Of a stretch of 64,000 nt of DNA, positions 1 through 64,000 are shown one piece after another (position 1 is the stretch's first letter; each line of letters opens with the position of its first letter). The stretch is from positions 192,001 through 256,000 of the forward strand of contig CAWDSK010000006.1 of the NCBI GenBank assembly GCA_963804995.1, read 5' to 3'. A program made the translations under genes and the position numbers. A model generated the notes under the pieces. It did no database searches and was not told where the DNA came from. It saw only the letters and a program-made list of their open reading frames with translations. Origin of the DNA: an uncultured Acidobacteriota bacterium (lineage in GTDB: Bacteria > Acidobacteriota > Terriglobia > UBA7540).

Positions 1-101
1 ACCTCCAACTCTCCAGCCGCGACGCGCGCGTTCTGGGTGGCGTGCTGGCGCAAGTGGAGTGGAAGCTCGGGATATCCGCAATTCTGAATTCTGAATTCTG
101 A
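1..101 (+). CDS. 3' end of a gene entering the window, possibly a TrmJ-like RNA methyltransferase
   Basis: Frame from nt 3 reads LQLSSRDARVLGGVLAQVEWKLGISAILNSEF*, resembling TrmJ C-terminal helices; only 32 aa visible. Confidence 0.35.
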   Translation, partial: LQLSSRDARVLGGVLAQVEWKLGISAILNSEF

Positions 102-375
102 ATTAGCAGTTATTGGGGATAGCGGCCCTCGCGTAAATCCTCCCAAAGGATCCCTCCTAATCCAGAATTCGAATTTCAGCAACCGATTTATTTCCAACCA
201 CTTAGCTCCGGCAACTCCCGTGTGTTGACGCCTGGGAGAATGCTCAGGCGCTAACCCTGCACGGTCTAGTCTTGACATCCGGCCCCGTTGCCTCAGATAC
301 TAGCGCGACTTGGGGGAAAGCGCGGTGATTCTCAGAGGACTTCAATTCACGACCACATAAAATCCGGGGGCATGA

Positions 376-2100
376 ATGGATGAGCAGCGGGCGGTGAGCC
401 ACCTAAGTTACAGCCATGGGGTTGGAAGCTCACCGCTTATGGGCATGTGCGTGGGAGAATTGCTGGACCGCACGGCCTCCCTCTATCCCGACTGCCCGGC
501 GCTCATTGTCCGCCATCAAAACCGCCGCTACACGTACCGCGAATTCCTGCGCGAGGTCGAGCGCGCTGCGAGGGGACTTCTGCGTTTGGGCGTCGCGAAG
601 GGCGACCGCGTCGGGCTGTGGGCGACGAATTATGCGGAATGGGTCATCACCCAGTTCGCGGTTGCCAAGCTGGGCGCGCTGCTCGTGAATCTCAACCCCG
701 CCTATGGGTCGGTCGAGTTTGAGCAGGCCCTCAAGCAATCCGCCTGCTCGACGCTGCTGATCACCCGGGGCTTCCGGAAACGTGACTACCCTGCCACGCT
801 TTTCGAAATCTGCCCGGAGGCCGCCCATAGCGCGCCGGGGGCTCTCCGAGCCGCCGGGTTCCCTCACCTGCGGAATCTGATCTTCATAGGAGAACGCAGC
901 CAGGCTCCCGCCAGCATGTTGCCTTGGGATGACCTGCTCCAAATGGGCGAGGGCGTACCGGCAGATGCTTTGGCGGCTCGCGCGGCCACGCTCGAGTTCG
1001 ACGACGACATCAACATTCAGTACACCTCCGGCACCACGGGGTCGCCCAAAGGCGCCGTCCTGAGCCATCACAATATTGTGAACAACGGCCTGCTGATCGG
1101 CCACGGCATGCGCTTCACCTGCGAAGACAAGCTGTGCATCCCGGTGCCCTTCTATCACTGCTTCGGGATGGTGCTCGGCAACATGGTGTGCGTGGCCCAC
1201 GGCGCCGCCATGGTGATTCCCGCTGAATACTTCGACGCGCTGGCCACCCTCGAGGCCATTGCCGAGGAGCGTTGCACGGCGGTGCACGGCGTGCCCACCA
1301 TGTTCATCGCTGAGCTCGAGCATGCGCGCTTTCCGGAATTTGATTTGAGCTCGTTGCGCACCGGTATCATGGCCGGATCCCCCTGCCCGATTGATGTCAT
1401 GCGGCGCGTGGTGCGCGAGATGCATTGCCGGGAGTTGACGATTGTCTATGGCCTGACGGAAACCTCTCCGGGCGTGACCCAGACCACTCCCGACGATCCC
1501 CTGGAGTTGCGCGTCACCACCGTGGGCCGCCCCATGCCGCACACCGAAATCAAGATCGTTGATCCCAAAACCGGCAGGATCGTGCCCCGCGGCGTGCCGG
1601 GTGAGCTGTGCGCGCGCGGCTACGCGGTGATGAAGGGCTATTACCGGAACTCTGAGGCAACCGCGAAAACCATCGACGCGGATGGCTGGCTGCGTTCCGG
1701 CGACCTGGCCACCATGGATGAGCATGATTATTGCAAGATCACCGGGCGCTCCAAGGACATGATCATCCGGGGCGGCGAGAATATTTATCCGCGAGATATT
1801 GAAGAGTTTATGTATACGTATCCTGCCATCAGCGAGGTGCAAGTCATCGGTATCCCGGACCGCAAATACGGGGAGCAGGTGATGGCCTGGGTCAAGCTCA
1901 AGCCGGGCGCCACCGCGACCCGGGAGGAGATTCAGGCCTTCTGCAAAGGGCGTATCGCCCACTTCAAAATTCCCCGCTACATCAAATTCGTTGATTCCTT
2001 CCCCATCACCATCAACGGCAAAACCCAGAAATTCAAAATGCGCGAAATCTCCATTCGCGAAATGGGACTCGAAGAAGCCGCCCAAATCGCCACGGCGTGA
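376..2100 (+). CDS. AMP-binding acyl-CoA synthetase (fatty-acid--CoA ligase family)
   Basis: QYTSGTTGSPKG P-loop, YGLTETSP, RSGDLA, GRSKDMIIRGGENIYP motifs; 574 aa. Confidence 0.93.
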   Translation: MDEQRAVSHLSYSHGVGSSPLMGMCVGELLDRTASLYPDCPALIVRHQNRRYTYREFLREVERAARGLLRLGVAKGDRVGLWATNYAEWVITQFAVAKLGALLVNLNPAYGSVEFEQALKQSACSTLLITRGFRKRDYPATLFEICPEAAHSAPGALRAAGFPHLRNLIFIGERSQAPASMLPWDDLLQMGEGVPADALAARAATLEFDDDINIQYTSGTTGSPKGAVLSHHNIVNNGLLIGHGMRFTCEDKLCIPVPFYHCFGMVLGNMVCVAHGAAMVIPAEYFDALATLEAIAEERCTAVHGVPTMFIAELEHARFPEFDLSSLRTGIMAGSPCPIDVMRRVVREMHCRELTIVYGLTETSPGVTQTTPDDPLELRVTTVGRPMPHTEIKIVDPKTGRIVPRGVPGELCARGYAVMKGYYRNSEATAKTIDADGWLRSGDLATMDEHDYCKITGRSKDMIIRGGENIYPRDIEEFMYTYPAISEVQVIGIPDRKYGEQVMAWVKLKPGATATREEIQAFCKGRIAHFKIPRYIKFVDSFPITINGKTQKFKMREISIREMGLEEAAQIATA

Positions 2101-2216
2101 CGGCGGGATCCCCGCTTGCCCGGCAATGACTGGAGGTACATATCGCGCGCGCAAATTAACCTCATCTTCGCCGTCCCCTCAGTCGATTATGTTAAGATGG
2201 GGGTCCGGGTTTCACT

Positions 2217-3767
2217 ATGCATTTGACACATTTACGTTCACGGGTCGTTTCGCTCGTATTCATTAGTGTGGTTGCAGGATCATCCTTGCGTGCCGCCCGC
2301 GCGGCCGCAGGCCCTCAATCTCCCGACGTGCCAGGCAGCCGGAGCGTGGGCTCTTCGCGCCCTGCCCAGAACCCTGGCCCGCATGCCCCGCAGGCGAAGT
2401 TCGCGGGAGCGGTCAACGCCAACCCGCGGTCGGACAAGACGACGCAGCCCGCCACAGTGCCTCAACCCCTGGCGCCCTTTGTCCCGCCCCCAGGCACCAA
2501 GACGCTTCCCTATGTGGTGAAGCGCGGCGAGAGTGTGACCTCCATCGCCTCGCACTATCTTCCTGAGAGCGTCTACATGCGGCGCGGCGAACTGGAGAAT
2601 GCCATCCGGCAGGCGAACGGGCTGAGCGCCGGCTCGCCGAAACCCGGCACTGAAATTCAAATTCCGGGCATTCCCTTGCAGCCGATCCTCGACAAGCCGG
2701 TGCTTGTGCCCAAGGATTTCCAGGCACGCGGCGTCTACCTGACGGCCTGGACGGCGGGCAGCTCTTCGGGTCTCGAATTGATTAAGCACTGGAAAGAGGC
2801 GGGGGGCACGGCGGTGGTCTTTGACGTCAAGGACTATGACGGCGAACTCCACATGCCTTTTGAACACCCCTACGCTACTCATGGCAACATCTCGATTCGC
2901 AGTCTGCCCAAGCTCATCCATTACATTCACTCGTTCCAGTTGCACGCCATCGCCCGCATCGCCATGTTCCGCGACGCTGACCTGGCCCAGAACCATCCCG
3001 AGCTTGCCATCCACTCCCGCTCGACCGGCAAGCCCTGGCTTGAAGACGGCAAGCTGGCCTGGGTGGATCCTTCCAACCCTGCCGTGCAGCAATACGATCT
3101 GGATTTGGCCCGTATGGCGGCCGGCGCCGGGGCGGACGAAATCCAGTTCGACTATGTGCGATTTCCGGCGGAGGGTGACCAAGCGGACGCGCTCTTTGCC
3201 TATCAAAAGGAACACCCGGACTGGCCGCGCACTAAAATCATTACCGACTTCGTCGCCCACGCTTACAACACCCTGCATCCCATGGGCGTGCTGTTCTCGA
3301 TCGACGTTTTCGGCGTCATGGCTTGGGGACGCCCGGTTGACCTGCGCCTCACGGGCCAGGACATCCCTGAACTCGCGCGCCACTGCGACGTGCTCTCGCC
3401 TATGATTTATCCCTCGCACTTCTTCGGCTTTGACGGGTATACCGTACCCGGTGATGCACCCGAACATTTCATCTCTGAATCCATGGCGCGCTTTGAAGAA
3501 GCCACCAAGGGCAGCGGAGTTGTGCTGCGTCCCTGGCTTCAGGCCTTTGCATGGCATACCAAAAGTTACTCCCCTGACTACATCCTGATCCAGGTTCGCG
3601 TGGCCAAGGAGCAAGGTGGCGTGGGATTCCTCTTCTGGAATGCGCGCAACGACTACTCGAAGCCCTTTGCCGCCATGCCGGAAATAGGCCTGAACGCCAG
3701 CCGCAAACCCACAGCAGACACGGGGAATCCCAAACCGCACGAAGAAACAGTGGAACCCCCGCGCTGA
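2217..3767 (+). CDS. Secreted LysM + putative glycoside hydrolase (DUF4015-like) protein
   Basis: Signal peptide, Pro-rich linker, LysM-like YVVKRGESVTSIA..., catalytic-like DEIQFDYVRFP, SPMIYPSH and RPWLQAF motifs. Confidence 0.8.
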   Translation: MHLTHLRSRVVSLVFISVVAGSSLRAARAAAGPQSPDVPGSRSVGSSRPAQNPGPHAPQAKFAGAVNANPRSDKTTQPATVPQPLAPFVPPPGTKTLPYVVKRGESVTSIASHYLPESVYMRRGELENAIRQANGLSAGSPKPGTEIQIPGIPLQPILDKPVLVPKDFQARGVYLTAWTAGSSSGLELIKHWKEAGGTAVVFDVKDYDGELHMPFEHPYATHGNISIRSLPKLIHYIHSFQLHAIARIAMFRDADLAQNHPELAIHSRSTGKPWLEDGKLAWVDPSNPAVQQYDLDLARMAAGAGADEIQFDYVRFPAEGDQADALFAYQKEHPDWPRTKIITDFVAHAYNTLHPMGVLFSIDVFGVMAWGRPVDLRLTGQDIPELARHCDVLSPMIYPSHFFGFDGYTVPGDAPEHFISESMARFEEATKGSGVVLRPWLQAFAWHTKSYSPDYILIQVRVAKEQGGVGFLFWNARNDYSKPFAAMPEIGLNASRKPTADTGNPKPHEETVEPPR

Positions 3768-3845
3768 CCAGCGCGTCCTGTGCAGCTTCAACCCGGGCAC
3801 GTTAGCCCCCCGAGTTGCGCCCTCCAGCCCACGGACAATCGGTTC

Positions 3846-4101
3846 ATTTGTGAATGGCGATTGGTGATTGGCGATTTTCGAAGTCAGCGTTTGATTCATC
3901 TTCCTACCTGATACCGCCGATTACCAATAAAGGGGAGTGCGTCATGGGCGGGGGGCTGGGAATCGGGAGATCGGTTGATCTGGCGATCGGGTGATCGGCT
4001 GATTTGCGAATGGTGATTGGCGATCTTCGAAGTCAGCATTTGATTCATCTTCTTCCCTGGCACTGCCGATAACCGATGCGGGGAAGTGTCATGGGCGGGG
4101 G
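3846..4101. repeat. Imperfect ~100-bp direct duplication with 7/8-mer microsatellites
   Basis: GGTGATTGGCGAT..TCGAAGTCAGC.TTTGATTCATCTTC...GTCATGGGCGGGGG at ~3846-3955 and ~4001-4101, with ATCGGNNG octamers between the copies. Confidence 0.7.
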
Positions 4102-5227
4102 ATATTCGGGCAGAGCGGTTAGCGGGTCGCCGCGGGACTTCGGGCCCGTCGCGATCTTCTGTTGCCGTGGTGACAGCCGGCAACTGAGACAGGGGGCTGC
4201 GGCGGGTGGGTTGGGGTGGCGGGCCTCACCACCTTTGACTGCGCGTCCAACGCCTTTCCTACCTTCCGGCTTCGTCCCAATCATCGCGTCACGCGTTTCT
4301 TTCAGCCCGCTACTCGAGGGGGTTCTTTCGTCTCCCCATTTGAACGCAGCGCCGCGAGCTTGGTGGCTCATTGCTGGCTGGAAGGCGACGCTTGGTTCGA
4401 ATGGTGACGGCTTGGTCCATTTTTCTTCCCATTTTCTTCACTAACTACCTTTCTTTTCATAAACATCGTGGAAAAACAACCATAACTTACTTGTTTTCAT
4501 CAACATCGCTAGACTTGCCAAATTGTCGCTTTTGTTTTCCTTTGTTTTCATACACATCGTCAGACTATCCTGATCGAAATTATTTTCGCTATTTTTCCTA
4601 CCCGCAGTAAATGCAACTCATTTTATTTCAACTAGATAGGTTTTTGCTAAAAAACCCTCTTCACGCCTAACCCCCTTTATTTTCATGAACATCTTCACAA
4701 ACAGCGGGCGCGGGGTGCCGAAAAACGGAAGAACTTCAGCCGCGTCTTGGCACGGCGCTGCGCTCCCCCCAGAGTTGCTCCGTGACCTCTGGGTGAAAGC
4801 TCGTCGGGACGCAGAGGACACAGAGAAACATTTGCCAAGAAAACCAGCCTTCACGGCAGGGCATAGCAGATTCCCGATCTTGGGGTCTGCGGTTCTTCGA
4901 GTGCTGTCTGGACACATCATAGCGCTACGCTTCCTTACCTCTATTGTGCTCTTAATCTAGTGGGTTATGTCAATAGGATAAACAGACGTTTGGGCTACCG
5001 GTAGCCCAAAAATGCAAGGCGAGCGACCGATTGTCCGAATATGGTCCGAGAAGGAGCGTATGCGCAACCCATCATGTCTTGTAATGGCGGGGCTTACCCT
5101 GCAGGGCCCCGCCCGGGCGGAGGACAGGCACGAGGCCTGCCCCTACGTCATCTTCAGCTCTTGCAACTGGGTTGTGGACGATATGATTCCGTCAGGGAGA
5201 ATCCATTCGCGGGGGAGAGGAGTAAAC

Positions 5228-5998
5228 CTAACTTGCTTCTTTCTTCGGGGTCCAGTAAACCTCTTCGCGGATAAAGTCTTTCTGAAACCCCTGGCGGCGC
5301 AGGATGCCTTTGGAGTTTTCGATCATCTGCGGGTGGCCGCAGAGATAGACAGTGGTGTTGTGGGGTGCGAGTCCGAGTTGGTCCGTGTACTTGCGCAGGA
5401 CATCCTCGATCCTGCCGACTTCCCCCTTCCATTCCGGGTCCTCCCACGGCCGGCTGATGATAGGGATATAAGTCAGCCAGGGAAAGTCGTGCGCGAGGAC
5501 TTCCAACTCCTCCCGGTAGGCAAATTCCCAGGATCGGCTGGCGGCATGGAGCATGACCAGCCGGGCCTCGAGCGGGTGTCCCTGACGTGCCTCTTGCGCC
5601 AGGGTACGCACCATGCTGATGTAAGGAGCGACTCCGGTGACGGTGCAGATCAGGAAATGCTGCTTGCGCGTGCCCTTACCGTTGAGGGTAAACGTCCCCT
5701 TGGCTTGATGCCGCATCAGGAGCACGTCGCCCACTTGCCGGTGGTAAAGCGGGGGAGTCAGCCGGCCTTTCGACATGAGCTCAAAAAAGAACTCCACTTC
5801 GGCCTCGTGGGGACTGGAGCAGATGGAGTACGACCGCTCGACTACTCTGCCCTCCTCCTCAATCCCCAGGGTGGCGTACTGGCCGGGTTTGAAGTGGAAC
5901 GGGTGCTCCGGGCGCACCCGGATAGACCATAAATCTTCCGTATGATCTTTTCGAAAGATTATTTTTGCCTTCTGGAATTTCTCTAGCGAGACGGTCAT
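5228..5998 (-). CDS. fpr: Ferredoxin--NADP+ reductase
   Basis: FKPGQY, RSYSICS FAD motif, TVTGVAPY, YLCGHPQMI, C-terminal EVYW. Confidence 0.9.
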   Translation of the reverse strand: MTVSLEKFQKAKIIFRKDHTEDLWSIRVRPEHPFHFKPGQYATLGIEEEGRVVERSYSICSSPHEAEVEFFFELMSKGRLTPPLYHRQVGDVLLMRHQAKGTFTLNGKGTRKQHFLICTVTGVAPYISMVRTLAQEARQGHPLEARLVMLHAASRSWEFAYREELEVLAHDFPWLTYIPIISRPWEDPEWKGEVGRIEDVLRKYTDQLGLAPHNTTVYLCGHPQMIENSKGILRRQGFQKDFIREEVYWTPKKEAS

Positions 5999-6180
5999 GG
6001 AATCTTGCCTTGCTCCCTTGGATCGATTGCAGGATACGACGCAGACTATCCCCCGGCGGTCTAGACATCAGACCGCGCATGCATTGCTAACCGCATCGGG
6101 ATGGATGGCCCACCCCTCCAGAATCTCAGAACTCGGGGCGTGGGTCAACTGTTGCGAGAACTGGAGGTGGGTTAGGTTGG

Positions 6181-6230
6181 TGTAGCGGCGCTCTCTGAGC
6201 GCCGACCGGCGGTCAGAGACCGCCGCTACA
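6181..6230. repeat. GTAG-type REP doublet
   Basis: TGTAGCGGCG...CGCCGCTACA outer palindrome with two internal hairpins. Confidence 0.7.
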
Positions 6231-6313
6231 AAAATGCCAAACTAACCCACTCCCAGGAGAACGGGCGGCGGAGCCTTCACAGCAAAACCGTGGGCCGGTG
6301 AGGCTCCCCGGCA

Positions 6314-6790
6314 TCAATGGGTCATCGCGCCGGAGGAAATCATGCGGAATTGCGAGACCGCCAACATTCCGATCCAGATCAAGCTGACCACGATGGCAAC
6401 GGTAAAGGTTTTGCCTGTAAACTTCTCCGTCACCTGTTTCCGCCAAGCGCGCGCCGATGCGACAATCAGCAGCAGGCCCGCGAGGATGGCGAAGCCGTGC
6501 AGCGGCGTGTCGTACTGCGCCGAGGGCTTGCCTGCAAAAAAGGTGAGCATGACTCCCAGGTCATGGAAAAACCCGCCGGTCAGCATGCTGAAAATAATCC
6601 AGAGAATGGGCGCGATCATGCCCAACATGTACGGAAACTTGTCCTCGCCGAAGAAGACCATAACGGCGATGACAACAAAGATGGTGGAAGTCAGGAGCTG
6701 ATAAGCGAAGAACTCGGGCATAGTAAAGGCACTGGCAACGACGAGAACCAAAGTCAGGAAGGCTGCAAGAAACACCCATCGGTCAGGCAT
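6314..6790 (-). CDS. Hypothetical integral membrane protein (~5 TM)
   Basis: 158 aa with multiple hydrophobic helices; AAGGAG RBS upstream. Confidence 0.75.
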   Translation of the reverse strand: MPDRWVFLAAFLTLVLVVASAFTMPEFFAYQLLTSTIFVVIAVMVFFGEDKFPYMLGMIAPILWIIFSMLTGGFFHDLGVMLTFFAGKPSAQYDTPLHGFAILAGLLLIVASARAWRKQVTEKFTGKTFTVAIVVSLIWIGMLAVSQFRMISSGAMTH

Positions 6791-6997
6791 ATTCGCACTC
6801 CTTAGTAAGCGCTCAAGTCAAACATTCCTTCCGCCTCCACACCGGGTCCGCGGAAAAAAACGTACGGCAACCGCGCACTCCGGAGCGAGAGCAGTAAGGA
6901 GCTTCCTCAGATTAAGGGTCCGGCATTGAGTCTGACTACCGTCAGCCGGCGGAAGTATACCACACGCGGTCAACGTGGGAGGGTCAAAGGAAACGGC

Positions 6998-7107
6998 GGT
7001 AGTGTCTCAGTTTGATGTAGAGGCGGCGGCATTCATCCCGATCTGATCGGGACGCCGCCATATGGCGAGGTAAACTCGCCGCTACATGATCAAACTGAGA
7101 CACCACC
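6998..7107. repeat. Composite REP/MITE-like element with 19-bp terminal inverted repeats
   Basis: GGTAGTGTCTCAGTTTGAT (6998-7016) / ATCAAACTGAGACACCACC (7089-7107) enclose a REP doublet also found at 41012-41082. Confidence 0.8.
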
Positions 7108-7217
7108 GAAACGGCAGGTTAGCGGGACATTTGGCGTGGAAGGCAGCGGCATAGAGGCTAAGGCCACAGCACACACTTCCTTTTCGGAATTCACAACTTG
7201 GGGTAAACTCAAGACGC

Positions 7218-7294
7218 GCGCCTGTAGCTCAGATGGATAGAGCGGCAGACTTCGAATCTGTAGGTCGGGAGTTCGAGCCTCCCCAGGCGCGCCA
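7218..7294 (+). tRNA. tRNA-Arg (anticodon UCG)
   Basis: Cloverleaf: GCGCCTG/CAGGCGC acceptor stem, CT-TCG-AA anticodon loop, GTTCGAG T-loop, encoded CCA. Confidence 0.95.
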
Positions 7295-7399
7295 GCTAAC
7301 CCTTGGCTTCAGTTATAGTTAGAGCCTGGCATCCCACCCCACCCCCAGCGCTCGGTTCATCGCACTGACCACCGTCCGTGACCAATTCCTGCCATTTGT

Positions 7400-9553
7400 T
7401 CACACTCCGCTCTTCAAATCTCGCACCGCGGCGCGCACCTTGGGAATCAGTGCGCCGTAATCCTGGGGGGAAGCCTTCTCGAGGAACTGCTGGTAATAGC
7501 GCAGCGCCAAGTCCTTGTTGCCGGCCTTGTCAAAGAGCACGCCGAGGTTCATGAGCGGCTCGACCTCTTCCGGGTCAACCTCGATAGCCTTTTCGAAATC
7601 CCGCCGAGCCGCATCAGCGTCACCGCGCTGAATAGCCACAAGTCCCAAACCATTGTACGCCGCGGAGTAGCGGTCGTCCTGGACGGTGATGCTTTTGAAG
7701 GTTCTTTCCGCATCCTCAACCCGCCCGAGTTGCAGGAGCGCGGTGCCGAGGTTGCGCAGGTTGTCGAGGTCAGTGGGATTAATCCGGCTCGCCCCTTCCA
7801 TGGCCTCGGCGCCCTTGGGGAGATCGCCCATCCGCAGGTAGGCTTTGCCCAATCGCGAAAGGAGATCGTCCGTGGCGACTCCAATGTCGATGGCGCCGCG
7901 GTAAGTTGCGATGGCACGCGGCCAGTCGCGCATCCGCTCGTACGCCCGCCCCAGATAGAGGCGTGCCAGGGGATTGGCCGGGTCGGCAGGGATGGCTGCC
8001 TCCATCACGCGCGCTGCCTGGGCATACGCCTGCGCCTTCATGGCGCGATCATACTGCTGCATGGCGAGCAGGATGGAAACGCGGTCCTTGGGATCCGCAG
8101 CGTTGCCATTGAGGACAATCTCTCGCGGCGTGCCGGCGCTGACGTAGCCCAGCGACTCGAGCTCTTGCCGGGTCTCTTTGTTGAGAGGAACGTAAGTGAC
8201 TTTCTGATCTTGCGAGGGGGGGCCGATAACTTCCCATATCTTCCTCTGTAAGTGGTCAGCCTCAACGGGGTGGTGGGCGATGACGTTTTCCTTTTCACCC
8301 GGATCACGCTCCAAATCGTAAAGTTCGGGGTGAGGAGCGAGGACAAACTTCCACTTGTCAGTGCGCATGCCCCGCAGCTCAGACCAGTTCATGTAGGTGC
8401 GCGGATACAGAGTCTCGATGTAAGCGTAATTCGAACCCTTGCCCACGGCGGGTTGGCCATGCTCGATAAGCGGCCAGAGGGTCACTCCCTGGGCCGCCGG
8501 GTTGGGAGCGAGTCGCAGAAACTCCGCCGTCGTGGGGAGCAAGTCGATAGAACGGACTTGCGGCTCAATTACCAGGCCAGCCGGGACCCCGGGGCCGGCA
8601 ACGATCAAGGGCACGTGCAGGGTGTCATCGTAAATGAAGATGCCATGGGTCGCCTCGCCATGATCATTCAGGCCCTCGCCATGATCTCCAATAACGATCA
8701 CCAACGTCCGCTCGCGCAAATTCTGCTGGGCCAGGAAATCGAATAGGCGGCCGACCTGCCCGTCGGTGTAGGCAATCTCGCCCGAGTAGGGATCGTTCGC
8801 GTACTGGTGCTTGTAAGGCTCAGGTGGGTCGTAGGGCTCATGCGCGTCGTAGTAGTGAACCCAGAGGAAAAAATTCTCGTGACCGTGCTGTTTCAGCCAG
8901 TCGAGCGCGTGGTCGGTGGTGACTTGCGCGCGGCGCTCAGGGAAGACCCCCGGCAACTGGCCTTCCGCGCCTCGCGTGGGCATCTGGTCGTCATAAACGT
9001 CGAATCCCTGCTGAAGCCCAAAGTGGCGCCCCACGGCCTTCGAGCCCACAAACGCTGCAGTAAGGAAGCCTGCCTGTTTCGCCATGGTGGCCAGCGTCAC
9101 GTGGCGCGGATCGAGCACGAAACCGCCCATGTCGCGCAGGCCGTGAACTTCCGGGTAGGTCCCCGTAAACATACAGGCGTGGGAAGGAAGCGTGAGCGGG
9201 ATCTGCGCGGTGGCATGTGCGAAGCGTGCGCCGCGCGCCGCCAGCGCGTCCAGGTTGGGAGTCTTTGCGCTTCTGAAACCGTTCTTAAGAGGCGATGCCC
9301 TCATCGCCGCCCCGGGAGCAGAGGGCGTGGCTGCAGACGCTGAGGCGTAACAACTCAAGTGGTCGGCCCGTGTGGTGTCAAGCGTGATAAAGAGCACGCT
9401 CGCGTCCCGGGGCCTTACCTGAACCGTCTCCTGCCTGGTCGTTCGCCCGCAGCCACAGAAGGCCAAACTCAGAATCAGCAGCGCCGCGACCCCAAGAATC
9501 CGAGGAGCCGTGCGGAAAGCTGTCGACTTTCGAGTCGTCTTACACATCGCCAT
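7400..9553 (-). CDS. Sulfatase-like hydrolase with C-terminal TPR repeats (probable lipoprotein)
   Basis: ITLDTTRADH, PLTLPSHA, HYYDAHEPY and GDHGE motifs; TPR helices at C-terminus; LAFCGC lipobox-like. Confidence 0.88.
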   Translation of the reverse strand: MAMCKTTRKSTAFRTAPRILGVAALLILSLAFCGCGRTTRQETVQVRPRDASVLFITLDTTRADHLSCYASASAATPSAPGAAMRASPLKNGFRSAKTPNLDALAARGARFAHATAQIPLTLPSHACMFTGTYPEVHGLRDMGGFVLDPRHVTLATMAKQAGFLTAAFVGSKAVGRHFGLQQGFDVYDDQMPTRGAEGQLPGVFPERRAQVTTDHALDWLKQHGHENFFLWVHYYDAHEPYDPPEPYKHQYANDPYSGEIAYTDGQVGRLFDFLAQQNLRERTLVIVIGDHGEGLNDHGEATHGIFIYDDTLHVPLIVAGPGVPAGLVIEPQVRSIDLLPTTAEFLRLAPNPAAQGVTLWPLIEHGQPAVGKGSNYAYIETLYPRTYMNWSELRGMRTDKWKFVLAPHPELYDLERDPGEKENVIAHHPVEADHLQRKIWEVIGPPSQDQKVTYVPLNKETRQELESLGYVSAGTPREIVLNGNAADPKDRVSILLAMQQYDRAMKAQAYAQAARVMEAAIPADPANPLARLYLGRAYERMRDWPRAIATYRGAIDIGVATDDLLSRLGKAYLRMGDLPKGAEAMEGASRINPTDLDNLRNLGTALLQLGRVEDAERTFKSITVQDDRYSAAYNGLGLVAIQRGDADAARRDFEKAIEVDPEEVEPLMNLGVLFDKAGNKDLALRYYQQFLEKASPQDYGALIPKVRAAVRDLKSGV

Positions 9554-9573
9554 GACTCTACCTCATCCCGCGG

Positions 9574-9605
9574 AAAAAAGCGCGGCCCGCCGCAGGGCGG
9601 GCCGC
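9574..9605 (-). terminator. Rho-independent terminator after the TonB-dependent receptor
   Basis: Minus strand GCGGCCCGCC-CTGC-GGCGGGCCGC followed by GCTTTTTT. Confidence 0.75.
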
Positions 9606-9640
9606 AACCACCAAGAAGGAGCGTTCCTATAGCCCCTTCG

Positions 9641-12600
9641 TCAGAATTCGAAGCGGGCCGAAACCATGATATTACGCGGGCCATGAGCTACGTCAAGGAT
9701 GCTGCCGAACGTGCTATCTGACAGATCATTATCTGGGTCAGCCAGCCCGGTCCGGTTGAACACGTTGAAGAAATCGGCTCGAATCAGGAATTTATAACGT
9801 TCCGTTAGCCTTATATCCTTTAGGAGTCCGAAGTCTTCGTTCTGATAGCCGGGTCCGCGCACATTCAAGTATCGTGGCGAGGTGCCTGGCCGCAGAGCAT
9901 ACGTACCGCTATCGGAGAGCGGCGGATCGGAGAAGGCCGCAAGGTTTAGGTACGGGGTGCCGTTATCAGGATCCAGAGGCCCCTTGAAAGGAACCCGAGG
10001 ATTGACCCCGGAGAGGAGATCAAGCCGTGTCGGTCCCCCGCCGATATCACTGCTGAGAGCAGAGTCATAGACCTGGATAGGATTGCCGGAGCGATATTGC
10101 TGGATGGCGGTGACTTTCCATCCCCCTACCAGGTGATTCCACTTTCCGGCACTGCCCAGCCACCTCTTGCCATTGCCAAAGGGAAGATCGTAAATCCAGG
10201 TGAGTTTCAGGTAATGACGGTAATCAAATGAGGCAATGGATTTCTCCAGCCTGGGGTTGTTATAGTCCTGGCCCATGTAATTGTAACCGCTATAGCCATA
10301 CAGTGCGGCGTCGGTATTGCTGAGCGTCTTCGAGTAAGTATATGAGGCGATGAAGTTCAGCCCGTGCCCCGCCCGCTTGCGCACCGTGGTCTGGAGAGCG
10401 TGATAGCTGGAGTCGCCGAAATTGGGGAAGTTGTTGATGATGCCCGAGAATTGCGGGTAGCGAAGGATGGCTTGGCTGACACTGTTTCCCCCGTCGAAAC
10501 TGGGGAAGGGCTTTTGGGTAATGCCAAAGGCGGCGAGTTGTGCGGAGGCCACCGGATCCGCCATGGCATCGTCCCACCCCATGTCGACGGTGTCACCGAG
10601 CGCCATCAACTTGACGGGCGCCTGGTTATAGTGCTGACCAAGGTCCTTGGCCATCAGGTGAGTCCCTTTGGTCCCCACGTAGTCCGCTTCCAGGAGGATG
10701 TCCCCGGGAAGCATGTACTGCAATCCGAAGTTCCAATTCTGCACGTAGGGTTGTGCGATGGAGTGGGTCCACATACCGACGCCCAAATAGTTTTGACCGT
10801 CGGGTGTTTGGTTAGGCAAGGTTCCGAGGAAGGCCGGGACACCCACCTGGACGCCTTGGAGACTTGCCCCGCCTTGCAGGCCACTCAGGTATATCGCGGG
10901 GACATCAATATTGTTCCCGAACTGCCGCCGATAAAGCGATCTGCTCGCGAAAGCAATGCTGCTATTGAATCCGGCGTCCGCTCCCGGGAAGCCGTTCATG
11001 ATCGGAGGTGAGTAGGAGATTCCATAGCCCCCGCGAATCACGATTTTCTGTACGGGGTTATAGGCAAACCCCAAGCGCGGCCCGAATTCGCCATAATAAG
11101 TGTTCCCGAAGGAATTGGTCTTGGTACAGGTTGGGCAATTCCCCAGGAAGGCCATGGCCCCCAGCGTGTTGTCAGCACCGGGGTTCGCGAGGTTTGGATC
11201 GAAGCTGGACATTCGGTTGTAGACTTCCGTGGTGGGCGTGGGGATATCCCAGCGCAGCCCATAATTGAGCGTTAATTTCGGGGTGAGTCGCCAATCGTCC
11301 TGCGCGTAGACTGTCCACAGGAACTGGCGCCAGCCCGGGGTTGTAGTATCGACGGCCCGGCTGCCGCCATCGACCGCGCCCATAATGAAACTGGCGAAGG
11401 GCATTCCCGTCTTCCGATCAAATGTGCCGGGGAGTCCGGTCTCCCGTTCACTAAAGTTGAAGGTCCCCGATACATTTCCCATGTAATTGTCGTTCATCCG
11501 GTAGCGAATGACCTCCCCGCCGAACTTGAAGCTGTGCTTGCCCCGGACGTGGCTCAGGGTGTCGGAAAGGATGAAACTCTCTTCCGCGCGCCATTCCGGG
11601 GAACCGTAACGTCCCCATGCCTTCAGCAGGTTGCCCTTATTGGTGGGGAAGCCGATTCCTATCAAACCGCCTATGTCGAGCAGTCCAGTGATACCCAGCT
11701 TGCTGGGGACGAAAGCTGATACATCGCCCGGCGGCTCGCCATTCATGTTGCCAAAACGGTTATATCCGAAGCCGATGTGGTTGAGGGTGCTTCCGCTGAT
11801 GGACCAGTCCTCCGACAGCCGGAAGATTCTTGCCGGAATCTCTTGAATCTTCGTCTGGTCCAGGGGAATCCCGGGCAGAGGAAGATAATATCCTGTTGCG
11901 CCCAGCATACGATCCCGGTAGCTGTAGGTGAAGAAGGCGGAGAGCTTGTTCTTGTCGTTGATCACCTGATCGATCTTGGTGCTGATCTTGGTGGAGTACA
12001 GGGTTGGAGCGCCACTGAGCCCCTCGATGTTATTTATGAGATTGTTGTTGATAGGAGTGGGAAAGTGCGGCAGGAGTATCGAGGATGCGGTACTCCATTT
12101 GTCTTTGGGGATAATGTTCGCGTCCCCCGTGGGCAAGCCGGTTACCGGATCGAAGCCAAAGGCGTCGCGCACCAGGACCCCGCCTACATAACGGGTTGTC
12201 GTGGGGTCATAAATCTCATTTTTGTAGACCGGCCGACCCAACGCGTCCGTGCCGATCTGGCTGCCAAGGACTGCACTGAAATCCCCGTTGTCGCGCATGG
12301 CCACGGTGGGTGCTGTCTTATAACTTTTGGGGGTCCCGGCCCGGCGCCGATCACCCTCATAGGCAAAAAAGAAAAAGCTCCTGTTCTTCTTGATGGGCCC
12401 GCCAATCGCGCCGCCGAAGTTGTTCTCGCGGGTCGGCGCCTTCATCTTCCACGGACTGCCTTCCGGAAGTTTGTTGATGTCGTAGCCCGCGGCATTGAAA
12501 ACGGGATTGGTATTGTACTCGTAAAGTGTCCCATGATATTCGTTAGTGCCTGACTTCATCCCAAAATTCGCCACGCCGCCGCCCGTATTGCCGAATTCCG

Positions 12601-13270
12601 CCGAATAGCTTGACATCTCCACGCGGAATTCGCTGGCCGCATCGGCAGAAGGCGTAATTTCCGAAATGCTGCCCTGCAAATCGTAACGGGCCACCGGCAG
12701 TCCGTCGATCAGGATGTCCGTGGTGAAGTATTGACCGCCGTTGATGGTCCCGGCCCACTCATCACCCGAGGTGCCGGGAAGACTCGCGTAAATGAAACCC
12801 ATCAGTTGGCGCGCGCCGTCGCTGATGGCAAGAGGAAGCGTCGAAAACTCCACGGGAGTTACGCTGTTACCGACCTCCGCGGTGGAGACCGAAAGCAAGG
12901 GCGCTTCCGTAGTCACAGTGACTGATTGAGTTGAGCTGCCAACCTGCAGCGTCATATCAAGAGTCACCACTTGTCCTACCGTAACCACGATGTTCGTCGC
13001 CAGGGAGGCCTTAAAGCCCTCCTTGCGCGCTTCCACTTGGTACTTTCCCGGTGGAACGGGGACGCGGTAGTAACCTGCGCTGGACCCCTTGGCCGCCCAT
13101 TTGAGTCCCGTATCGGCATTGGTAATAGCGATTTCCGATTCCGGTATTACCGCACCGGAGGTATCAAAAATCGACCCAGTCAGTGTCCCCGACTGGACCT
13201 GGGCGCAAATCCATTTAGGCATGAGCAAGAGTCCCAAACAAAGGGCTATGATGCGGAAAGACTTATGCAT
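9641..13270 (-). CDS. TonB-dependent receptor, Oar-like, with carboxypeptidase-regulatory N-domain
   Basis: 1209 aa; signal peptide; SAEFGNTGGGV, YAQDDWRLTPKLTLNYGLRWD, RADFFNVFN motifs; terminal Phe. Confidence 0.93.
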   Translation of the reverse strand: MHKSFRIIALCLGLLLMPKWICAQVQSGTLTGSIFDTSGAVIPESEIAITNADTGLKWAAKGSSAGYYRVPVPPGKYQVEARKEGFKASLATNIVVTVGQVVTLDMTLQVGSSTQSVTVTTEAPLLSVSTAEVGNSVTPVEFSTLPLAISDGARQLMGFIYASLPGTSGDEWAGTINGGQYFTTDILIDGLPVARYDLQGSISEITPSADAASEFRVEMSSYSAEFGNTGGGVANFGMKSGTNEYHGTLYEYNTNPVFNAAGYDINKLPEGSPWKMKAPTRENNFGGAIGGPIKKNRSFFFFAYEGDRRRAGTPKSYKTAPTVAMRDNGDFSAVLGSQIGTDALGRPVYKNEIYDPTTTRYVGGVLVRDAFGFDPVTGLPTGDANIIPKDKWSTASSILLPHFPTPINNNLINNIEGLSGAPTLYSTKISTKIDQVINDKNKLSAFFTYSYRDRMLGATGYYLPLPGIPLDQTKIQEIPARIFRLSEDWSISGSTLNHIGFGYNRFGNMNGEPPGDVSAFVPSKLGITGLLDIGGLIGIGFPTNKGNLLKAWGRYGSPEWRAEESFILSDTLSHVRGKHSFKFGGEVIRYRMNDNYMGNVSGTFNFSERETGLPGTFDRKTGMPFASFIMGAVDGGSRAVDTTTPGWRQFLWTVYAQDDWRLTPKLTLNYGLRWDIPTPTTEVYNRMSSFDPNLANPGADNTLGAMAFLGNCPTCTKTNSFGNTYYGEFGPRLGFAYNPVQKIVIRGGYGISYSPPIMNGFPGADAGFNSSIAFASRSLYRRQFGNNIDVPAIYLSGLQGGASLQGVQVGVPAFLGTLPNQTPDGQNYLGVGMWTHSIAQPYVQNWNFGLQYMLPGDILLEADYVGTKGTHLMAKDLGQHYNQAPVKLMALGDTVDMGWDDAMADPVASAQLAAFGITQKPFPSFDGGNSVSQAILRYPQFSGIINNFPNFGDSSYHALQTTVRKRAGHGLNFIASYTYSKTLSNTDAALYGYSGYNYMGQDYNNPRLEKSIASFDYRHYLKLTWIYDLPFGNGKRWLGSAGKWNHLVGGWKVTAIQQYRSGNPIQVYDSALSSDIGGGPTRLDLLSGVNPRVPFKGPLDPDNGTPYLNLAAFSDPPLSDSGTYALRPGTSPRYLNVRGPGYQNEDFGLLKDIRLTERYKFLIRADFFNVFNRTGLADPDNDLSDSTFGSILDVAHGPRNIMVSARFEF

Positions 13271-13776
13271 AGAACTACCTCCTTAGTTCCGTGCTTTCCC
13301 AATCGACGCCTGGAGAGAGTATCGGACACCTCGCGCTGGTGCCCAGAAGAGGAAGCCACTTGAGCCTACTGCCCGCCAACTTTCGAATGCATGCTCGGGC
13401 ATCCCATATTGAAACAAATCGGACTTTCGAATTCTTTCGCAAACCCGCGCACATAATAGGACGCCTTATGTGGCAAGACTGCAAGGCTATTACTGTTACT
13501 TCGGCAGTTAGATGCCCGCCATGGCAGCCATTCATAGCTTTAAACAATTGTTAATAAATAAGTTGTTGTGAAAAAACGCCGGGCTGGATTGGGTGGATTT
13601 TTTCATTCTCGATCTCCACCTATCACGACAAAAAGTTCGTTCATGTAACTACTCTAAAATCAAGTGGCTGGGCTGCACAACGGGGTGGCTCCGACATTCT
13701 TGCGCATGACCAACGGCAGGTCATTAACGTTACAATTTACGGTTATTTGCCAAGCTCAACTTACGCGGGATCACCG

Positions 13777-13805
13777 TTGACTGTTAGCACGGGCGTAGAT
13801 ATAAT
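13777..13805 (+). promoter_or_regulatory. sigma70-type promoter
   Basis: TTGACT-N17-TATAAT upstream of the 13859 CDS. Confidence 0.75.
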
Positions 13806-13858
13806 CCACGCGCCTATACCTGATTGTGCGGGCTACCCCCTGCTCGCGAGTTCTACCT

Positions 13859-15190
13859 ATGGCATCACGCAACCCTCCCGAATCCGATTCCTTGACACTT
13901 TATGAAAAGCACAATGAATTGAAGCGAGTTCTGGAGAGCAAGTATTTCGCAAAGGCCCCGAAAAAAAGGCGCTTCCTCGAATTTACAAGCGGACAGGTTT
14001 TTCTCGGCGAGGACAACAAGCTGAATGAATACCTGATTGGCGTCGAGGTCTATGAAAGGGGGCAGGATTTTGACCCCCAACAAGACCCGATCGTGCGCGT
14101 GCAAGCGCACGAAATTCGCCGCGCCCTCAAGAATTATTACGAGGAAGAAGGTAAGAACAGTCTGGTCAGGGTGGAACTCCACCCGGGGGATTACGCCCCT
14201 GTCTTTAGGAGAGTCAATCTTGGTCCTGAGGAGTCGGCGCCTCCCCCCCTTCAAGGGGAATCCCCTGTCGCAAACATCAAACGACAGCCTTCCCCATGGC
14301 AGAATACCGTCGTTGTGTTCCTGGGCTTGGCATGTGCCGCCTTGGGATTTCTGTTCATCCACGAGCGCTATCTCTCGCGCCGACCTGCGGAGTTACAGGC
14401 TCTTGCGGCCACCCTGCCGGAGAGCGAGGAATGGTTCTGGAAACCGTTTCTCGTAAACGGAAGCCAGCCTCTGGTTATCGTACCCACCTCTCCCGTGCTC
14501 CGCCTTGGTACGGACGGAGACAGTCCACAAACTCTACGGGAGGGCAATGTTATCCCCAAAAGCAAGATGCCGGAATTTCTCGATACGATCCAATTCCGTG
14601 ATCTGAAGAACTTTACGTTCGTTCCTACAACCACTGACTACACGGGTATTGGGGAAACGCTCGGACTGCTTGCTCTCTCCGAACTCTTTCAAGGCCAGGG
14701 GATGGTGATCCGGGTGAAAACCGGCAGGCTTACAGACTACGCAGAAATTCAGAGTGGCAACACCATCATTCTGGGTGGTGGGAATCCCTGGACGAATCGG
14801 GTGTTCATCAGTTCCCCGGGATTTTCGGTTAGTGGGGGGGCATTCAAAGACAATGCTCCGCGACCCGCGGAGCCCTCCGTGTATGCTCCCAAGTTTGACT
14901 CGGTCACCAACCGCCTGACCCAGGATTATGCTCTGATATTGATGGGGCCCAACCCTACAAAGCAGGAGCGCTTGCTTCTCCTCTATGGGCTGTACACCCA
15001 AGGAACGCAGGCCGCCGCCGAGTACGTGACGAATGTGGAACGACTGGCGGAACTCCGCAAAGCCCTACTTGCAGCCTCACCCGATAAGCAGACCACTCCG
15101 CAATTCTTCGCAGCTCTCCTATCCGTCCCTGTAGAGAATTACGTTCCAGGGGGCGCTTCCTTAGTGACCGTGAGGATCGTCCCAGAGTAA
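13859..15190 (+). CDS. Membrane-anchored putative transcriptional regulator (N-terminal wHTH-like, one TM, periplasmic domain)
   Basis: LNEYLIGVEVYERGQDFDPQQDPIVRVQAHEIRRALKNYY motif; TM segment VVVFLGLACAALGFLFI; divergent from the TBDT. Confidence 0.7.
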   Translation: MASRNPPESDSLTLYEKHNELKRVLESKYFAKAPKKRRFLEFTSGQVFLGEDNKLNEYLIGVEVYERGQDFDPQQDPIVRVQAHEIRRALKNYYEEEGKNSLVRVELHPGDYAPVFRRVNLGPEESAPPPLQGESPVANIKRQPSPWQNTVVVFLGLACAALGFLFIHERYLSRRPAELQALAATLPESEEWFWKPFLVNGSQPLVIVPTSPVLRLGTDGDSPQTLREGNVIPKSKMPEFLDTIQFRDLKNFTFVPTTTDYTGIGETLGLLALSELFQGQGMVIRVKTGRLTDYAEIQSGNTIILGGGNPWTNRVFISSPGFSVSGGAFKDNAPRPAEPSVYAPKFDSVTNRLTQDYALILMGPNPTKQERLLLLYGLYTQGTQAAAEYVTNVERLAELRKALLAASPDKQTTPQFFAALLSVPVENYVPGGASLVTVRIVPE

Positions 15191-15247
15191 TGGGATCGTG
15201 CGCGCGAGGGTCAAACTCCGCGAAACCAGGCATGCCCCCACCACCGT

Positions 15248-16906
15248 TCACCGCTTCGAAATCAAATCCCCAAAGGCCGGCAGCAACTGGTATTTGTCCT
15301 CCCAGGTGGTGTACATGATGCCGATGGCGCCGCGCGTCTTGCCGAGGGACTCGATCCAGCCCTTGGGATTCTCCAGGTCATCGGCATCATAGTAGGCAGC
15401 GCCCAGAGTCTGGTAACCGAGTTTGGAAAAGAAGTCGAGACTCGGGGTGCGCTTCTCGTAATACCAGCAGGCGATAACCAGGTCTTTCGGAAGGTAATTC
15501 CACGTGCCGTGAAAGCTCCCGTTGATCAAATAGTATTTGTCGCGGGCGTTGTGATTGGGGTCGAACATGTCGGACCAGACGTAGATCTCCGCCTGGGGGT
15601 TGGCCGCGCGGATCATCTGGTGCTGCCGGGTCACACAATCACCAAGGATCTGGGCCATGGAGAGATGCCGGCGCTGGCAGACCTCGCAGAAACCGCCGAC
15701 GCGCACTTCGTCCATGCTGAGGAAGTACTTCTTGGGCGCCAAATACTTTTCGATCAGCGGAATCTGGCGCTGCCACAATTCGTAAACCGCGGGCTCCGAC
15801 ATGTCGATGGGTGTCTGATCGCGATAGATGGTGGTTCCGTGGAAATAGTCAACCCGCAACCCGTCGCCCGCGTGGATTCGGCTGCCGGGCGGGATGGAAA
15901 TCGCCGGCCCTTCGTGGTCCCAACTGAAATTGAGCTGCGGGTCGGAAATGGGGGCGAAGTCCCTGCCCTCCTCGTAAACCATGCCGGTCTTTTCATTGCT
16001 AACCTTCACGGGGGTTCCGGGGCGGCGCAGAACATTCGTGAGGCCCACTTCCTCGATGGCCACGTCATCGATCCAGACCTTGCCTTTCTTCCCGTCCGAA
16101 ACGCCGACGCGAAACTCCACGCGGTCCGCGTACCAACTGTTGAAGCCCCAAGTCAATTCATGCCAATCGCTGGTCTCCGGCAAGGGCGGCTCCATATAGG
16201 AAAGGTGCCGCTGGTCAGGGGCAACGGCAAGTAGATGGATTGCCATGCGGGGTTCTGCGCCTTCGGTCTTCACCCAGGCTCGCAAGCGATAGCAGCGATA
16301 AGGATGCACCGGCAGCGACTGCGCGAGATAGACCTCGCCTTCCGGACCACTGAAATCCTCGAAGCGCGCGGAGGCTTTTCCAGAGTGAAAAACTGTTGTA
16401 TCGATCGTGGCCCGAGCTCCATGCGCGGTGAACCCCGTCGGCAGGTTTTCCGAGTGTTCTTCAAAGCCGCCATTCTTCAGCTTCACGGAGGGGTCCGCCT
16501 GGAATTTCGCCTCGTCCTCTCCCGCCACGAACAGCGCCCCGCGGACAGGTTGACCCGCGGCCAGATTCTTGTCATGCGCCATCACCCCGCCCCCGTAGCC
16601 CACGCCGAACGTCGCGGGGATGATCTCCACACCGAGGTGGTCGGCGGTCCGCTTCAGGCGCGCAATGCGCTCCAGTCGCTCCGCAGGCATCAAGTCCATC
16701 GAGTCGAAGCCGGCCGCAAGCAACATGCCGTTCATGCCATGCTCGCTTGCCGTGCGCGCAATGCCCTCCACGCGCCCGAGCTCTTGATCACTGTCCAGAC
16801 CCGTTGACACATAAACCCAGCGGTCGCGAAACACCTGGGATTGACCCAGCATCACTGCCGTCAATGCAGCAGTGCAACCCAAAAAAAGAATAAGAGTCCG
16901 TTTCAT
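15248..16906 (-). CDS. Secreted putative glycoside hydrolase with carbohydrate-binding (CBM4/9-like) insert
   Basis: Signal peptide; LKNGGFEE CBM start; MDEVR and YVWSDMFDP GH20-like motifs; GGAGGAG RBS. Confidence 0.7.
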   Translation of the reverse strand: MKRTLILFLGCTAALTAVMLGQSQVFRDRWVYVSTGLDSDQELGRVEGIARTASEHGMNGMLLAAGFDSMDLMPAERLERIARLKRTADHLGVEIIPATFGVGYGGGVMAHDKNLAAGQPVRGALFVAGEDEAKFQADPSVKLKNGGFEEHSENLPTGFTAHGARATIDTTVFHSGKASARFEDFSGPEGEVYLAQSLPVHPYRCYRLRAWVKTEGAEPRMAIHLLAVAPDQRHLSYMEPPLPETSDWHELTWGFNSWYADRVEFRVGVSDGKKGKVWIDDVAIEEVGLTNVLRRPGTPVKVSNEKTGMVYEEGRDFAPISDPQLNFSWDHEGPAISIPPGSRIHAGDGLRVDYFHGTTIYRDQTPIDMSEPAVYELWQRQIPLIEKYLAPKKYFLSMDEVRVGGFCEVCQRRHLSMAQILGDCVTRQHQMIRAANPQAEIYVWSDMFDPNHNARDKYYLINGSFHGTWNYLPKDLVIACWYYEKRTPSLDFFSKLGYQTLGAAYYDADDLENPKGWIESLGKTRGAIGIMYTTWEDKYQLLPAFGDLISKR

Positions 16907-16926
16907 ACTAATTCTCCTCCCTACCT

Positions 16927-18330
16927 TCACTTGACCTCGATCGGCGCAAGGTCATACCAACCGTCGGATTCGAGGCCCTCGATGGCAAGCTTGATGGCCG
17001 GCTGTCCGGTGCGCGGGTCCAGCATCGCTACGCGCAGGCGGTAGGTGCCCGGCGGCAAGTTTTTGGGAATATAAACCGTGCCGTCGAATACCGCATCGCC
17101 GGGAAGCCATTTGCGGATGTCCACCGGGAGCCTGATTTGCGCGCTGCGGCTCGCGGATCGCAGTTCCATGGCCAGCTCGTACGGCCGGTAAACCGGCGCC
17201 ACTCCCGCATTCAGCCACCACATGTGGATCAATTGCATCGTTCCGGCCAGAACGACTTTTGGATACTCCAGCCGGCGCAGGATGAATCGGTAGCCCATTT
17301 GCTTCTGAAATTCCTCGAAGGCTTTCTTCCACCCCGCCGGAATCGCGGACGATTTGATGTTTACCGACGACACGTGCCAGCGCAGCCCCTGGGCGAGGAT
17401 GTAATCCAGGTTATAGCCCTCCTCCTTCCAACTCCCCGGCACCCCACAGGCCTCGAGCGACACCGGACTGCGCTGCCAGACGTCCTGTATTCCTGCGCGC
17501 ACAATTTGCTGCGGGTAAATGTCCAGCATCTCCGCCTGGAAAAAAGGATCGTCGGAGGCCGTGCGCATATCACCCCAACAGTCCAGCCGCCAGCCCGCGC
17601 CGTGCTCGGTTCCATAGGCCAAGGCTTTCTCTTCGTCGAAATTCATCAGCAGGGGGGTGCGCTGGAATGCTTCGAGCCAAATATCCACCAGCTTTTTCTG
17701 CACGTCGAACGCCGGCATATAGGGGCTCCAACCCTCGCCCCAGTACCCTACCGATGAGATATCCACGCTATCCAGGTCCGGATGCCCGTCGTAACGTTCC
17801 CCTGCCGCTGCCACCAGCGCTCCCCAATACTTCAAATACAACGGGTCAGCAAAGTCCGGCTGCCAGATATTTCCGTCCTTGTCCGTCGCCTGATTCGCAC
17901 GCCGCGATCCCGACTTCTGATACCACTCCGGCAGCGGGTGCTTCTGGTCGTAAGGCATCAGCCGGATTGCGAGCGTTTGATGATGCGCGTGCGCTTGACG
18001 CAAGGCCTCGTCCAGAATCTCCCAGCGGACTCTTCCCTGCTCCGGCTCCAGCGTCTCCCAGAACCAGCGGCAATAGGAAATCGAGGACGCGGGGAAATCC
18101 ACCGCTCCTGCAGCCGGCGCCAGCTTTCCTACGGGGCCCTCTTCCGACCAGCCGAGGCCGGAGTTGATCGCATCCCCGTTGAAGCGCTGGAAAGTCTGAA
18201 TCCCCATGCCCGGATTTACCAAAACCTCGTCAAGCTCTTTAGGACGGAGGACCGTGGTTTCCGTCTGCGCGCCAACATTGACCGCAACTATCAGGGAGAA
18301 AAAGGTAAGCGTAAGCAGTCTCGATGACAT
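16927..18330 (-). CDS. DUF4832-domain beta-galactosidase-like glycoside hydrolase
   Basis: LVNPGMG, WETLEPEQG, GYWGEGW and MGYRFIL...NAGVAPVY motifs; signal peptide from ATG 18330. Confidence 0.75.
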   Translation of the reverse strand: MSSRLLTLTFFSLIVAVNVGAQTETTVLRPKELDEVLVNPGMGIQTFQRFNGDAINSGLGWSEEGPVGKLAPAAGAVDFPASSISYCRWFWETLEPEQGRVRWEILDEALRQAHAHHQTLAIRLMPYDQKHPLPEWYQKSGSRRANQATDKDGNIWQPDFADPLYLKYWGALVAAAGERYDGHPDLDSVDISSVGYWGEGWSPYMPAFDVQKKLVDIWLEAFQRTPLLMNFDEEKALAYGTEHGAGWRLDCWGDMRTASDDPFFQAEMLDIYPQQIVRAGIQDVWQRSPVSLEACGVPGSWKEEGYNLDYILAQGLRWHVSSVNIKSSAIPAGWKKAFEEFQKQMGYRFILRRLEYPKVVLAGTMQLIHMWWLNAGVAPVYRPYELAMELRSASRSAQIRLPVDIRKWLPGDAVFDGTVYIPKNLPPGTYRLRVAMLDPRTGQPAIKLAIEGLESDGWYDLAPIEVK

Positions 18331-18605
18331 GGTGGTTTGACGCTTTCTCAAAAGGTATCCTGCGGCGAATCTGCTGGGCACGAGCGGTCTCGGCCCCAGA
18401 AACTTTGACCGTCGGCCCCTACATTTCCTTAAACCACAAACCGAAAGGCACACTTCGCAGGTCCTTGTATCACAACAAGAGAACGAAAGTTGCAAAAGTT
18501 TCGTATCCCTGCGATACCTTGCAGTAGAATCCGCTTTGCGATTTACGGCCGATTGAGTTCCGCGAATGGTCGCTGAGGAAGGATGAATCTCGCCGGAGGG
18601 CCCAG

Positions 18606-20825
18606 ATGAATCGAATGTTTCGCTGCGCAATGATGATGGGGGTTATCGCTTGCTCATCCCAGGTCATGCATGCCCAAGCGCCGCTCGGCCAAGCTGACCT
18701 CCGAGTGACTAAAGATTCTTCAGAAGTCCGGCAAATGCTACCGACCTATTTGAACAAGCTGGCCGAAGACGCTACCGCGAAGAGGTTGGCGCGCTTCAAC
18801 AAGATTCAGACGGAGACCGATTTCCACAACTGGCAGGAGGCAAACCGCCGCAGATTTCTCGAATTGATCGGAGGCTTGCCCGCGGAACGAACGCCCGTCC
18901 AGGCGCGCGTGACCGGGGAGATTCAGCGCGAAGGGTATGTTATCCGCAAGGTCATTTTCGAGAGCCTGCCCGAATACTATGTGACCGCGAACCTCTATGT
19001 ACCTACCGTGGGTAAAGGACCGTTCCCGGCCGTGCTCGCGCCGTGTGGCCATTCCGCGAATGGAAAAGCCTATGACGTGTACCAGCAGCTCTTCATCGGG
19101 CTCGTGAAGCGCGGATACGTCGTCCTCAGTTACGATCCCATGGGGCAAGGCGAAAGATATCAATACTGGAACTTCCTGCAACAGGAGACCTTGTTAAAGG
19201 GCACTGACAATCAGCACGCCATGGCAGGACTGCAGGAAATCCTTCTGGGGCAAAGCCTGGCGCGCACTTTCATCTGGGATGGAATGCGCGGCCTCGATTA
19301 TCTCACGAGCCTTCCGGAAGTGGATGCCTCGCGCCTTGGGGTAACGGGCAGCTCCGGTGGCGGCACGCTCACAACATACATCTCGATGCTCGATCCGCGA
19401 GTCAAGGCAGCCTCCATCGTCACCTTCATCACCTCCCTGCCCAGGAAAATTGCGGCCCGCAACCTGGATCCAGAAGCCGATCCGGAACAGGATATTCCTG
19501 GTCTATTGGCCGCCGGCCTTGACCACACCGAATTCGTGGGCATGATTGCTCCCCGGCCTGTGTTGATCGGGTCAGCCGCTCGCGACTTCTTCCCCATCGA
19601 GGGAACTCGCCAGACCTTTGCCGAGGTCCAGTCTCTGTATAAGAAAATCGGCGCGCCCGAAAGAATCAAGATGGTGGAGTTTGACCACCCTCACATGTAT
19701 AGCCAACCGCTGCGGGAGGCTACTTATGCGTGGTTCGACAAGTGGCTGAAAGGCGCCGAGCCCGATGCCCACGAGCCTGAGATCACGACGGAGAAGGATG
19801 CGACCCTGGAATGCACGGCCACCGGGCAAGTGATTACTTCTCTCGGCGGAAAGACGGTTTACGACTTCAACCGAACGCAGGCGGAGCAAGAATTGCGTCT
19901 GCTGGATTCGCGGCGGCGCGCTTCTGACTTCCACACATCTCTCGCCGGGAAAATCCGCAGTCGCCTGGGGCTGCCTGCCGACGCGACGGCGCCTGAGGTG
20001 AAGACTCTCGCCACAACAGAAGTGGGAGACTTGGTAATTGAAAAGTTGCTGCTCGAGACCGAACCCGGCATCTCCGTTCCGACTCGAGTGATTCACCGGA
20101 AGGGATTGCAGGGGCGAGCGCACGCGGTGGTCTATCTGCGCGATCGCCTGGGAGAAGATGACCGCCCCGCGTTGTTCGCCTCGTTGGCCGAGCAGGGTCA
20201 AGTTGTGGCAGTCGCGGACGTGCGCGGATTCGGCGAGACCTGGGCGCCATCCGACGTGCGCGCCCTAGGCGCAGACTACTTCCATCCCCGCGATCGGCAG
20301 GATGCGGACTTTGCTTACGCGGCGTTCTTTCTGGGGCGCCCGCTTCTCGGGATGCGCGCCGGCGACGCACTGGGCGTGGTTCGCTATCTGCGTACGCGCT
20401 CGGATGTTGACCCTCGGCGCGTGGCGATGGTGGGAAGAGGGTGGGCAGGAGTGACGGCACTTTTCGCCGCTGCTCTTGACGCGGAGATTCGGGCGACGGC
20501 CGTGGAAGCAATCCCTGTGTCGTACGGCGCGCTGGCCACGGCGGAGATCTACGAGCAGCCCGCCTACTTTCTGTTGCCCGGTGTGCTCCAAGACTTCGAT
20601 CTCACTGATGTGTTCGCGGCTCTTGCTCCCCGGCCGCTTCTGGTGCTGAACGCGCAGGACCCATTGACTCGCAAGATGCCTCAGCAGGAAGCGCTCGTAG
20701 CCTTGGCGCGAGTTCGTGATGCGTATGTCGGGGCGAAAGCTTCTGAAGCACTCGCAGTTAAAGTTGAGCCGCTGGATTCAGACGTGCCGAAGGCGTTGGA
20801 GGAATGGCTCCGCACGCACGAATGA
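18606..20825 (+). CDS. Acetylxylan-esterase-like double alpha/beta hydrolase
   Basis: FESLPEYYVTANLYVP, YDPMGQGER and nucleophile motif GSSGGG; second degenerate hydrolase domain. Confidence 0.85.
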   Translation: MNRMFRCAMMMGVIACSSQVMHAQAPLGQADLRVTKDSSEVRQMLPTYLNKLAEDATAKRLARFNKIQTETDFHNWQEANRRRFLELIGGLPAERTPVQARVTGEIQREGYVIRKVIFESLPEYYVTANLYVPTVGKGPFPAVLAPCGHSANGKAYDVYQQLFIGLVKRGYVVLSYDPMGQGERYQYWNFLQQETLLKGTDNQHAMAGLQEILLGQSLARTFIWDGMRGLDYLTSLPEVDASRLGVTGSSGGGTLTTYISMLDPRVKAASIVTFITSLPRKIAARNLDPEADPEQDIPGLLAAGLDHTEFVGMIAPRPVLIGSAARDFFPIEGTRQTFAEVQSLYKKIGAPERIKMVEFDHPHMYSQPLREATYAWFDKWLKGAEPDAHEPEITTEKDATLECTATGQVITSLGGKTVYDFNRTQAEQELRLLDSRRRASDFHTSLAGKIRSRLGLPADATAPEVKTLATTEVGDLVIEKLLLETEPGISVPTRVIHRKGLQGRAHAVVYLRDRLGEDDRPALFASLAEQGQVVAVADVRGFGETWAPSDVRALGADYFHPRDRQDADFAYAAFFLGRPLLGMRAGDALGVVRYLRTRSDVDPRRVAMVGRGWAGVTALFAAALDAEIRATAVEAIPVSYGALATAEIYEQPAYFLLPGVLQDFDLTDVFAALAPRPLLVLNAQDPLTRKMPQQEALVALARVRDAYVGAKASEALAVKVEPLDSDVPKALEEWLRTHE

Positions 20826-21192
20826 CCTTCCGCCGGACTGCCCGTTGCCGTTTTGCAGGCCGAGGTTTTGTGGCATCAAAAAATCATGGGGAGGGCAAAA
20901 TAAGTGGGACCTCGCTCGCTACGCCTCGCTAAGGCGTACAAGTGGGACAAGCTTACGACCTCAAATTGCAACGCATCTGGGACGGACCCAGGCATGGGAT
21001 TGGCTTCGAGGGTCGAATGCGGGCGGAGCGGGGGGCAGAAATATACCATGTCACTGACCGCGAGAGGGATCAAGCAGGCGGGCATGTTCCTAGGTGTGAA
21101 GGAGGCTTCCCAGAGACACAACCACCCTCTGTTCCGGTACGGGAACAGTGCTGGTCAGTAAGGTCTAAGTCTCGGAAACAGTGAGGGCGCTC

Positions 21193-21528
21193 TTACTTCG
21201 AGAGCTTCTCAGCCATCGAAATCAACAACCGGCGGTTCGTGCTCAACATGCTCTCAAAGCATTTGACCAACCGCTTAACCGGTTTTCCCATGCTTATCTG
21301 CTCGGGAATCTTGGGTGCGGCCGGCTTGCCCTCGCCTTGGTAAAGCAATTGGTAGGTTTCTATTTCCAACGCTTTGGCAAACTTTTCCATGGTGGCAAGT
21401 GAGGGTGCAGTATATCCGCCTTCAACACGAGAGATGTACGAACGCAACAGACCCGATCGCCGTTCGATATCGCCTTGCGAGAGACCTTTAGCTTCACGTA
21501 ATTGTCGTAACCGTTTTCCTACGTCCAT
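21193..21528 (-). CDS. XRE-family helix-turn-helix regulator
   Basis: GKRLRQLREAKGLSQGDIERRSGLLRSYISRVEGGYTAPSL. Confidence 0.88.
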   Translation of the reverse strand: MDVGKRLRQLREAKGLSQGDIERRSGLLRSYISRVEGGYTAPSLATMEKFAKALEIETYQLLYQGEGKPAAPKIPEQISMGKPVKRLVKCFESMLSTNRRLLISMAEKLSK

Positions 21529-21718
21529 AGCGGGATTAGAACAGAAAGAGAACCCCATGTCAAGAGTGTAACTTTATCTTAACAGCATACTAAACTCAAT
21601 AAGATGTCTCTTGCGCTTTGCGATAAAGTTAGTCCACGAGTTCCGATTCTCATATGTTGAAATGGTGGGACGCATACGCCTTCCTTGGATTTCTCACCCC
21701 GCTGGGAGACCCTCCGGA

Positions 21719-22096
21719 GCAGACTGAAGGGAGGGGCTATGGATTTTTGAATTTTAGCTCGTAGAATTCTCAAACGCCCACGTGACCCCTCACCCGTCCC
21801 GCCCCGGCTGATGAAAACGCCGGTTGCGGTCCACCCTCTCCCCTCGGAGAGGGCTATGATTTCAATTTCTGTCCTGTGTGGTTGAACAAGCAAGTAGCGC
21901 GGCGCATCTGCGACCCCTCGGAGAGGGCTATGCATCACAAATTCCAGCCCTTTCTCAGGGGCAGACAGAAGGGCGGGGCTATGGATATTTGAATTTTAGC
22001 TCGTAGAATTCTCAAACGCCGACGTGACCCCTCACCCGTCCCGCCCCGGCTGATGAAAACGCCGGCGGCGGTCCACCCTCTCCCCTCGGAGAGGGC
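21719..22096. repeat. ~135-bp direct duplication containing a CCCTCACCC...CTGATGAAAAC...CCCTCTCCC palindromic repeat
   Basis: Copies at ~21719-21855 and ~21961-22096; related units at ~24598-24705, ~33690-33743, ~35775-35852 and ~57775-57822. Confidence 0.8.
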
Positions 22097-22361
22097 GGTT
22101 ATTCAAGGTGGTGTGCTCCATCAGCATACGCAGAGAATGGGTCTCTAATTCGGCCAGTGGACGCTTCGGTATAACCTTCCCCTGGCCTGAACCGGATAAT
22201 AGCCTTCTCCCAGGGGAGAAGGTGGCTGACGGAGGAGGACGGATGAGGGGTTACTTCCACGCGCGGCGCGTCGGAACAATTTATAAATTCAAGAACCATA
22301 AGCTGAGGGCTATAACATCGACCCTGACAATCATATGTGCCGCGATTTGCGACGCACTACA

Positions 22362-23414
22362 CTAGGCGCGAGACTTATCGGGAGGGGCGGCAGGCGCCGT
22401 TCGCGGCTTGGCGGCGCGGGCGGCCTCAACCGCCAGCCACTCCACCAGACAGAGGCTCAGCGTCGACCCGGTAACCTCCATCATGGCAGGAATCAGGATG
22501 CCGAGGTCAGACCGCTCCGCCAGTTCCCGATCATTGCCATCGGTAATGGAAAGAACCCGCGCCCCGTCCACCCGAGCCTGGGCGGCCGAGCGATGGGCGA
22601 GCTTCTTGAGTTTTGAGCGCGAGCCGGAAAGAAATAACACGGCGTCGTCACGCCGGGCCGGCCCCGCCGCACCGCTCAAGAATTCCGAGGCTTCCACTCC
22701 TTCGGCAGCAAGGCCGGCAAGGGCCTCAAGGCGGCGGGAGGCGCGCCAGGCGGGAAAATGGTAAAAGCCTCCCCCCACAATGCGAACGCGCGGCGGCCGG
22801 ATCAACTCCGCCGCTAGGGAACGAATGACGGCCGAGAGTTGCGTGAAGGTCCAATCGATCTGGGCGGGAAGCTCCGAAAATTCCCTGGCGAGCGGATCCC
22901 AGGAGGGCTCATGGCGCTTCAGCAGGCGTGCGGCGGCGAGCGCCCAGAAGTTGAGCGCGGCGTGCAGGCAAACGCTGACGGAAGGAACGTCGCCCTCTCC
23001 TTGGACGGGGACGAGAACAACGTGGTCTGCCATTTTCGCGAGAGGGCTTTCAGCCGTGTTCGTCAATACCAGCAACGTGGCGCCGCGTTTGTGCGCGACC
23101 TGGGCAAGCTCCTGGGCTTCCGGCGCTTCATCCGCGGCGGAAATCATCAGCAGCACCGACCGTGTCACCAGAAGGGGAAGTCCGTAGGTTTGGAAGACCT
23201 CCGCCGGACGCACTACCACCGGCCGGCCCAGAAACATTTCCAGCGCGTAACTGGCCGCCAACCCGAGTCCCGTGCAACTTCCCACCCCGCAAACGTAAAC
23301 CGGCCCATCGCCCCATCGAACCTGACGCACGATTGTTTCATATTCGGCGCGGGCCTTCTCAAGAGTCGCCTGGAGCGCGCCCGGGATGTTCTGAATCTGT
23401 GGTTGGATTCCCAT
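22362..23414 (-). CDS. Double SIS-domain sugar isomerase-like protein
   Basis: Two SIS folds (VCGVGSC; LTNTAESPLAKMAD; SITDGNDRELAERSD). Confidence 0.8.
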   Translation of the reverse strand: MGIQPQIQNIPGALQATLEKARAEYETIVRQVRWGDGPVYVCGVGSCTGLGLAASYALEMFLGRPVVVRPAEVFQTYGLPLLVTRSVLLMISAADEAPEAQELAQVAHKRGATLLVLTNTAESPLAKMADHVVLVPVQGEGDVPSVSVCLHAALNFWALAAARLLKRHEPSWDPLAREFSELPAQIDWTFTQLSAVIRSLAAELIRPPRVRIVGGGFYHFPAWRASRRLEALAGLAAEGVEASEFLSGAAGPARRDDAVLFLSGSRSKLKKLAHRSAAQARVDGARVLSITDGNDRELAERSDLGILIPAMMEVTGSTLSLCLVEWLAVEAARAAKPRTAPAAPPDKSRA

Positions 23415-23429
23415 AAGCGTCACGCTCCG

Positions 23430-24362
23430 CTAAACCCTGCCCTCCGAGGTCGGAATCGGTGCATCGTTCATCACTGGCACGGCCGTGGGAAAGTTATTCT
23501 GCACAAACCGGTGCGCCGAGAGATGCGCCCCGAAAAGTAGGATCAGAGAACCCATATACGCCCAGAAAAGCAAAGTCACGGACAAGGCGAAGGGCCCGTA
23601 AACCTCACGAAAACGGAACAAGGGCAGAGTCTGAATGTATAGGAGCTTGCCCAGTTCCGTCAGGATTCCTGTGACAATCGCGGCCGGGAAGACACGGAGG
23701 AAGGGGACCTTTCCGTTCGGCAGGAAATAGTAGATCCCCAGAAAGATCGAAACCATGATGGGTAGAGAGGCCACTTCCAGGACCACCCGCGAGATTGCCG
23801 CGACGATCTCACGAGCGGGAATCCAAGCCAGCGAAGAGGTAATGAACCATTGCAGGAGGGTGATCCCCAGAACGGATCCGAGGGCGAGGACGCCGGTTAG
23901 AAGGGCAAGAGTAAAGGACACGGCCTGGTTCTTCAGGAAACTACGATTCGTTTTGAATCCCCAGATCCGGTTCAGCGCGACCTCGAGAGGCAGGAAGACA
24001 CCTGAGCTCGTAAAAACCAGCATGAACAACGACATGATTTGCAGCCGCGGGCGCCCTTGGACTGCGATAACCAGATTGCGAATCACTGAATCCGCCCCGG
24101 TGGGAAGGTGGATGCGCAACAATTGGAGGACCATCTGGTAGGCGCCTTCCCAGTGCAGCCCCCGGCGGCAAATGGTCAGCAGGATGAGACTGAAGGGGAA
24201 AAAAGCCAGGTAGGCGTTGGCGGCAATGGAAAACGCGTAAGCGTGCACCTCCGTCGCAAAAATGTAACGCAGGCTGGGAAAAAGCAGATCCCCCGCCCGG
24301 CCGCCCAGAAGGCCGGAGCGTCGCAGTTTTTCCACTTCCGATTCAAGCGTTTCTCGCCACAC
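23430..24362 (-). CDS. YihY/BrkB-family inner membrane protein
   Basis: LAFFPF, LEVALNRIWG, YYFLPN and VYGPFA...LFGAHL motifs. Confidence 0.85.
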   Translation of the reverse strand: MWRETLESEVEKLRRSGLLGGRAGDLLFPSLRYIFATEVHAYAFSIAANAYLAFFPFSLILLTICRRGLHWEGAYQMVLQLLRIHLPTGADSVIRNLVIAVQGRPRLQIMSLFMLVFTSSGVFLPLEVALNRIWGFKTNRSFLKNQAVSFTLALLTGVLALGSVLGITLLQWFITSSLAWIPAREIVAAISRVVLEVASLPIMVSIFLGIYYFLPNGKVPFLRVFPAAIVTGILTELGKLLYIQTLPLFRFREVYGPFALSVTLLFWAYMGSLILLFGAHLSAHRFVQNNFPTAVPVMNDAPIPTSEGRV

Positions 24363-24713
24363 GCGCAGGAGTTCTCCCAGACGATCAGGCTTTGGTCCTC
24401 TCAGGGGTCGTGAGACCGCGAGGGCAAGAACCCCGGCGTCAGGTGGGGGCCAGCCTGTTGCGTATCCAGAAAGGAGGCGCAGTATAATTCATCAGCCAGC
24501 AACTTGCCAGAAGTGAATCCTGATATCAAAAATACACCCCCTATGCCAGTGTCCTGAGTCAGAAGTTCGCTGACAAAGTCTCAATGGGTTGGGCGACCCC
24601 CTCACCCGCCTGCGGGCCGAAGCCGAGGTCGTTCACAGTTCCCAAGTGCCCCTTCCGTGGGCGTAGGCCCGTCCCGCCCCGGCTGATGAAAACACCGGCG
24701 GCGGGGCCGGGGG

Positions 24714-24892
24714 CATAAGCGTTAATCTAAGGAAGACTTGTTTCCGAGGACGACGTTGCGGAACTTCGAATCGGCCCCGCGGGTTGGTCGGTAAACACCA
24801 GGCGACCAGGCAGGATCTATCGCGAGTCCGCAGTCGGGGTAACTTCCGAGTGGCCGACGATCCAGGAGTTCATCGCTTAGGTAAACGCTACG
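24714..24892. mobile_element. Putative non-autonomous MITE (~180 bp)
   Basis: AGCGTTAATCTAAG (24718-24731) / CTTAGGTAAACGCT (24876-24889) imperfect inverted ends; no ORF; no clear target duplication. Confidence 0.45.
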
Positions 24893-24990
24893 CCGTCACA
24901 GGTGATCTAGAGTGACCGAGCGGCTGTATAATCGATTGCGTCCAAGAGGCCAAACGGAACTCCTTCTCGACACAACCAAGGACGCGCGGC

Positions 24991-26214
24991 ATGGCAGATG
25001 ATCACACGAAGGCGACGGCAATGGCGGCGGAAGGGGAATACCGTGATGAATCTGCGCATCAGGTTTCACTATGCTCGCTCTTCTTGGCGTTCCAGCGCCT
25101 GGGCCTTACGGCCTTCGGCGGGCCGGCAATGGTGGCGCACATCCGCGACTTGGCTGTCGGGAAAAAGCACTGGCTGTCGCAAGAGTGTTTTGAGGACGGT
25201 ACGGCCTTGTGTCAGTCGATTCCCGGTGCCACAGCCATGCAGACGGCGGCTTATGTCGGTCTTCGCACCCGAGGGATTGCCGGAGCGCTGGCGGCATTCC
25301 TGGGATTTGGCCTGCCAGCGTTCGTGCTGATGGTGGTCCTGTCGAGCGTCTACGGTGTCAGTCGCGACCTCCACACGGTGGCGGCCGCCTTTCGGGGGTT
25401 GCAGGTGGTCGTGGTGGCGCTGATGGCCAACGCGGTCGTGGCATTCGGCCGCAGTTCGATAAAGAATTGGCGCGACTTGCTCCTGGCGGGTGCAGCCGCC
25501 ACTTTCCTCATGTTGCACGGCAGTCCCATCCTCGCGATTGTCGGGTCCGCGGCGGTGAGTGCTGTCCTCTATGTTGGCGCAAGCCTGCCCATCAAACCGG
25601 TCCACAATGTCGGCGAACCCGGCGGCCGAAGGGTGGTACGGCTGGTTCTGTTGGCAGTCCTTGTAGGTGGAACTGCTCTCGCAATGCTCTTTGTGGCGAA
25701 TCGTCTACTTTTTAACCTCGCGCTGGTCATGCTCAAAGTGGACCTTTCTGCCTTCGGTGGCGGCTTCGCGTCGGTCCCGGTGATGCTCCAACAGGTCGTG
25801 GACGTTCGGAAGTGGATTGACAGCAAGACATTCATGGATGGCATCGCTCTGGGGCAAGTCACGCCAGGGCCCATCGTCATTACTGCCACTTTCGTTGGGT
25901 ATCAGGTGGCCGGGTTGCTGGGCGCCCTCGTGGCCACCGTCGCGATTTTCTCGCCATCTTTCCTGATGGTGCTGATTACGGTTCCCTACTTTGACCACCT
26001 GCAACGCTCGTTGGTCTTCCGGCGGGTGCTACGTGGCATCCTGGCGTCGTTCGTCGGGTTGCTGCTGGCTGTGACGGCCCACTTCGCCATTGCGCCTTCA
26101 TGGACCACCCGGTCGGTGCTCCTGGCGCTTGCGGCATTCGTGGCGCTGCGGTTCAAAATCGATGTGTTGTGGGTTGTGCTGGTTGGGGCGGGTATAGGCA
26201 TTTTCTTTCTGTGA
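24991..26214 (+). CDS. chrA: Chromate ion transporter (bidomain CHR)
   Basis: GLTAFGGP, QSIPGA, SAFGGGF and GQVTPGP repeated halves. Confidence 0.93.
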   Translation: MADDHTKATAMAAEGEYRDESAHQVSLCSLFLAFQRLGLTAFGGPAMVAHIRDLAVGKKHWLSQECFEDGTALCQSIPGATAMQTAAYVGLRTRGIAGALAAFLGFGLPAFVLMVVLSSVYGVSRDLHTVAAAFRGLQVVVVALMANAVVAFGRSSIKNWRDLLLAGAAATFLMLHGSPILAIVGSAAVSAVLYVGASLPIKPVHNVGEPGGRRVVRLVLLAVLVGGTALAMLFVANRLLFNLALVMLKVDLSAFGGGFASVPVMLQQVVDVRKWIDSKTFMDGIALGQVTPGPIVITATFVGYQVAGLLGALVATVAIFSPSFLMVLITVPYFDHLQRSLVFRRVLRGILASFVGLLLAVTAHFAIAPSWTTRSVLLALAAFVALRFKIDVLWVVLVGAGIGIFFL

Positions 26215-26260
26215 CGCAATCGACCCTTCGGCCATCTGGCCCTCCAGCAGGGTGGAAGCT

Positions 26261-26878
26261 ATGAAACTCTACGCGTTAGTGTTCATGTTTGCAGCGGTCG
26301 CCTTGGGACAAGTACCCCACCAGCATCATCCGCCCTCGTCGGGTGAGTATGCCAAGGTGCTGGAAGACCCCTCCCGAGACGCGTGGCAGAAACCGCACGA
26401 GGTCGTGATGGCTCTGGGTCTCAAACCGACGGATGTCGTCGCCGATATAGGCGCCGGCACAGGCTATTTCGCGCGCCGCTTCGCCAACCACGCCGCCAAG
26501 GTCTACGCGGTCGATATCGACAAGGAATTGCTGGCCATCACCCAAAAAGATGCCCCATCGAACCTCACCGTAGTATTGGCCGCGCCTGACGACCCGCGAC
26601 TGCCGGAACAATCTGTCGATCTGATCTTTTTTTGCGATGTGCTGCACCATATCGAAAACCGGGCCGCGTACTATCCCAAGCTCATAAAAGCCTTGAAGCC
26701 GGGTGGTCGCGTTGTGGTGATCGATTTCTACAAAAAGGACCTGCCCATCGGGCCGCCGCCCTCCATGAAACTCTCAGACCAAGAAGTCATCGCGGAGCTA
26801 AGCAACGCGGGGTTTACCCTCACCAAGCGGCTCAACATTCTGCCCTACCAGTATTACCTGTTCTTCGAGAGGCGCTGA
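26261..26878 (+). CDS. Class I SAM-dependent methyltransferase with signal peptide
   Basis: RDAWQKP, VADIGAGTGYF, VYAVDID and DVLHHI motifs. Confidence 0.88.
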   Translation: MKLYALVFMFAAVALGQVPHQHHPPSSGEYAKVLEDPSRDAWQKPHEVVMALGLKPTDVVADIGAGTGYFARRFANHAAKVYAVDIDKELLAITQKDAPSNLTVVLAAPDDPRLPEQSVDLIFFCDVLHHIENRAAYYPKLIKALKPGGRVVVIDFYKKDLPIGPPPSMKLSDQEVIAELSNAGFTLTKRLNILPYQYYLFFERR

Positions 26879-27048
26879 AAGCGGCGATTGATGCGGTGAC
26901 GGACCTCAGCGGCCAAGGCGGCAAACATACGAGCGTAGAGAGTGATTTCTTCAATGGCGCAGACATAGCGCTCCCTGTTATGTCTGCGGGTCACCTCTAT
27001 CTCTGTTATCGCAGAAATCAACGATGCGTCCGGTACCTGCGGCTGATC

Positions 27049-27636
27049 CTAGTAGTCAGCCCTGAGCAGCTTACTGGCAGGGTCGTAGGAAGCTCCGTTG
27101 TGGCCGAGGAGGCGGAGAAGGTAGACCAGAAAGGTTGCATCGGCGTCCCCCCCCTCCACGCGGTAGGCGCCGGGGAACCTGATTTGGCTGCGCCCAAGGT
27201 ATTCCCGGATCTCGGCAGCTGTTCGGAGTTGCCCGTCGACAACCGTGAGCTCCCAGTCGAAGACATCAGGGGACGGTTCCGGCGCTCGTGCTCTGAGGTG
27301 GAGTACGGGGTAGTCCCGGTCAGAACGGACAGCCGCGGTTTCCGCCACTCCTGAGGAAGCATACGTGCTCGGCACCATCGGTGTTACCACTGTGGTCAGG
27401 TAGGCGTCCTCATCGGCCCACCCCCGGAGTCCCCCGTCCAGAATGGCTACGTTCTCGTGCCCGGCGCGAACAATCTCCCACCAAAGGTGGGCCGCAGCCG
27501 GTGTGACGGTGTCGTCGTATATCACGATAGACATGCCGGGGTGGACAGCAAGGTAGCGAAGAGTCTCACGTTTTTCGAGACTCTGCGGCTTTTCGTTTGG
27601 TGGGTTCGAATTCGAATCAGCACTAACTACCCCCAA
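27049..27636 (-). pseudogene. 5'-truncated rhodanese/sulfurtransferase-like gene
   Basis: IVIYDD...AAAHLWW...GHENVAILDGGLRGW rhodanese motif present, but no N-terminal D.R/GHIPGA segment and no good start. Confidence 0.55.
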
Positions 27637-27971
27637 GAAACCGGATTAGTACGGGACATGTCAAAGCCATAAGTTATTATGACAGTGAATGTTTATCATG
27701 TTGAGAACCGCAGAGTCTGAAAGGCACAGACTCTGCGCTACCCGCTTTGTCGCCTTGTGTTTTCCGATGCGGGGGAAGGGTTATTCCGAGAGCCTGCGGG
27801 GACCATGGGGCACCTGGAAACAATGCGGCTGGACGTTCCAGGCACTGACCGTAACGTCTTCACCCCCACCCAGTGCGGAGCTCCTGCTTTGTGAGGGGGC
27901 ATGAGGCAGAAGGCAACTCCTCCTTCCCTATCTTTTTTCGCCACCTCACGCGACAAGTAAATCCTAGCGGA

Positions 27972-29000
27972 TCACGCCTGCTTAATCAGTGCCCGCATAT
28001 ATTCCGCCGCGAGTTCGGCATTGTGTTCGGCACGTTCGATGCCGGGAACTTGTCCGTTCACGACGGGCGGCTCCGAGCACATCTCATAGTTCATGTAACC
28101 CTTGTAACCGATTTCCTTCATCGCGGCGACGAACTCCGGGAAGAGAGGCTCGCTGGCCTTGATTTTTCCATCCCTGTCGCGTTCGAACACACCTCCAAAG
28201 TGGCAAATCGTTTGCAACGAGCCGACTTCTCTTGCGGATTGGCGGATATATTCGGGAGTCTTATCGTGCACACCCCAGGGATCAAACGACACCTTGAGGG
28301 CGGGCGAATTCACTTCCCTGACCATGCGCAGAACGTCTTGGGTGTCCTTGTAGACCGGCGCATGGTTTTGCAGCGCCAGCGTGACCCCGGCATCAGAGGC
28401 GAAGCGCGATACCTCCCTGAGGCCCTCGCGGCACCACGCCCAGGTCTCTTCTTCTTCGATATCTTGATGCGCGTAATGCCAGATTCTCTTCGCGGTTTCG
28501 TATTCAGCGACCTGCGGATGTCTGACCACGCCCGGCCAGGCGAAGAACACGCGCACTTTCGCGGCGCCCAAATCCGAGGCTACTTGAATCAGGTGCCGCA
28601 CGTAGCACACCTGGCTTTCGCGATGCTCAGGGATGGGGCTTGAGAAATCGTTGTTGGCAGCGACGCCGACGATTTCGATGCCTTCTCCGTCCGCGATCCG
28701 GCGCAACTCGCGGCAGCGCCTCGTGGGCATATCGAGCGGGTTGGCGTGGGGCCGCTTACCGTCAAATTCGACCCCGTCATAACCGTACTTTTTTGCGCGA
28801 TTGATAACGTCTTCCATCGGCAGCCCTTGGCCGCGATACCAGATCCCCAAATAAGTGATGCTATAAAGGCCGACTTTCATTCCGGAGTTTCTTTTCTCTT
28901 CCCGAGGCTTCGGAGACCCGAATGCGCCAGGCTGGAACACGGCAGCCGACGCCGCGAGCGCCCCCACGAATTCCCGACGGTTGATGGCGGGTTTCTTCAT
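27972..29000 (-). CDS. Tat-exported sugar phosphate isomerase/epimerase (TIM barrel)
   Basis: NRREFV Tat motif; GYDGVEF, LALQNH and IGYKGYMNYE. Confidence 0.85.
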   Translation of the reverse strand: MKKPAINRREFVGALAASAAVFQPGAFGSPKPREEKRNSGMKVGLYSITYLGIWYRGQGLPMEDVINRAKKYGYDGVEFDGKRPHANPLDMPTRRCRELRRIADGEGIEIVGVAANNDFSSPIPEHRESQVCYVRHLIQVASDLGAAKVRVFFAWPGVVRHPQVAEYETAKRIWHYAHQDIEEEETWAWCREGLREVSRFASDAGVTLALQNHAPVYKDTQDVLRMVREVNSPALKVSFDPWGVHDKTPEYIRQSAREVGSLQTICHFGGVFERDRDGKIKASEPLFPEFVAAMKEIGYKGYMNYEMCSEPPVVNGQVPGIERAEHNAELAAEYMRALIKQA

Positions 29001-29632
29001 GCTATCCCCCTGATCCTTCGTTTCTCATGCGAATCGTATGCCTCCACCGTTGAGGTGTCAACCTCCGACGATGGGCGCTTGGTTCGCGATCTTCATTTAA
29101 AAGAGTCCGAGGTCCGAAGTACGAAGTCGGAAACGCAGGGATGAGCGGTAAGTGACGAGTGGCGAGTGACGGAAGAACCGGGGTACGGGACACGGGATTC
29201 GGGATACGGGAGCAAATCCAGGGCTCGGAAAGTGCAGTGACGAGTGGCGAGTGAGTGGCGCAGGGCGAGCATGGCCCTGCGATTCTAGTGCGATCAGATG
29301 ACGTGAACCGCAGAGCTGGGCTCGCTCTGCGCCAGCCTGCCGCTTTCCTTCCTCCGCAATTTGCACATTTGCCGTATGAACCCAAGGCGGAAGGCGGTAG
29401 CTGCTGCTACCGCAATCCAAGGCCGCCGGCGTCTCCCCCTGTCGGATGTGGCAATTTCCGTTCCGGGTTGTTTCATTCCCTATCCTTGAAAACGCTCCGC
29501 AGTGATATAATGCGGGACTTCGATAAGCAGATCAGGTTCAGGTTTTGGAGACAACCAAACTCAGGCGTCAGGCTGATGCCAGCCGATGGCGCCCGGCATT
29601 CAGCTTTCATCCAGCGATTAGAGGAGCAGAAC

Positions 29633-30277
29633 ATGAGCGGGAAAAAAAGAAAGTTGCCGGCACTCCCTAAAGAAGGATTTTCGCGGCGAGACTTTCTGAA
29701 AGGCACCGGCATGGCGGTTTCCACCGGACTGCTGGGCGCGCCGGGGGCCGGGGCTGATACGAAGGACACCGCGGTGAGCGTCATGGGCCCCGGGGCGGTT
29801 CCGATTACCTTACAGATCAACGGCAAGCCGCACAGCCTGAAGGTTGAGCCCCGAGTGACGCTGCTCAACGCTCTGCGCAACCGGCTGGACCTGACGGGCG
29901 CAAAGAAAGTTTGCGACCGCGGTGTTTGCGGCGCCTGCACGGTCATCATGGACGGACGGCCGGTGTATGCGTGCAACGTGCTGGCCGTCGAGGCCGCAGG
30001 CCACAGCATCACGACCGTCGAAGGTCTTTCCACGGGGGACAAGCTCCACCCCGTAATGACAGCCTTCGTCAATCACGATGCCCAACAGTGCGGATTCTGC
30101 ACGCCGGGCTTTGTGGTGGCTACGAAGGCGTTCCTGGACAAGCACCCCCATCCGACCATGCACGATGTGGAGCGAGGACTGGGTGGCAATCTCTGCCGCT
30201 GCGGTACGTATGTGGGAATTCGCGAAGCTGTCCTCGAGGCAGCCCAAACAGTGAAGGGAGGACACAGCAATGGCTAA
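29633..30277 (+). CDS. Tat-exported 2x[2Fe-2S] subunit of a xanthine-dehydrogenase-family aldehyde oxidoreductase
   Basis: SRRDFLK Tat motif; CDRGVCGACTV and QCGFCTPG...NLCRCG; GAGGAG RBS. Confidence 0.92.
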   Translation: MSGKKRKLPALPKEGFSRRDFLKGTGMAVSTGLLGAPGAGADTKDTAVSVMGPGAVPITLQINGKPHSLKVEPRVTLLNALRNRLDLTGAKKVCDRGVCGACTVIMDGRPVYACNVLAVEAAGHSITTVEGLSTGDKLHPVMTAFVNHDAQQCGFCTPGFVVATKAFLDKHPHPTMHDVERGLGGNLCRCGTYVGIREAVLEAAQTVKGGHSNG

Positions 30278-32422
30278 GTGTAAATATGATTGGCCCGAGG
30301 CCAACGAACGCAAACTCATCGGGCAGCGCATCAAGCGCATCGACGGGCCCGCCAAGACGAGTGGCCGCGCCAAGTACACCTACGACATCAACCCTCCCGG
30401 GCTCCTGGTTGCCAAGATCTATCGCTCCCCTTATGCCCACGCCAAGATTACCGCGGTCGACACCTCCGAGGCTGAGAAGTTGCCCGGAGTGAAAGCGGTG
30501 CGCGTGATTCAAGGCGTCGGAAAAGAGATTCAGTGGGTCGGCGATGAAATCGTGGCCATCGCGGCCGTGAGCGAGGACATCGCCGAGGACGCCGTCCGCA
30601 AGGTCAAGGTGGAATTTGAGCAACTTCCCCACTTCGTCCTGGAAGAGGACCTGGAACAGGCGACCGAACATGCCAAAGAGGCGGGCGGTGAAAAGGCGGG
30701 AGACCCGGACAAGGCCTTTAGCGATCCCGACGTGGTGATTTCTGAGGGCTATTACGGAATCGCCGCCATCACTCACTGTTGCCTGGAATCGCATGGAAAC
30801 ATCGCGCAGTGGAACGGCGAGAACCTGCTCACTTATGCTTCCACCCAAGGCGTTTCCGGTGGGCCGGGGCAGTTCGGGCAGGCGCTGCGGGAGCAAGGCA
30901 TCAACGTGCCGGACAGCAACATCGAAACCATCTGCAATTACGTGGGCGGAGGATTCGGCAGCAAGTTTTCTCCGGACCGCTGGGGTATCGAAGTAGCGAA
31001 GCTCGCGAAGACGGCCGGCGCACCCGTGAAGCTGATGCTCGACCGTGACATGGAACTGGAAGTGGCTGGGGCGCGGCCCTCTGCCTATGCCAAGGTCAAG
31101 GTGGCGGCGAAAAAAGATGGGACCATCGTGGCGTGGGATTCGCACTCCTGGGGCACGGGCGGACCGGCCGGCACCTCAATGCCACCGCTTCCCTACGTTC
31201 TGAACATTCCCAACAAAGTCACGCGTCACTCCTCCATCAGCACCAACACCGGCCCAGCCCGCGCCTGGCGAGCGCCCAATCACCCCCAGGCCGCCGTGCT
31301 GACCATGTGCGCGCTCGACGACCTGGCCGCCAAGCTCAACATGGACGCATTGGAATTCTTCTCGAAGAATGCGGACCTCGCCGGCGACCGCGGCGAAGTC
31401 TACCGGCAGGAATTGCAGAAAGCCGCGGAACTGGTCGACTGGAAGAAAAACTGGCATCCGCGCGGCGACAAGACGGCGGGCGCCATCAAGCGCGGCATGG
31501 GTATCAGCATGCACACCTGGGGCGGCCGCGGCCACAACAGTAACTGCAATGTGATTATCCACCCTGACGGTTCCGTGGAGACGGTCTTGGGAAGTCAGGA
31601 TCTGGGGACCGGCACCCGCACCGTCATCGCCATCGTGGCGGCGGAGACTTTGGGGCTTCCGGTTGAAGCCATCCAAGTCAAGATCGGCGATAGCAAATAC
31701 CCTGCGGACGGCGCTTCGGGCGGCAGCACGACAGTGGGCGGCGTTTCAGCCTCCACGCGTCGCGCCTCCGTCGATGCCCGGGATCAGCTTTTCGCCCTGG
31801 TCGCTCCCGTTCTGGGAGTGCCCGCCGATCAACTGGAGGCTGTGAATGGCCAAATCCAGGCGCGGGGCGACGCTATGAAGAAAATGACCTGGAAACAAGC
31901 CTGCGCCAAGTTGCAAGTGAAGACCATCGAGACTCTGGGCAAGAATCCCGGCCAGTGCAACCTGGGGTCGAACGGCGTGGGCGGAGTACAGATTGCCGAT
32001 GTCTCGGTGGACACAGAAACCGGCAAGGTGAAAATTAACAAGATGGTGGCGGCGCAGGACTGCGGCCTCATCATTGACCTCAAGACGGCGGAAAGCCAGT
32101 GCTATGGCGCGCTGATCATGGGCATCACCTACGCGCTCTTTGAAGAGAAGATCATGGACCGTGCGACCGGCCGCCTGCTGAATAACAACATGGAGTTTTA
32201 CAGACTCGCCGGCATCGGCGACATCGGCGAACTGGTGGTCCACATGATGACCGGCCCCGGTTACGACGAACGGGGAACGATTGGGCTGGGTGAACCTCCG
32301 GTGATTTCTCCGGGGGCCGCCATTTCCAATGCCGTGGCGAACGCGCTCGGGGTAAGAGTGCCGACGCTCCCGCTGACTCCTGACAAGGTGTTGGCCGCAC
32401 TCGAGAAAGGAGGAGTTGCCTA

Positions 32423-32423
<1 letters not shown>
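30270..32423 (+). CDS. Molybdopterin-binding subunit, xanthine dehydrogenase family
   Basis: RSPYAHA, VGGGFGSK, WRAPNHPQ, QDLGTG and GLGEPP motifs. Confidence 0.93.
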
Positions 32424-33409
<986 letters not shown>

Positions 33410-33411
33410 TT

Positions 33412-33630
33412 ATGCCTGAACCTACTCCTCACCCCAGTCAATCCCCGGAACGCTGCCGGCTGCTCCGCTCCAAGTGGATGTTTATCGGGGCAGAGCCTGA
33501 CCCGGCCGATCCCCGCACGGATAGCGGCATCTGCTGGTGTGTGCATACCCAGAATTGCCTGGGACCGGACGGCCAGGTCGTTACGCACGAGAACTGCACC
33601 GCTGCGCGGCCTTGCTACGAACCGCTGTAA
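33412..33630 (+). CDS. Small Cys-rich protein (72 aa)
   Basis: ATG 2 nt after the FAD-subunit stop with AGGAG RBS; six Cys (CRLLRSK, ICWCVHTQNCLGPDG, NC, RPCY). Confidence 0.7.
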   Translation: MPEPTPHPSQSPERCRLLRSKWMFIGAEPDPADPRTDSGICWCVHTQNCLGPDGQVVTHENCTAARPCYEPL

Positions 33631-33772
33631 AGATCAGCCAGGGGGGCCGCCCACCGGAAAGGTCGAAAGACCACCGGATGCGGCGGCCCCCCCTGGTCCC
33701 TCCCCCGCTGATGAAAACGCCGACTGCTCTCCACCCTCTCCCCTATTTGTGTGAAAACGTCACGCACTCTTC

Positions 33773-33825
33773 GTAGGGGCACCCCTTATAGGCCCTGGTG
33801 GAGGGCACCCACGAGGGGCCCCTAC
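33773..33825. repeat. GTAGGGGC...CCCCTAC REP doublet
   Basis: GTAGGGGCACCCCTT...GGGCACCCACGAGGGGCCCCTAC. Confidence 0.6.
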
Positions 33826-33941
33826 GAGACGTGTGGCCGCCACATTGACGGCAGACATTCGGGGGACTATGCTTTGGGAGACGAAAAAGATCTGGCCTGT
33901 TCACCATCAGACGTTGTCCATTTGAGGAGCGACCAAACGCC

Positions 33942-34610
33942 ATGAAGTTCGCGGTATCTGTGGTCTTGTGGCTGTCTCTGTGCCCGACGGGGGCTGGGCT
34001 GGGATTCGGCAGCTTGAAGGTCAGCGGTCATGAGGGAGTGCCCCTCCCAGGAGCGAAGGAGACTGCAGAACAAACCGGCCAGGTTCAAAAGAAGCCTCTC
34101 ACCAACGCAGATATAATCAGTATGGTTAAGGCTGGCCTCGCGGAAAGCACCATCGTCCTGGACATTCAGCTCAGCTCGACGGATTTCGACACGTCCCCCC
34201 CAGAGTTGATCTCACTCAAGAGTCACGGTGTCCCTCAAAAAGTTCTTGATGCCATGCTCACCGCGGGAAGCGCCAAGCCCATCCCACCCCCCGCGCCACC
34301 GGAGCATCCGCAGGCCATCAATACCAAAGGCAGTCCGCCTGACTTCCATAAGATCCGAAAGGTGTATTTAGAGATGGAATGGGCGATGGATGATGACGCG
34401 CGCCCGCGAGACATCAGGGCGATTGAGAAGCACACGTGCTTACGAGTTGTCGATACGCCGGAGGCTGCGGACGCCATTCTGAACTGGACGGTGCCGGGAT
34501 TTACGGGGGCCAGTCTGGTGCTGCTGAACAAGGACCGTCAACCACTCTGGGGCAGGAGTGGCATGACCCCGCCCCTCAAGGCGCTTAAGCAAGTTGTGGG
34601 CTGCCCGTAG
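33942..34610 (+). CDS. Secreted hypothetical protein with small helical N-terminal module
   Basis: GAGGAG RBS; signal peptide; LTNADIISMVKAGL...FDTSP..LISLK..GV...VLDAML. Confidence 0.7.
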   Translation: MKFAVSVVLWLSLCPTGAGLGFGSLKVSGHEGVPLPGAKETAEQTGQVQKKPLTNADIISMVKAGLAESTIVLDIQLSSTDFDTSPPELISLKSHGVPQKVLDAMLTAGSAKPIPPPAPPEHPQAINTKGSPPDFHKIRKVYLEMEWAMDDDARPRDIRAIEKHTCLRVVDTPEAADAILNWTVPGFTGASLVLLNKDRQPLWGRSGMTPPLKALKQVVGCP

Positions 34611-34774
34611 TAGAATCGTGCAGGAAGATAAACGAAGCAACGAGCAGAGTCCCGATTCACTGCGAAAGTCTGCGGACCTGCCGGACAGTTCCACGCTACG
34701 ATTGCTGAGTGTGTGATCCCAGTTGAGCCGGGGCACGGTAAACCGGCCGGCAAGTGTTAAAGGAGAATTCCACA

Positions 34775-35707
34775 ATGACTTCGCGAATCGCTCGTCGGCA
34801 GTTCTTCCAAACCGCGGGAGTGGGCGCCCTCGCCGGGGCAGGCCTGGCGCTTGCGGGGAAGGCGAATCCACCCGCCACGGCTTCTTCCCAATCTTCCCGC
34901 CTCTTGATTGGTTGCACCGCCTATTCTTTTGGCAAGCCCCTGGGCGCCGGAAAGATGACCATGGAGGACTTCATCCTCAAGTGCGTGGAGATGGGTGTGG
35001 GTGGCGCGGAGTTGACCGCATACTGGCTCAAGTCAACCGACCGCGATTACCTCATCGGCTTGCGTCACCTGGCTTTCAAGAACGGCGTGACCATCGCAGG
35101 CGTGGGAAGCGGTCCTGATTCGAGATTACATCTGCTCGAGCCCGACAAGGACAAACGCCGGGAATCCCAGGAAGAGATGAAGAGGTGGATCGATTTCACG
35201 GACACGCTGGGCGCTTCGCACATGCGAATTTTTGCCGGGTCGCTTCCTGACGGTGTTTCCCCCGCACAGGGAATGGACTGGGCGGTGGAATCCATGAAGG
35301 TGGTTTGCGATTACTCGGCCACCAAGGGCATCACGCTGGGCGTTGAAACCCATGGGGGGATCGCGCTCAAGGGTGAGCCGTCCATCGAACTCATTAGCCG
35401 CGTCGATTCTCCTTACGCCGGCTTGTCCCTCGACATCCAGCATCTCACCGGCGATCCGGACACGGACGAAGAGCGGTACAAACAAATCGACGCCTGCGCT
35501 CGTTACACCACACAAACTCATATCACGGACCATTTCGACAACAACCGTCCCATCGACCTCGACCGCATTTGGCAGATCTTCTCGAAACACGGATTCCGGG
35601 GTTACATGTCATTGGAGTACAACGACTCCAAGGGTGATGTTTTTACCGGTGCGCCGCGGTTGATTGAGCGGATGAAGGAACTGAGTAAGAAGTATTCCTC
35701 GGGCTAA
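34775..35707 (+). CDS. Tat-exported sugar phosphate isomerase/epimerase
   Basis: ARRQFF Tat motif; LGVETHGG and GFRGYMSLEY; AAGGAG RBS. Confidence 0.85.
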   Translation: MTSRIARRQFFQTAGVGALAGAGLALAGKANPPATASSQSSRLLIGCTAYSFGKPLGAGKMTMEDFILKCVEMGVGGAELTAYWLKSTDRDYLIGLRHLAFKNGVTIAGVGSGPDSRLHLLEPDKDKRRESQEEMKRWIDFTDTLGASHMRIFAGSLPDGVSPAQGMDWAVESMKVVCDYSATKGITLGVETHGGIALKGEPSIELISRVDSPYAGLSLDIQHLTGDPDTDEERYKQIDACARYTTQTHITDHFDNNRPIDLDRIWQIFSKHGFRGYMSLEYNDSKGDVFTGAPRLIERMKELSKKYSSG

Positions 35708-35936
35708 GCACACTGCCGAGTGACGTAAATCTAAGTGCCTAGGCAGGCTCCGAAGCCCTGCGCCCGAGTGATCATAGCCCTCGGTCGCCGCGGCGACAGA
35801 GGGTGGCGTGCTGCCGGCGCCTTCACCAGCCGGAGCGCGACGGGTGAGGGGTTACTTCCGGCGGGTAATGAACCCAACCGCAGGTGCAGCATCTGGGCAT
35901 GTGTGCGCTTACCACATTCGGTTTATAGAGAACGGC

Positions 35937-36716
35937 TCATCTGTCTGTCGCCATGAAACTTGAAAATCCATAATTGGCGTTCTCACCCGTGGTCCCGTCG
36001 ATAAAGAACCCCATGCCCGGATTGCCGCTCTTAAAGGTATCGTCGGTGGTTTGGACCATCTGGACACCGTTGATGTAGACGGTGAGCACGTTTCCGATCA
36101 TCGTGGCCTTGACCACATCGCCATCCGCCACTCCGAATTTCGAACCCCCGGAATTTTTTACGTAGCTAAACTTTCCCAAGGGTCCTTCCCACCGCGCGAT
36201 ATTGCAGTAGGCGTCGGGCTTTTTTGAGCAGCGGAACATGACTTCATACCCCGTGCAGGTGTGGGGGGAAATGGTGCTCCGCAGGCGCAGCTCCACCTCT
36301 TCCCAGACCTTGTCGCTCTGGTTCTGGTTTACGGAGTGGACGGTGGCTTGGACGGTTTGGTTCGGCCCCCAGGTGCCCGTCAGGAGAGCCGCGGCATCGT
36401 CGTATTTTTGTGGCTCCGGTCTCAATCCGCCGATCTCCAGCCCATAGGCAAGCCCGGGACGTGTCCGCACGTCGGCCCAATCCAGACCATCCTTCTGGCC
36501 GTTTGACCAGTGGCCACCTTCAGAAATGGGATTCTCAGCGCGGGGGAAGTTGGTACTGTAAGGCCCGTGCGTCCCCGCGGGAGCAGAAGCGGCCGGCGGC
36601 ATGTTGGCGCTCCTCGTCACCAGCGGCCAGAGCGCTATAACCAGCGCGATTGCCGATGCTCCCAATGCGAGCTTGCGTTTCGCATCCCTGTAATCCATCC
36701 GTGAATACTGAGGCAT
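35937..36716 (-). CDS. Secreted hypothetical protein, beta-sandwich (ConA/DUF1080-like)
   Basis: GGAGG RBS; signal/TM segment; GYEV...LTVYINGVQ...SGNPGMG pattern. Confidence 0.65.
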   Translation of the reverse strand: MPQYSRMDYRDAKRKLALGASAIALVIALWPLVTRSANMPPAASAPAGTHGPYSTNFPRAENPISEGGHWSNGQKDGLDWADVRTRPGLAYGLEIGGLRPEPQKYDDAAALLTGTWGPNQTVQATVHSVNQNQSDKVWEEVELRLRSTISPHTCTGYEVMFRCSKKPDAYCNIARWEGPLGKFSYVKNSGGSKFGVADGDVVKATMIGNVLTVYINGVQMVQTTDDTFKSGNPGMGFFIDGTTGENANYGFSSFMATDR

Positions 36717-36903
36717 ACGCCCTCCCGGCAGTTTTCGTCCTTGAGTGTTATTAAGCGGATTCACGTTTATCATATTCGGTGTCGCAGAGCAAGTCGCTCG
36801 CGCCTGGCGGGTGCGCGACATAAATGTAACGCTCTGGGCTGGCTCTTTTTTTGTCGCTTATATCCTAACGTATATGATACGTTAGGATAGAGGAGGCCTT
36901 AAC

Positions 36904-37308
36904 ATGCCCCAATCCCTTGACGTCCTGGAGAACCAACGGGCGGAGTTGATCCGCCAGATCGCCCAACTGGGTGACCTCCGCAGTGGTTCGATCACCAGCA
37001 TTACCGCCCGCTGCGGCAAGTCCAACTGTCACTGTCATCAGCCCCATCATCCCGGCCACGGCCCTAACTTCCGGCTCACTTACAAGGTGCAGGGCCGGAC
37101 CGTCAGCGAAACCTTCCCCAGCCCTGCCGCCCGGCACCAGGCGGAACGACAGATTGCCGAGTTCCGCAGGTTTCAACAACTGCGCCGGGCCTTCGTGGAG
37201 GTGAACGAAAAAATCTGCCGTCAGCGCCCCCTCCCCCAGGAGGCCGAAGCGGCGGAGCAGGAAAAAAAACGGCGGAAGCCATTCAGCGGGAAGTGGCGCG
37301 AGAAGTAG
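36904..37308 (+). CDS. IS orfA (DUF6788-like, Cys/His-rich), probably fused to the transposase by -1 frameshift
   Basis: GSI...RCGKSNCHC...GHGP motif; GAGGAGG RBS; A8 run at 37262-37269. Confidence 0.8.
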   Translation: MPQSLDVLENQRAELIRQIAQLGDLRSGSITSITARCGKSNCHCHQPHHPGHGPNFRLTYKVQGRTVSETFPSPAARHQAERQIAEFRRFQQLRRAFVEVNEKICRQRPLPQEAEAAEQEKKRRKPFSGKWREK

Positions 37309-38621
37309 AGTCCCTGCTGGCGGTGATCTTTGCTGGGCGGCGCAAGTCCGGGACGCTGGATTTGGAAGCCGTCGAGATGGCCACACGCGCGGCCATGCAC
37401 CGGGCGGGGGCGGCGGTGCTGGAGGAGTTGCTGGCCGCCCCGGACGAGTGCCCTCGCCAAGTTCCCTGCGGCTGTGGTCGGGGGGCCCCCTACCGCGGCA
37501 GGCGTCGGAAGCAACTGCTGACCGTGCTGGGGCGGGTCGAGACCGAGCGTCCCTATTACGTTTGTCCGGCCTGTCACCGGGGACAGAGTCCCCGCGATCA
37601 GGAACTGGATGTGGAGGGCACGGAATATTCTCCTGGGGTGCGACGGATGATGGCGGTGGTGGGCAGCGAAACCTCCTTTGCGCTCGGTCGAGAACAACTG
37701 CAACTGCTGGCCGGGTTGGAGGTGACCACCAAGGCCGTGGAACGGCAGGCAGAGGCTCTGGGCGCCGAGATTGCCGCCCAGGAACAAGCCTCGATCCAGC
37801 AAGGCCTGCAACGGAACTTGCCGCAGGTGAGGGGACCGGAAATTCCGGTACTCTATGTGGAGATGGATGGGACGGGAGTACCGGTGGTGAGTTCGGAAAC
37901 CGAGGGTCGAGCGGGGAAACAGAGCGAGCAAGCGCGCCCGCGGGAAGTGAAATTAGGTTGTGTCTTCGCCCAGACGACACGGGATGCCCGGGGCCGACCG
38001 GCGCGCGAAGAAGGCTCCACCACCTACACGGGAGGCATCGAAACGGCCGAGGTTTTTGGGCGACGCATCTACCTCGAAGCATATCGTCGGGGCTGGAACC
38101 GGGCCCAAAAGAAAGTGGTGATCGGCGATGGTGCTCCTTGGATTTGGAACCTCACCGCCGAGCACTTTCCGGGAGCCATTCAGATTGTGGATCTTTATCA
38201 TGCCCGACAGCACTTATGGGAGCTGTCGGGCCAGCTCTGGCCCACCGACGAGCGCCACCGCCGAAGGTGGACCAGAAAACGGGAGGAGAAGTTGGAGAGC
38301 GGGCGGATCGAATCCCTAGTGCGCGATTTGCGCTCGCTGTTCCCAGCCACGCCCGAAGCCGCCGAACTCTTGCGCCACGCGGCAGATTATTTTACCGTCA
38401 ACGCCCAACGGATGCGCTATCCGACCTTTCGGCGTCAGCATCTGTTCGTAGGTTCCGGGGTCGTCGAAGCCGGCTGCAAAACCCTCATCGGCACTCGGCT
38501 GAAGCGCTCCGGTATGTTCTGGAGGGTCCGCGGGGCCAATGCCATCATCGCCCTTCGCTGCCATCGCTTGAGCGGCAAATTCGAGGATTACTGGGAGAAC
38601 CGTCGCCCCCGCGCGGCCTGA
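37293..38621 (+). CDS. ISKra4-family DDE transposase (orfB)
   Basis: MDGTG, REVKLG, IGDGAPWIW, VDLYHARQHL, GSGVVEAGCK and RLKRSGMFW motifs. Confidence 0.9.
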   Translation: MAREVESLLAVIFAGRRKSGTLDLEAVEMATRAAMHRAGAAVLEELLAAPDECPRQVPCGCGRGAPYRGRRRKQLLTVLGRVETERPYYVCPACHRGQSPRDQELDVEGTEYSPGVRRMMAVVGSETSFALGREQLQLLAGLEVTTKAVERQAEALGAEIAAQEQASIQQGLQRNLPQVRGPEIPVLYVEMDGTGVPVVSSETEGRAGKQSEQARPREVKLGCVFAQTTRDARGRPAREEGSTTYTGGIETAEVFGRRIYLEAYRRGWNRAQKKVVIGDGAPWIWNLTAEHFPGAIQIVDLYHARQHLWELSGQLWPTDERHRRRWTRKREEKLESGRIESLVRDLRSLFPATPEAAELLRHAADYFTVNAQRMRYPTFRRQHLFVGSGVVEAGCKTLIGTRLKRSGMFWRVRGANAIIALRCHRLSGKFEDYWENRRPRAA

Positions 38622-38886
38622 CCCACACAGATTTGTCGCACACCCGCGCCTGGCTCTGCGCTGTCGGCTGTTGGCGGTTAGCCATCGGCCGGTAGGAGTT
38701 GGGCGATGGGACCTAGGCGCTGGGCGTCAGATCCTGAATCCTACGTGCCACCGGGTAACCTTTTCATAACATCACGTTCAGCGTTTTTCGGACCGTGGCT
38801 CTTCCCTCTGCGCCACGCCTCCCCCGCCATGACTGCCCTCACCGTGGAGGGTTGAACGCCCTGGCTCGTGGTGGTAATCTGCGGGC

Positions 38887-39054
38887 GTGTCAAACGTCCA
38901 CCGTCGGTACCTCACTGAGCGAATCTTCTTTGTCAACGTAAACCTTCATCCCAGGATCAGGCGATTTAACGAATCTGAATACGCCTTGCTTAATGAGCAT
39001 CAGGAGTACGTGCAACTGAATCCCGTGGAGAAAAGGCTGGTGAAGCGGGGGTAG
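38887..39054 (+). pseudogene. Internally deleted REP-associated tyrosine transposase (RAYT) remnant
   Basis: 55-aa frame VSNVHRRYLTERIFFVNVNL...EYVQLNPVEKRLVKRG*, joining a RAYT-like N-terminus to the Y-x-x-x-NPV catalytic motif; HUH middle missing. Confidence 0.55.
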
Positions 39055-39139
39055 CCACGGTGTCGCCGCGGCGACCCGTCGTGACCGTAGGTTCTTAGGG
39101 ATGAATTAGAGGCCCGACTTATATTCCAGGGAGGAAACC

Positions 39140-40150
39140 ATGATAAGCAACAAGTTTGATCGTCGATATTTCCTGAAGGCTGGCGGTGTGTCAGCACTAG
39201 GAACTCAGATGGCATTCGCAGGCAATCCTGCCCTGGGGCCAGAGTCAACGCCTGCAACCCCGCCGCATGAAAAGGGATTCCCCCAGCTCGCAATCCTTAC
39301 TCGGTACTCGCCACAGAAGTTGGCATTTGCCGCGTCTGCGGAATATCAAGGCGTAGTGATCAGCGTGGATCGTTTCTTTAATCCCAAGCTGTCGGATTCG
39401 CAGATTGATCAGATTCTCACTACCGCACGGCAGGCTAATCTCCGCATCATCAGTATCGAGTGCATGGATCCCAATCACATCGCGCGCGATCCCGCTAAGC
39501 GCCGTGAGGCGATCGCCGACTTCATCCAATACCTTGAATTGGGGCATCGCCTGGGGTGCAAATTTGTAGGTACCTTCAGCGGAGGCATGGCGGGAGCTTC
39601 CATCGAGGATCAAGCGAAGGCCTTGGCAGAGGTCTTCAATGAGCACTACTTGCCGGTCTGTGACAAGCTGGACATCACCATGGGATGGGAAAACTATCCT
39701 TGCGACACCAACTTTGCCACGGTTCCTGGCGCCTGGGAAAAGATATATGATCTCGTTCCCAGCAAGCGTCTCGGCCTTGAATTCGATCCTTCACATTTGG
39801 TGCGGCAGTACATCGACTATGTTCAAGCGGCTTGGGATTTCAAGGAAAGGATCCTGTCTGTACACGCGAAGGATACAGAGATCATCGAGCCGGTTCTGCA
39901 AAAGGTAGGAATTTATGGCAAGGGGTGGTGGCGTTACCGCATCCCCGGCCAGGGGTTAATCGATTGGCCGAAGTTTATTAATGTTCTCTTGCAGGCAAAT
40001 TACCAAGGCGGAATCGTGGTTGGGCATGAGGATCCTTTTTGGGATGAACCACCCAGTAACGACTCAGCGGAATTCCCCCAAGCTCGCAAAGATGGTTTCA
40101 TTCTTGCCTCGCGCTTTCTGCGCATGTTTTTGCCGGGGCGTTTGAGCTAA
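39140..40150 (+). CDS. Tat-exported sugar phosphate isomerase/epimerase
   Basis: DRRYFLK Tat motif; WENYP, GLEFDPSH, HAKD and PGQGLIDW. Confidence 0.87.
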   Translation: MISNKFDRRYFLKAGGVSALGTQMAFAGNPALGPESTPATPPHEKGFPQLAILTRYSPQKLAFAASAEYQGVVISVDRFFNPKLSDSQIDQILTTARQANLRIISIECMDPNHIARDPAKRREAIADFIQYLELGHRLGCKFVGTFSGGMAGASIEDQAKALAEVFNEHYLPVCDKLDITMGWENYPCDTNFATVPGAWEKIYDLVPSKRLGLEFDPSHLVRQYIDYVQAAWDFKERILSVHAKDTEIIEPVLQKVGIYGKGWWRYRIPGQGLIDWPKFINVLLQANYQGGIVVGHEDPFWDEPPSNDSAEFPQARKDGFILASRFLRMFLPGRLS

Positions 40151-40317
40151 TCCGAAGAGGAGCGGCTACGCTTAGCGTTTTTTGACCGTGCGGGCTTTCC
40201 CTTTGATGACGAACGGGAGCACGGGAATCCCGTAAGAACTCGGGACACGGGATACGGGACTCGGGATTCGGGGCTGGGGACTAGGTGGTGGGTGCTCGGG
40301 GTCGAAGGGCGCAACGG

Positions 40318-40683
40318 TCAAGGACGCGTAGGCCGGCGGTTCCGAATCTTGTGGTCCGATGCTACAACAAAACAGCCAGCCCACGAGCCCACATCTTCGG
40401 TTTCAAATATTATTCGCACGCGTTCGAGCAGCGCTCGGCGGGAAGGAATCCTCAGTCGCACGAGGAGCAAGCCGTGATGGGTGCCCGGAGTGAATCGTCG
40501 CACATCAGAAAAATCGAGGTCCTGCGTGATGAAGAATCGCCCCTCGCGCTGCGCGGCTTCCCACACCGTGACATCATTGGCACCGCCAAGCCTTTCCTGG
40601 GGGACGGTTTCGATATCATGACCGCGCGCAGCTAGAAGTGCGGAAAGACCCGCGGGCAGATTTTCGTCCAACTTGATATTCAT
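40318..40683 (-). CDS. DUF5615 PIN-like toxin (VapC45-like)
   Basis: IKLDENLP, ITQDLDFSD and GLLLVRL motifs. Confidence 0.85.
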   Translation of the reverse strand: MNIKLDENLPAGLSALLAARGHDIETVPQERLGGANDVTVWEAAQREGRFFITQDLDFSDVRRFTPGTHHGLLLVRLRIPSRRALLERVRIIFETEDVGSWAGCFVVASDHKIRNRRPTRP

Positions 40684-40943
40684 CCGATGTGGGGCGCGGC
40701 GGGCGTGGGAAGATCCTCCTCGGCCGAGGCGGCGGCGAAGGCGATGGCTGATCTCAAATCCTCCGGTGCAAGCGACGGAAAATCCGCCAGGATTTGGTCG
40801 ATCGTGTCCCCTTCCGCTAAGCTGGCTAGAACGGTGCGCAAGGGTACCCGTGTTCCCTTGAACACCGGCTCACCCCCGCATACCTCGGGATCGCGTATGA
40901 TTCGCTCGCTATAGCGGGCAATATTGTTTTTGCTTGGACTCAT
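40680..40943 (-). CDS. DUF433 antitoxin (VapB45-like)
   Basis: DPEVCGGEPVFKGTRVP...ILADFPSL; 4-nt overlap with the toxin. Confidence 0.88.
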   Translation of the reverse strand: MSPSKNNIARYSERIIRDPEVCGGEPVFKGTRVPLRTVLASLAEGDTIDQILADFPSLAPEDLRSAIAFAAASAEEDLPTPAAPHIG

Positions 40944-41011
40944 TTTTCCCAGCTTCCCCCTCTGCTCGAATCATACCATCGAACCGGCAAGGACGCGAAT
41001 CACCCAGAGAG

Positions 41012-41082
41012 GTAGCGGCGAGTTCACCTCGCCATATGGCGGCGTCCCGATAAGATCGGGATAGATTCTGCCGCCTCTACAC
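41012..41082. repeat. REP doublet, inverted copy of 7016-7086
   Basis: GTAGCGGCGAGTTCACCTCGCCATATGGCGGCGTCCCGAT...CCGCCTCTAC. Confidence 0.8.
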
Positions 41083-41179
41083 CAACCTGCAGCCGAATTG
41101 CAATTCCCCTCAAAATGTGGTAAAAAAGTCCATGCGCGGATCTTTCTGTAGGGAGGTCTGCTGGGTGGAGGATTTAAGT

Positions 41180-41851
41180 ATGAGGAATATCACGGGCTAT
41201 TTTGTTATTAGCCTGTTATTGCTATCTGGTTTGGCTGTTTCTGGCAAGGCGGCTATCAAAGGCGACTACCTGGAAGTCCGCAGCGCGGACGTTTACACGG
41301 GTCCCTGCTTTGCCAACTCAGAAGTGAATCTGATGGGCGACGAAGCGATTTTGGCCTGGAAAATTTCGGAAGGCAGTTGGAAGGGTGTCGACCTCGCAGG
41401 TCTGAGCGTAGTGGGCGTTGTAAAAGCCAAGGCCACGCTGGGCGATCCGTATACAAATCCCTATCCTGCCGAGTCCGTGTTAATCTTGGACTCCCGGGCC
41501 AGCAGCGCGCAGCGCACGGCGCTGAAGGATTTTGCCGCAGCGAATGCCGCGGGATTGCTGGACCACGTGGTGCGCGTTAACATCGCGCCCATCCAGTTGA
41601 CGGTCGAGCATGGCGATCAGCACGGCGTCGCGAAGTTGGTGGCGGGGAATCTGGCCCGCATTGAGACGCGCAGCCTCTGCTCCGGCGACCACTATTGTGG
41701 AAACGAGTTTGTCTACTATCCGCCTCTCGTCACGCTCGCTCACTCCATGCCGGCGTACACTTTGGACGATTCCTTCTCGGGCCAGGGTCTGGGTGTGGTT
41801 TGGAAGCATGTGGACAAGCGTAGCGCCTTCGTCGGGGCCTTTACCCTATAA
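41180..41851 (+). CDS. DUF1326-like secreted protein
   Basis: GDYLEVRSADVYTGPCFANSE and HYCGNEFVYYPPL motifs; signal peptide; GGAGG RBS. Confidence 0.75.
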   Translation: MRNITGYFVISLLLLSGLAVSGKAAIKGDYLEVRSADVYTGPCFANSEVNLMGDEAILAWKISEGSWKGVDLAGLSVVGVVKAKATLGDPYTNPYPAESVLILDSRASSAQRTALKDFAAANAAGLLDHVVRVNIAPIQLTVEHGDQHGVAKLVAGNLARIETRSLCSGDHYCGNEFVYYPPLVTLAHSMPAYTLDDSFSGQGLGVVWKHVDKRSAFVGAFTL

Positions 41852-41876
41852 CAGTTCCGGTAACCAAAGTTTTATC

Positions 41877-41910
41877 AACGGGAAACTCTCTTGCGAGAGT
41901 TTCCCGTTTT
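41877..41910 (+). terminator. Intrinsic terminator-like hairpin
   Basis: AACGGGAAACTCTC-TTGC-GAGAGTTTCCCGTT followed by T-rich tail. Confidence 0.65.
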
Positions 41911-41946
41911 GTGTTTATAACATCTAATGAAGAAGGAGGCTTACTG

Positions 41947-42612
41947 ATGAAATTGTACCGTGCAATTGGATTGATCTTGGCAACTCAACTTTTGGTGGTG
42001 GCAACCGCCCTGGGCCAGGGTGGCTACAAGGTGGAAGCGATAGGCGCGGCGCCGGGGGACGTTCCGGCCGCGGTCCAAAGCCTTCTCGACTCGCAGGGAG
42101 CGCGCGTGGCCAATGACCAGGGCGCCCCGCTCTGTGAAGTTTGGCTGCGCAAGGCCATTCCCACCAGCTCGACCCCCGCATCAGCATCCGACATCATTAA
42201 TGGAGCATTAACGGAAGGAACTTTCCTGGGAGTCCTGCACTTCCCCACAGCGGGAGCGGACTTTCGGGGTCAGGCGATCAAGGCAGGCTTCTACACGCTG
42301 CGCTACGCTTTGATCCCCCAGGATGGAAACCATATGGGCGTGAATCCCTATCGCGATGCGCTGGTCCTCACTCCGGTCGCGGCTGACGCGACGCCTGACA
42401 AGGTGGCGACGCCGGACAACTTGATCAAATTGGGGCGCCTGGGGTCCGGCACGCCTCATCCCGGATTTCTGGTGGGCGCACAAGTGAACGGTGCCACGTT
42501 CCCCTCAGTCGTAAAGGACGATCAGGGCCACTGGAATCTACAGGTGAAAGGACATGCAGCAAGCGGAGACCTGCCCCTAGCCATCACCGTGGTCGGCAAG
42601 TGGGAAGGGTGA
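41947..42612 (+). CDS. Secreted hypothetical protein
   Basis: AAGGAGG RBS; signal peptide; DFRGQAIKAGFYTLRY..IPQDGNHMGV. Confidence 0.75.
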   Translation: MKLYRAIGLILATQLLVVATALGQGGYKVEAIGAAPGDVPAAVQSLLDSQGARVANDQGAPLCEVWLRKAIPTSSTPASASDIINGALTEGTFLGVLHFPTAGADFRGQAIKAGFYTLRYALIPQDGNHMGVNPYRDALVLTPVAADATPDKVATPDNLIKLGRLGSGTPHPGFLVGAQVNGATFPSVVKDDQGHWNLQVKGHAASGDLPLAITVVGKWEG

Positions 42613-42830
42613 GGACATTTGGGATTTTAGATTTTGGATTTTGGATTGAGGCCGTGAGCCTTCACCGTGGTTGGCACGTAGGAAGGGTGAGGGCATTTTC
42701 GATTTTAGATTTGCGATTTGCGATTTTCGATTTGTGATTTTCGATTGGTCCGCTGGGCGCAAGGGTGTTCATATAGGGAGTTTGTGAAGCGCCGGGCGGG
42801 AAGTTCCAAGATCGAACAGAAAGCAAGGTT

Positions 42831-43334
42831 GTGAAATCAGGGGCAACAAATCGGCGGCGAGCGAGTCAGGCCGAAGGGACGCTGACCCGTTCGAGGATCA
42901 GGGCCTGGGTTCTCGCGATAGCGCTCACTTCCCTGCTCGCTCCGGCCGTGCGTGCAGAGCAAACGAAGCCTCTCCCCGCGCTGGAAGGGACTTTGCTGGC
43001 GACGGCCGGCAAGTGTCCCCTGTTGAAGATGCAGGACCGGCAGGTGCCGCTCGCCGCCACAACTCCCTACCTGCTTCAGACCCTTCAGGATAAGCGCCTC
43101 GACGGTTTCCAGATACGCGTGGAAGGAACCCCGCAGCCCGACGGCTCGTTCGAGGTTGCGTGGCTTTTTACCGTCCACAAAGGCAAGCTTTTTCGCGTGC
43201 GCTACTTCTGCGCGGTCTGCAATCTCGTCGGGCTCGGGCCGGGACTCTGCGTCTGTTGCCAGCAACCCACGGAGCTTCAAGAAATCCCTGTGGACAATAC
43301 GGACAAGTACATGCGCCCGGCTTCCCAGCCTTAG
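42831..43334 (+). CDS. Secreted protein with C-terminal Cys cluster (metal-binding ribbon)
   Basis: Signal peptide; YFCAVCN...GPGLCVCCQQPT; start position uncertain. Confidence 0.7.
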   Translation: MKSGATNRRRASQAEGTLTRSRIRAWVLAIALTSLLAPAVRAEQTKPLPALEGTLLATAGKCPLLKMQDRQVPLAATTPYLLQTLQDKRLDGFQIRVEGTPQPDGSFEVAWLFTVHKGKLFRVRYFCAVCNLVGLGPGLCVCCQQPTELQEIPVDNTDKYMRPASQP

Positions 43335-43401
43335 TTGACACCAATCACCACCCAGTGTTACAAAAGAAAGACCGCTGATTCTCAGCGCCACGCGCCAATA
43401 T

Positions 43402-43478
43402 GGTGGGTGTAGCTCAGCTGGTAGAGCGCCAGACTGTGGCTCTGGACGTTGCGGGTTCGAATCCCGTCACCCACCCCA
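43402..43478 (+). tRNA. tRNA-His (anticodon GUG)
   Basis: G-1, GTGGGTG/CACCCAC acceptor, C73, CT-GTG-GC loop, GTTCGAATC, CCA; TTGACA at 43335 upstream. Confidence 0.96.
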
Positions 43479-43641
43479 TCTAACTCGAGCAGATAACGCA
43501 GCGCGGCCGAGCCGCAACCCAAACGAAATCCTCTGCGTCCTCCGTGCCTCTCAAGCTTTAACACAGAGTACGCCCTCCGCTGGCGCATCTCTGAAACCGC
43601 GATGCCGTGTCAAGCCGATTTTTTGAATTTCTTAATCGCCT

Positions 43642-43873
43642 TTGACAAACTTCCCCCTTCGACTTCAGAATGGCCTGCAGCCGGTGAAGCGGAGGCGGGC
43701 TCTGCTGGCGAGCAACCCGCTGAGGAATAGCCGGTCGGAGGCTGATGGAAACGACGCCGGGGCGGCCTGCGGTCGCCCCCCTCCCAAGCTCTGGGCACAG
43801 CTTCCCCATGCCTGAAAAACGCGCCGGACCCCATCGGCAAAGTGGCGGGTTGCCGACTTCGCCGTCGGCTGCC
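43642..43873 (+). ncRNA. Putative structured RNA antisense to the IS110 transposase, with its own promoter
   Basis: TTGACA(43642)-N18-CAGAAT, then hairpins GCGGG-TGCT/AGCA-CCCGC, GGGGCGGCC/GGTCGCCCC and GCCGAC/GTCGGC. Confidence 0.4.
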
Positions 43874-43997
43874 ATTCTGTACGTATTATCTTATAGAATT
43901 ATTCCAAGTTATAGTCGTTCCTCCTTTATGTAGAGCCCGGGGGGCGGGGAGGGTTGGCTCCCCGCCGCCTGCCGGGGATGAAGCACGGCCCCGTGGG

Positions 43998-44187
43998 CGT
44001 TGGGTTCTTGCTCTTGCCATGCGAGTTTGCTGAGTCGGTTCGGTCCCTTTCATCTCTACGGGCTAGCCAGGTTGTCCTGGTCCCCATGAGGTTGTTCGGG
44101 AGCAGGTCCCTATCAGAGCGCGGTCTTGGTGTACCTAGCGCCAGCACGGGCTTCCTGCTCCAGTACGCCGACTTGGCGGCCCCAACG
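43998..44187 (-). ncRNA. Predicted bridge/seek RNA of the IS110 element
   Basis: Nested stems CGTTGGG/CCCAACG, AGTCGG/CCGACT and GAGCAGG/CCTGCTC; loop segments match both target flanks and the donor junction. Confidence 0.75.
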
Positions 44188-45213
44188 GTCTTCCCGATAA
44201 GGGCAGCCGTGCTTCAAAACTCCATACGCACAACGCGCCAAGGAGTGCGCGATGGCGGCCTTGGCCACGTTGGGTTTCTTGCTGCGGCGCAGGCGGTGGT
44301 AGCGCCGCGCGAAAGGATGGGGGTATGGAATCGCGACATGGGCGGCGGTGACGAAGGCCCAGCGCAGCCAGCGCGATCCCTGGCGGGTGATGGGACCCGA
44401 CACCTTCACTTCCCCGCTGTCGTAAAAGCTGGAGACGAGCCCCGTAGCGTTGGCCAAGGCCTTGGCGGAACGAAACCGCTCGATCGTGCCGATCTCACTC
44501 CAAATCACCGGGGACAGGATGGGGCCGATGCTGGGGATTGTGCGCAGCAGCGCCAACTCGGGGAATTGTCCGTCCACCGCCTGCAAGTACTTCTCACTGA
44601 TTCCGATCTCCTCCTCCAGGAACTGCAGCAGGCGTTGGATTTGAGGGATGCTTTCGCCCAAGGGCATCGGCAAGGTCTGTTCCGCCAGCCACTTCTCCCC
44701 GGCCGCTCCGAACGGGTCGGTCCCCGGCGCCTGCAAGCCATGCATCCCCAGCAAGCTTTGCAGGTGATTCTTGGCTTTGGTGCGCAGCAGGGCCAACCAG
44801 CAGCGCTGGCGTGCGCGCAGACGCAGGGCGCGAATCTCCGGCGGCGGAAACCACGCCTCCGGCAGTGGATCCAGATGGTGCGCGGCGAGCTTGCGCGCCA
44901 GCCGCTCGGCATCTAAACGATCATTCTTCTGCCGGCGGTTGCTGTCGATCCCCGCCGTGTGCACCCAGTGCGCGCGCCCTCGCCACCCCGCCTCTTCCAG
45001 CACGCTCATGGCAAAGTAGCCTGCCGTGCTCACCTCCAGGCCGATCTCGGCGTCGGGAGGAAGTTCCGTCAACATCTCCAGCCACTCCTCCCGCGTGTTG
45101 GCGATCGACTTCCGTGCCTTAATCTCTCCGTGATCAAGCTCCACCACCTGGCAACGACGCTTGTGAACATCCACTCCCACCGGCGTTCCAATGGGCGTTA
45201 TACTCTTCTTCAT
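44113..45213 (-). CDS. IS110-family DEDD recombinase/transposase (366 aa)
   Basis: GVDVHK, GLEVS and KNDRLDA (DEDD); TIPSIGPI and DSGE (catalytic Ser), GSRWLR; GAGGAG RBS. Confidence 0.93.
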   Translation of the reverse strand: MKKSITPIGTPVGVDVHKRRCQVVELDHGEIKARKSIANTREEWLEMLTELPPDAEIGLEVSTAGYFAMSVLEEAGWRGRAHWVHTAGIDSNRRQKNDRLDAERLARKLAAHHLDPLPEAWFPPPEIRALRLRARQRCWLALLRTKAKNHLQSLLGMHGLQAPGTDPFGAAGEKWLAEQTLPMPLGESIPQIQRLLQFLEEEIGISEKYLQAVDGQFPELALLRTIPSIGPILSPVIWSEIGTIERFRSAKALANATGLVSSFYDSGEVKVSGPITRQGSRWLRWAFVTAAHVAIPYPHPFARRYHRLRRSKKPNVAKAAIAHSLARCAYGVLKHGCPYREDRWGRQVGVLEQEARAGARYTKTAL

Positions 45214-45464
45214 CGCTTTGTCTCCTCGATGCAAAACTCTCGGTCTGAACCCGAGGGCCCGCTAAACTGGACCACCTCCAGTTTAGCGGCACCCGAGGAG
45301 GCATCGCCGCTTTCATAACATCAGAGCGCAGCTCTGCGATTCACGTGTCTGACCATGCCCGACGGTTTGAGTCAGGAATTCCAACCCGCAAGAAAACGAG
45401 GGCGCACGTCCCAAGATTCGCAAATTGGGAGCCTGAGCCAAAAACATTCACCCAGAATCGGTGC

Positions 45465-46607
45465 TCAATACCCGCGGCGCTTATCCACCACGTTGAGCAT
45501 GGGCAGACCGTTCACATACCGGCGCACGTTTTCAGCGAAGAGCTCCGTGGTTCGACCTTCCACCTTCGGAGACCAACCGGAAGTGTGACACGTGATGATG
45601 ATGTTCGGAGCCGTCCACAACTCATCGTCCGGCGGCAAGGGTTCCTTATAGGCCACGTCCAGTCCAGCCCCCGCGATCCAACCCTCTTTGAGCGCGCGCA
45701 CCAGCGCCGGCGTGTGCACAACCTGGCCCCGCGACATGTTGATGAAGTACGCCGACTTCTTCATGGCCCGGAAGACGGATTCATTCAGCATGCCTTCGGA
45801 AAGCGACGTGTGGGGGGCGGCGCACATCAGGATGTCCACGCGCGAAGCCATCTCCTTAAGCCCGTCGAGCGAGTGCAGCTCCGCCACAAAATGCGGCTTG
45901 GGAATCGGTTTGGGATCCACGGCCAAGATCTTCATATCGAAGCCATAGTGGGCGCGGTAAGCCGTCATCGCGCCGATCCCGCCCAAACCCACCATGCCCA
46001 ACGTCATGCCGCTGATCTCCGTCAGGTCCTGGAGCTGGTTCCACTCGTGGTGCTGTGTCTGGATGGCGTAGCGCGGAATGCCGTGCGCCAGTGACAGCAT
46101 CAAGGCGATGGCGGTTTCGGATATCACGGGCGCAAAGATGCGCTGCATATTGGTCAGCACGACGGGGCTATCTATGAGCTCCGGCCACATGATCTCTTCG
46201 ACGCCCGCCGCTCCCCATTGAATCCAGCGCAGGTGCTTGGCAGCGGCAAAATCTTCGCGGGTGAAATCGCCGAACAAGGCGTGCGCGTCAGCAAGTTCGC
46301 TCCGAAAAGCCTCCTTCGAAAGGGCTTCCTTCAACTCAATTCCTGAGGATAGTGCCCGGATACGCTGGGAATAAGGGTCGGGAAGCTTGTCCATGGTCAC
46401 GATCTTCAACCGCTCCACAGCGGCTCCCTTGCCGGGCTCGACAAGGGGATAAGACTCCATCGTGAGCGGAAACGGCGGATCGAGTGCAGCAGCGGGATTC
46501 GCGGCAGCGAGGGGAACTCCAGCCAGAGTGGTGCCTAGCGCGGCGCCAGTTGATCCGGCGGCGATGTTATGCAAAAACTCTCTGCGGGAAACGGGGTCGA
46601 GTGGCAT
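45465..46607 (-). CDS. D-2-hydroxyacid dehydrogenase with Tat-like leader
   Basis: SRREFL leader; GLGGIG, INMSRGQVV, AGLDV and ITCHTSG motifs. Confidence 0.9.
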   Translation of the reverse strand: MPLDPVSRREFLHNIAAGSTGAALGTTLAGVPLAAANPAAALDPPFPLTMESYPLVEPGKGAAVERLKIVTMDKLPDPYSQRIRALSSGIELKEALSKEAFRSELADAHALFGDFTREDFAAAKHLRWIQWGAAGVEEIMWPELIDSPVVLTNMQRIFAPVISETAIALMLSLAHGIPRYAIQTQHHEWNQLQDLTEISGMTLGMVGLGGIGAMTAYRAHYGFDMKILAVDPKPIPKPHFVAELHSLDGLKEMASRVDILMCAAPHTSLSEGMLNESVFRAMKKSAYFINMSRGQVVHTPALVRALKEGWIAGAGLDVAYKEPLPPDDELWTAPNIIITCHTSGWSPKVEGRTTELFAENVRRYVNGLPMLNVVDKRRGY

Positions 46608-46769
46608 ATCGGTCCTCCTGATTGGGATGGCGGTAAGTGTAACATAATGTCGCCCCCAAAAGGGCAATCGCTACCCGCCCATCGAGGCTACCTCAATGCT
46701 GTCTTTCGGTTCTTTTGTGTGGCCCCACTGCGTTAAGTGCTGCTACCAGCTCTGGAAAAGCCGCGGCAC

Positions 46770-47306
46770 CTATCGGGGGGATTTGTTGCTCGCGAGGCTC
46801 CTGGATGGAGCCGACGTTCTAAGGGGCAGTCGCCACTTTGACTCGCCGAGCATGAAGCGGCGGACCACATAAACTCCCTTGCCGATCCGCACCACGTTCG
46901 GGTCACGTTTGACGGGCAGCCAAGTCTGGCCGTCAAAAGTCCGCGGCGCCGGTGAAACCAATACTTGGCCAACTTCCGGCTCGGAGTGCGGTCGCCGCGG
47001 CCAGCGAAGGTAAACGACCTCTTCCGGATCGAAATGCTGTTCCTGCGACTTATCCAGTAACTCCAATTGGATGGCAGCAGTGTGATTGGGTAGCCATCCG
47101 GTGAGCGAGCCAGTGGCGGGATCCCACTCCCGCACCAGCATGAGGGTGCCTTCGCCGCTGGGCGCCGACTTGTTGACCTGACCAGCCTGAGCCTGCGTCC
47201 CGATAGCGATCAGGGCGATCACCGCCCAAGCCCGGAGAAGAAACACGAAGACCTTCACGTCCGTGGTGGATTCATTTCTCTCAACGTCAATATCCCCGAG
47301 AATCAT
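46770..47306 (-). CDS. Hypothetical secreted protein
   Basis: Hydrophobic signal VFLLRAWAVIALIAIG-TQAQA; GGAGG upstream; no recognisable motif. Confidence 0.5.
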   Translation of the reverse strand: MILGDIDVERNESTTDVKVFVFLLRAWAVIALIAIGTQAQAGQVNKSAPSGEGTLMLVREWDPATGSLTGWLPNHTAAIQLELLDKSQEQHFDPEEVVYLRWPRRPHSEPEVGQVLVSPAPRTFDGQTWLPVKRDPNVVRIGKGVYVVRRFMLGESKWRLPLRTSAPSRSLASNKSPR

Positions 47307-47875
47307 ACGCCCCTCCTGACAACAGGTAATGCTCCTCGCACGCATCGATGCCGGTGCCCCGACCCCGCACCCCAAGGTTCCTCCCACAGGGTTCTTCGCC
47401 TTGCTAGGGGAGGATGATTTCCCCCGTGAAACCTCGCTGGAAGGTTGGGCTTGATTTCCTCGAGTGCGGCATGCCCAAGCTGATGTATCCATATCCATTC
47501 CTGGTGGCGGGTTCGCGATGGCTATCAGCCCACCTCTGAACAGGTGGAAAATGTTTTCCTGTGCAACCACTTCCATCGGCGGATCGCCGCGCCGCGTGAA
47601 CGTTTTTTTATGGTGAGTTTTGCAAACAAATGCTCAGTGGAAACACATGGGTTACGAGGCTGCCCTCACCCTGTCAGGAAAGATTGTGGATGCTTCCTGA
47701 GTGACTCGGGAACAGGCAGGAAAGCTGGCCGCGACCACCCACCGTTGCCGCTGTCTTAGATGAGGGCCGCCAAAATGGGCCTTGAGTTTCCTTCCGCTTC
47801 TGGTATAAACCCTACGACAAACGCGAAGCCGCGTCTTCGCGAATTCTGTAAAGTGTGAAGGGAAAGGAAGACATT

Positions 47876-49243
47876 ATGACGGATGACCTCAATCGGCGAG
47901 ATTTTATGAAACGCGCCGCCCTGACCTCGGCGGGTCTGAGCCTCTCGATGTACGGGCTCAGCACGAGGAATGTCCTGGGCGCCAACGACCGCATTCGCCT
48001 GGGCGTGATCGGCACCGGCCGCCAAGGCACGGATGACATGCAAAACTTCATGAAGCACGGCGTGGAAGTTGGCGCCGTCTGCGATGTGTACCAACCCAAT
48101 CTCGACAAGGGGCTGGCCGCGGCGGGGGGCAATGCCAAAGCCTTCAAGGATTTTCGCCAGGTGCTCGACGACAAGGACATTGACGTGGTGATTGTCGGAA
48201 CACCCGACCACTGGCACCCGCTCTGCATGGTGGAAGCCTGCAAGGCCGGCAAGGACGTTTACGTGGAGAAGCCGATCTGCGTGGCGGTGGAAGAAGGCAA
48301 GAAGATGGTAGAGGCCGCGCGCAAATACAAACGCGTGGTGCAAGTGGGCCTCTGGCAGCGCTCCAATCAACACTTTCAAAAGGCCGTGGAGTTGGTCCAA
48401 GGCGGCCTGCTGGGCAAGGTCAGCTTTGTGCGCACTTGGAATTATTCCAACACCTTTCCAAAGGGATACGGCACTTATCCTGACTCCGACCCGCCGGCGG
48501 GGCTGGATTGGGACATGTGGCTCGGTCCCGCGCCCAAGGTGCCATACAATTTCAACCGCTTTGGCGTGGCAGAACATCGCTGGTCCACCTTCCGCTACTT
48601 CTACGATTACGCCAACGGCTGGCCGGGTGATTGGGCCGTTCACCTGATGGACATCGTGCAGTGGGCAATGCAGGTCGAAGGGCCCACCACCATCACCGCC
48701 TTGGGCTCCAAATTCTTCATCCAGGACAACACTGATATTCCCGATACGTTACAGATCACCTGGCAGTATCCCAACTTCGTCGCCACCTATGAGAGCCGCG
48801 AGTGCAATTCCAATTCCATGTACAAACACGAATACGGAATCGAGTTCCATGGAACGGACGGCACGATGTTCCTCGACCGCAGCGGCTTTGAGGTCTTCCC
48901 GGAGCCGACGGCGGAACGGGACTACCGCGAGTTGCACGCGACCGAGGGGAAGCATGTCCGCGACCTGGGTAAGACCGCGGATATGAAGATGGAACAGATC
49001 GACGACGGGCTGCTGGAGCATGTCGCCAACATGCTGGATTGCATGCGCACGCGCAAACTTCCGCAGACCGATATCGAACAGGGACATCGCAGCAGCAGCG
49101 CCTGTTTGCTCGGCAACGTCGCCCTGCGCTCGCAGGAACGACTGGAATGGGACGTCGCGAACCAGAAGCTCCTCAAGGGCGGCCCCGCGGCGCAGAAACT
49201 CATTGGCCGCGACTACCGCGCGCCGTGGAAGCTGGTGGTGTAA
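47876..49243 (+). CDS. Tat-exported Gfo/Idh/MocA oxidoreductase
   Basis: NRRDFMK Tat motif; IGTGRQG, TPDHWH, VYVEKP, LDWDMWLGPAP and DWAVHLMD. Confidence 0.93.
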   Translation: MTDDLNRRDFMKRAALTSAGLSLSMYGLSTRNVLGANDRIRLGVIGTGRQGTDDMQNFMKHGVEVGAVCDVYQPNLDKGLAAAGGNAKAFKDFRQVLDDKDIDVVIVGTPDHWHPLCMVEACKAGKDVYVEKPICVAVEEGKKMVEAARKYKRVVQVGLWQRSNQHFQKAVELVQGGLLGKVSFVRTWNYSNTFPKGYGTYPDSDPPAGLDWDMWLGPAPKVPYNFNRFGVAEHRWSTFRYFYDYANGWPGDWAVHLMDIVQWAMQVEGPTTITALGSKFFIQDNTDIPDTLQITWQYPNFVATYESRECNSNSMYKHEYGIEFHGTDGTMFLDRSGFEVFPEPTAERDYRELHATEGKHVRDLGKTADMKMEQIDDGLLEHVANMLDCMRTRKLPQTDIEQGHRSSSACLLGNVALRSQERLEWDVANQKLLKGGPAAQKLIGRDYRAPWKLVV

Positions 49244-49460
49244 GGGAAGAGTTAATAGTTAATAGTCGATAGTTAAGAGTTGAAAGTTACAAGTGCGTGA
49301 CTTGACGTGTGGGGAGCCTGACACGAGGTCACCAGGCTCCCCCCTTCAGAAAAAGGGGCGCCGCTGAGCCGTCCCCACCCTTCCACCTCGCTACTCGTGG
49401 GAGGCTCGCAGACTGGAGCCGCCCGCGGAACCACCGCCAGGAGCACTCCAGGGGGACAGA

Positions 49461-51614
49461 ATGCCAAGGCATCTTATTTACAGAAATATCTTTGCCATTT
49501 CCCTCCTCATGATTTCTTTGGCCGGTACGATGCTCGCCGGCCAGACCACCGGGAAGGCCCTTGATCCTTCCTATCAAATTGTCGTCGACCTAGGCCCTTT
49601 TGCCACGGCGGCTGATGCCGCGAAGGGCGCGGACACGCTCAATTGGGACGGGAGCGAACCCGCGGGGATGAACGCTTCGACAGAGGCTTTCGCCGCGCTG
49701 GAGTTGCGCCATTATCTTACGAAGCTCGGCAAAGCAAACGAAGCAGCCCCGCAGGTGTTCCCCGTCGTAGGCCTGGACCGGCTGCGGAATCATAAGGAAA
49801 TTATTCTCGCGGACCTTTCTGGAAAGTCATACCCACCGGCGGTGTCGAAGGCAGCCAAGCGCGAATTATTGGCACAGCGCCTGAGCGCGCGAGAGAGCTT
49901 TGCCCTCGTACCCGACGAGGACAACCTGCTCATCATCGGTTCCGATCGTGTCGGCGTGCTCTACGGAGTCTATTCTCTCCTCGAAATGTGGGGCATGCGG
50001 TGGTACGCCCCGGGGGACTTGGGTGAGGTGGTTCATGGCTCCGCCAACTTGCAGTTCCCGGAGCAGACCATCGTCGAGGAACCCAAGTTCCTTACCCGAG
50101 GCTTCCTGGCTTGGGAAAACCGGGGCAACCGTGAATTCTATCTCTGGATGGCGCGCAATCGCATGAACATGTGGACCATTGCCGACACCGACCGGGCCAC
50201 CGAGAAGCAATTGGGATTGCGCTTGGATGCGGGCCTGCATTGGGTTTTTGAACGCTACCTCAACCCCGATACCTACATGCAGGCGCACCCGGAATGGTAC
50301 GGGCTGGTCGATGGCAAGCGTCAGGGGTTCAAACACGAATTTGGCGTCAACTTCTGCACGTCCAATGCTGAGGCCGTGGCAGAGTTCACCCGCAATGTGG
50401 TGAAGGACCTCTCAACCGGCGACTGGCGTGACACGGACCTGCTGGAACTGTGGGCGTTGGATGTCGGCAAGTGGTGCGAGTGCGACAACTGCAAGCGCCT
50501 GGGAACTCCCACGGACCGCCTGCTGATGCTGGTGATGCACGTCCGCGATGCGCTGGAAGTTGCGCGGCGCCAGGGGCTGATCCACCATCCGATCGAACTG
50601 GTCTTTCCCATTTATCACGAGACTCTGGCACTGCCTGCGAATCCCCAGTGGACTCCCGCCGACTTCCGGGACCTTATCGGCACCTTCTTTCCTATCGGCC
50701 GATGTTACGTCCACTACCTGGACGATCCGAAGTGCAGCGAATACAACACCCCTTATTGGGAGACCTTCGAGACGTGGAAGCAGCACGACAAGTATCCCGG
50801 CCAGTTGGAGGTCGGCGAGTACTACAACGTCTCGACCACGAAAAGTCTGCCGGTTCTTTACAAGCGCATCATGGCGCACGATCTGCCGTTGTTTTATAGC
50901 AACGGGGTCCGTCACTTCCACTACATGCATGTGTATACCCGGCTGCAGGGGCCCAAACGCCTCAACAATTACCTCCTGGCGCAGTTACTGTGGAATCCGG
51001 AGGCCGACACCGAGCAACTGTTCAGCGATTACCTGACCGATTTCTATGGCCCCGTCGCCAAGCCCGCCCGGCGCTTTTACAACCTTCTTGAATACGCCAT
51101 GTTGAGTGTCCAACAGTGGAAGCACTACGGCGGGGAGCATGAAGGACAGTGCCTGGTAAAGCAGATTGATAGCAATGCCGATAACCTATTTGGGACCGAA
51201 CACCTGAAGCTGGAGGCGTACCATCCCCTCAAGAACGCCGGTGTCAGTCTGGGAGAGAGCGTGCGGGCCTTGCAAGAGTGCCGGACCATCATGGACCGCT
51301 TGCGCGCTCAAAATCTACCCAGCGAAGTGAAGCTGCGCCTCGCCGAAGACGACCGGAACCTGCGCTATGCGGAGAATACAGTCAACCTTTATTACTACCT
51401 GGCGCAGGCGTTGATGGCCAGGAAACAGCAGAACCTCGAGCAGGCCAAGGAATTTTACCGTCGCACGGTGCCTTTGGCCCAAGGGTTGCGGGAGGAAACG
51501 GAGATTCTCCAGACCGCGTCCTCGCACGCCAATGCCAAAAACGGTCTGGATGCCTCGCTGGTCGAAAAAGCTTATGAGGAGTTGGGCAAGCAGCTTGGTA
51601 TAGATTCAAGGTAG
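49461..51614 (+). CDS. DUF4838-like secreted glycoside-hydrolase-like protein
   Basis: GH67/20-like N-domain (IIGSDRVGVLYGVY), HPEWYGL, FCTSN, WCECDNC and LLWNP. Confidence 0.75.
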   Translation: MPRHLIYRNIFAISLLMISLAGTMLAGQTTGKALDPSYQIVVDLGPFATAADAAKGADTLNWDGSEPAGMNASTEAFAALELRHYLTKLGKANEAAPQVFPVVGLDRLRNHKEIILADLSGKSYPPAVSKAAKRELLAQRLSARESFALVPDEDNLLIIGSDRVGVLYGVYSLLEMWGMRWYAPGDLGEVVHGSANLQFPEQTIVEEPKFLTRGFLAWENRGNREFYLWMARNRMNMWTIADTDRATEKQLGLRLDAGLHWVFERYLNPDTYMQAHPEWYGLVDGKRQGFKHEFGVNFCTSNAEAVAEFTRNVVKDLSTGDWRDTDLLELWALDVGKWCECDNCKRLGTPTDRLLMLVMHVRDALEVARRQGLIHHPIELVFPIYHETLALPANPQWTPADFRDLIGTFFPIGRCYVHYLDDPKCSEYNTPYWETFETWKQHDKYPGQLEVGEYYNVSTTKSLPVLYKRIMAHDLPLFYSNGVRHFHYMHVYTRLQGPKRLNNYLLAQLLWNPEADTEQLFSDYLTDFYGPVAKPARRFYNLLEYAMLSVQQWKHYGGEHEGQCLVKQIDSNADNLFGTEHLKLEAYHPLKNAGVSLGESVRALQECRTIMDRLRAQNLPSEVKLRLAEDDRNLRYAENTVNLYYYLAQALMARKQQNLEQAKEFYRRTVPLAQGLREETEILQTASSHANAKNGLDASLVEKAYEELGKQLGIDSR

Positions 51615-51623
51615 GAGACATCC

Positions 51624-52373
51624 ATGCTCATCGTCATCCCGATCACATCCCACCAGACGCCCAGGTTATCGAGGAGCCTTCTGCGATTCGCGCTGGCTCT
51701 ATTCCTGATGGCGTCTCCGTTATTCGGCCAACAGAGTTATGTTTCGCGCTATAACGTCTATGCAGGCTACACCTTCCTCAACAGCCCTCGCGTGGGCCTC
51801 TTTGAAAACGGTTTTCATACTCAAATCGGCGTCAATCCGAAGACCTGGTACGCGCTGGGTTTCGATTACAGCGTGTCGGAAGGTAATTTAACGCTTACGC
51901 CGGACCAGCTTACCACCGCCTTGCAGCAGCAACTGGGCGCGGAGCTCATGCAACTGGCCCAGGCCGGACTACTTCCCGCGGGCTACAACCTGGCCATAGC
52001 CACGCATTCCGTTACTCAAACTGTCGCCGGTGGGCCGCAGTTGTCCTATCGGCACTTCGCCAAACTAACGCTCTTTGTGCGGCCTTCCATCGGAGGGATT
52101 CATGAGGTTGCCACCCCGAATCCCCCGGCCACAGATCCCATCGCCAAAGCCATCGTCGCGCAATTAGCCCCCACCGGTAAGAAGACAGACTGGACGCCCT
52201 TCTATGGATTCGGCGGCGGCGGCGACATTATTATTTCCAAGCATTTCGCCCTTCGCGTGCAGGCCGATCTCGTCTACAACCATCTCTTCAACGATCTGCT
52301 GAAGGACGGCCGGCTTACCACCCGGTTCTCCGTGGGCCCCTGCTTCAGCTTTGGCAAGAACATTAAGAAGTGA
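51624..52373 (+). CDS. Putative outer-membrane beta-barrel protein
   Basis: Signal peptide; amphipathic strands (VYAGYTF, YGFGGGGD, RVQADL, RFSVGPCFSFG). Confidence 0.65.
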   Translation: MLIVIPITSHQTPRLSRSLLRFALALFLMASPLFGQQSYVSRYNVYAGYTFLNSPRVGLFENGFHTQIGVNPKTWYALGFDYSVSEGNLTLTPDQLTTALQQQLGAELMQLAQAGLLPAGYNLAIATHSVTQTVAGGPQLSYRHFAKLTLFVRPSIGGIHEVATPNPPATDPIAKAIVAQLAPTGKKTDWTPFYGFGGGGDIIISKHFALRVQADLVYNHLFNDLLKDGRLTTRFSVGPCFSFGKNIKK

Positions 52374-52426
52374 AAAAGGCGCACCCGTCGGGACAAGCGA
52401 GCGTAACGCCCCGATGCATCGGGGCG

Positions 52427-52621
52427 GTTCTTCGTGCGCCATCTGGGCGAATGGGGCCACCCGCATGTTGGGGGTTTGCGGATTTTTCAAACCAAGAACC
52501 GCGGACCCCAAAAGCGGGGGACCGCGCTACACTTGATGCTAACCATGCCGAGGGAGCAAAAGTCGTAGCGCAGACCTCCGCCCTTGAGGTCTGCCGTTCT
52601 TCGTGCGCCATCTGAGCGAAT
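52427..52621. repeat. Cluster of GTAGCGC-type REP hairpins with a 26-bp direct repeat
   Basis: REPs at 52495-52531 (-) and 52565-52602 (+); GTTCTTCGTGCGCCATCTGRGCGAAT occurs twice. Confidence 0.7.
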
Positions 52622-52702
52622 ATAGCGGGGCGAAGAACCAAGCGTAACTTTGAACCCTTCGACCCATTCCCGCAAACGCGGGGAATTAAAAGGACAGCTC
52701 TC

Positions 52703-54195
52703 ATGAAAACTTGCGCTCTTGAACCTCTTCGATATCTCAGTCAGGAAGAGATGGACGCGATCCACCAGGCCGCGCTGCGGATTCTCGAACGCACCGGAAT
52801 GTGGATCGATCATGTCCAGGCCTTGGAATACCTTCGGGCCGCAGGCTGCCGGGTCGATATGGACCGGCGGATCGTGAAGTTCCCCCCCAGGAGGTAGAAG
52901 CCGCCGTCGCCCGCATGCGCCACAACTTCCAGGACCCCGACCGTTGGCCCAAACGCCAGTCGATCCGCTATTCCCAGGTGCGCTTCGACGCCCAACCGCT
53001 CCGGATTCACGAGGACTTCGCCGTGAGCACAGGCGGATTCTGCGTTTACATCTGGGACCTGGACGGCCAACGGCGCTACGCCACGCTCCAGGACGTTCGC
53101 GAATCTTTGCAACTAGCCGACCAACTGGATCAGATTGCCTACACGGGGCTTCCCTGCGCCGCGCAAGACGTTCCCGTGGAGATTCGTCCCGTAATGATGG
53201 CGGCTGAACTGGTGAAGGCCACCCGGAAGTATGGAGGGATTGAGACCTTCCAGCGCAAAGACGTGGGGTATATCACCCGTATCGGCGAGATCGTCGCAGG
53301 CAGTCGCGAGGCGCATCGGCGTAATCCCATCCTGGTGGGCTACGCTGAGGCCCGGTCGCCCTTGTGCATCGACGCGGTCATGGCGGACGTGATGCTGGCG
53401 CATCTGGAACTCGGCCTGCCCCAGAGCCTCGATACCATGCCTACCGGCGGGCTCACGGCGCCCATGAGCGCGGCGGGTGTGCTGGCGCTCGGCATGGCGG
53501 AAACTCTAGCTGGCCTGGTGTTGGGGTACGCCGTCGATCCTGACGCCACCCTGACGCTTGACGTGACCCCCGGTTACTGCGACGTGCGCGCCATGCAGTA
53601 CAGTTGCGCGGGGGGAGAGCGCATGCCGCTCCTCGCGGCGCGCGTGCAGATTATCTCCGAGTATTACGGTTGTCCGTCCGGTGTGCACGCAGGATATTCC
53701 AACGCGTGCGTGCCGGGCATTCAGGCGGCGATCGAGAAGTCGATTTCCATGTATGTGGCGGTCATGGCGGGTGCGATCGGGTTCGGAACCGTGGGTAAAC
53801 TGGAGAATATGCTCACTTTCTCACCGTTGCAACTCGCCATCGACAACGAGATGGCCCGCTATGTGCGCCACTCCATCCAGGGTATTCAGGTTAACGAGGA
53901 AACACTGGCTCTCGATGTCATCGAGGAGTTGGGGCACGGTGGCCATGCCTATGACCACCCACACACCGTCCAGAATTTCCGCAAGCTGCAACTGCTCTCC
54001 CCCTACTTTGACCTTTGTGGTTGGGGGATGGGCGACAGCCTGGACCCGGAACGGTTCGAGAAGCGCGCCGCCGCGCGGGTGCGGCAGGCGATGGCCGCGG
54101 AACGTGCCCCCGTGTTAACGGCCGATCAGGAAGCGGCCATTGATGAAGTGGTGAAGGAGGCGGCGAGGGATTATAAGGTGCAAATCCCGGCCTAA
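52703..54195 (+). pseudogene. mttB: Trimethylamine methyltransferase (MttB) family gene, frameshifted at a C7 tract
   Basis: LSQEEMDAIHQAALRILERTG N-terminus in one frame, remainder in another; one extra C at 52882-52888 restores a 497-aa ORF. Confidence 0.8.
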
Positions 54196-54274
54196 GTGTG
54201 GGGTCAGTTCGGGGCATAATATTCTTGCCCAAAGGGACGCGGCGTGCTCTGGGGGCTCTCACTCGGCAATGGCG

Positions 54275-54318
54275 TTGACAAACCCAGGGTAGTTGCCATA
54301 TGCTTAGGCATATGCCAA
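54275..54318 (+). promoter_or_regulatory. vapBC promoter with palindromic operator
   Basis: TTGACA-N18-TATGCT; CATATGC-TTAG-GCATATG palindrome overlapping the -10 and start codon. Confidence 0.6.
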
Positions 54319-54563
54319 AGAGAACTGCGCCCGTGGCGGAACGGCACGTCCGGGTTTTTAAGAACGGACGGAATCAGGCGGTGCGGATACCCCGTGAGTT
54401 CGCCCTGCCGGGCCAGGATGCCATCATACGCAAAGAAGGCAGCCGCCTTATTATTGAGCCTGCTCCCCCGAAGTCGCTGCTGGCGCTGCTGGCGACTCTC
54501 CAGCCGCTCAGCGAAGATTTTCCGCCCATCCGCGACCTGCCTCCCGATCCGGTCGATCTCTGA
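54312..54563 (+). CDS. vapB: VapB antitoxin (AbrB/MazE-type)
   Basis: VFKNGRNQAVRIPREF motif. Confidence 0.9.
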   Translation: MPKRTAPVAERHVRVFKNGRNQAVRIPREFALPGQDAIIRKEGSRLIIEPAPPKSLLALLATLQPLSEDFPPIRDLPPDPVDL

Positions 54564-54961
54564 TGCGCTACCTGCTCGACACGAACGTCGTTTCCGATCT
54601 CGTCCGCAATCCTCAGGGAAAAGTAGCCCAGCGCATCCGCAAGGTGGGCGAAGCGCGAGTTTCGACCAGTATCATTGTGGCCGCGGAATTGCGTTACGGA
54701 GCCGCAGAGAAAGGTTCCGCGCGGCTCCTGGAGCAGCTTGAAGCGGTGCTCAGCGTCCTTGACGTTCTGCCCTTTGAGCCCCCGGCAGACGCCATCTATG
54801 CATCCTTACGCACCGGTCTGGAGGAGGTGGGTACGCCCATTGGCGCCCATGACATGCTGATCGCGGCTCACGCGCTGGCGCTTGGTTGTGCGATCGTGAC
54901 CGACAACGAAAAGGAATTCGCCCGCGTTCGCGACCTGGCGCGTGAGAATTGGCTGCGCTAG
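54563..54961 (+). CDS. vapC: VapC PIN-domain toxin
   Basis: YLLDTNVVS, AELRYG, HDMLIAAHAL and VTDNEKEF; TGATG coupling. Confidence 0.92.
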   Translation: MRYLLDTNVVSDLVRNPQGKVAQRIRKVGEARVSTSIIVAAELRYGAAEKGSARLLEQLEAVLSVLDVLPFEPPADAIYASLRTGLEEVGTPIGAHDMLIAAHALALGCAIVTDNEKEFARVRDLARENWLR

Positions 54962-54982
54962 CCGTCCCCCGTTTTTCTCCCT

Positions 54983-55185
54983 CTACGGTGCGTCCCCTGC
55001 CGTCCACGGGTTGATGACGGGAACGCCGGCAGCATTAAACGGCGCTTCGTTGCGGGTCGCCACGCTGAACCGGCGAGCTGCGGCTATCGCGGCGATTTGG
55101 GCATCGGCCACGCTGATGGTATAGCCATGGCGGCGGGCACGGACGACGACTTTCGCATAGGCCCCTGCGGCGGCGAGATCGAAGC
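54983..55185 (-). pseudogene. C-terminal half of a second VapC/PIN toxin
   Basis: FDLAAAGAYAKV...ISVADAQIAAIAAARRFSVATRNEAPFNAAGVPVINPW*; 5' half replaced by a REP at 55187. Confidence 0.8.
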
Positions 55186-55461
55186 GGGGTAGCGCAGACG
55201 TAGCCGCCGTTTGGCTTCGTCTGCGGCTTTTTTCTTGGGCATTAACCGATACACGAGAACGTTGTTGGCACCTTAAGAACCGCGGAGGAAGCTGAACTAC
55301 GCTACCTTCGCGCTACCCGCTGGCCAAAAAGTTGGATGTATCCATAAGCGAGGCCATCGACCTTCTGAAGGAACGTGGCATCGAGGCGCCGATAGGTTTT
55401 GATGATTACCTGAAAGGATTTGAGGTTTTTGATCAGGTAAAATGAGCTACAATGCAGAGTT

Positions 55462-55692
55462 ATGAATAGCCAACGACTCCAGCGCATTACGGTGGAAGAA
55501 GGTAAATGCGGAGGCCGTCCCTGCATTCGCGGATTCCGAATCCGAGTGACGGATATTCTGGAATTGCTGGCTGCCGAAGCTTCCTTTGAAGAAATTCTTG
55601 CCGACTACCCTTTTCTTGAGAAGGAAGATATTCTTGCCGCCATCGAATACGCCGCCCGACAGGCCGATCATCCGGTTTTACAATCCTCGTGA
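55462..55692 (+). CDS. DUF433 antitoxin
   Basis: CGGRPCIRGFRIRV...ILADYPFLEKEDI. Confidence 0.88.
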   Translation: MNSQRLQRITVEEGKCGGRPCIRGFRIRVTDILELLAAEASFEEILADYPFLEKEDILAAIEYAARQADHPVLQSS

Positions 55693-56018
55693 AATTCCTC
55701 ATTGATAACCAACTGCCGGTTGCCCTTTGCCATTTCATAAATGCAAAGGGCTCCGACTGTCAGCATGTGCTTGAGGTCGGGATGGCCAGGGCGCAGGACC
55801 TTTTGATTTGGCAACAGGCGATTGAGACGGATCGGGTTATCGTAAGTAAGGATGAAGATTTTTTCTTTCTGGCCAGCCTTCCCGGAAGTAAAGGGAGATT
55901 GGTTTGGGTTCGGCTCGGAAACTGCCGGAAATCGATCCTGCTGCGGGAATTTGAGCGCCGTTGGCCTCATGTCATAGCATCGTTGGAAGCCGGCGAGCGG
56001 GTGGTCGAAATCAGATAA
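55689..56018 (+). CDS. DUF5615 PIN-like toxin
   Basis: FLIDNQLP, IVSKDEDF and VWVRLGNC; GTGA overlap with the antitoxin. Confidence 0.87.
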   Translation: MKFLIDNQLPVALCHFINAKGSDCQHVLEVGMARAQDLLIWQQAIETDRVIVSKDEDFFFLASLPGSKGRLVWVRLGNCRKSILLREFERRWPHVIASLEAGERVVEIR

Positions 56019-56222
56019 AAGGGTTTGGGAATTCGGACGAATTCGGGGACCATACCGGATTGCGCGATGGAGAATGGTCTACCGCGACCCCATGTTCCTC
56101 TGACCAGCTTGGCATGCCGGTTTCGGAATAAGAATCAGGTAAACGTGGTGAACGTCCCCAGTTTCCTAATACAAGTGGTGCAAAGCGCGGGCGCGGTGGA
56201 AGGCGCGAGCCAACAACCTGAA

Positions 56223-56662
56223 GGGTAGCGCGGACCGCCGGGGTTGCGGTCCGCGGTTTTTCCTCCATCAACTTTGTACGCCGAGCAGGGTAGCGCAAAG
56301 GTGCGCGTATTCTGCGCTCCTTTGCGGCCGTTCCCCAATTCCCTGCGGGTTCCTGCGGGCGTGCCCTGGTGGTGATTGGCATTTCCGTTTGAAGAGCCGC
56401 GGAGGAGCGCTGAAGGGCGCGCACCTCCTCGCTACCTGCTCCTCGCTACCTGCTGATACCGCCGACGAACCCTCAATTCCACGAGAACGAAAGGAAATCA
56501 GCGAGGTAGCGCAGACTTTGTGCCGTTCAAAGTCTGCGGTTCTTAATGTGGTAAACGTCCACTTTTTGTGAACATGCGGCTACGGCGATCAAAGCCCAGA
56601 ACCGCGGGTCGTGGCAGGAGGAAAGCCGCAGACTCTCTGAGATGCGAGAGTCTGCGCTACCC
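56223..56662. repeat. Cluster of GTAGCGC-type REP hairpins
   Basis: Units at ~56223, ~56288 and ~56505 (+) and ~56623-56662 (-); consensus GGTAGCGCAGAC-loop-GTCTGCGGTT. Confidence 0.75.
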
Positions 56663-56908
56663 TGCTGAAGGCGGTGGCGGCCATGCCGGACAACGAGACC
56701 CGGGACTGGCGCGGGAAGATGCTCGCGAAAGGACACGATGAAACGGAGTGAAATACCGTTTTTCTCCCCAAAGATGAATGTTAAGAACCGGCGGAGCAGT
56801 GCCGTCACGGTTCGTGCGGTTTCCCCAGCCAGTGCCATAATCCATCAAAAACTTTGGCAAAAGTTGGAAGAGCTCCGAGGCGATGGAGAGCGTCCCCCTG
56901 AAATCCCC

Positions 56909-56937
56909 TTGACGTCACATATCTTTTTTGGTATACT
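56909..56937 (+). promoter_or_regulatory. sigma70 promoter for a leaderless toxin-antitoxin mRNA
   Basis: TTGACG-N17-TATACT ending 5 nt before ATG 56943. Confidence 0.7.
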
Positions 56938-56942
56938 TCGAT

Positions 56943-57267
56943 ATGGCCTGGACGGTTGAAACTCTGAACGCGGTGGTGGATGCCGAGATCGACGCGTTGC
57001 CCGAGGACATGCGCGCCCGGCTTGTCCGGATCTCGCTGCTCATCGAGCAACAGGGGCTGGATTCGGGTCGGTGCTCCGCACGTCAAGCACTTGGAAGGTC
57101 CGCTCTGGGAAATCCGACTGAAGGGCCGCAGCGGCGTCTCGCGCGCCCTGTATGTAACGGCAATAGGCCAGCGCGTGGTGATCTTCCGGGTCTTCGTGAA
57201 GAAGACCGGGAAGGCCCCACGGCACGAGATCGAGCTGGCGTTGAGCCGGGCGCGAGAGGTTCGATGA
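56943..57267 (+). pseudogene. RelE/HigB-type toxin with +1 frameshift
   Basis: MAWTVETLN...QQGLD then VGAPHVKHLEGPLWEIRLKG...FVKKT in the next frame; extra T at 57062-57063. Confidence 0.8.
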
Positions 57268-57279
57268 TGGAGGTGGAAC

Positions 57280-57591
57280 ATGGCACGGGTAGCTGAGCTG
57301 CATAAGAAGTGGATGAAGCAGCCGAAGTACCGCAAGGCGTACGAAGCTCTGGAAGAAGAGTTCGTGCTGGCGTCCGCTGTGATCGACGCGCGGAACCGCG
57401 CCGGACTAACGCAGAAGGGGCTGGCGAAGAAGATGGGGACCACTCAGCCCGTTGTCGCCCGGCTGGAAAGCGGGCGCGTACGTCCGTCGCTGCGCACCCT
57501 CGAAAGGCTCGCCCGGGCAACCAGTTCGCGTCTGCGGATTCGCTTCGAGCCTCAACGAGAAGGTAAACTCCATGCGCAAGCTGTCAAATGA
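57280..57591 (+). CDS. HigA-like XRE antitoxin
   Basis: YEALEEEF...ARNRAGLTQKGLAKKMGTTQPVVARLESG; GGAGG RBS. Confidence 0.88.
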   Translation: MARVAELHKKWMKQPKYRKAYEALEEEFVLASAVIDARNRAGLTQKGLAKKMGTTQPVVARLESGRVRPSLRTLERLARATSSRLRIRFEPQREGKLHAQAVK

Positions 57592-57750
57592 TCCGAACAC
57601 AGAGGCCACGTCCGGATCGAGCACGACCGCCAGGGTGCCATCCTTCAGCAAGGGTGCAAACCGGTTGGGGCGCGCCCGGCGGTAGTCAAAACGGTATTCC
57701 CGGCGCATCTCCTGGCGCTTCGTTCGGCTACTGGAAAATGTTTTCTTCAT
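57585..57750 (-). pseudogene. BrnA/CopG-like small antitoxin, apparently 3'-truncated
   Basis: MKK...EMRREYRFDYRRARPNRFA...VVLDPDVASVF, then reads into the antisense of higA; no partner toxin. Confidence 0.55.
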
Positions 57751-57917
57751 AGTCCTTACGCTCCCTTGCGGTTGCGGTCCCCCCTCGGTTGCCGCGGCGA
57801 CAGAGGGGCCGGGGGTGAGGGGGTTGTGGGATTCGGCGGAAAGGCACCGCTTGCCGGGACTTTTGACTTTTGCCCTTTGCCTTTTGACTTGCTTTTGCGC
57901 TTCCGCCGCGCTGTGCT

Positions 57918-58169
57918 TCAACGCCCCCCGACCAGCAGGCGCGCCATCGCCACCAGGAGCACGGCGCCTACCGTCGCGGCGGCCAGGCTTCCAATAAATC
58001 CGAAAGCGTGGATGCCGGCGGCCCCGAAAACCCAGCCTCCAATCACTCCGCCAATCAACCCCAGAAACAAGTCGCCAATCAGGCCAAAGCCCCTCCCGCG
58101 CGTGATCTTGCCGCAGAGCCAGCCGGCGATCAGCCCGATAAAGACCCAACCCCAAAAACTGTGTTGCAT
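57918..58169 (-). CDS. GlsB/YeaQ/YmgE-family (transglycosylase-associated) membrane protein
   Basis: IGLIAGWL...GFGLIGDLFLGLIGGVIGGWVF...ATVGAVLL. Confidence 0.88.
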   Translation of the reverse strand: MQHSFWGWVFIGLIAGWLCGKITRGRGFGLIGDLFLGLIGGVIGGWVFGAAGIHAFGFIGSLAAATVGAVLLVAMARLLVGGR

Positions 58170-58719
58170 CGATTGCCCTCCCTATCAGTAAGGCGCGCTA
58201 GGCGGCACCTGAAGTTCCGCTTCTTCAATCCCTCGCCGGCCCCGCTTGTTCAGGCAAGGAACCACACGCTACCAGCAATTGTAACGTAGCGCCGCGGGGC
58301 CGCAACCAAAATGAAACTCTCCGTGTCCTCCGTGCCACGGGCAGCCTGCTCCGCGGCGACGAGGGGTGAGGAGGTCGGGCCCGGCATCGCGTGCACCCCT
58401 TCTCGGTTGTAGCAGATAAGCGACAATGTGTCATGGTGGGACATGTCCCAGAAGTTGCTCTCCGCGGGGCATAGCGGGCGAGGTCCCACTAACTTCCCCA
58501 CCTTGCTACCTTTTCCTCATCTCACTTTTGACTTGCGGATCCGTCATGCCACAATCCGTCATGATGCCGCCCTATCCACTCGCGGCCAATCGCTGCTATT
58601 CTAGTAGTCACGCCTCAAGTGTCGGGGGAAGCGGGAACGGTTCCCGATCGAATCGAGACAGGTCGCGAATTCCTCATCACTACCGGCTGCAACTCAGCAC
58701 TACATCAAGGGGGATCAGG

Positions 58720-60555
58720 TTGAACTCATCTATCCGTAACGTCGCCATCATCGCGCATGTGGACCACGGCAAGACCACGCTGGTTGACGCCATGCTGCGG
58801 CAGAGTGGCATCTTCCGCAAAGGCGAACCCGTGGTAGAGCGCGTCATGGACTCGAATGAACTCGAGCGCGAGCGTGGCATCACCATCCTGGCCAAGAACA
58901 CGGCCGTCACCTATCACGGCACGCGCATCAACATTGTCGACACACCCGGCCACAGCGACTTCGGTGGCGAGGTGGAGCGCGCTCTGAAGCTCGTTGATGG
59001 CGTGCTGCTGCTCGTCGATGCCAGCGAAGGTCCGCTGCCTCAAACGCGCTACGTGCTGCGCAAGGCGCTGGAAGCGAAACTGCCTCCCATCGTGGTCATC
59101 AACAAGATCGACCGCAATGACGCGCGGCCGCAGGAAGTGGTGAACGAGGTCTACGACCTGTTCATCGACCTGGACGCCACGGAAGAACAGCTCGACTTCC
59201 CCATCCTGTATTGCATCTCGAAGAACGGCATTGCCAGCGAGACGCTCAACGGCGCATCGACCAACCTCCAGCCACTCTTCGAAACCATTCTCAAGGCGAT
59301 TCCTGCGCCTGCGGGTGAAGCGGACGCTCCGCTGCAACTTCTGGTGGCCAACCTGGACTACAGCGAGTACCACGGCCGCCTGGCGCTTGGCCGCATCTTT
59401 TCCGGCACGCTGCACCGCGGCGATGAAGTGGTCATTGCCAAACTGGACGGGAGCCTTCAGCAAACCCGCATCACCAAACTGTATGGTTTCGAAGGACTGG
59501 AGCGCACGGACCTTGAAATCGCCGAGGTGGGAAACATCGTCGCCATCGCCGGCGTCGAAGGCATCACCATCGGCGAGACCGTGACCAGCGTCGAATCCCC
59601 CGCCCCGCTGCCGCATATCCCCATCGACGAGCCCACGATTTCCATGGTCTTCACGGTGAACACCTCACCTTTCTCGGGCAAAGATGGCGATTACGTAACC
59701 TCGCGGCATCTGCGCGAGCGGCTCAACAAGGAACTGCTGACCAACGTTTCCATCCGCGTGGATGAGATGGATAGCCCCGACTCTTTCAAGGTAATGGGAA
59801 GAGGCGAGCTCCAGTTGGCGATCTTAATCGAGATGATGCGGCGCGAAGGCTATGAGCTGGCGGTGGGCAAGCCGGAAATCATCACTCGCACCGTGGACGG
59901 CAAGCTCCAGGAACCCTCCGAGCAGCTCATCGTCGATGTGCCCCAGGAGTTTGTGGGCGTGCTGATGCAGGAAATCGGCATCCGCAAGGGCATCAATCAC
60001 AAGATCGTGAGCCACGGCTCGGGGCGGGCGACGAGTGGCCGCGTGCGCCTGGAATTCTCCATCCCCTCGCGCGGACTCATCGGCCTGCGCGGCGAAATCC
60101 TGAAGGCCACACGCGGCACCGCCGTGATGAATACTCTCTTTGACGGCTACGTCGACTGGCAGGGCGACCTTCCGGGGCGACTGACCGGCTCACTCGTCGC
60201 CGATCGCGCCGGCCGCACCACCGCCTACGCGTTGTGGAACCTTCAGGAGCGCGGCGAACTGTTCGTGCAGCCTGGCCTGGAGGTGTACGAAGGCATGGTG
60301 GTCGGCCAGAACGCGCGCTGGGATGACATGGACGTGAATGTGGTCAAGGAAAAGAAGCAGACCAACATGCGCGCCTCCGTGGCCGATGAAGCCATTCGCC
60401 TCATCCCCTTCCGGCCGCTTACGCTCGAAGAATCCATCGAGTTCATCGCCGAAGATGAATACGTTGAGGTCACACCCAAGTCCATCCGCCTGCGCAAGAA
60501 GATCCTCGAATACAACAAGCGGCCAAAGAAACACAAGCACCCTATGGAAGGGTGA
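58720..60555 (+). CDS. typA: Translational GTPase TypA/BipA
   Basis: [40 protein letters not shown] and [11 protein letters not shown]; probable TTG start. Confidence 0.96.
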
Positions 60556-60655
60556 AGTTAGAAGTTAGGAGTTAGGAGTTAGGAGTTAGGGTTTGGGGAT
60601 TAAGTGAGATCTCTGACTCCGGAGCCGAAGACCAGGGCCTCGAATGAAATCCTCA

Positions 60656-61813
60656 CTAAGGTGCAACTTCCCGCACGCAACGCATCCCGCTGTCGACGTC
60701 CCCTTTATCGGGCCCAAACCTGCCGCGGTCGGAAACCCGCTGGCTGGCGGTAGTGTCCTTCCACGACCCGCCGCGCAGGCCTCGGACGTCCCCGGTGGCA
60801 GGTCCGGCAGGGTCAACCCCGGGGCTTTGCGCATAGTATTTCTCGTCAAACCAGTCACTGACCCACTCCCAGACGTTCCCCAAGGTATCAAATAATCCGT
60901 ATCCATTCGCGCGCTTCTGTGCCACATCATGAGGCCCGCCGTTGGCGTTCGTAGTGTACCAGGCCACCTCTTCTACGGGAGCGTAACGGGCGTCCGTGTT
61001 TCCGGCTCGCGCGAAGTATTCCCATTCGGCTTCGGTCGGCAACCGCCCACCGGCCCACTGGCAGTAAGCTTGCGCTTCGCTCCAGTTCACATTCACGATC
61101 GGCTGGGTGTCGTTGGTCCAGCCACTATTGTAAGTCGGCTCGGACGGCATCGCTTTGCCCGTCTGGCTGGCGAAGCGTTTGTACGCAGCGACGGTCACTT
61201 CCGTCTGACCGACCCAGAGGCCTTTGCTGATGGTGACCTGGTGGGTAGGCTTCTCGTTGTCGGAGCATTCTGTGTCGCCCGGCGAGCAACCCATCATGAA
61301 GCTGCCTGGGGGAATCCAAATGTAGTTGATTCCCTCTTTAGGATTTTGCCTCATCGATCCCAGTGTGGCCGGTTGGGCTCCGCCGGCTTTTCGCACCGCG
61401 GCCACCAGGATTTCTTCCGCACCCGCGACGCGGAGGGAATCGAGATAGGTCGCATCCGGCACGAAATCAAGACCATGCTGGGCCACAATCGCCGCGGCCC
61501 GCTGGCTGGGCACGTTTCCCACTACCAGGGCCAGCACCTGCCGGCGATTTAGAGGCTTGGGGTGCGCTGCTAACAGGGCATTGATGAGCACGTCTTTCGC
61601 CCCGGCGCTGCGCAACGACTGGAGATAATCCTGGCCTGGGTCAAAGTCAATCCCGCGCTGCTCGACTTTGGCCGCCAGCGTATCGCTGTCCATCCCAGCC
61701 GAGACCAGATCCATCACCTGGTCTTTGGTCAGAGGCCTTCCGGCTTCCTGTGGCGCGCCGGCCGCTGCCAACCCGGTGAGAAGTACAATTAACACGAATA
61801 ATCGGAGTTTCAT
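60656..61813 (-). CDS. FGE-sulfatase/SUMF1-fold secreted protein with two N-terminal helical modules
   Basis: GSFMMG, RLPTEAEWEY, GNVWEWVSDW, RGGSW and GMRC motifs; no catalytic FGE Cys pair. Confidence 0.85.
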   Translation of the reverse strand: MKLRLFVLIVLLTGLAAAGAPQEAGRPLTKDQVMDLVSAGMDSDTLAAKVEQRGIDFDPGQDYLQSLRSAGAKDVLINALLAAHPKPLNRRQVLALVVGNVPSQRAAAIVAQHGLDFVPDATYLDSLRVAGAEEILVAAVRKAGGAQPATLGSMRQNPKEGINYIWIPPGSFMMGCSPGDTECSDNEKPTHQVTISKGLWVGQTEVTVAAYKRFASQTGKAMPSEPTYNSGWTNDTQPIVNVNWSEAQAYCQWAGGRLPTEAEWEYFARAGNTDARYAPVEEVAWYTTNANGGPHDVAQKRANGYGLFDTLGNVWEWVSDWFDEKYYAQSPGVDPAGPATGDVRGLRGGSWKDTTASQRVSDRGRFGPDKGDVDSGMRCVREVAP

Positions 61814-61924
61814 GGGTAACCTGAAAACCTGAGTCTGCTTGCGTCGCACATTCTACACGATTCTTTGACTTTAAACCTTTAACTGCTTTGTAGCGGCGGT
61901 CTATGACCGCCGGAAACTGAGACA

Positions 61925-63154
61925 CTACGGAATTGTCGCAACGTAAATCGCGGTCGAGTCACCGCTGGTCGTGGAAGCGATGAACGCCGCATTCTGCTGG
62001 GCATCGCTCGCGAGCGAGAGGATAGGTTTGCCGGGCGCAGACTGGGTGATAGGCTGAAAATCCTCAGGAGTGGTGAGCCGGTTCAATTGACATTCGCAGT
62101 AACAGAAGAGGCCCACGTCGCTCGGCGCATCGTCGGGCGCCGCAGCAATCAGCAGGCCTCCGCGCGGGCCGATCGTCAAGCTTTCGATTCCGGCCAGCGA
62201 CTTGGTAGGCGTGAGCCCCGGCAATTTTTTGGCTTGCACGGGTTTCGAGGGGTCACCCGCCAGCAGGGCAGTTTGAACGCTGCCGCCCTCGAGATACACC
62301 AGCAGCATCTGGACCGGCTCCACCCGCGTCCGCGCGGCCAGAATCTCTGTGGTGGCGGTGGTCTCAGGTGGTGGCTGCAGCTCCGAAAATGTCTGGATGG
62401 CGATAGCGCGAAAGAACTGCTCCAAGGCTTCACCGGGCGAGGCCCCGTGGCGCAGGAACGCCGCCTCATCCTTGCTGAAGAAGAACGGTTCGAGCAAATC
62501 CGAGAGCTTTATCCCCTCCGGTAACTGGAGCGCTTGCAGGCCACGCGGGCTCCACAAGAAGAGGCCGCTGCCGGAGCTCTTACCTGACCAGCGCGCCCCG
62601 AATAACACGTTCCCATCGGAGAAGATGAGTGGGGCGGAAAACGCTTCAAACTTCGCCTCGGGCAGGCCGGGGGGGGCAGCCAGATTGTCGGCAATCTCCC
62701 TCGCCTTCCCGCCTTCTTCCCGCACCACCACGATTTTCGGCACATCGTCACGGTCGGATACGAGCGTGGCCGTGAAGGCAATCACCCCGGCGTCATTCAT
62801 GCTGGGAGCACTGAAGCCATCGTACACGCCGCGAGGGTTTGGCCCCACCAGACCCTGAAAGGCCACCACCGTAAAGCTGACGCCGGTTGACCGCACCACG
62901 GCTCGCAATTCGCTGCGGGGACTGCGTAAGCTGGTGAGGAAGATAATGTCCTGGTTCGGCGTCATTGAAAGGTTCGAAAACGGACCGAAAACGAAACCTG
63001 TGTGCCCCGGTACTCCCGTTCCGCTCTGCAGAAGCAACCGCGTGTTGGCTTGGGCAAAAGCCGTGATTGCACCTGCCCCCACTAGCCATAGCCCAAACGC
63101 CAACACCACCAGTGCCCGCCTGCCAAGCTCCAACCCCTTTTGCTCTGGACTCAA
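61925..63154 (-). CDS. Secreted hypothetical protein (beta-propeller-like repeats)
   Basis: Signal peptide; repeated FSAPS/FSAPL...G..F units; GAGGAAGG upstream. Confidence 0.65.
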   Translation of the reverse strand: MSPEQKGLELGRRALVVLAFGLWLVGAGAITAFAQANTRLLLQSGTGVPGHTGFVFGPFSNLSMTPNQDIIFLTSLRSPRSELRAVVRSTGVSFTVVAFQGLVGPNPRGVYDGFSAPSMNDAGVIAFTATLVSDRDDVPKIVVVREEGGKAREIADNLAAPPGLPEAKFEAFSAPLIFSDGNVLFGARWSGKSSGSGLFLWSPRGLQALQLPEGIKLSDLLEPFFFSKDEAAFLRHGASPGEALEQFFRAIAIQTFSELQPPPETTATTEILAARTRVEPVQMLLVYLEGGSVQTALLAGDPSKPVQAKKLPGLTPTKSLAGIESLTIGPRGGLLIAAAPDDAPSDVGLFCYCECQLNRLTTPEDFQPITQSAPGKPILSLASDAQQNAAFIASTTSGDSTAIYVATIP

Positions 63155-63379
63155 GCTGCCTTCCTCGTCCTCTCTCCTACACAGGCACTGCCCCAGTATG
63201 AATCACCCCAAGGCCCTGCGCTCCCCGCCCACTGCAACGGGAACAGGCAACCTAGCACCGAGCTTTCCTGGGCGTCAAGGTGAATTCCGCCTTCGCTCAC
63301 CCGTCCCGCTCCGGCAGATAGGAGGAATTTAACTTAACCTGGAGCGCCTTCGACCGATGAGAGTAATCAGGAGATTCCT

Positions 63380-64000
63380 TTGCCCAACCGTCCCTGGAGG
63401 CCTACCGTCCCCCGCTCACTCACCACACAAATCCTCCTTTCGGTAGGAGTCGCTGCGGTGATTGTGTGGCGCGTTCCTTTTGGGAGCTTGCGGGCAGCTT
63501 TCCGTAACCTCCAGTATGGGAGCCTGCTGACGGCGATCGCTTGCTTTCTGGTCTTACTTTTCTTGCGCGCCTATAAGTGGCACCGCCTGATGGGCGCCGT
63601 CGGCACGGGACATCTCCGAAAATCGATGCGTTCCCTTTTCGGAGGTTTTGCCTTGGGATTGATAACGCCGGGGCGGTTGGGCGAATTGGGGCGCTGCGTC
63701 TTTGTCCGCGAGGAGGAGCGCGCCCAGGTGGCGCTGTTGACTCTGCTAGATCGGCTGCTGGATCTTTGGGCATTGCTCACGCTGGTGGGGGCCAGCCTGT
63801 TTTTCCTGGTACCTCACCCTGTTGCGATCTTCGGAGTCGCGGTGTGGCTGGCGCTGCTTCCCATGGTGATGAGCTTCCCCCGCCTCATCGGCCGTCTCTC
63901 TAAATTGGTGCGGAAGTCATGGCACTATCACGGGCATATGGCGGAAGCCGCAAAAGGGTTGCACGGTGTTCAGATTCCGGCTTTCGCGGTCCTGGCAGTG
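63380..64000 (+). CDS. Lysylphosphatidylglycerol-synthase TM/flippase-like membrane protein (runs off the window)
   Basis: AGGAG RBS and TTG start; LRAYKWHRL, GLITPGRLGELGR and DRLLDL motifs. Confidence 0.8.
   Translation, partial: MPNRPWRPTVPRSLTTQILLSVGVAAVIVWRVPFGSLRAAFRNLQYGSLLTAIACFLVLLFLRAYKWHRLMGAVGTGHLRKSMRSLFGGFALGLITPGRLGELGRCVFVREEERAQVALLTLLDRLLDLWALLTLVGASLFFLVPHPVAIFGVAVWLALLPMVMSFPRLIGRLSKLVRKSWHYHGHMAEAAKGLHGVQIPAFAVLAV

What the first reader, a model, noticed from the sequence alone, without database searches (positions are those of the whole stretch)
43998..44187. IS110 bridge RNA whose guide loops match the element's own insertion site
Seen: removing the element (CATC core at 43586-43589 and 45319-45322) rebuilds the target TCCGCTGGCG-CATC-AGAGCGCAG. 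On the minus strand a hairpin closed by GAGCAGG/CCTGCTC (44100-44160) holds GCTGGCGC (rc of 44138-44145; identical to the left flank 43579-43586) and GCGCTCTGAT (rc of 44112-44121; complementary to core plus right flank 45320-45329), separated by a short GGT/ACC stem. A second loop holds AGAGATG (rc of 44051-44057), matching core plus element end 43586-43592, with a weak 6/9 partner at 44088-44096. Known: IS110/IS1111 recombinases use a bispecific bridge/seek RNA with target- and donor-binding loops. Inference: this is a likely uncharacterised, reprogrammable RNA-guided recombinase with its target readable from sequence.
Basis: partly seen in the sequence, partly recalled or inferred. Interest (0 to 1): 0.92.

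Follow-up and report, generated by a model that had tools for sequence, protein, structure and literature searches.

The report
IS1111-type bridge RNA with target-matched guides
A mobile element in this soil bacterium carries a short RNA next to its recombinase gene whose two loop strands spell out the DNA site where the element inserts, a known kind of RNA-guided recombinase seen here in a new lineage.

Summary
Window 43586-45322 is a 1,737-bp IS110-family element of the IS1111 subgroup, with its transposase on the minus strand. It has a short left end, a 525-bp right end and subterminal inverted repeats. A hairpin at 44161-44099 (minus strand) spans the transposase stop codon. It holds one loop strand complementary to the top strand of the downstream flank and one identical to the upstream flank plus core.

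In one element these matches are only weakly above chance. The proof comes from relatives. A second family in the same genome shares the ends and the CATC core but inserts at a different site, and both of its loop strands are rewritten to match. Across 45 distinct insertions, guides track flanks (0 of 10,000 shuffles reach the observed match), and the stems covary.

The donor loop is plausible but cannot be tested, because the element ends do not vary. Bridge/seek RNAs of IS1111 elements were described in 2024, so this is a new member of a known kind.

Separately, the right end carries a second, convergently oriented structured RNA domain. It is shared with IS3-, IS21- and other IS110-family elements and has no Rfam match.

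The parts
43586..45322 (-). Whole IS (1,737 bp, counting CATC at both ends; one CATC belongs to the target). IS110 family, IS1111 subgroup.
   Evidence: There are 4 copies in the genome with identical boundaries and flanks. Empty sites carry a single CATC.
44113..45213 (-). Recombinase gene (366 aa from ATG 45213; stop TGA at 44115-44113). Motifs GVDVHK, LEVST, KNDRLDA and YDSGE.
   Evidence: Pfam PF01548 at 1.4e-12 and PF02371 at 9.6e-20. PDB matches: ISCro4 9t56 at 4.4e-12 and IS621 8wt6 at 1.5e-11.
45214..45322 (-). Left end (109 bp). It holds the core GATG (45322-45319, tnp sense) and the subterminal inverted repeat at 45300-45315. It also has a 13-bp hairpin and a CCTCCTCG segment able to pair with the ribosome-binding site GAGGAG.
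   Evidence: Read. The inverted repeat was found by comparison with 43592-43606.
44099..44161 (-). Target-binding hairpin. Outer stem 44161-44154 with 44106-44099, inner 3 bp 44150-44148 with 44110-44108, central hairpin 44135-44122.
   Evidence: Consensus fold and pair counts on 34 distinct RNAs. The outer stem has 6 of 8 pairs with changes on both sides; the inner stem and central hairpin have 1 of 3 each.
44138..44145 (-). 5' guide GCUGGCGC. It is complementary to the top strand (tnp sense) of the last core base plus the downstream flank CGCCAGC.
   Evidence: Positions +1 to +6 match in 34-35 of 35 insertions, against about 0.5 when flanks are shuffled.
44112..44121 (-). 3' guide GCGCUCUGAU. 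It is identical to the upstream flank plus core GAU, so it would pair with the bottom strand. It contains the recombinase stop codon.
   Evidence: Positions -2 to -5 match in 34-41 of 42 insertions, against 0.49-0.63 when shuffled.
44050..44098 (-). Candidate donor-binding region. CGAACAAC (44098-44091), a variable covarying hairpin arm (44084-44060), then GUAGAGAUGA (44059-44050). AGAGAUG equals the right-end AGA plus core GAUG.
   Evidence: AGAGAUGA is invariant in 34 of 34 RNAs, a selection effect since rows were picked by that string. In the arm, 3 of 5 hairpin pairs change on both sides and pair 103-134 shows 4 pair types.
44030..44043 (-). 3' hairpin after the donor region.
   Evidence: Helix at columns 151-154/166-169, with 3 of 4 pairs changed on both sides.
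43586..43606 (-). Right-end terminus: core (43589-43586 in tnp sense) and the subterminal inverted repeat 43592-43606. A TTGAC motif at 43610-43614 is invariant in the 29 aligned right ends.
43579..43585 (+). Left target half GCTGGCG (window orientation).
   Evidence: Shared by 4 of 4 copies and by 4 empty sites.
45323..45336 (+). Right target half AGAGC. It forms the 5' arm of a hairpin (with the last core C, CAGAGC-GCA-GCTCTG, 45322-45336) in a REP-like repeat.
43642..43671 (+). Promoter-like site TTGACA-18-CAGAAT that points into the element, towards the recombinase gene.
   Evidence: Scores 10 of 12. In relatives both hexamers are kept while the spacer sequence varies.
43678..43741 (+). 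Accessory 64-nt structured RNA domain (P1, P2, P3) inside the right end. A linker and a GC-rich hairpin (43759-43779) follow.
   Evidence: 97.7% of cells paired, 10 of 15 pairs changed on both sides, 0 of 500 shuffles as high. G-U and U-G are the commonest closing pairs, which points to the + strand as the RNA strand. No Rfam match.

Best explanation
Window 43586-45322 is an active-looking insertion sequence of the IS1111 subgroup of the IS110 family.

RNA and target recognition. Its DEDD/Ser recombinase is most likely guided by a non-coding RNA of about 150-250 nt, a bridge RNA (seekRNA), made from the 3' end of the recombinase transcript (about 44182 to 44013, minus strand). The first hairpin is an internal loop with two guide strands. 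[quoted passage not shown] The two matches overlap on the 4-nt core GATG (CATC in window orientation), where strand exchange takes place.

Target site. The target GCTGGCG-CATC-AGAGC lies at the edge of a REP-like repeat.

Donor recognition. A second region (ACAAC ... hairpin ... AGAGAUG) probably reads the joined element ends in the circular intermediate in the same two-strand way.

What is shown and what is inferred. Shown here: the anatomy, the boundaries, the guide-flank covariation and the stem covariation. Inferred from the family: that the RNA is made, binds the protein and directs recombination.
For: Family membership: Pfam PF01548 and PF02371; PDB matches to the ISCro4 and IS621 recombinases.

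IS1111 anatomy: left end 109 bp, right end 525 bp, 15-16-bp subterminal inverted repeats. These match the subgroup definition in PMC11208160 and PMC11187229.

Boundaries: 4 of 4 copies are flanked by GCTGGCG|CATC...CATC|AGAGC. Four empty 16-mers with a single CATC exist elsewhere.

Natural experiment in the same genome: a second family (58% protein identity) has the same ends and core. It has flanks GGTAGC|CATC...CATC|ACGGT in 4 of 4 copies. At the same loop positions it carries GGUAGCC and ACCGUGAUG.

Wider set: from 71 sources (8 own copies, 8 genome loci, 55 metagenome loci), 48 RNAs were parsed, of which 45 are distinct (site plus guides).
- The 5' guide matches 6 or more contiguous flank bases in 33 of 36 insertions, mean 6.06 against 3.03 when shuffled.
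- The 3' guide matches 5 or more in 28 of 42 insertions, or 33 of 42 if G:U or G:T is allowed, mean 4.40 against 2.43.
- 0 of 10,000 shuffles reach either observed value.
- There are 13 distinct 5' strings and 15 distinct 3' strings.
- Proteins 79-82% identical to this one carry the other family's target class (L050, L051, L053, L055). Proteins 59-60% identical carry this family's 5' guide (L057-L061).

Structure: 95.2% of cells paired, 15 of 27 pairs changed on both sides, 0 of 500 shuffles as high; sliding the partner drops pairing to 54% or less.

Order of matches: the top-strand match lies 5' of the bottom-strand match, as reported for ISEc11, ISPa11 and ISKpn4.

Weak expression hint: contigs from one wetland RNA library, from relatives 90-99% alike, cover 43961-44205.
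Against: There is no direct evidence of this RNA in this organism. The RNA-library contigs come from relatives, cannot show strand or ends, and DNA carry-over is not excluded.

Within the single element the matches are weak statistically: 8-mers occur in 205 of 300 shuffles and 10-mers in 19 of 300. The fold z-score is -1.72.

Some insertions fit their guides poorly.
- L022/L052: 0 and 2 exact matches (6 and 4 with wobble).
- L058: 1 and 3.
- L044: 3 on the 3' side.
- L064/L092, L067 and L073: 2-3 on the 3' side.

The shuffle test ignores relatedness, since related elements share both guides and targets.

Donor loop: its left-end partner pairs at only 4 of 5 positions. No variation in the element ends exists to test it.

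No promoter-like site for the RNA was found. No Rfam 15 family matches it.
Confidence: 0.88

Rival explanations
1. The hairpin is only a 3'-end structure of the recombinase mRNA, such as a stabiliser or terminator. Its resemblance to the flanks is chance in GC-rich DNA.
For: Matches of 8 nt or more to the rebuilt target arise in 205 of 300 shuffles, and 3 of the 7 8-mer hits lie away from the hairpin in the coding sequence. The fold z-score is -1.72.
Against: Both loop strands are rewritten to fit a different target in the second family. They track flanks over 36 and 42 insertions, with 0 of 10,000 shuffles as high. The stems covary while the loop strands vary with the target. There is no run of T after the hairpin.
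Confidence: 0.03
2. The protein reads the target. The loop region overlaps the last 13 codons in this family, so changes there would alter a C-terminal tail that contacts DNA.
For: In this family the reading frame runs through the 5' guide and stops inside the 3' guide.
Against: In the second family the stop codon lies before both guides, so they are non-coding, yet they fit that family's target. The tail is absent from that protein. Guide matches follow base-pairing rules on both strands, and several mismatches are G:U or G:T.
Confidence: 0.03
3. Only the target hairpin is a guide, as in the 82-96-nt seekRNA model. The second region does not bind the donor ends. The ends are recognised by the protein through the subterminal repeats, or through their flanks by the same hairpin.
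For: The short 82-nt seekRNA of ISEc11 sufficed for movement, and the donor flanks had to match the seekRNA. Here the left-end partner pairs at only 4 of 5 positions, and nothing covaries because the ends are invariant.
Against: AGAGAUGA is invariant in 34 of 34 aligned RNAs, but those rows were chosen by that string, so this is weak. ACAAC is nearly invariant, and both flank a hairpin whose sequence is free to vary. Their polarity mirrors the target loop exactly. Durrant 2024 reports donor-binding bases in a multiloop for many IS1111 elements.
Confidence: 0.3

Closest known systems
seekRNAs of the IS1111-family elements ISEc11, ISPa11 and ISKpn4 (Siddiquee et al. 2024, PMC11187229; sections 6, 8, 9, 10 and 13 read)
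   Same: The RNA lies directly at or after the transposase stop codon. The top-strand match is 5' of the bottom-strand match, and the two matches overlap at the insertion point. Subterminal inverted repeats are present and the longer non-coding region is downstream. The target is REP-like, as for ISPa11. Natural re-direction occurs by replacing the loop bases while the stem is kept, as for ISEc11 versus ISXne4.
   Different: The lineage is Acidobacteriota. The protein is less than 60% identical to every match in 72,556 plasmid records and at most 33% among the 12 best-ranked places listed. The target hairpin overlaps the last 13 codons. A conserved second (donor-like) region and a 3' hairpin follow. 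Many guide classes (13 and 15 strings) occur in one narrow clade. An extra accessory RNA module sits in the right end.
IS621 bridge RNA, IS110 subgroup (Durrant et al. 2024, PMC11208160; Hiraizumi et al. 2024, PMC11208158; passages read)
   Same: The logic of two loops, each with two guide strands, is the same. One strand pairs with the top DNA strand and one with the bottom. The core is included in both guides. The recombinase has DEDD plus Ser-Gly.
   Different: Here the RNA lies 3' of the gene, not in the left end, and the order of strand matches is reversed. The core is 4 nt (GATG) instead of CT. The donor bases lie in junction strands around a hairpin arm rather than in a simple internal loop. 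Sequence similarity to IS621 is limited to the Tnp domain (1.5e-11).
ISPpu9 with its Ssr9 small-RNA module (Pares-Guillen et al. 2025, PMC12288879; passages read)
   Same: [quoted passage not shown] That module is dispensable, since some relatives lack it.
   Different: Here the extra RNA is transcribed towards the transposase gene. It has no solo copies of the same type in this genome except two weak model hits. It is shared with IS3- and IS21-family elements. Separate end boxes were not looked for.

Membership tests
IS110-family recombinase (DEDD RuvC-like domain plus Tnp domain) | Both Pfam domains, PF01548 and PF02371, are present above their cut-offs. | tested here: met
   48.1 bits (cut-off 29) and 71.2 bits (cut-off 21.3).
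IS110-family recombinase (DEDD RuvC-like domain plus Tnp domain) | Catalytic DEDD residues and the Ser-Gly of the Tnp domain (IS621 D11, E60, D102, D105, S241). | tested here: inconclusive
   K-D-x-x-D-A (D98, D101) and S266-G267 align with ISCro4 in the HMMER alignment. D15 and E60 are inferred only from the motifs GVDVHK and LEVST inside the Pfam match. No structure-based alignment was made.
IS1111 subgroup | Subterminal inverted repeats of 7-17 bp, a short left end and a long right end. | tested here: met
   The repeat at 45300-45315 against 43592-43606 is 15-16 bp with one indel. The left end is 109 bp and the right end 525 bp.
IS1111 subgroup | The transposase groups with IS1111 transposases in a phylogeny. 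| not tested
   No named IS1111 or IS110 reference proteins were available to build a tree. The listed plasmid hits are at most 33% identical and annotated only as 'IS110 family'.
Bridge RNA / seekRNA | Two loop strands, one complementary to each DNA strand of the target, overlap at the crossover core. | tested here: met
   The 5' guide covers 1-3 core bases and the 3' guide covers 3-4.
Bridge RNA / seekRNA | Guides covary with target sequence among relatives. | tested here: met
   0 of 10,000 shuffles reach the observed match for either guide. Per-position match is 0.81-1.0 against 0.47-0.65 when shuffled.
Bridge RNA / seekRNA | A donor-binding loop is complementary to the joined element ends. 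| tested here: inconclusive
   AGAGAUG matches the right end plus core at 7 of 7 positions. ACAAC matches core plus left end at 4 of 5. The ends are invariant, so no covariation test is possible.
Bridge RNA / seekRNA | The RNA is expressed, binds the recombinase and is required and programmable. | not testable with these tools
   The only support is RNA-library contigs of relatives over 43961-44205.
Any Rfam 15 RNA family | A covariance-model match. | tested here: not met
   At E up to 1, the only hit in 43300-45500 is tRNA.

The most novel reading that the evidence does not exclude
The element carries two RNAs, not one. About 95 nt inside its right end sits a promoter-like site followed by a 64-nt structured RNA domain, transcribed towards the recombinase gene.

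The same domain lies about 100 nt inside the end of IS3-family repeats in two genomes (G475, G444). It lies next to IS21-, other IS110-family and Mutator-type ORFs across Terriglobia. A covariance model finds it in 45 of 151 sampled genomes. It has no Rfam 15 match, and RNA-library contigs cover it.

The reading: it is a family-independent IS accessory RNA. It could be an aptamer-like domain plus hairpin that sets how much antisense transcription runs into the transposase gene, and here into the bridge RNA. If so it would act as a shared copy-number or condition-dependent brake on transposition.
Probability: 0.35. Interest if true: 0.75.

Novelty: new member of a known kind. Interest (0 to 1): 0.42.

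Why it matters
The element adds a well-documented natural series to the bridge/seek RNA systems. One narrow clade of recombinases shares the same element ends and a 4-nt core but carries at least 13 and 15 different guide strings that fit their insertion sites.

The series shows which positions are read: +1 to +6/7 on one side and -2 to -5 on the other, with G:U tolerated at some. It also offers an orthologue far from IS621 and ISCro4 for engineering.

It makes several questions testable in one strain that holds two compatible families:
- Whether IS1111 elements use a donor loop.
- Whether two families with identical ends cross-mobilise each other.
- What a guide inside a coding sequence costs the protein.

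The accessory RNA in the right end, if confirmed, would point to a regulatory part shared by unrelated IS families.

Tried and rejected
- Rfam 15 scans at E up to 1 gave no family for either RNA. (43300-45500) hit only tRNA; (10 loci) gave two chance-level hits elsewhere.

- The consensus fold proposed a long-range helix, columns 16-18 with 134-136. I preferred 103-105 with 132-134, because pair 103-134 shows GC, AU, GU and UA, whereas 18-134 breaks in L077. A closing helix between the region 5' of the target hairpin and the 3' hairpin was considered by eye. It was not consistent across clades and was not counted.

- Junction promoter: with the invariant TTGACA of the right end, the best -10 at the circle junction is GATGTT at an 18-nt spacing, 3 of 6. 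This was judged by eye only. No promoter-like site for the RNA or the gene was found by the scan.

- Phylum-wide protein search: only distant relatives, 8 of 401 genomes at E <= 1e-40 including the own genome and the unpublished G152. It was not useful for flanks.

- The accessory-RNA region as a small ORF was rejected. The start is not kept in the second family and compensatory changes alter codons (read).

- The CsrA-sponge idea, based on several GGA motifs, was dropped. No CsrA (PF02599) was found in this 92%-complete genome.

- The Acido-1, Soil-1, Solibacter-1 and Transposase-resistance motifs of Weinberg 2010 were compared by eye in that paper's supplement 5 and are different.

- Folding the right-end module on both strands gave no clear preference by energy.

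- RNA-library contigs: parts without cover (43820-43947 and most of the gene in X2-X4) say nothing.

- The search of earlier findings returned nothing.

Full report
1. WHAT IS IN THE SEQUENCE

The region holds one long minus-strand ORF, 44113-45234, with a likely ATG at 45213. It carries both IS110-family domains: PF01548 at 1.4e-12 and PF02371 at 9.6e-20. Its nearest solved relatives are the bridge recombinases ISCro4 (9t56, 4.4e-12) and IS621 (8wt6, 1.5e-11). These align over the Tnp domain and include the Ser-Gly. A tRNA-His lies 108 bp to the left.

2. BOUNDARIES

The genome (9 contigs, 7.55 Mb) holds four copies:
- the window copy;
- C3:1484239-1485987, 100% identical;
- C6:1008195-1009963, 98% identical, with the protein match split in two frames;
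- a copy on C3 interrupted by 1.1 kb.

All 4 of 4 are flanked by GCTGGCG|CATC ... CATC|AGAGC. The joined 16-mer with one CATC occurs 4 times unoccupied (C3:719975, C3:1456346, C3:1379276, C9:236110). Each time it lies at the start of a REP-like repeat whose right half forms a hairpin. So the element is 43586-45322 with a 4-nt core.

In recombinase orientation the left end is 109 bp and the right end 525 bp. 15-16-bp subterminal inverted repeats lie 7 and 6 nt from the tips. These are the defining traits of the IS1111 subgroup, whose RNA lies in the right end (PMC11208160 passages; PMC11187229 section 6).

3. IS THE GUIDE MATCH MORE THAN CHANCE?

In this one element it is only weakly so.
- Shuffled interiors give a match of 8 nt or more to the rebuilt target in 205 of 300 trials, and 10 nt or more in 19 of 300.
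- The real element has 7 8-mer hits, 3 of them in the coding sequence, away from the hairpin.
- The single-sequence fold is unremarkable, z = -1.72.

The decisive evidence is comparative.

4. A NATURAL EXPERIMENT IN THE SAME GENOME

A second family has 4 identical copies, 65% DNA identity over the gene and 58% protein identity. Its tips are nearly the same and its core is the same. It sits in GGTAGC|CATC ... CATC|ACGGT in 4 of 4 copies.

At the same place, right at its stop codon, it has a hairpin with the same stems. Its loop strands read GGUAGCC and ACCGUGAUG, which is that family's own flanks read by the same rule. In this second family the stop codon precedes both guides. This rules out a protein-tail explanation.

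5. THE WIDER SET

Pattern scans gave 8 loci from genome contigs, all titled Acidobacteriota or Terriglobia MAGs, and 55 from metagenome contigs. That makes 71 sources with the 8 own copies. The ends and the RNA were located by anchors.

Rows dropped before counting:
- the IS630-interrupted copy;
- L062 and L090, which were false anchors;
- L083, an internal deletion that failed to parse.

This left 48 parsed RNAs, of which 45 are distinct (site plus guides).

Results:
- The 5' guide matches 6 or more contiguous downstream bases in 33 of 36 insertions. The misses are L022, L058 and L086.
- The 3' guide matches 5 or more upstream bases in 28 of 42 insertions, or 33 of 42 when G:U or G:T is allowed.
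- Means are 6.06 against 3.03 and 4.40 against 2.43 for shuffled pairings. 0 of 10,000 shuffles reach either observed value.
- Per position, +1 to +6 match in 34-35 of 35 and -2 to -5 in 34-41 of 42. Beyond that the values fall to background.

The shuffle ignores relatedness. However, guide class does not follow protein similarity. Proteins 79-82% identical to this one (L050, L051, L053, L055) carry the GCTACC-type target. Proteins 59-60% identical (L057-L061) carry this family's 5' guide. Single-base guide changes track flanks, for example ACCGU against ACUGU, GCGCUCU against GCGGUCU, UAGUCU or UCCUCU, and CGUGUCGU in L055.

Poor fits exist and are listed under evidence against.

6. STRUCTURE

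An alignment of 34 distinct 170-nt RNAs folds into the following parts:
- an 8-bp outer stem;
- a 3-bp inner stem;
- the two 12-nt guide strands;
- a 3-bp central hairpin;
- a conserved CGAACAAC;
- a covarying hairpin arm;
- an invariant GUAGAGAUGA (with GCAGAGAUGA as a variant);
- a 3' hairpin.

Over 27 pairs, 95.2% of cells pair and 15 pairs change on both sides. 0 of 500 shuffles are as high, and sliding partners drops pairing to 54% or less.

The top-strand match lies 5' of the bottom-strand match. This is the IS1111 order and the reverse of IS110 (abstract and section 9 of PMC11187229).

7. DONOR LOOP

By the same rule as for the target, the joined ends (right end ...TTTCAGA, core GATG, left end TTATGAAA...) predict a 3' strand ...AGAGAU(G) and a 5' strand ...AUAAC.
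- The first is present and invariant in 34 of 34 RNAs. This is partly circular, because the rows were picked by the AGAGATGA anchor.
- The second is present as ACAAC, pairing at 4 of 5 positions. It reads AUAAC in 3 of 34 RNAs.

The ends hardly vary, so no covariation test is possible.

The literature is divided. Durrant 2024 describes donor bases in a multiloop for many IS1111 elements. In Siddiquee 2024 the 82-nt seekRNA alone sufficed. I put 0.6-0.7 on a donor-binding role.

8. EXPRESSION

No run holds the element itself. Four metatranscriptomes from 3 studies hold small shares.

Laid at 90% likeness, one wetland run gives contigs over 43961-44141, 44035-44141 and 44116-44205. These are contigs of relatives. 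They show neither strand nor ends, so this is a weak hint only.

No promoter-like site precedes the RNA. This fits processing from the recombinase transcript, as proposed for ISEc11.

9. COMPARISON AND NOVELTY

The system works like the published IS1111 seekRNAs and bridge RNAs, and it meets every defining feature that sequence can test. Three features were not established:
- a phylogenetic placement among named IS;
- the full DEDD alignment;
- RNA-protein binding.

The protein is far from known plasmid-borne members. All 5,000 best plasmid records are below 60% identity, and the 12 places listed are 31.5-32.8%. No Rfam 15 model matches.

I did not open the supplementary tables of Durrant 2024. 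They may already list relatives from metagenomes.

Verdict: a new member of a known kind. It offers an unusually rich natural record of re-programming.

10. OUTSIDE THE FINDING: A SECOND RNA IN THE RIGHT END

The last 240 bp of the right end are more conserved between the two families (74%) than the gene is (65%).

On the + strand there is a promoter-like site, TTGACA-18-CAGAAT, at 43642-43671, scoring 10 of 12. Its hexamers are kept in relatives while the spacer varies. A 64-nt domain follows at 43678-43741.
- On 27 sequences, 97.7% of cells pair and 10 of 15 pairs change on both sides. 0 of 500 shuffles are as high.
- The closing pairs are mostly G-U and U-G, which fits only the + strand.
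- No Rfam hit was found.

A covariance model finds 10 places in this genome: the 8 IS copies plus two weak hits. It also finds hits in 45 of 151 sampled genomes of the class. That count includes the own genome and the unpublished G462. Among good-quality genomes it is 40 of 135, with up to 11 copies per genome, often at contig ends.

Of 26 distinct places examined, 13 have a transposase-family ORF within 700 nt:
- IS3-type: 8;
- IS21 IstB: 2;
- IS110: 2;
- Mutator fragment: 1.

The RNA runs towards the ORF's 3' end in 10 of these 13 and in the same direction in 3 (L102, L105, L108).

In G475 and G444 the repeated units begin about 100 nt before the domain. This resembles the 94 nt here. The repeated units include IS3-type genes.

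Four relatives of this IS lack the module (L062, L063, L076, L086).

RNA-library contigs of four runs cover 43680-43739.

The function is unknown. My guess is control of antisense transcription into the transposase gene. This is not tested.

Noticed in passing
window 43642-43779 (+): A promoter-like site is followed by a 64-nt covarying RNA domain and a GC-rich hairpin inside the IS right end, oriented towards the recombinase gene. The same domain lies near the ends of IS3-, IS21- and IS110-family elements in 45 of 151 sampled genomes of the class. It has no Rfam 15 match.
   Followed up: partly
G000:C3:1380792-1381900 (L005 394-1502); equivalent to window 44064/44065: One copy of the IS is interrupted inside the donor-arm hairpin by a 1.1-kb single-copy element (about 1,107 bp from its terminal repeats). 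That element has roughly 29-bp terminal inverted repeats, a TA duplication, HTH ORFs and a DDE_3 ORF in another frame. It looks like an IS630-type element.
   Followed up: partly
G000:C6:2028879-2030594, C6:1339530-1341245, C6:541000-542715, C3:1257902-1259617: A second IS1111-type family (1,715 bp, 4 identical copies) has the same tips and core as the window element but a different target (GGTAGC-CATC-ACGGT). One perfect empty site lies at C1:654657. The identical ends raise the question of cross-mobilisation.
   Followed up: partly
window 45322-45364 and about 25 other places in the genome: A REP-like repeat (GGCTGGCG-CATC-AGAGCG..CAGCTCTGCGATTCACG) supplies the target. The insertion point lies at the foot of its first hairpin.
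   Followed up: partly
window 43403-43478 (+): A tRNA-His gene lies 108 bp from the IS right end. The stretch 43500-43568 between them is itself repeated elsewhere in the genome at 84-86% identity.
   Followed up: no
G000:C6:1008195-1009963: The 98%-identical copy gives a protein match split into two overlapping pieces (residues 1-171 and 139-366). It is probably frameshifted.
   Followed up: no
window 45214-45322 (-): The left end holds a 13-bp perfect hairpin and a terminator-like hairpin at 45255-45239. It also holds a CCTCCTCG segment that can pair with the ribosome-binding site. This looks like a block on read-in expression of the recombinase.
   Followed up: no
L064 1143-1352 and L065 133-342: A solo copy of the accessory RNA domain, of the variant type seen next to IS3 elements, lies about 65 nt upstream of the left end of a related IS, on the opposite strand.
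   Followed up: no
L133 3047-4063 (G475:C15): A reverse-transcriptase ORF (RVT_1, 1.8e-38) lies next to a shortened IS3-type ORF. It may be a group II intron inside the IS.
   Followed up: no
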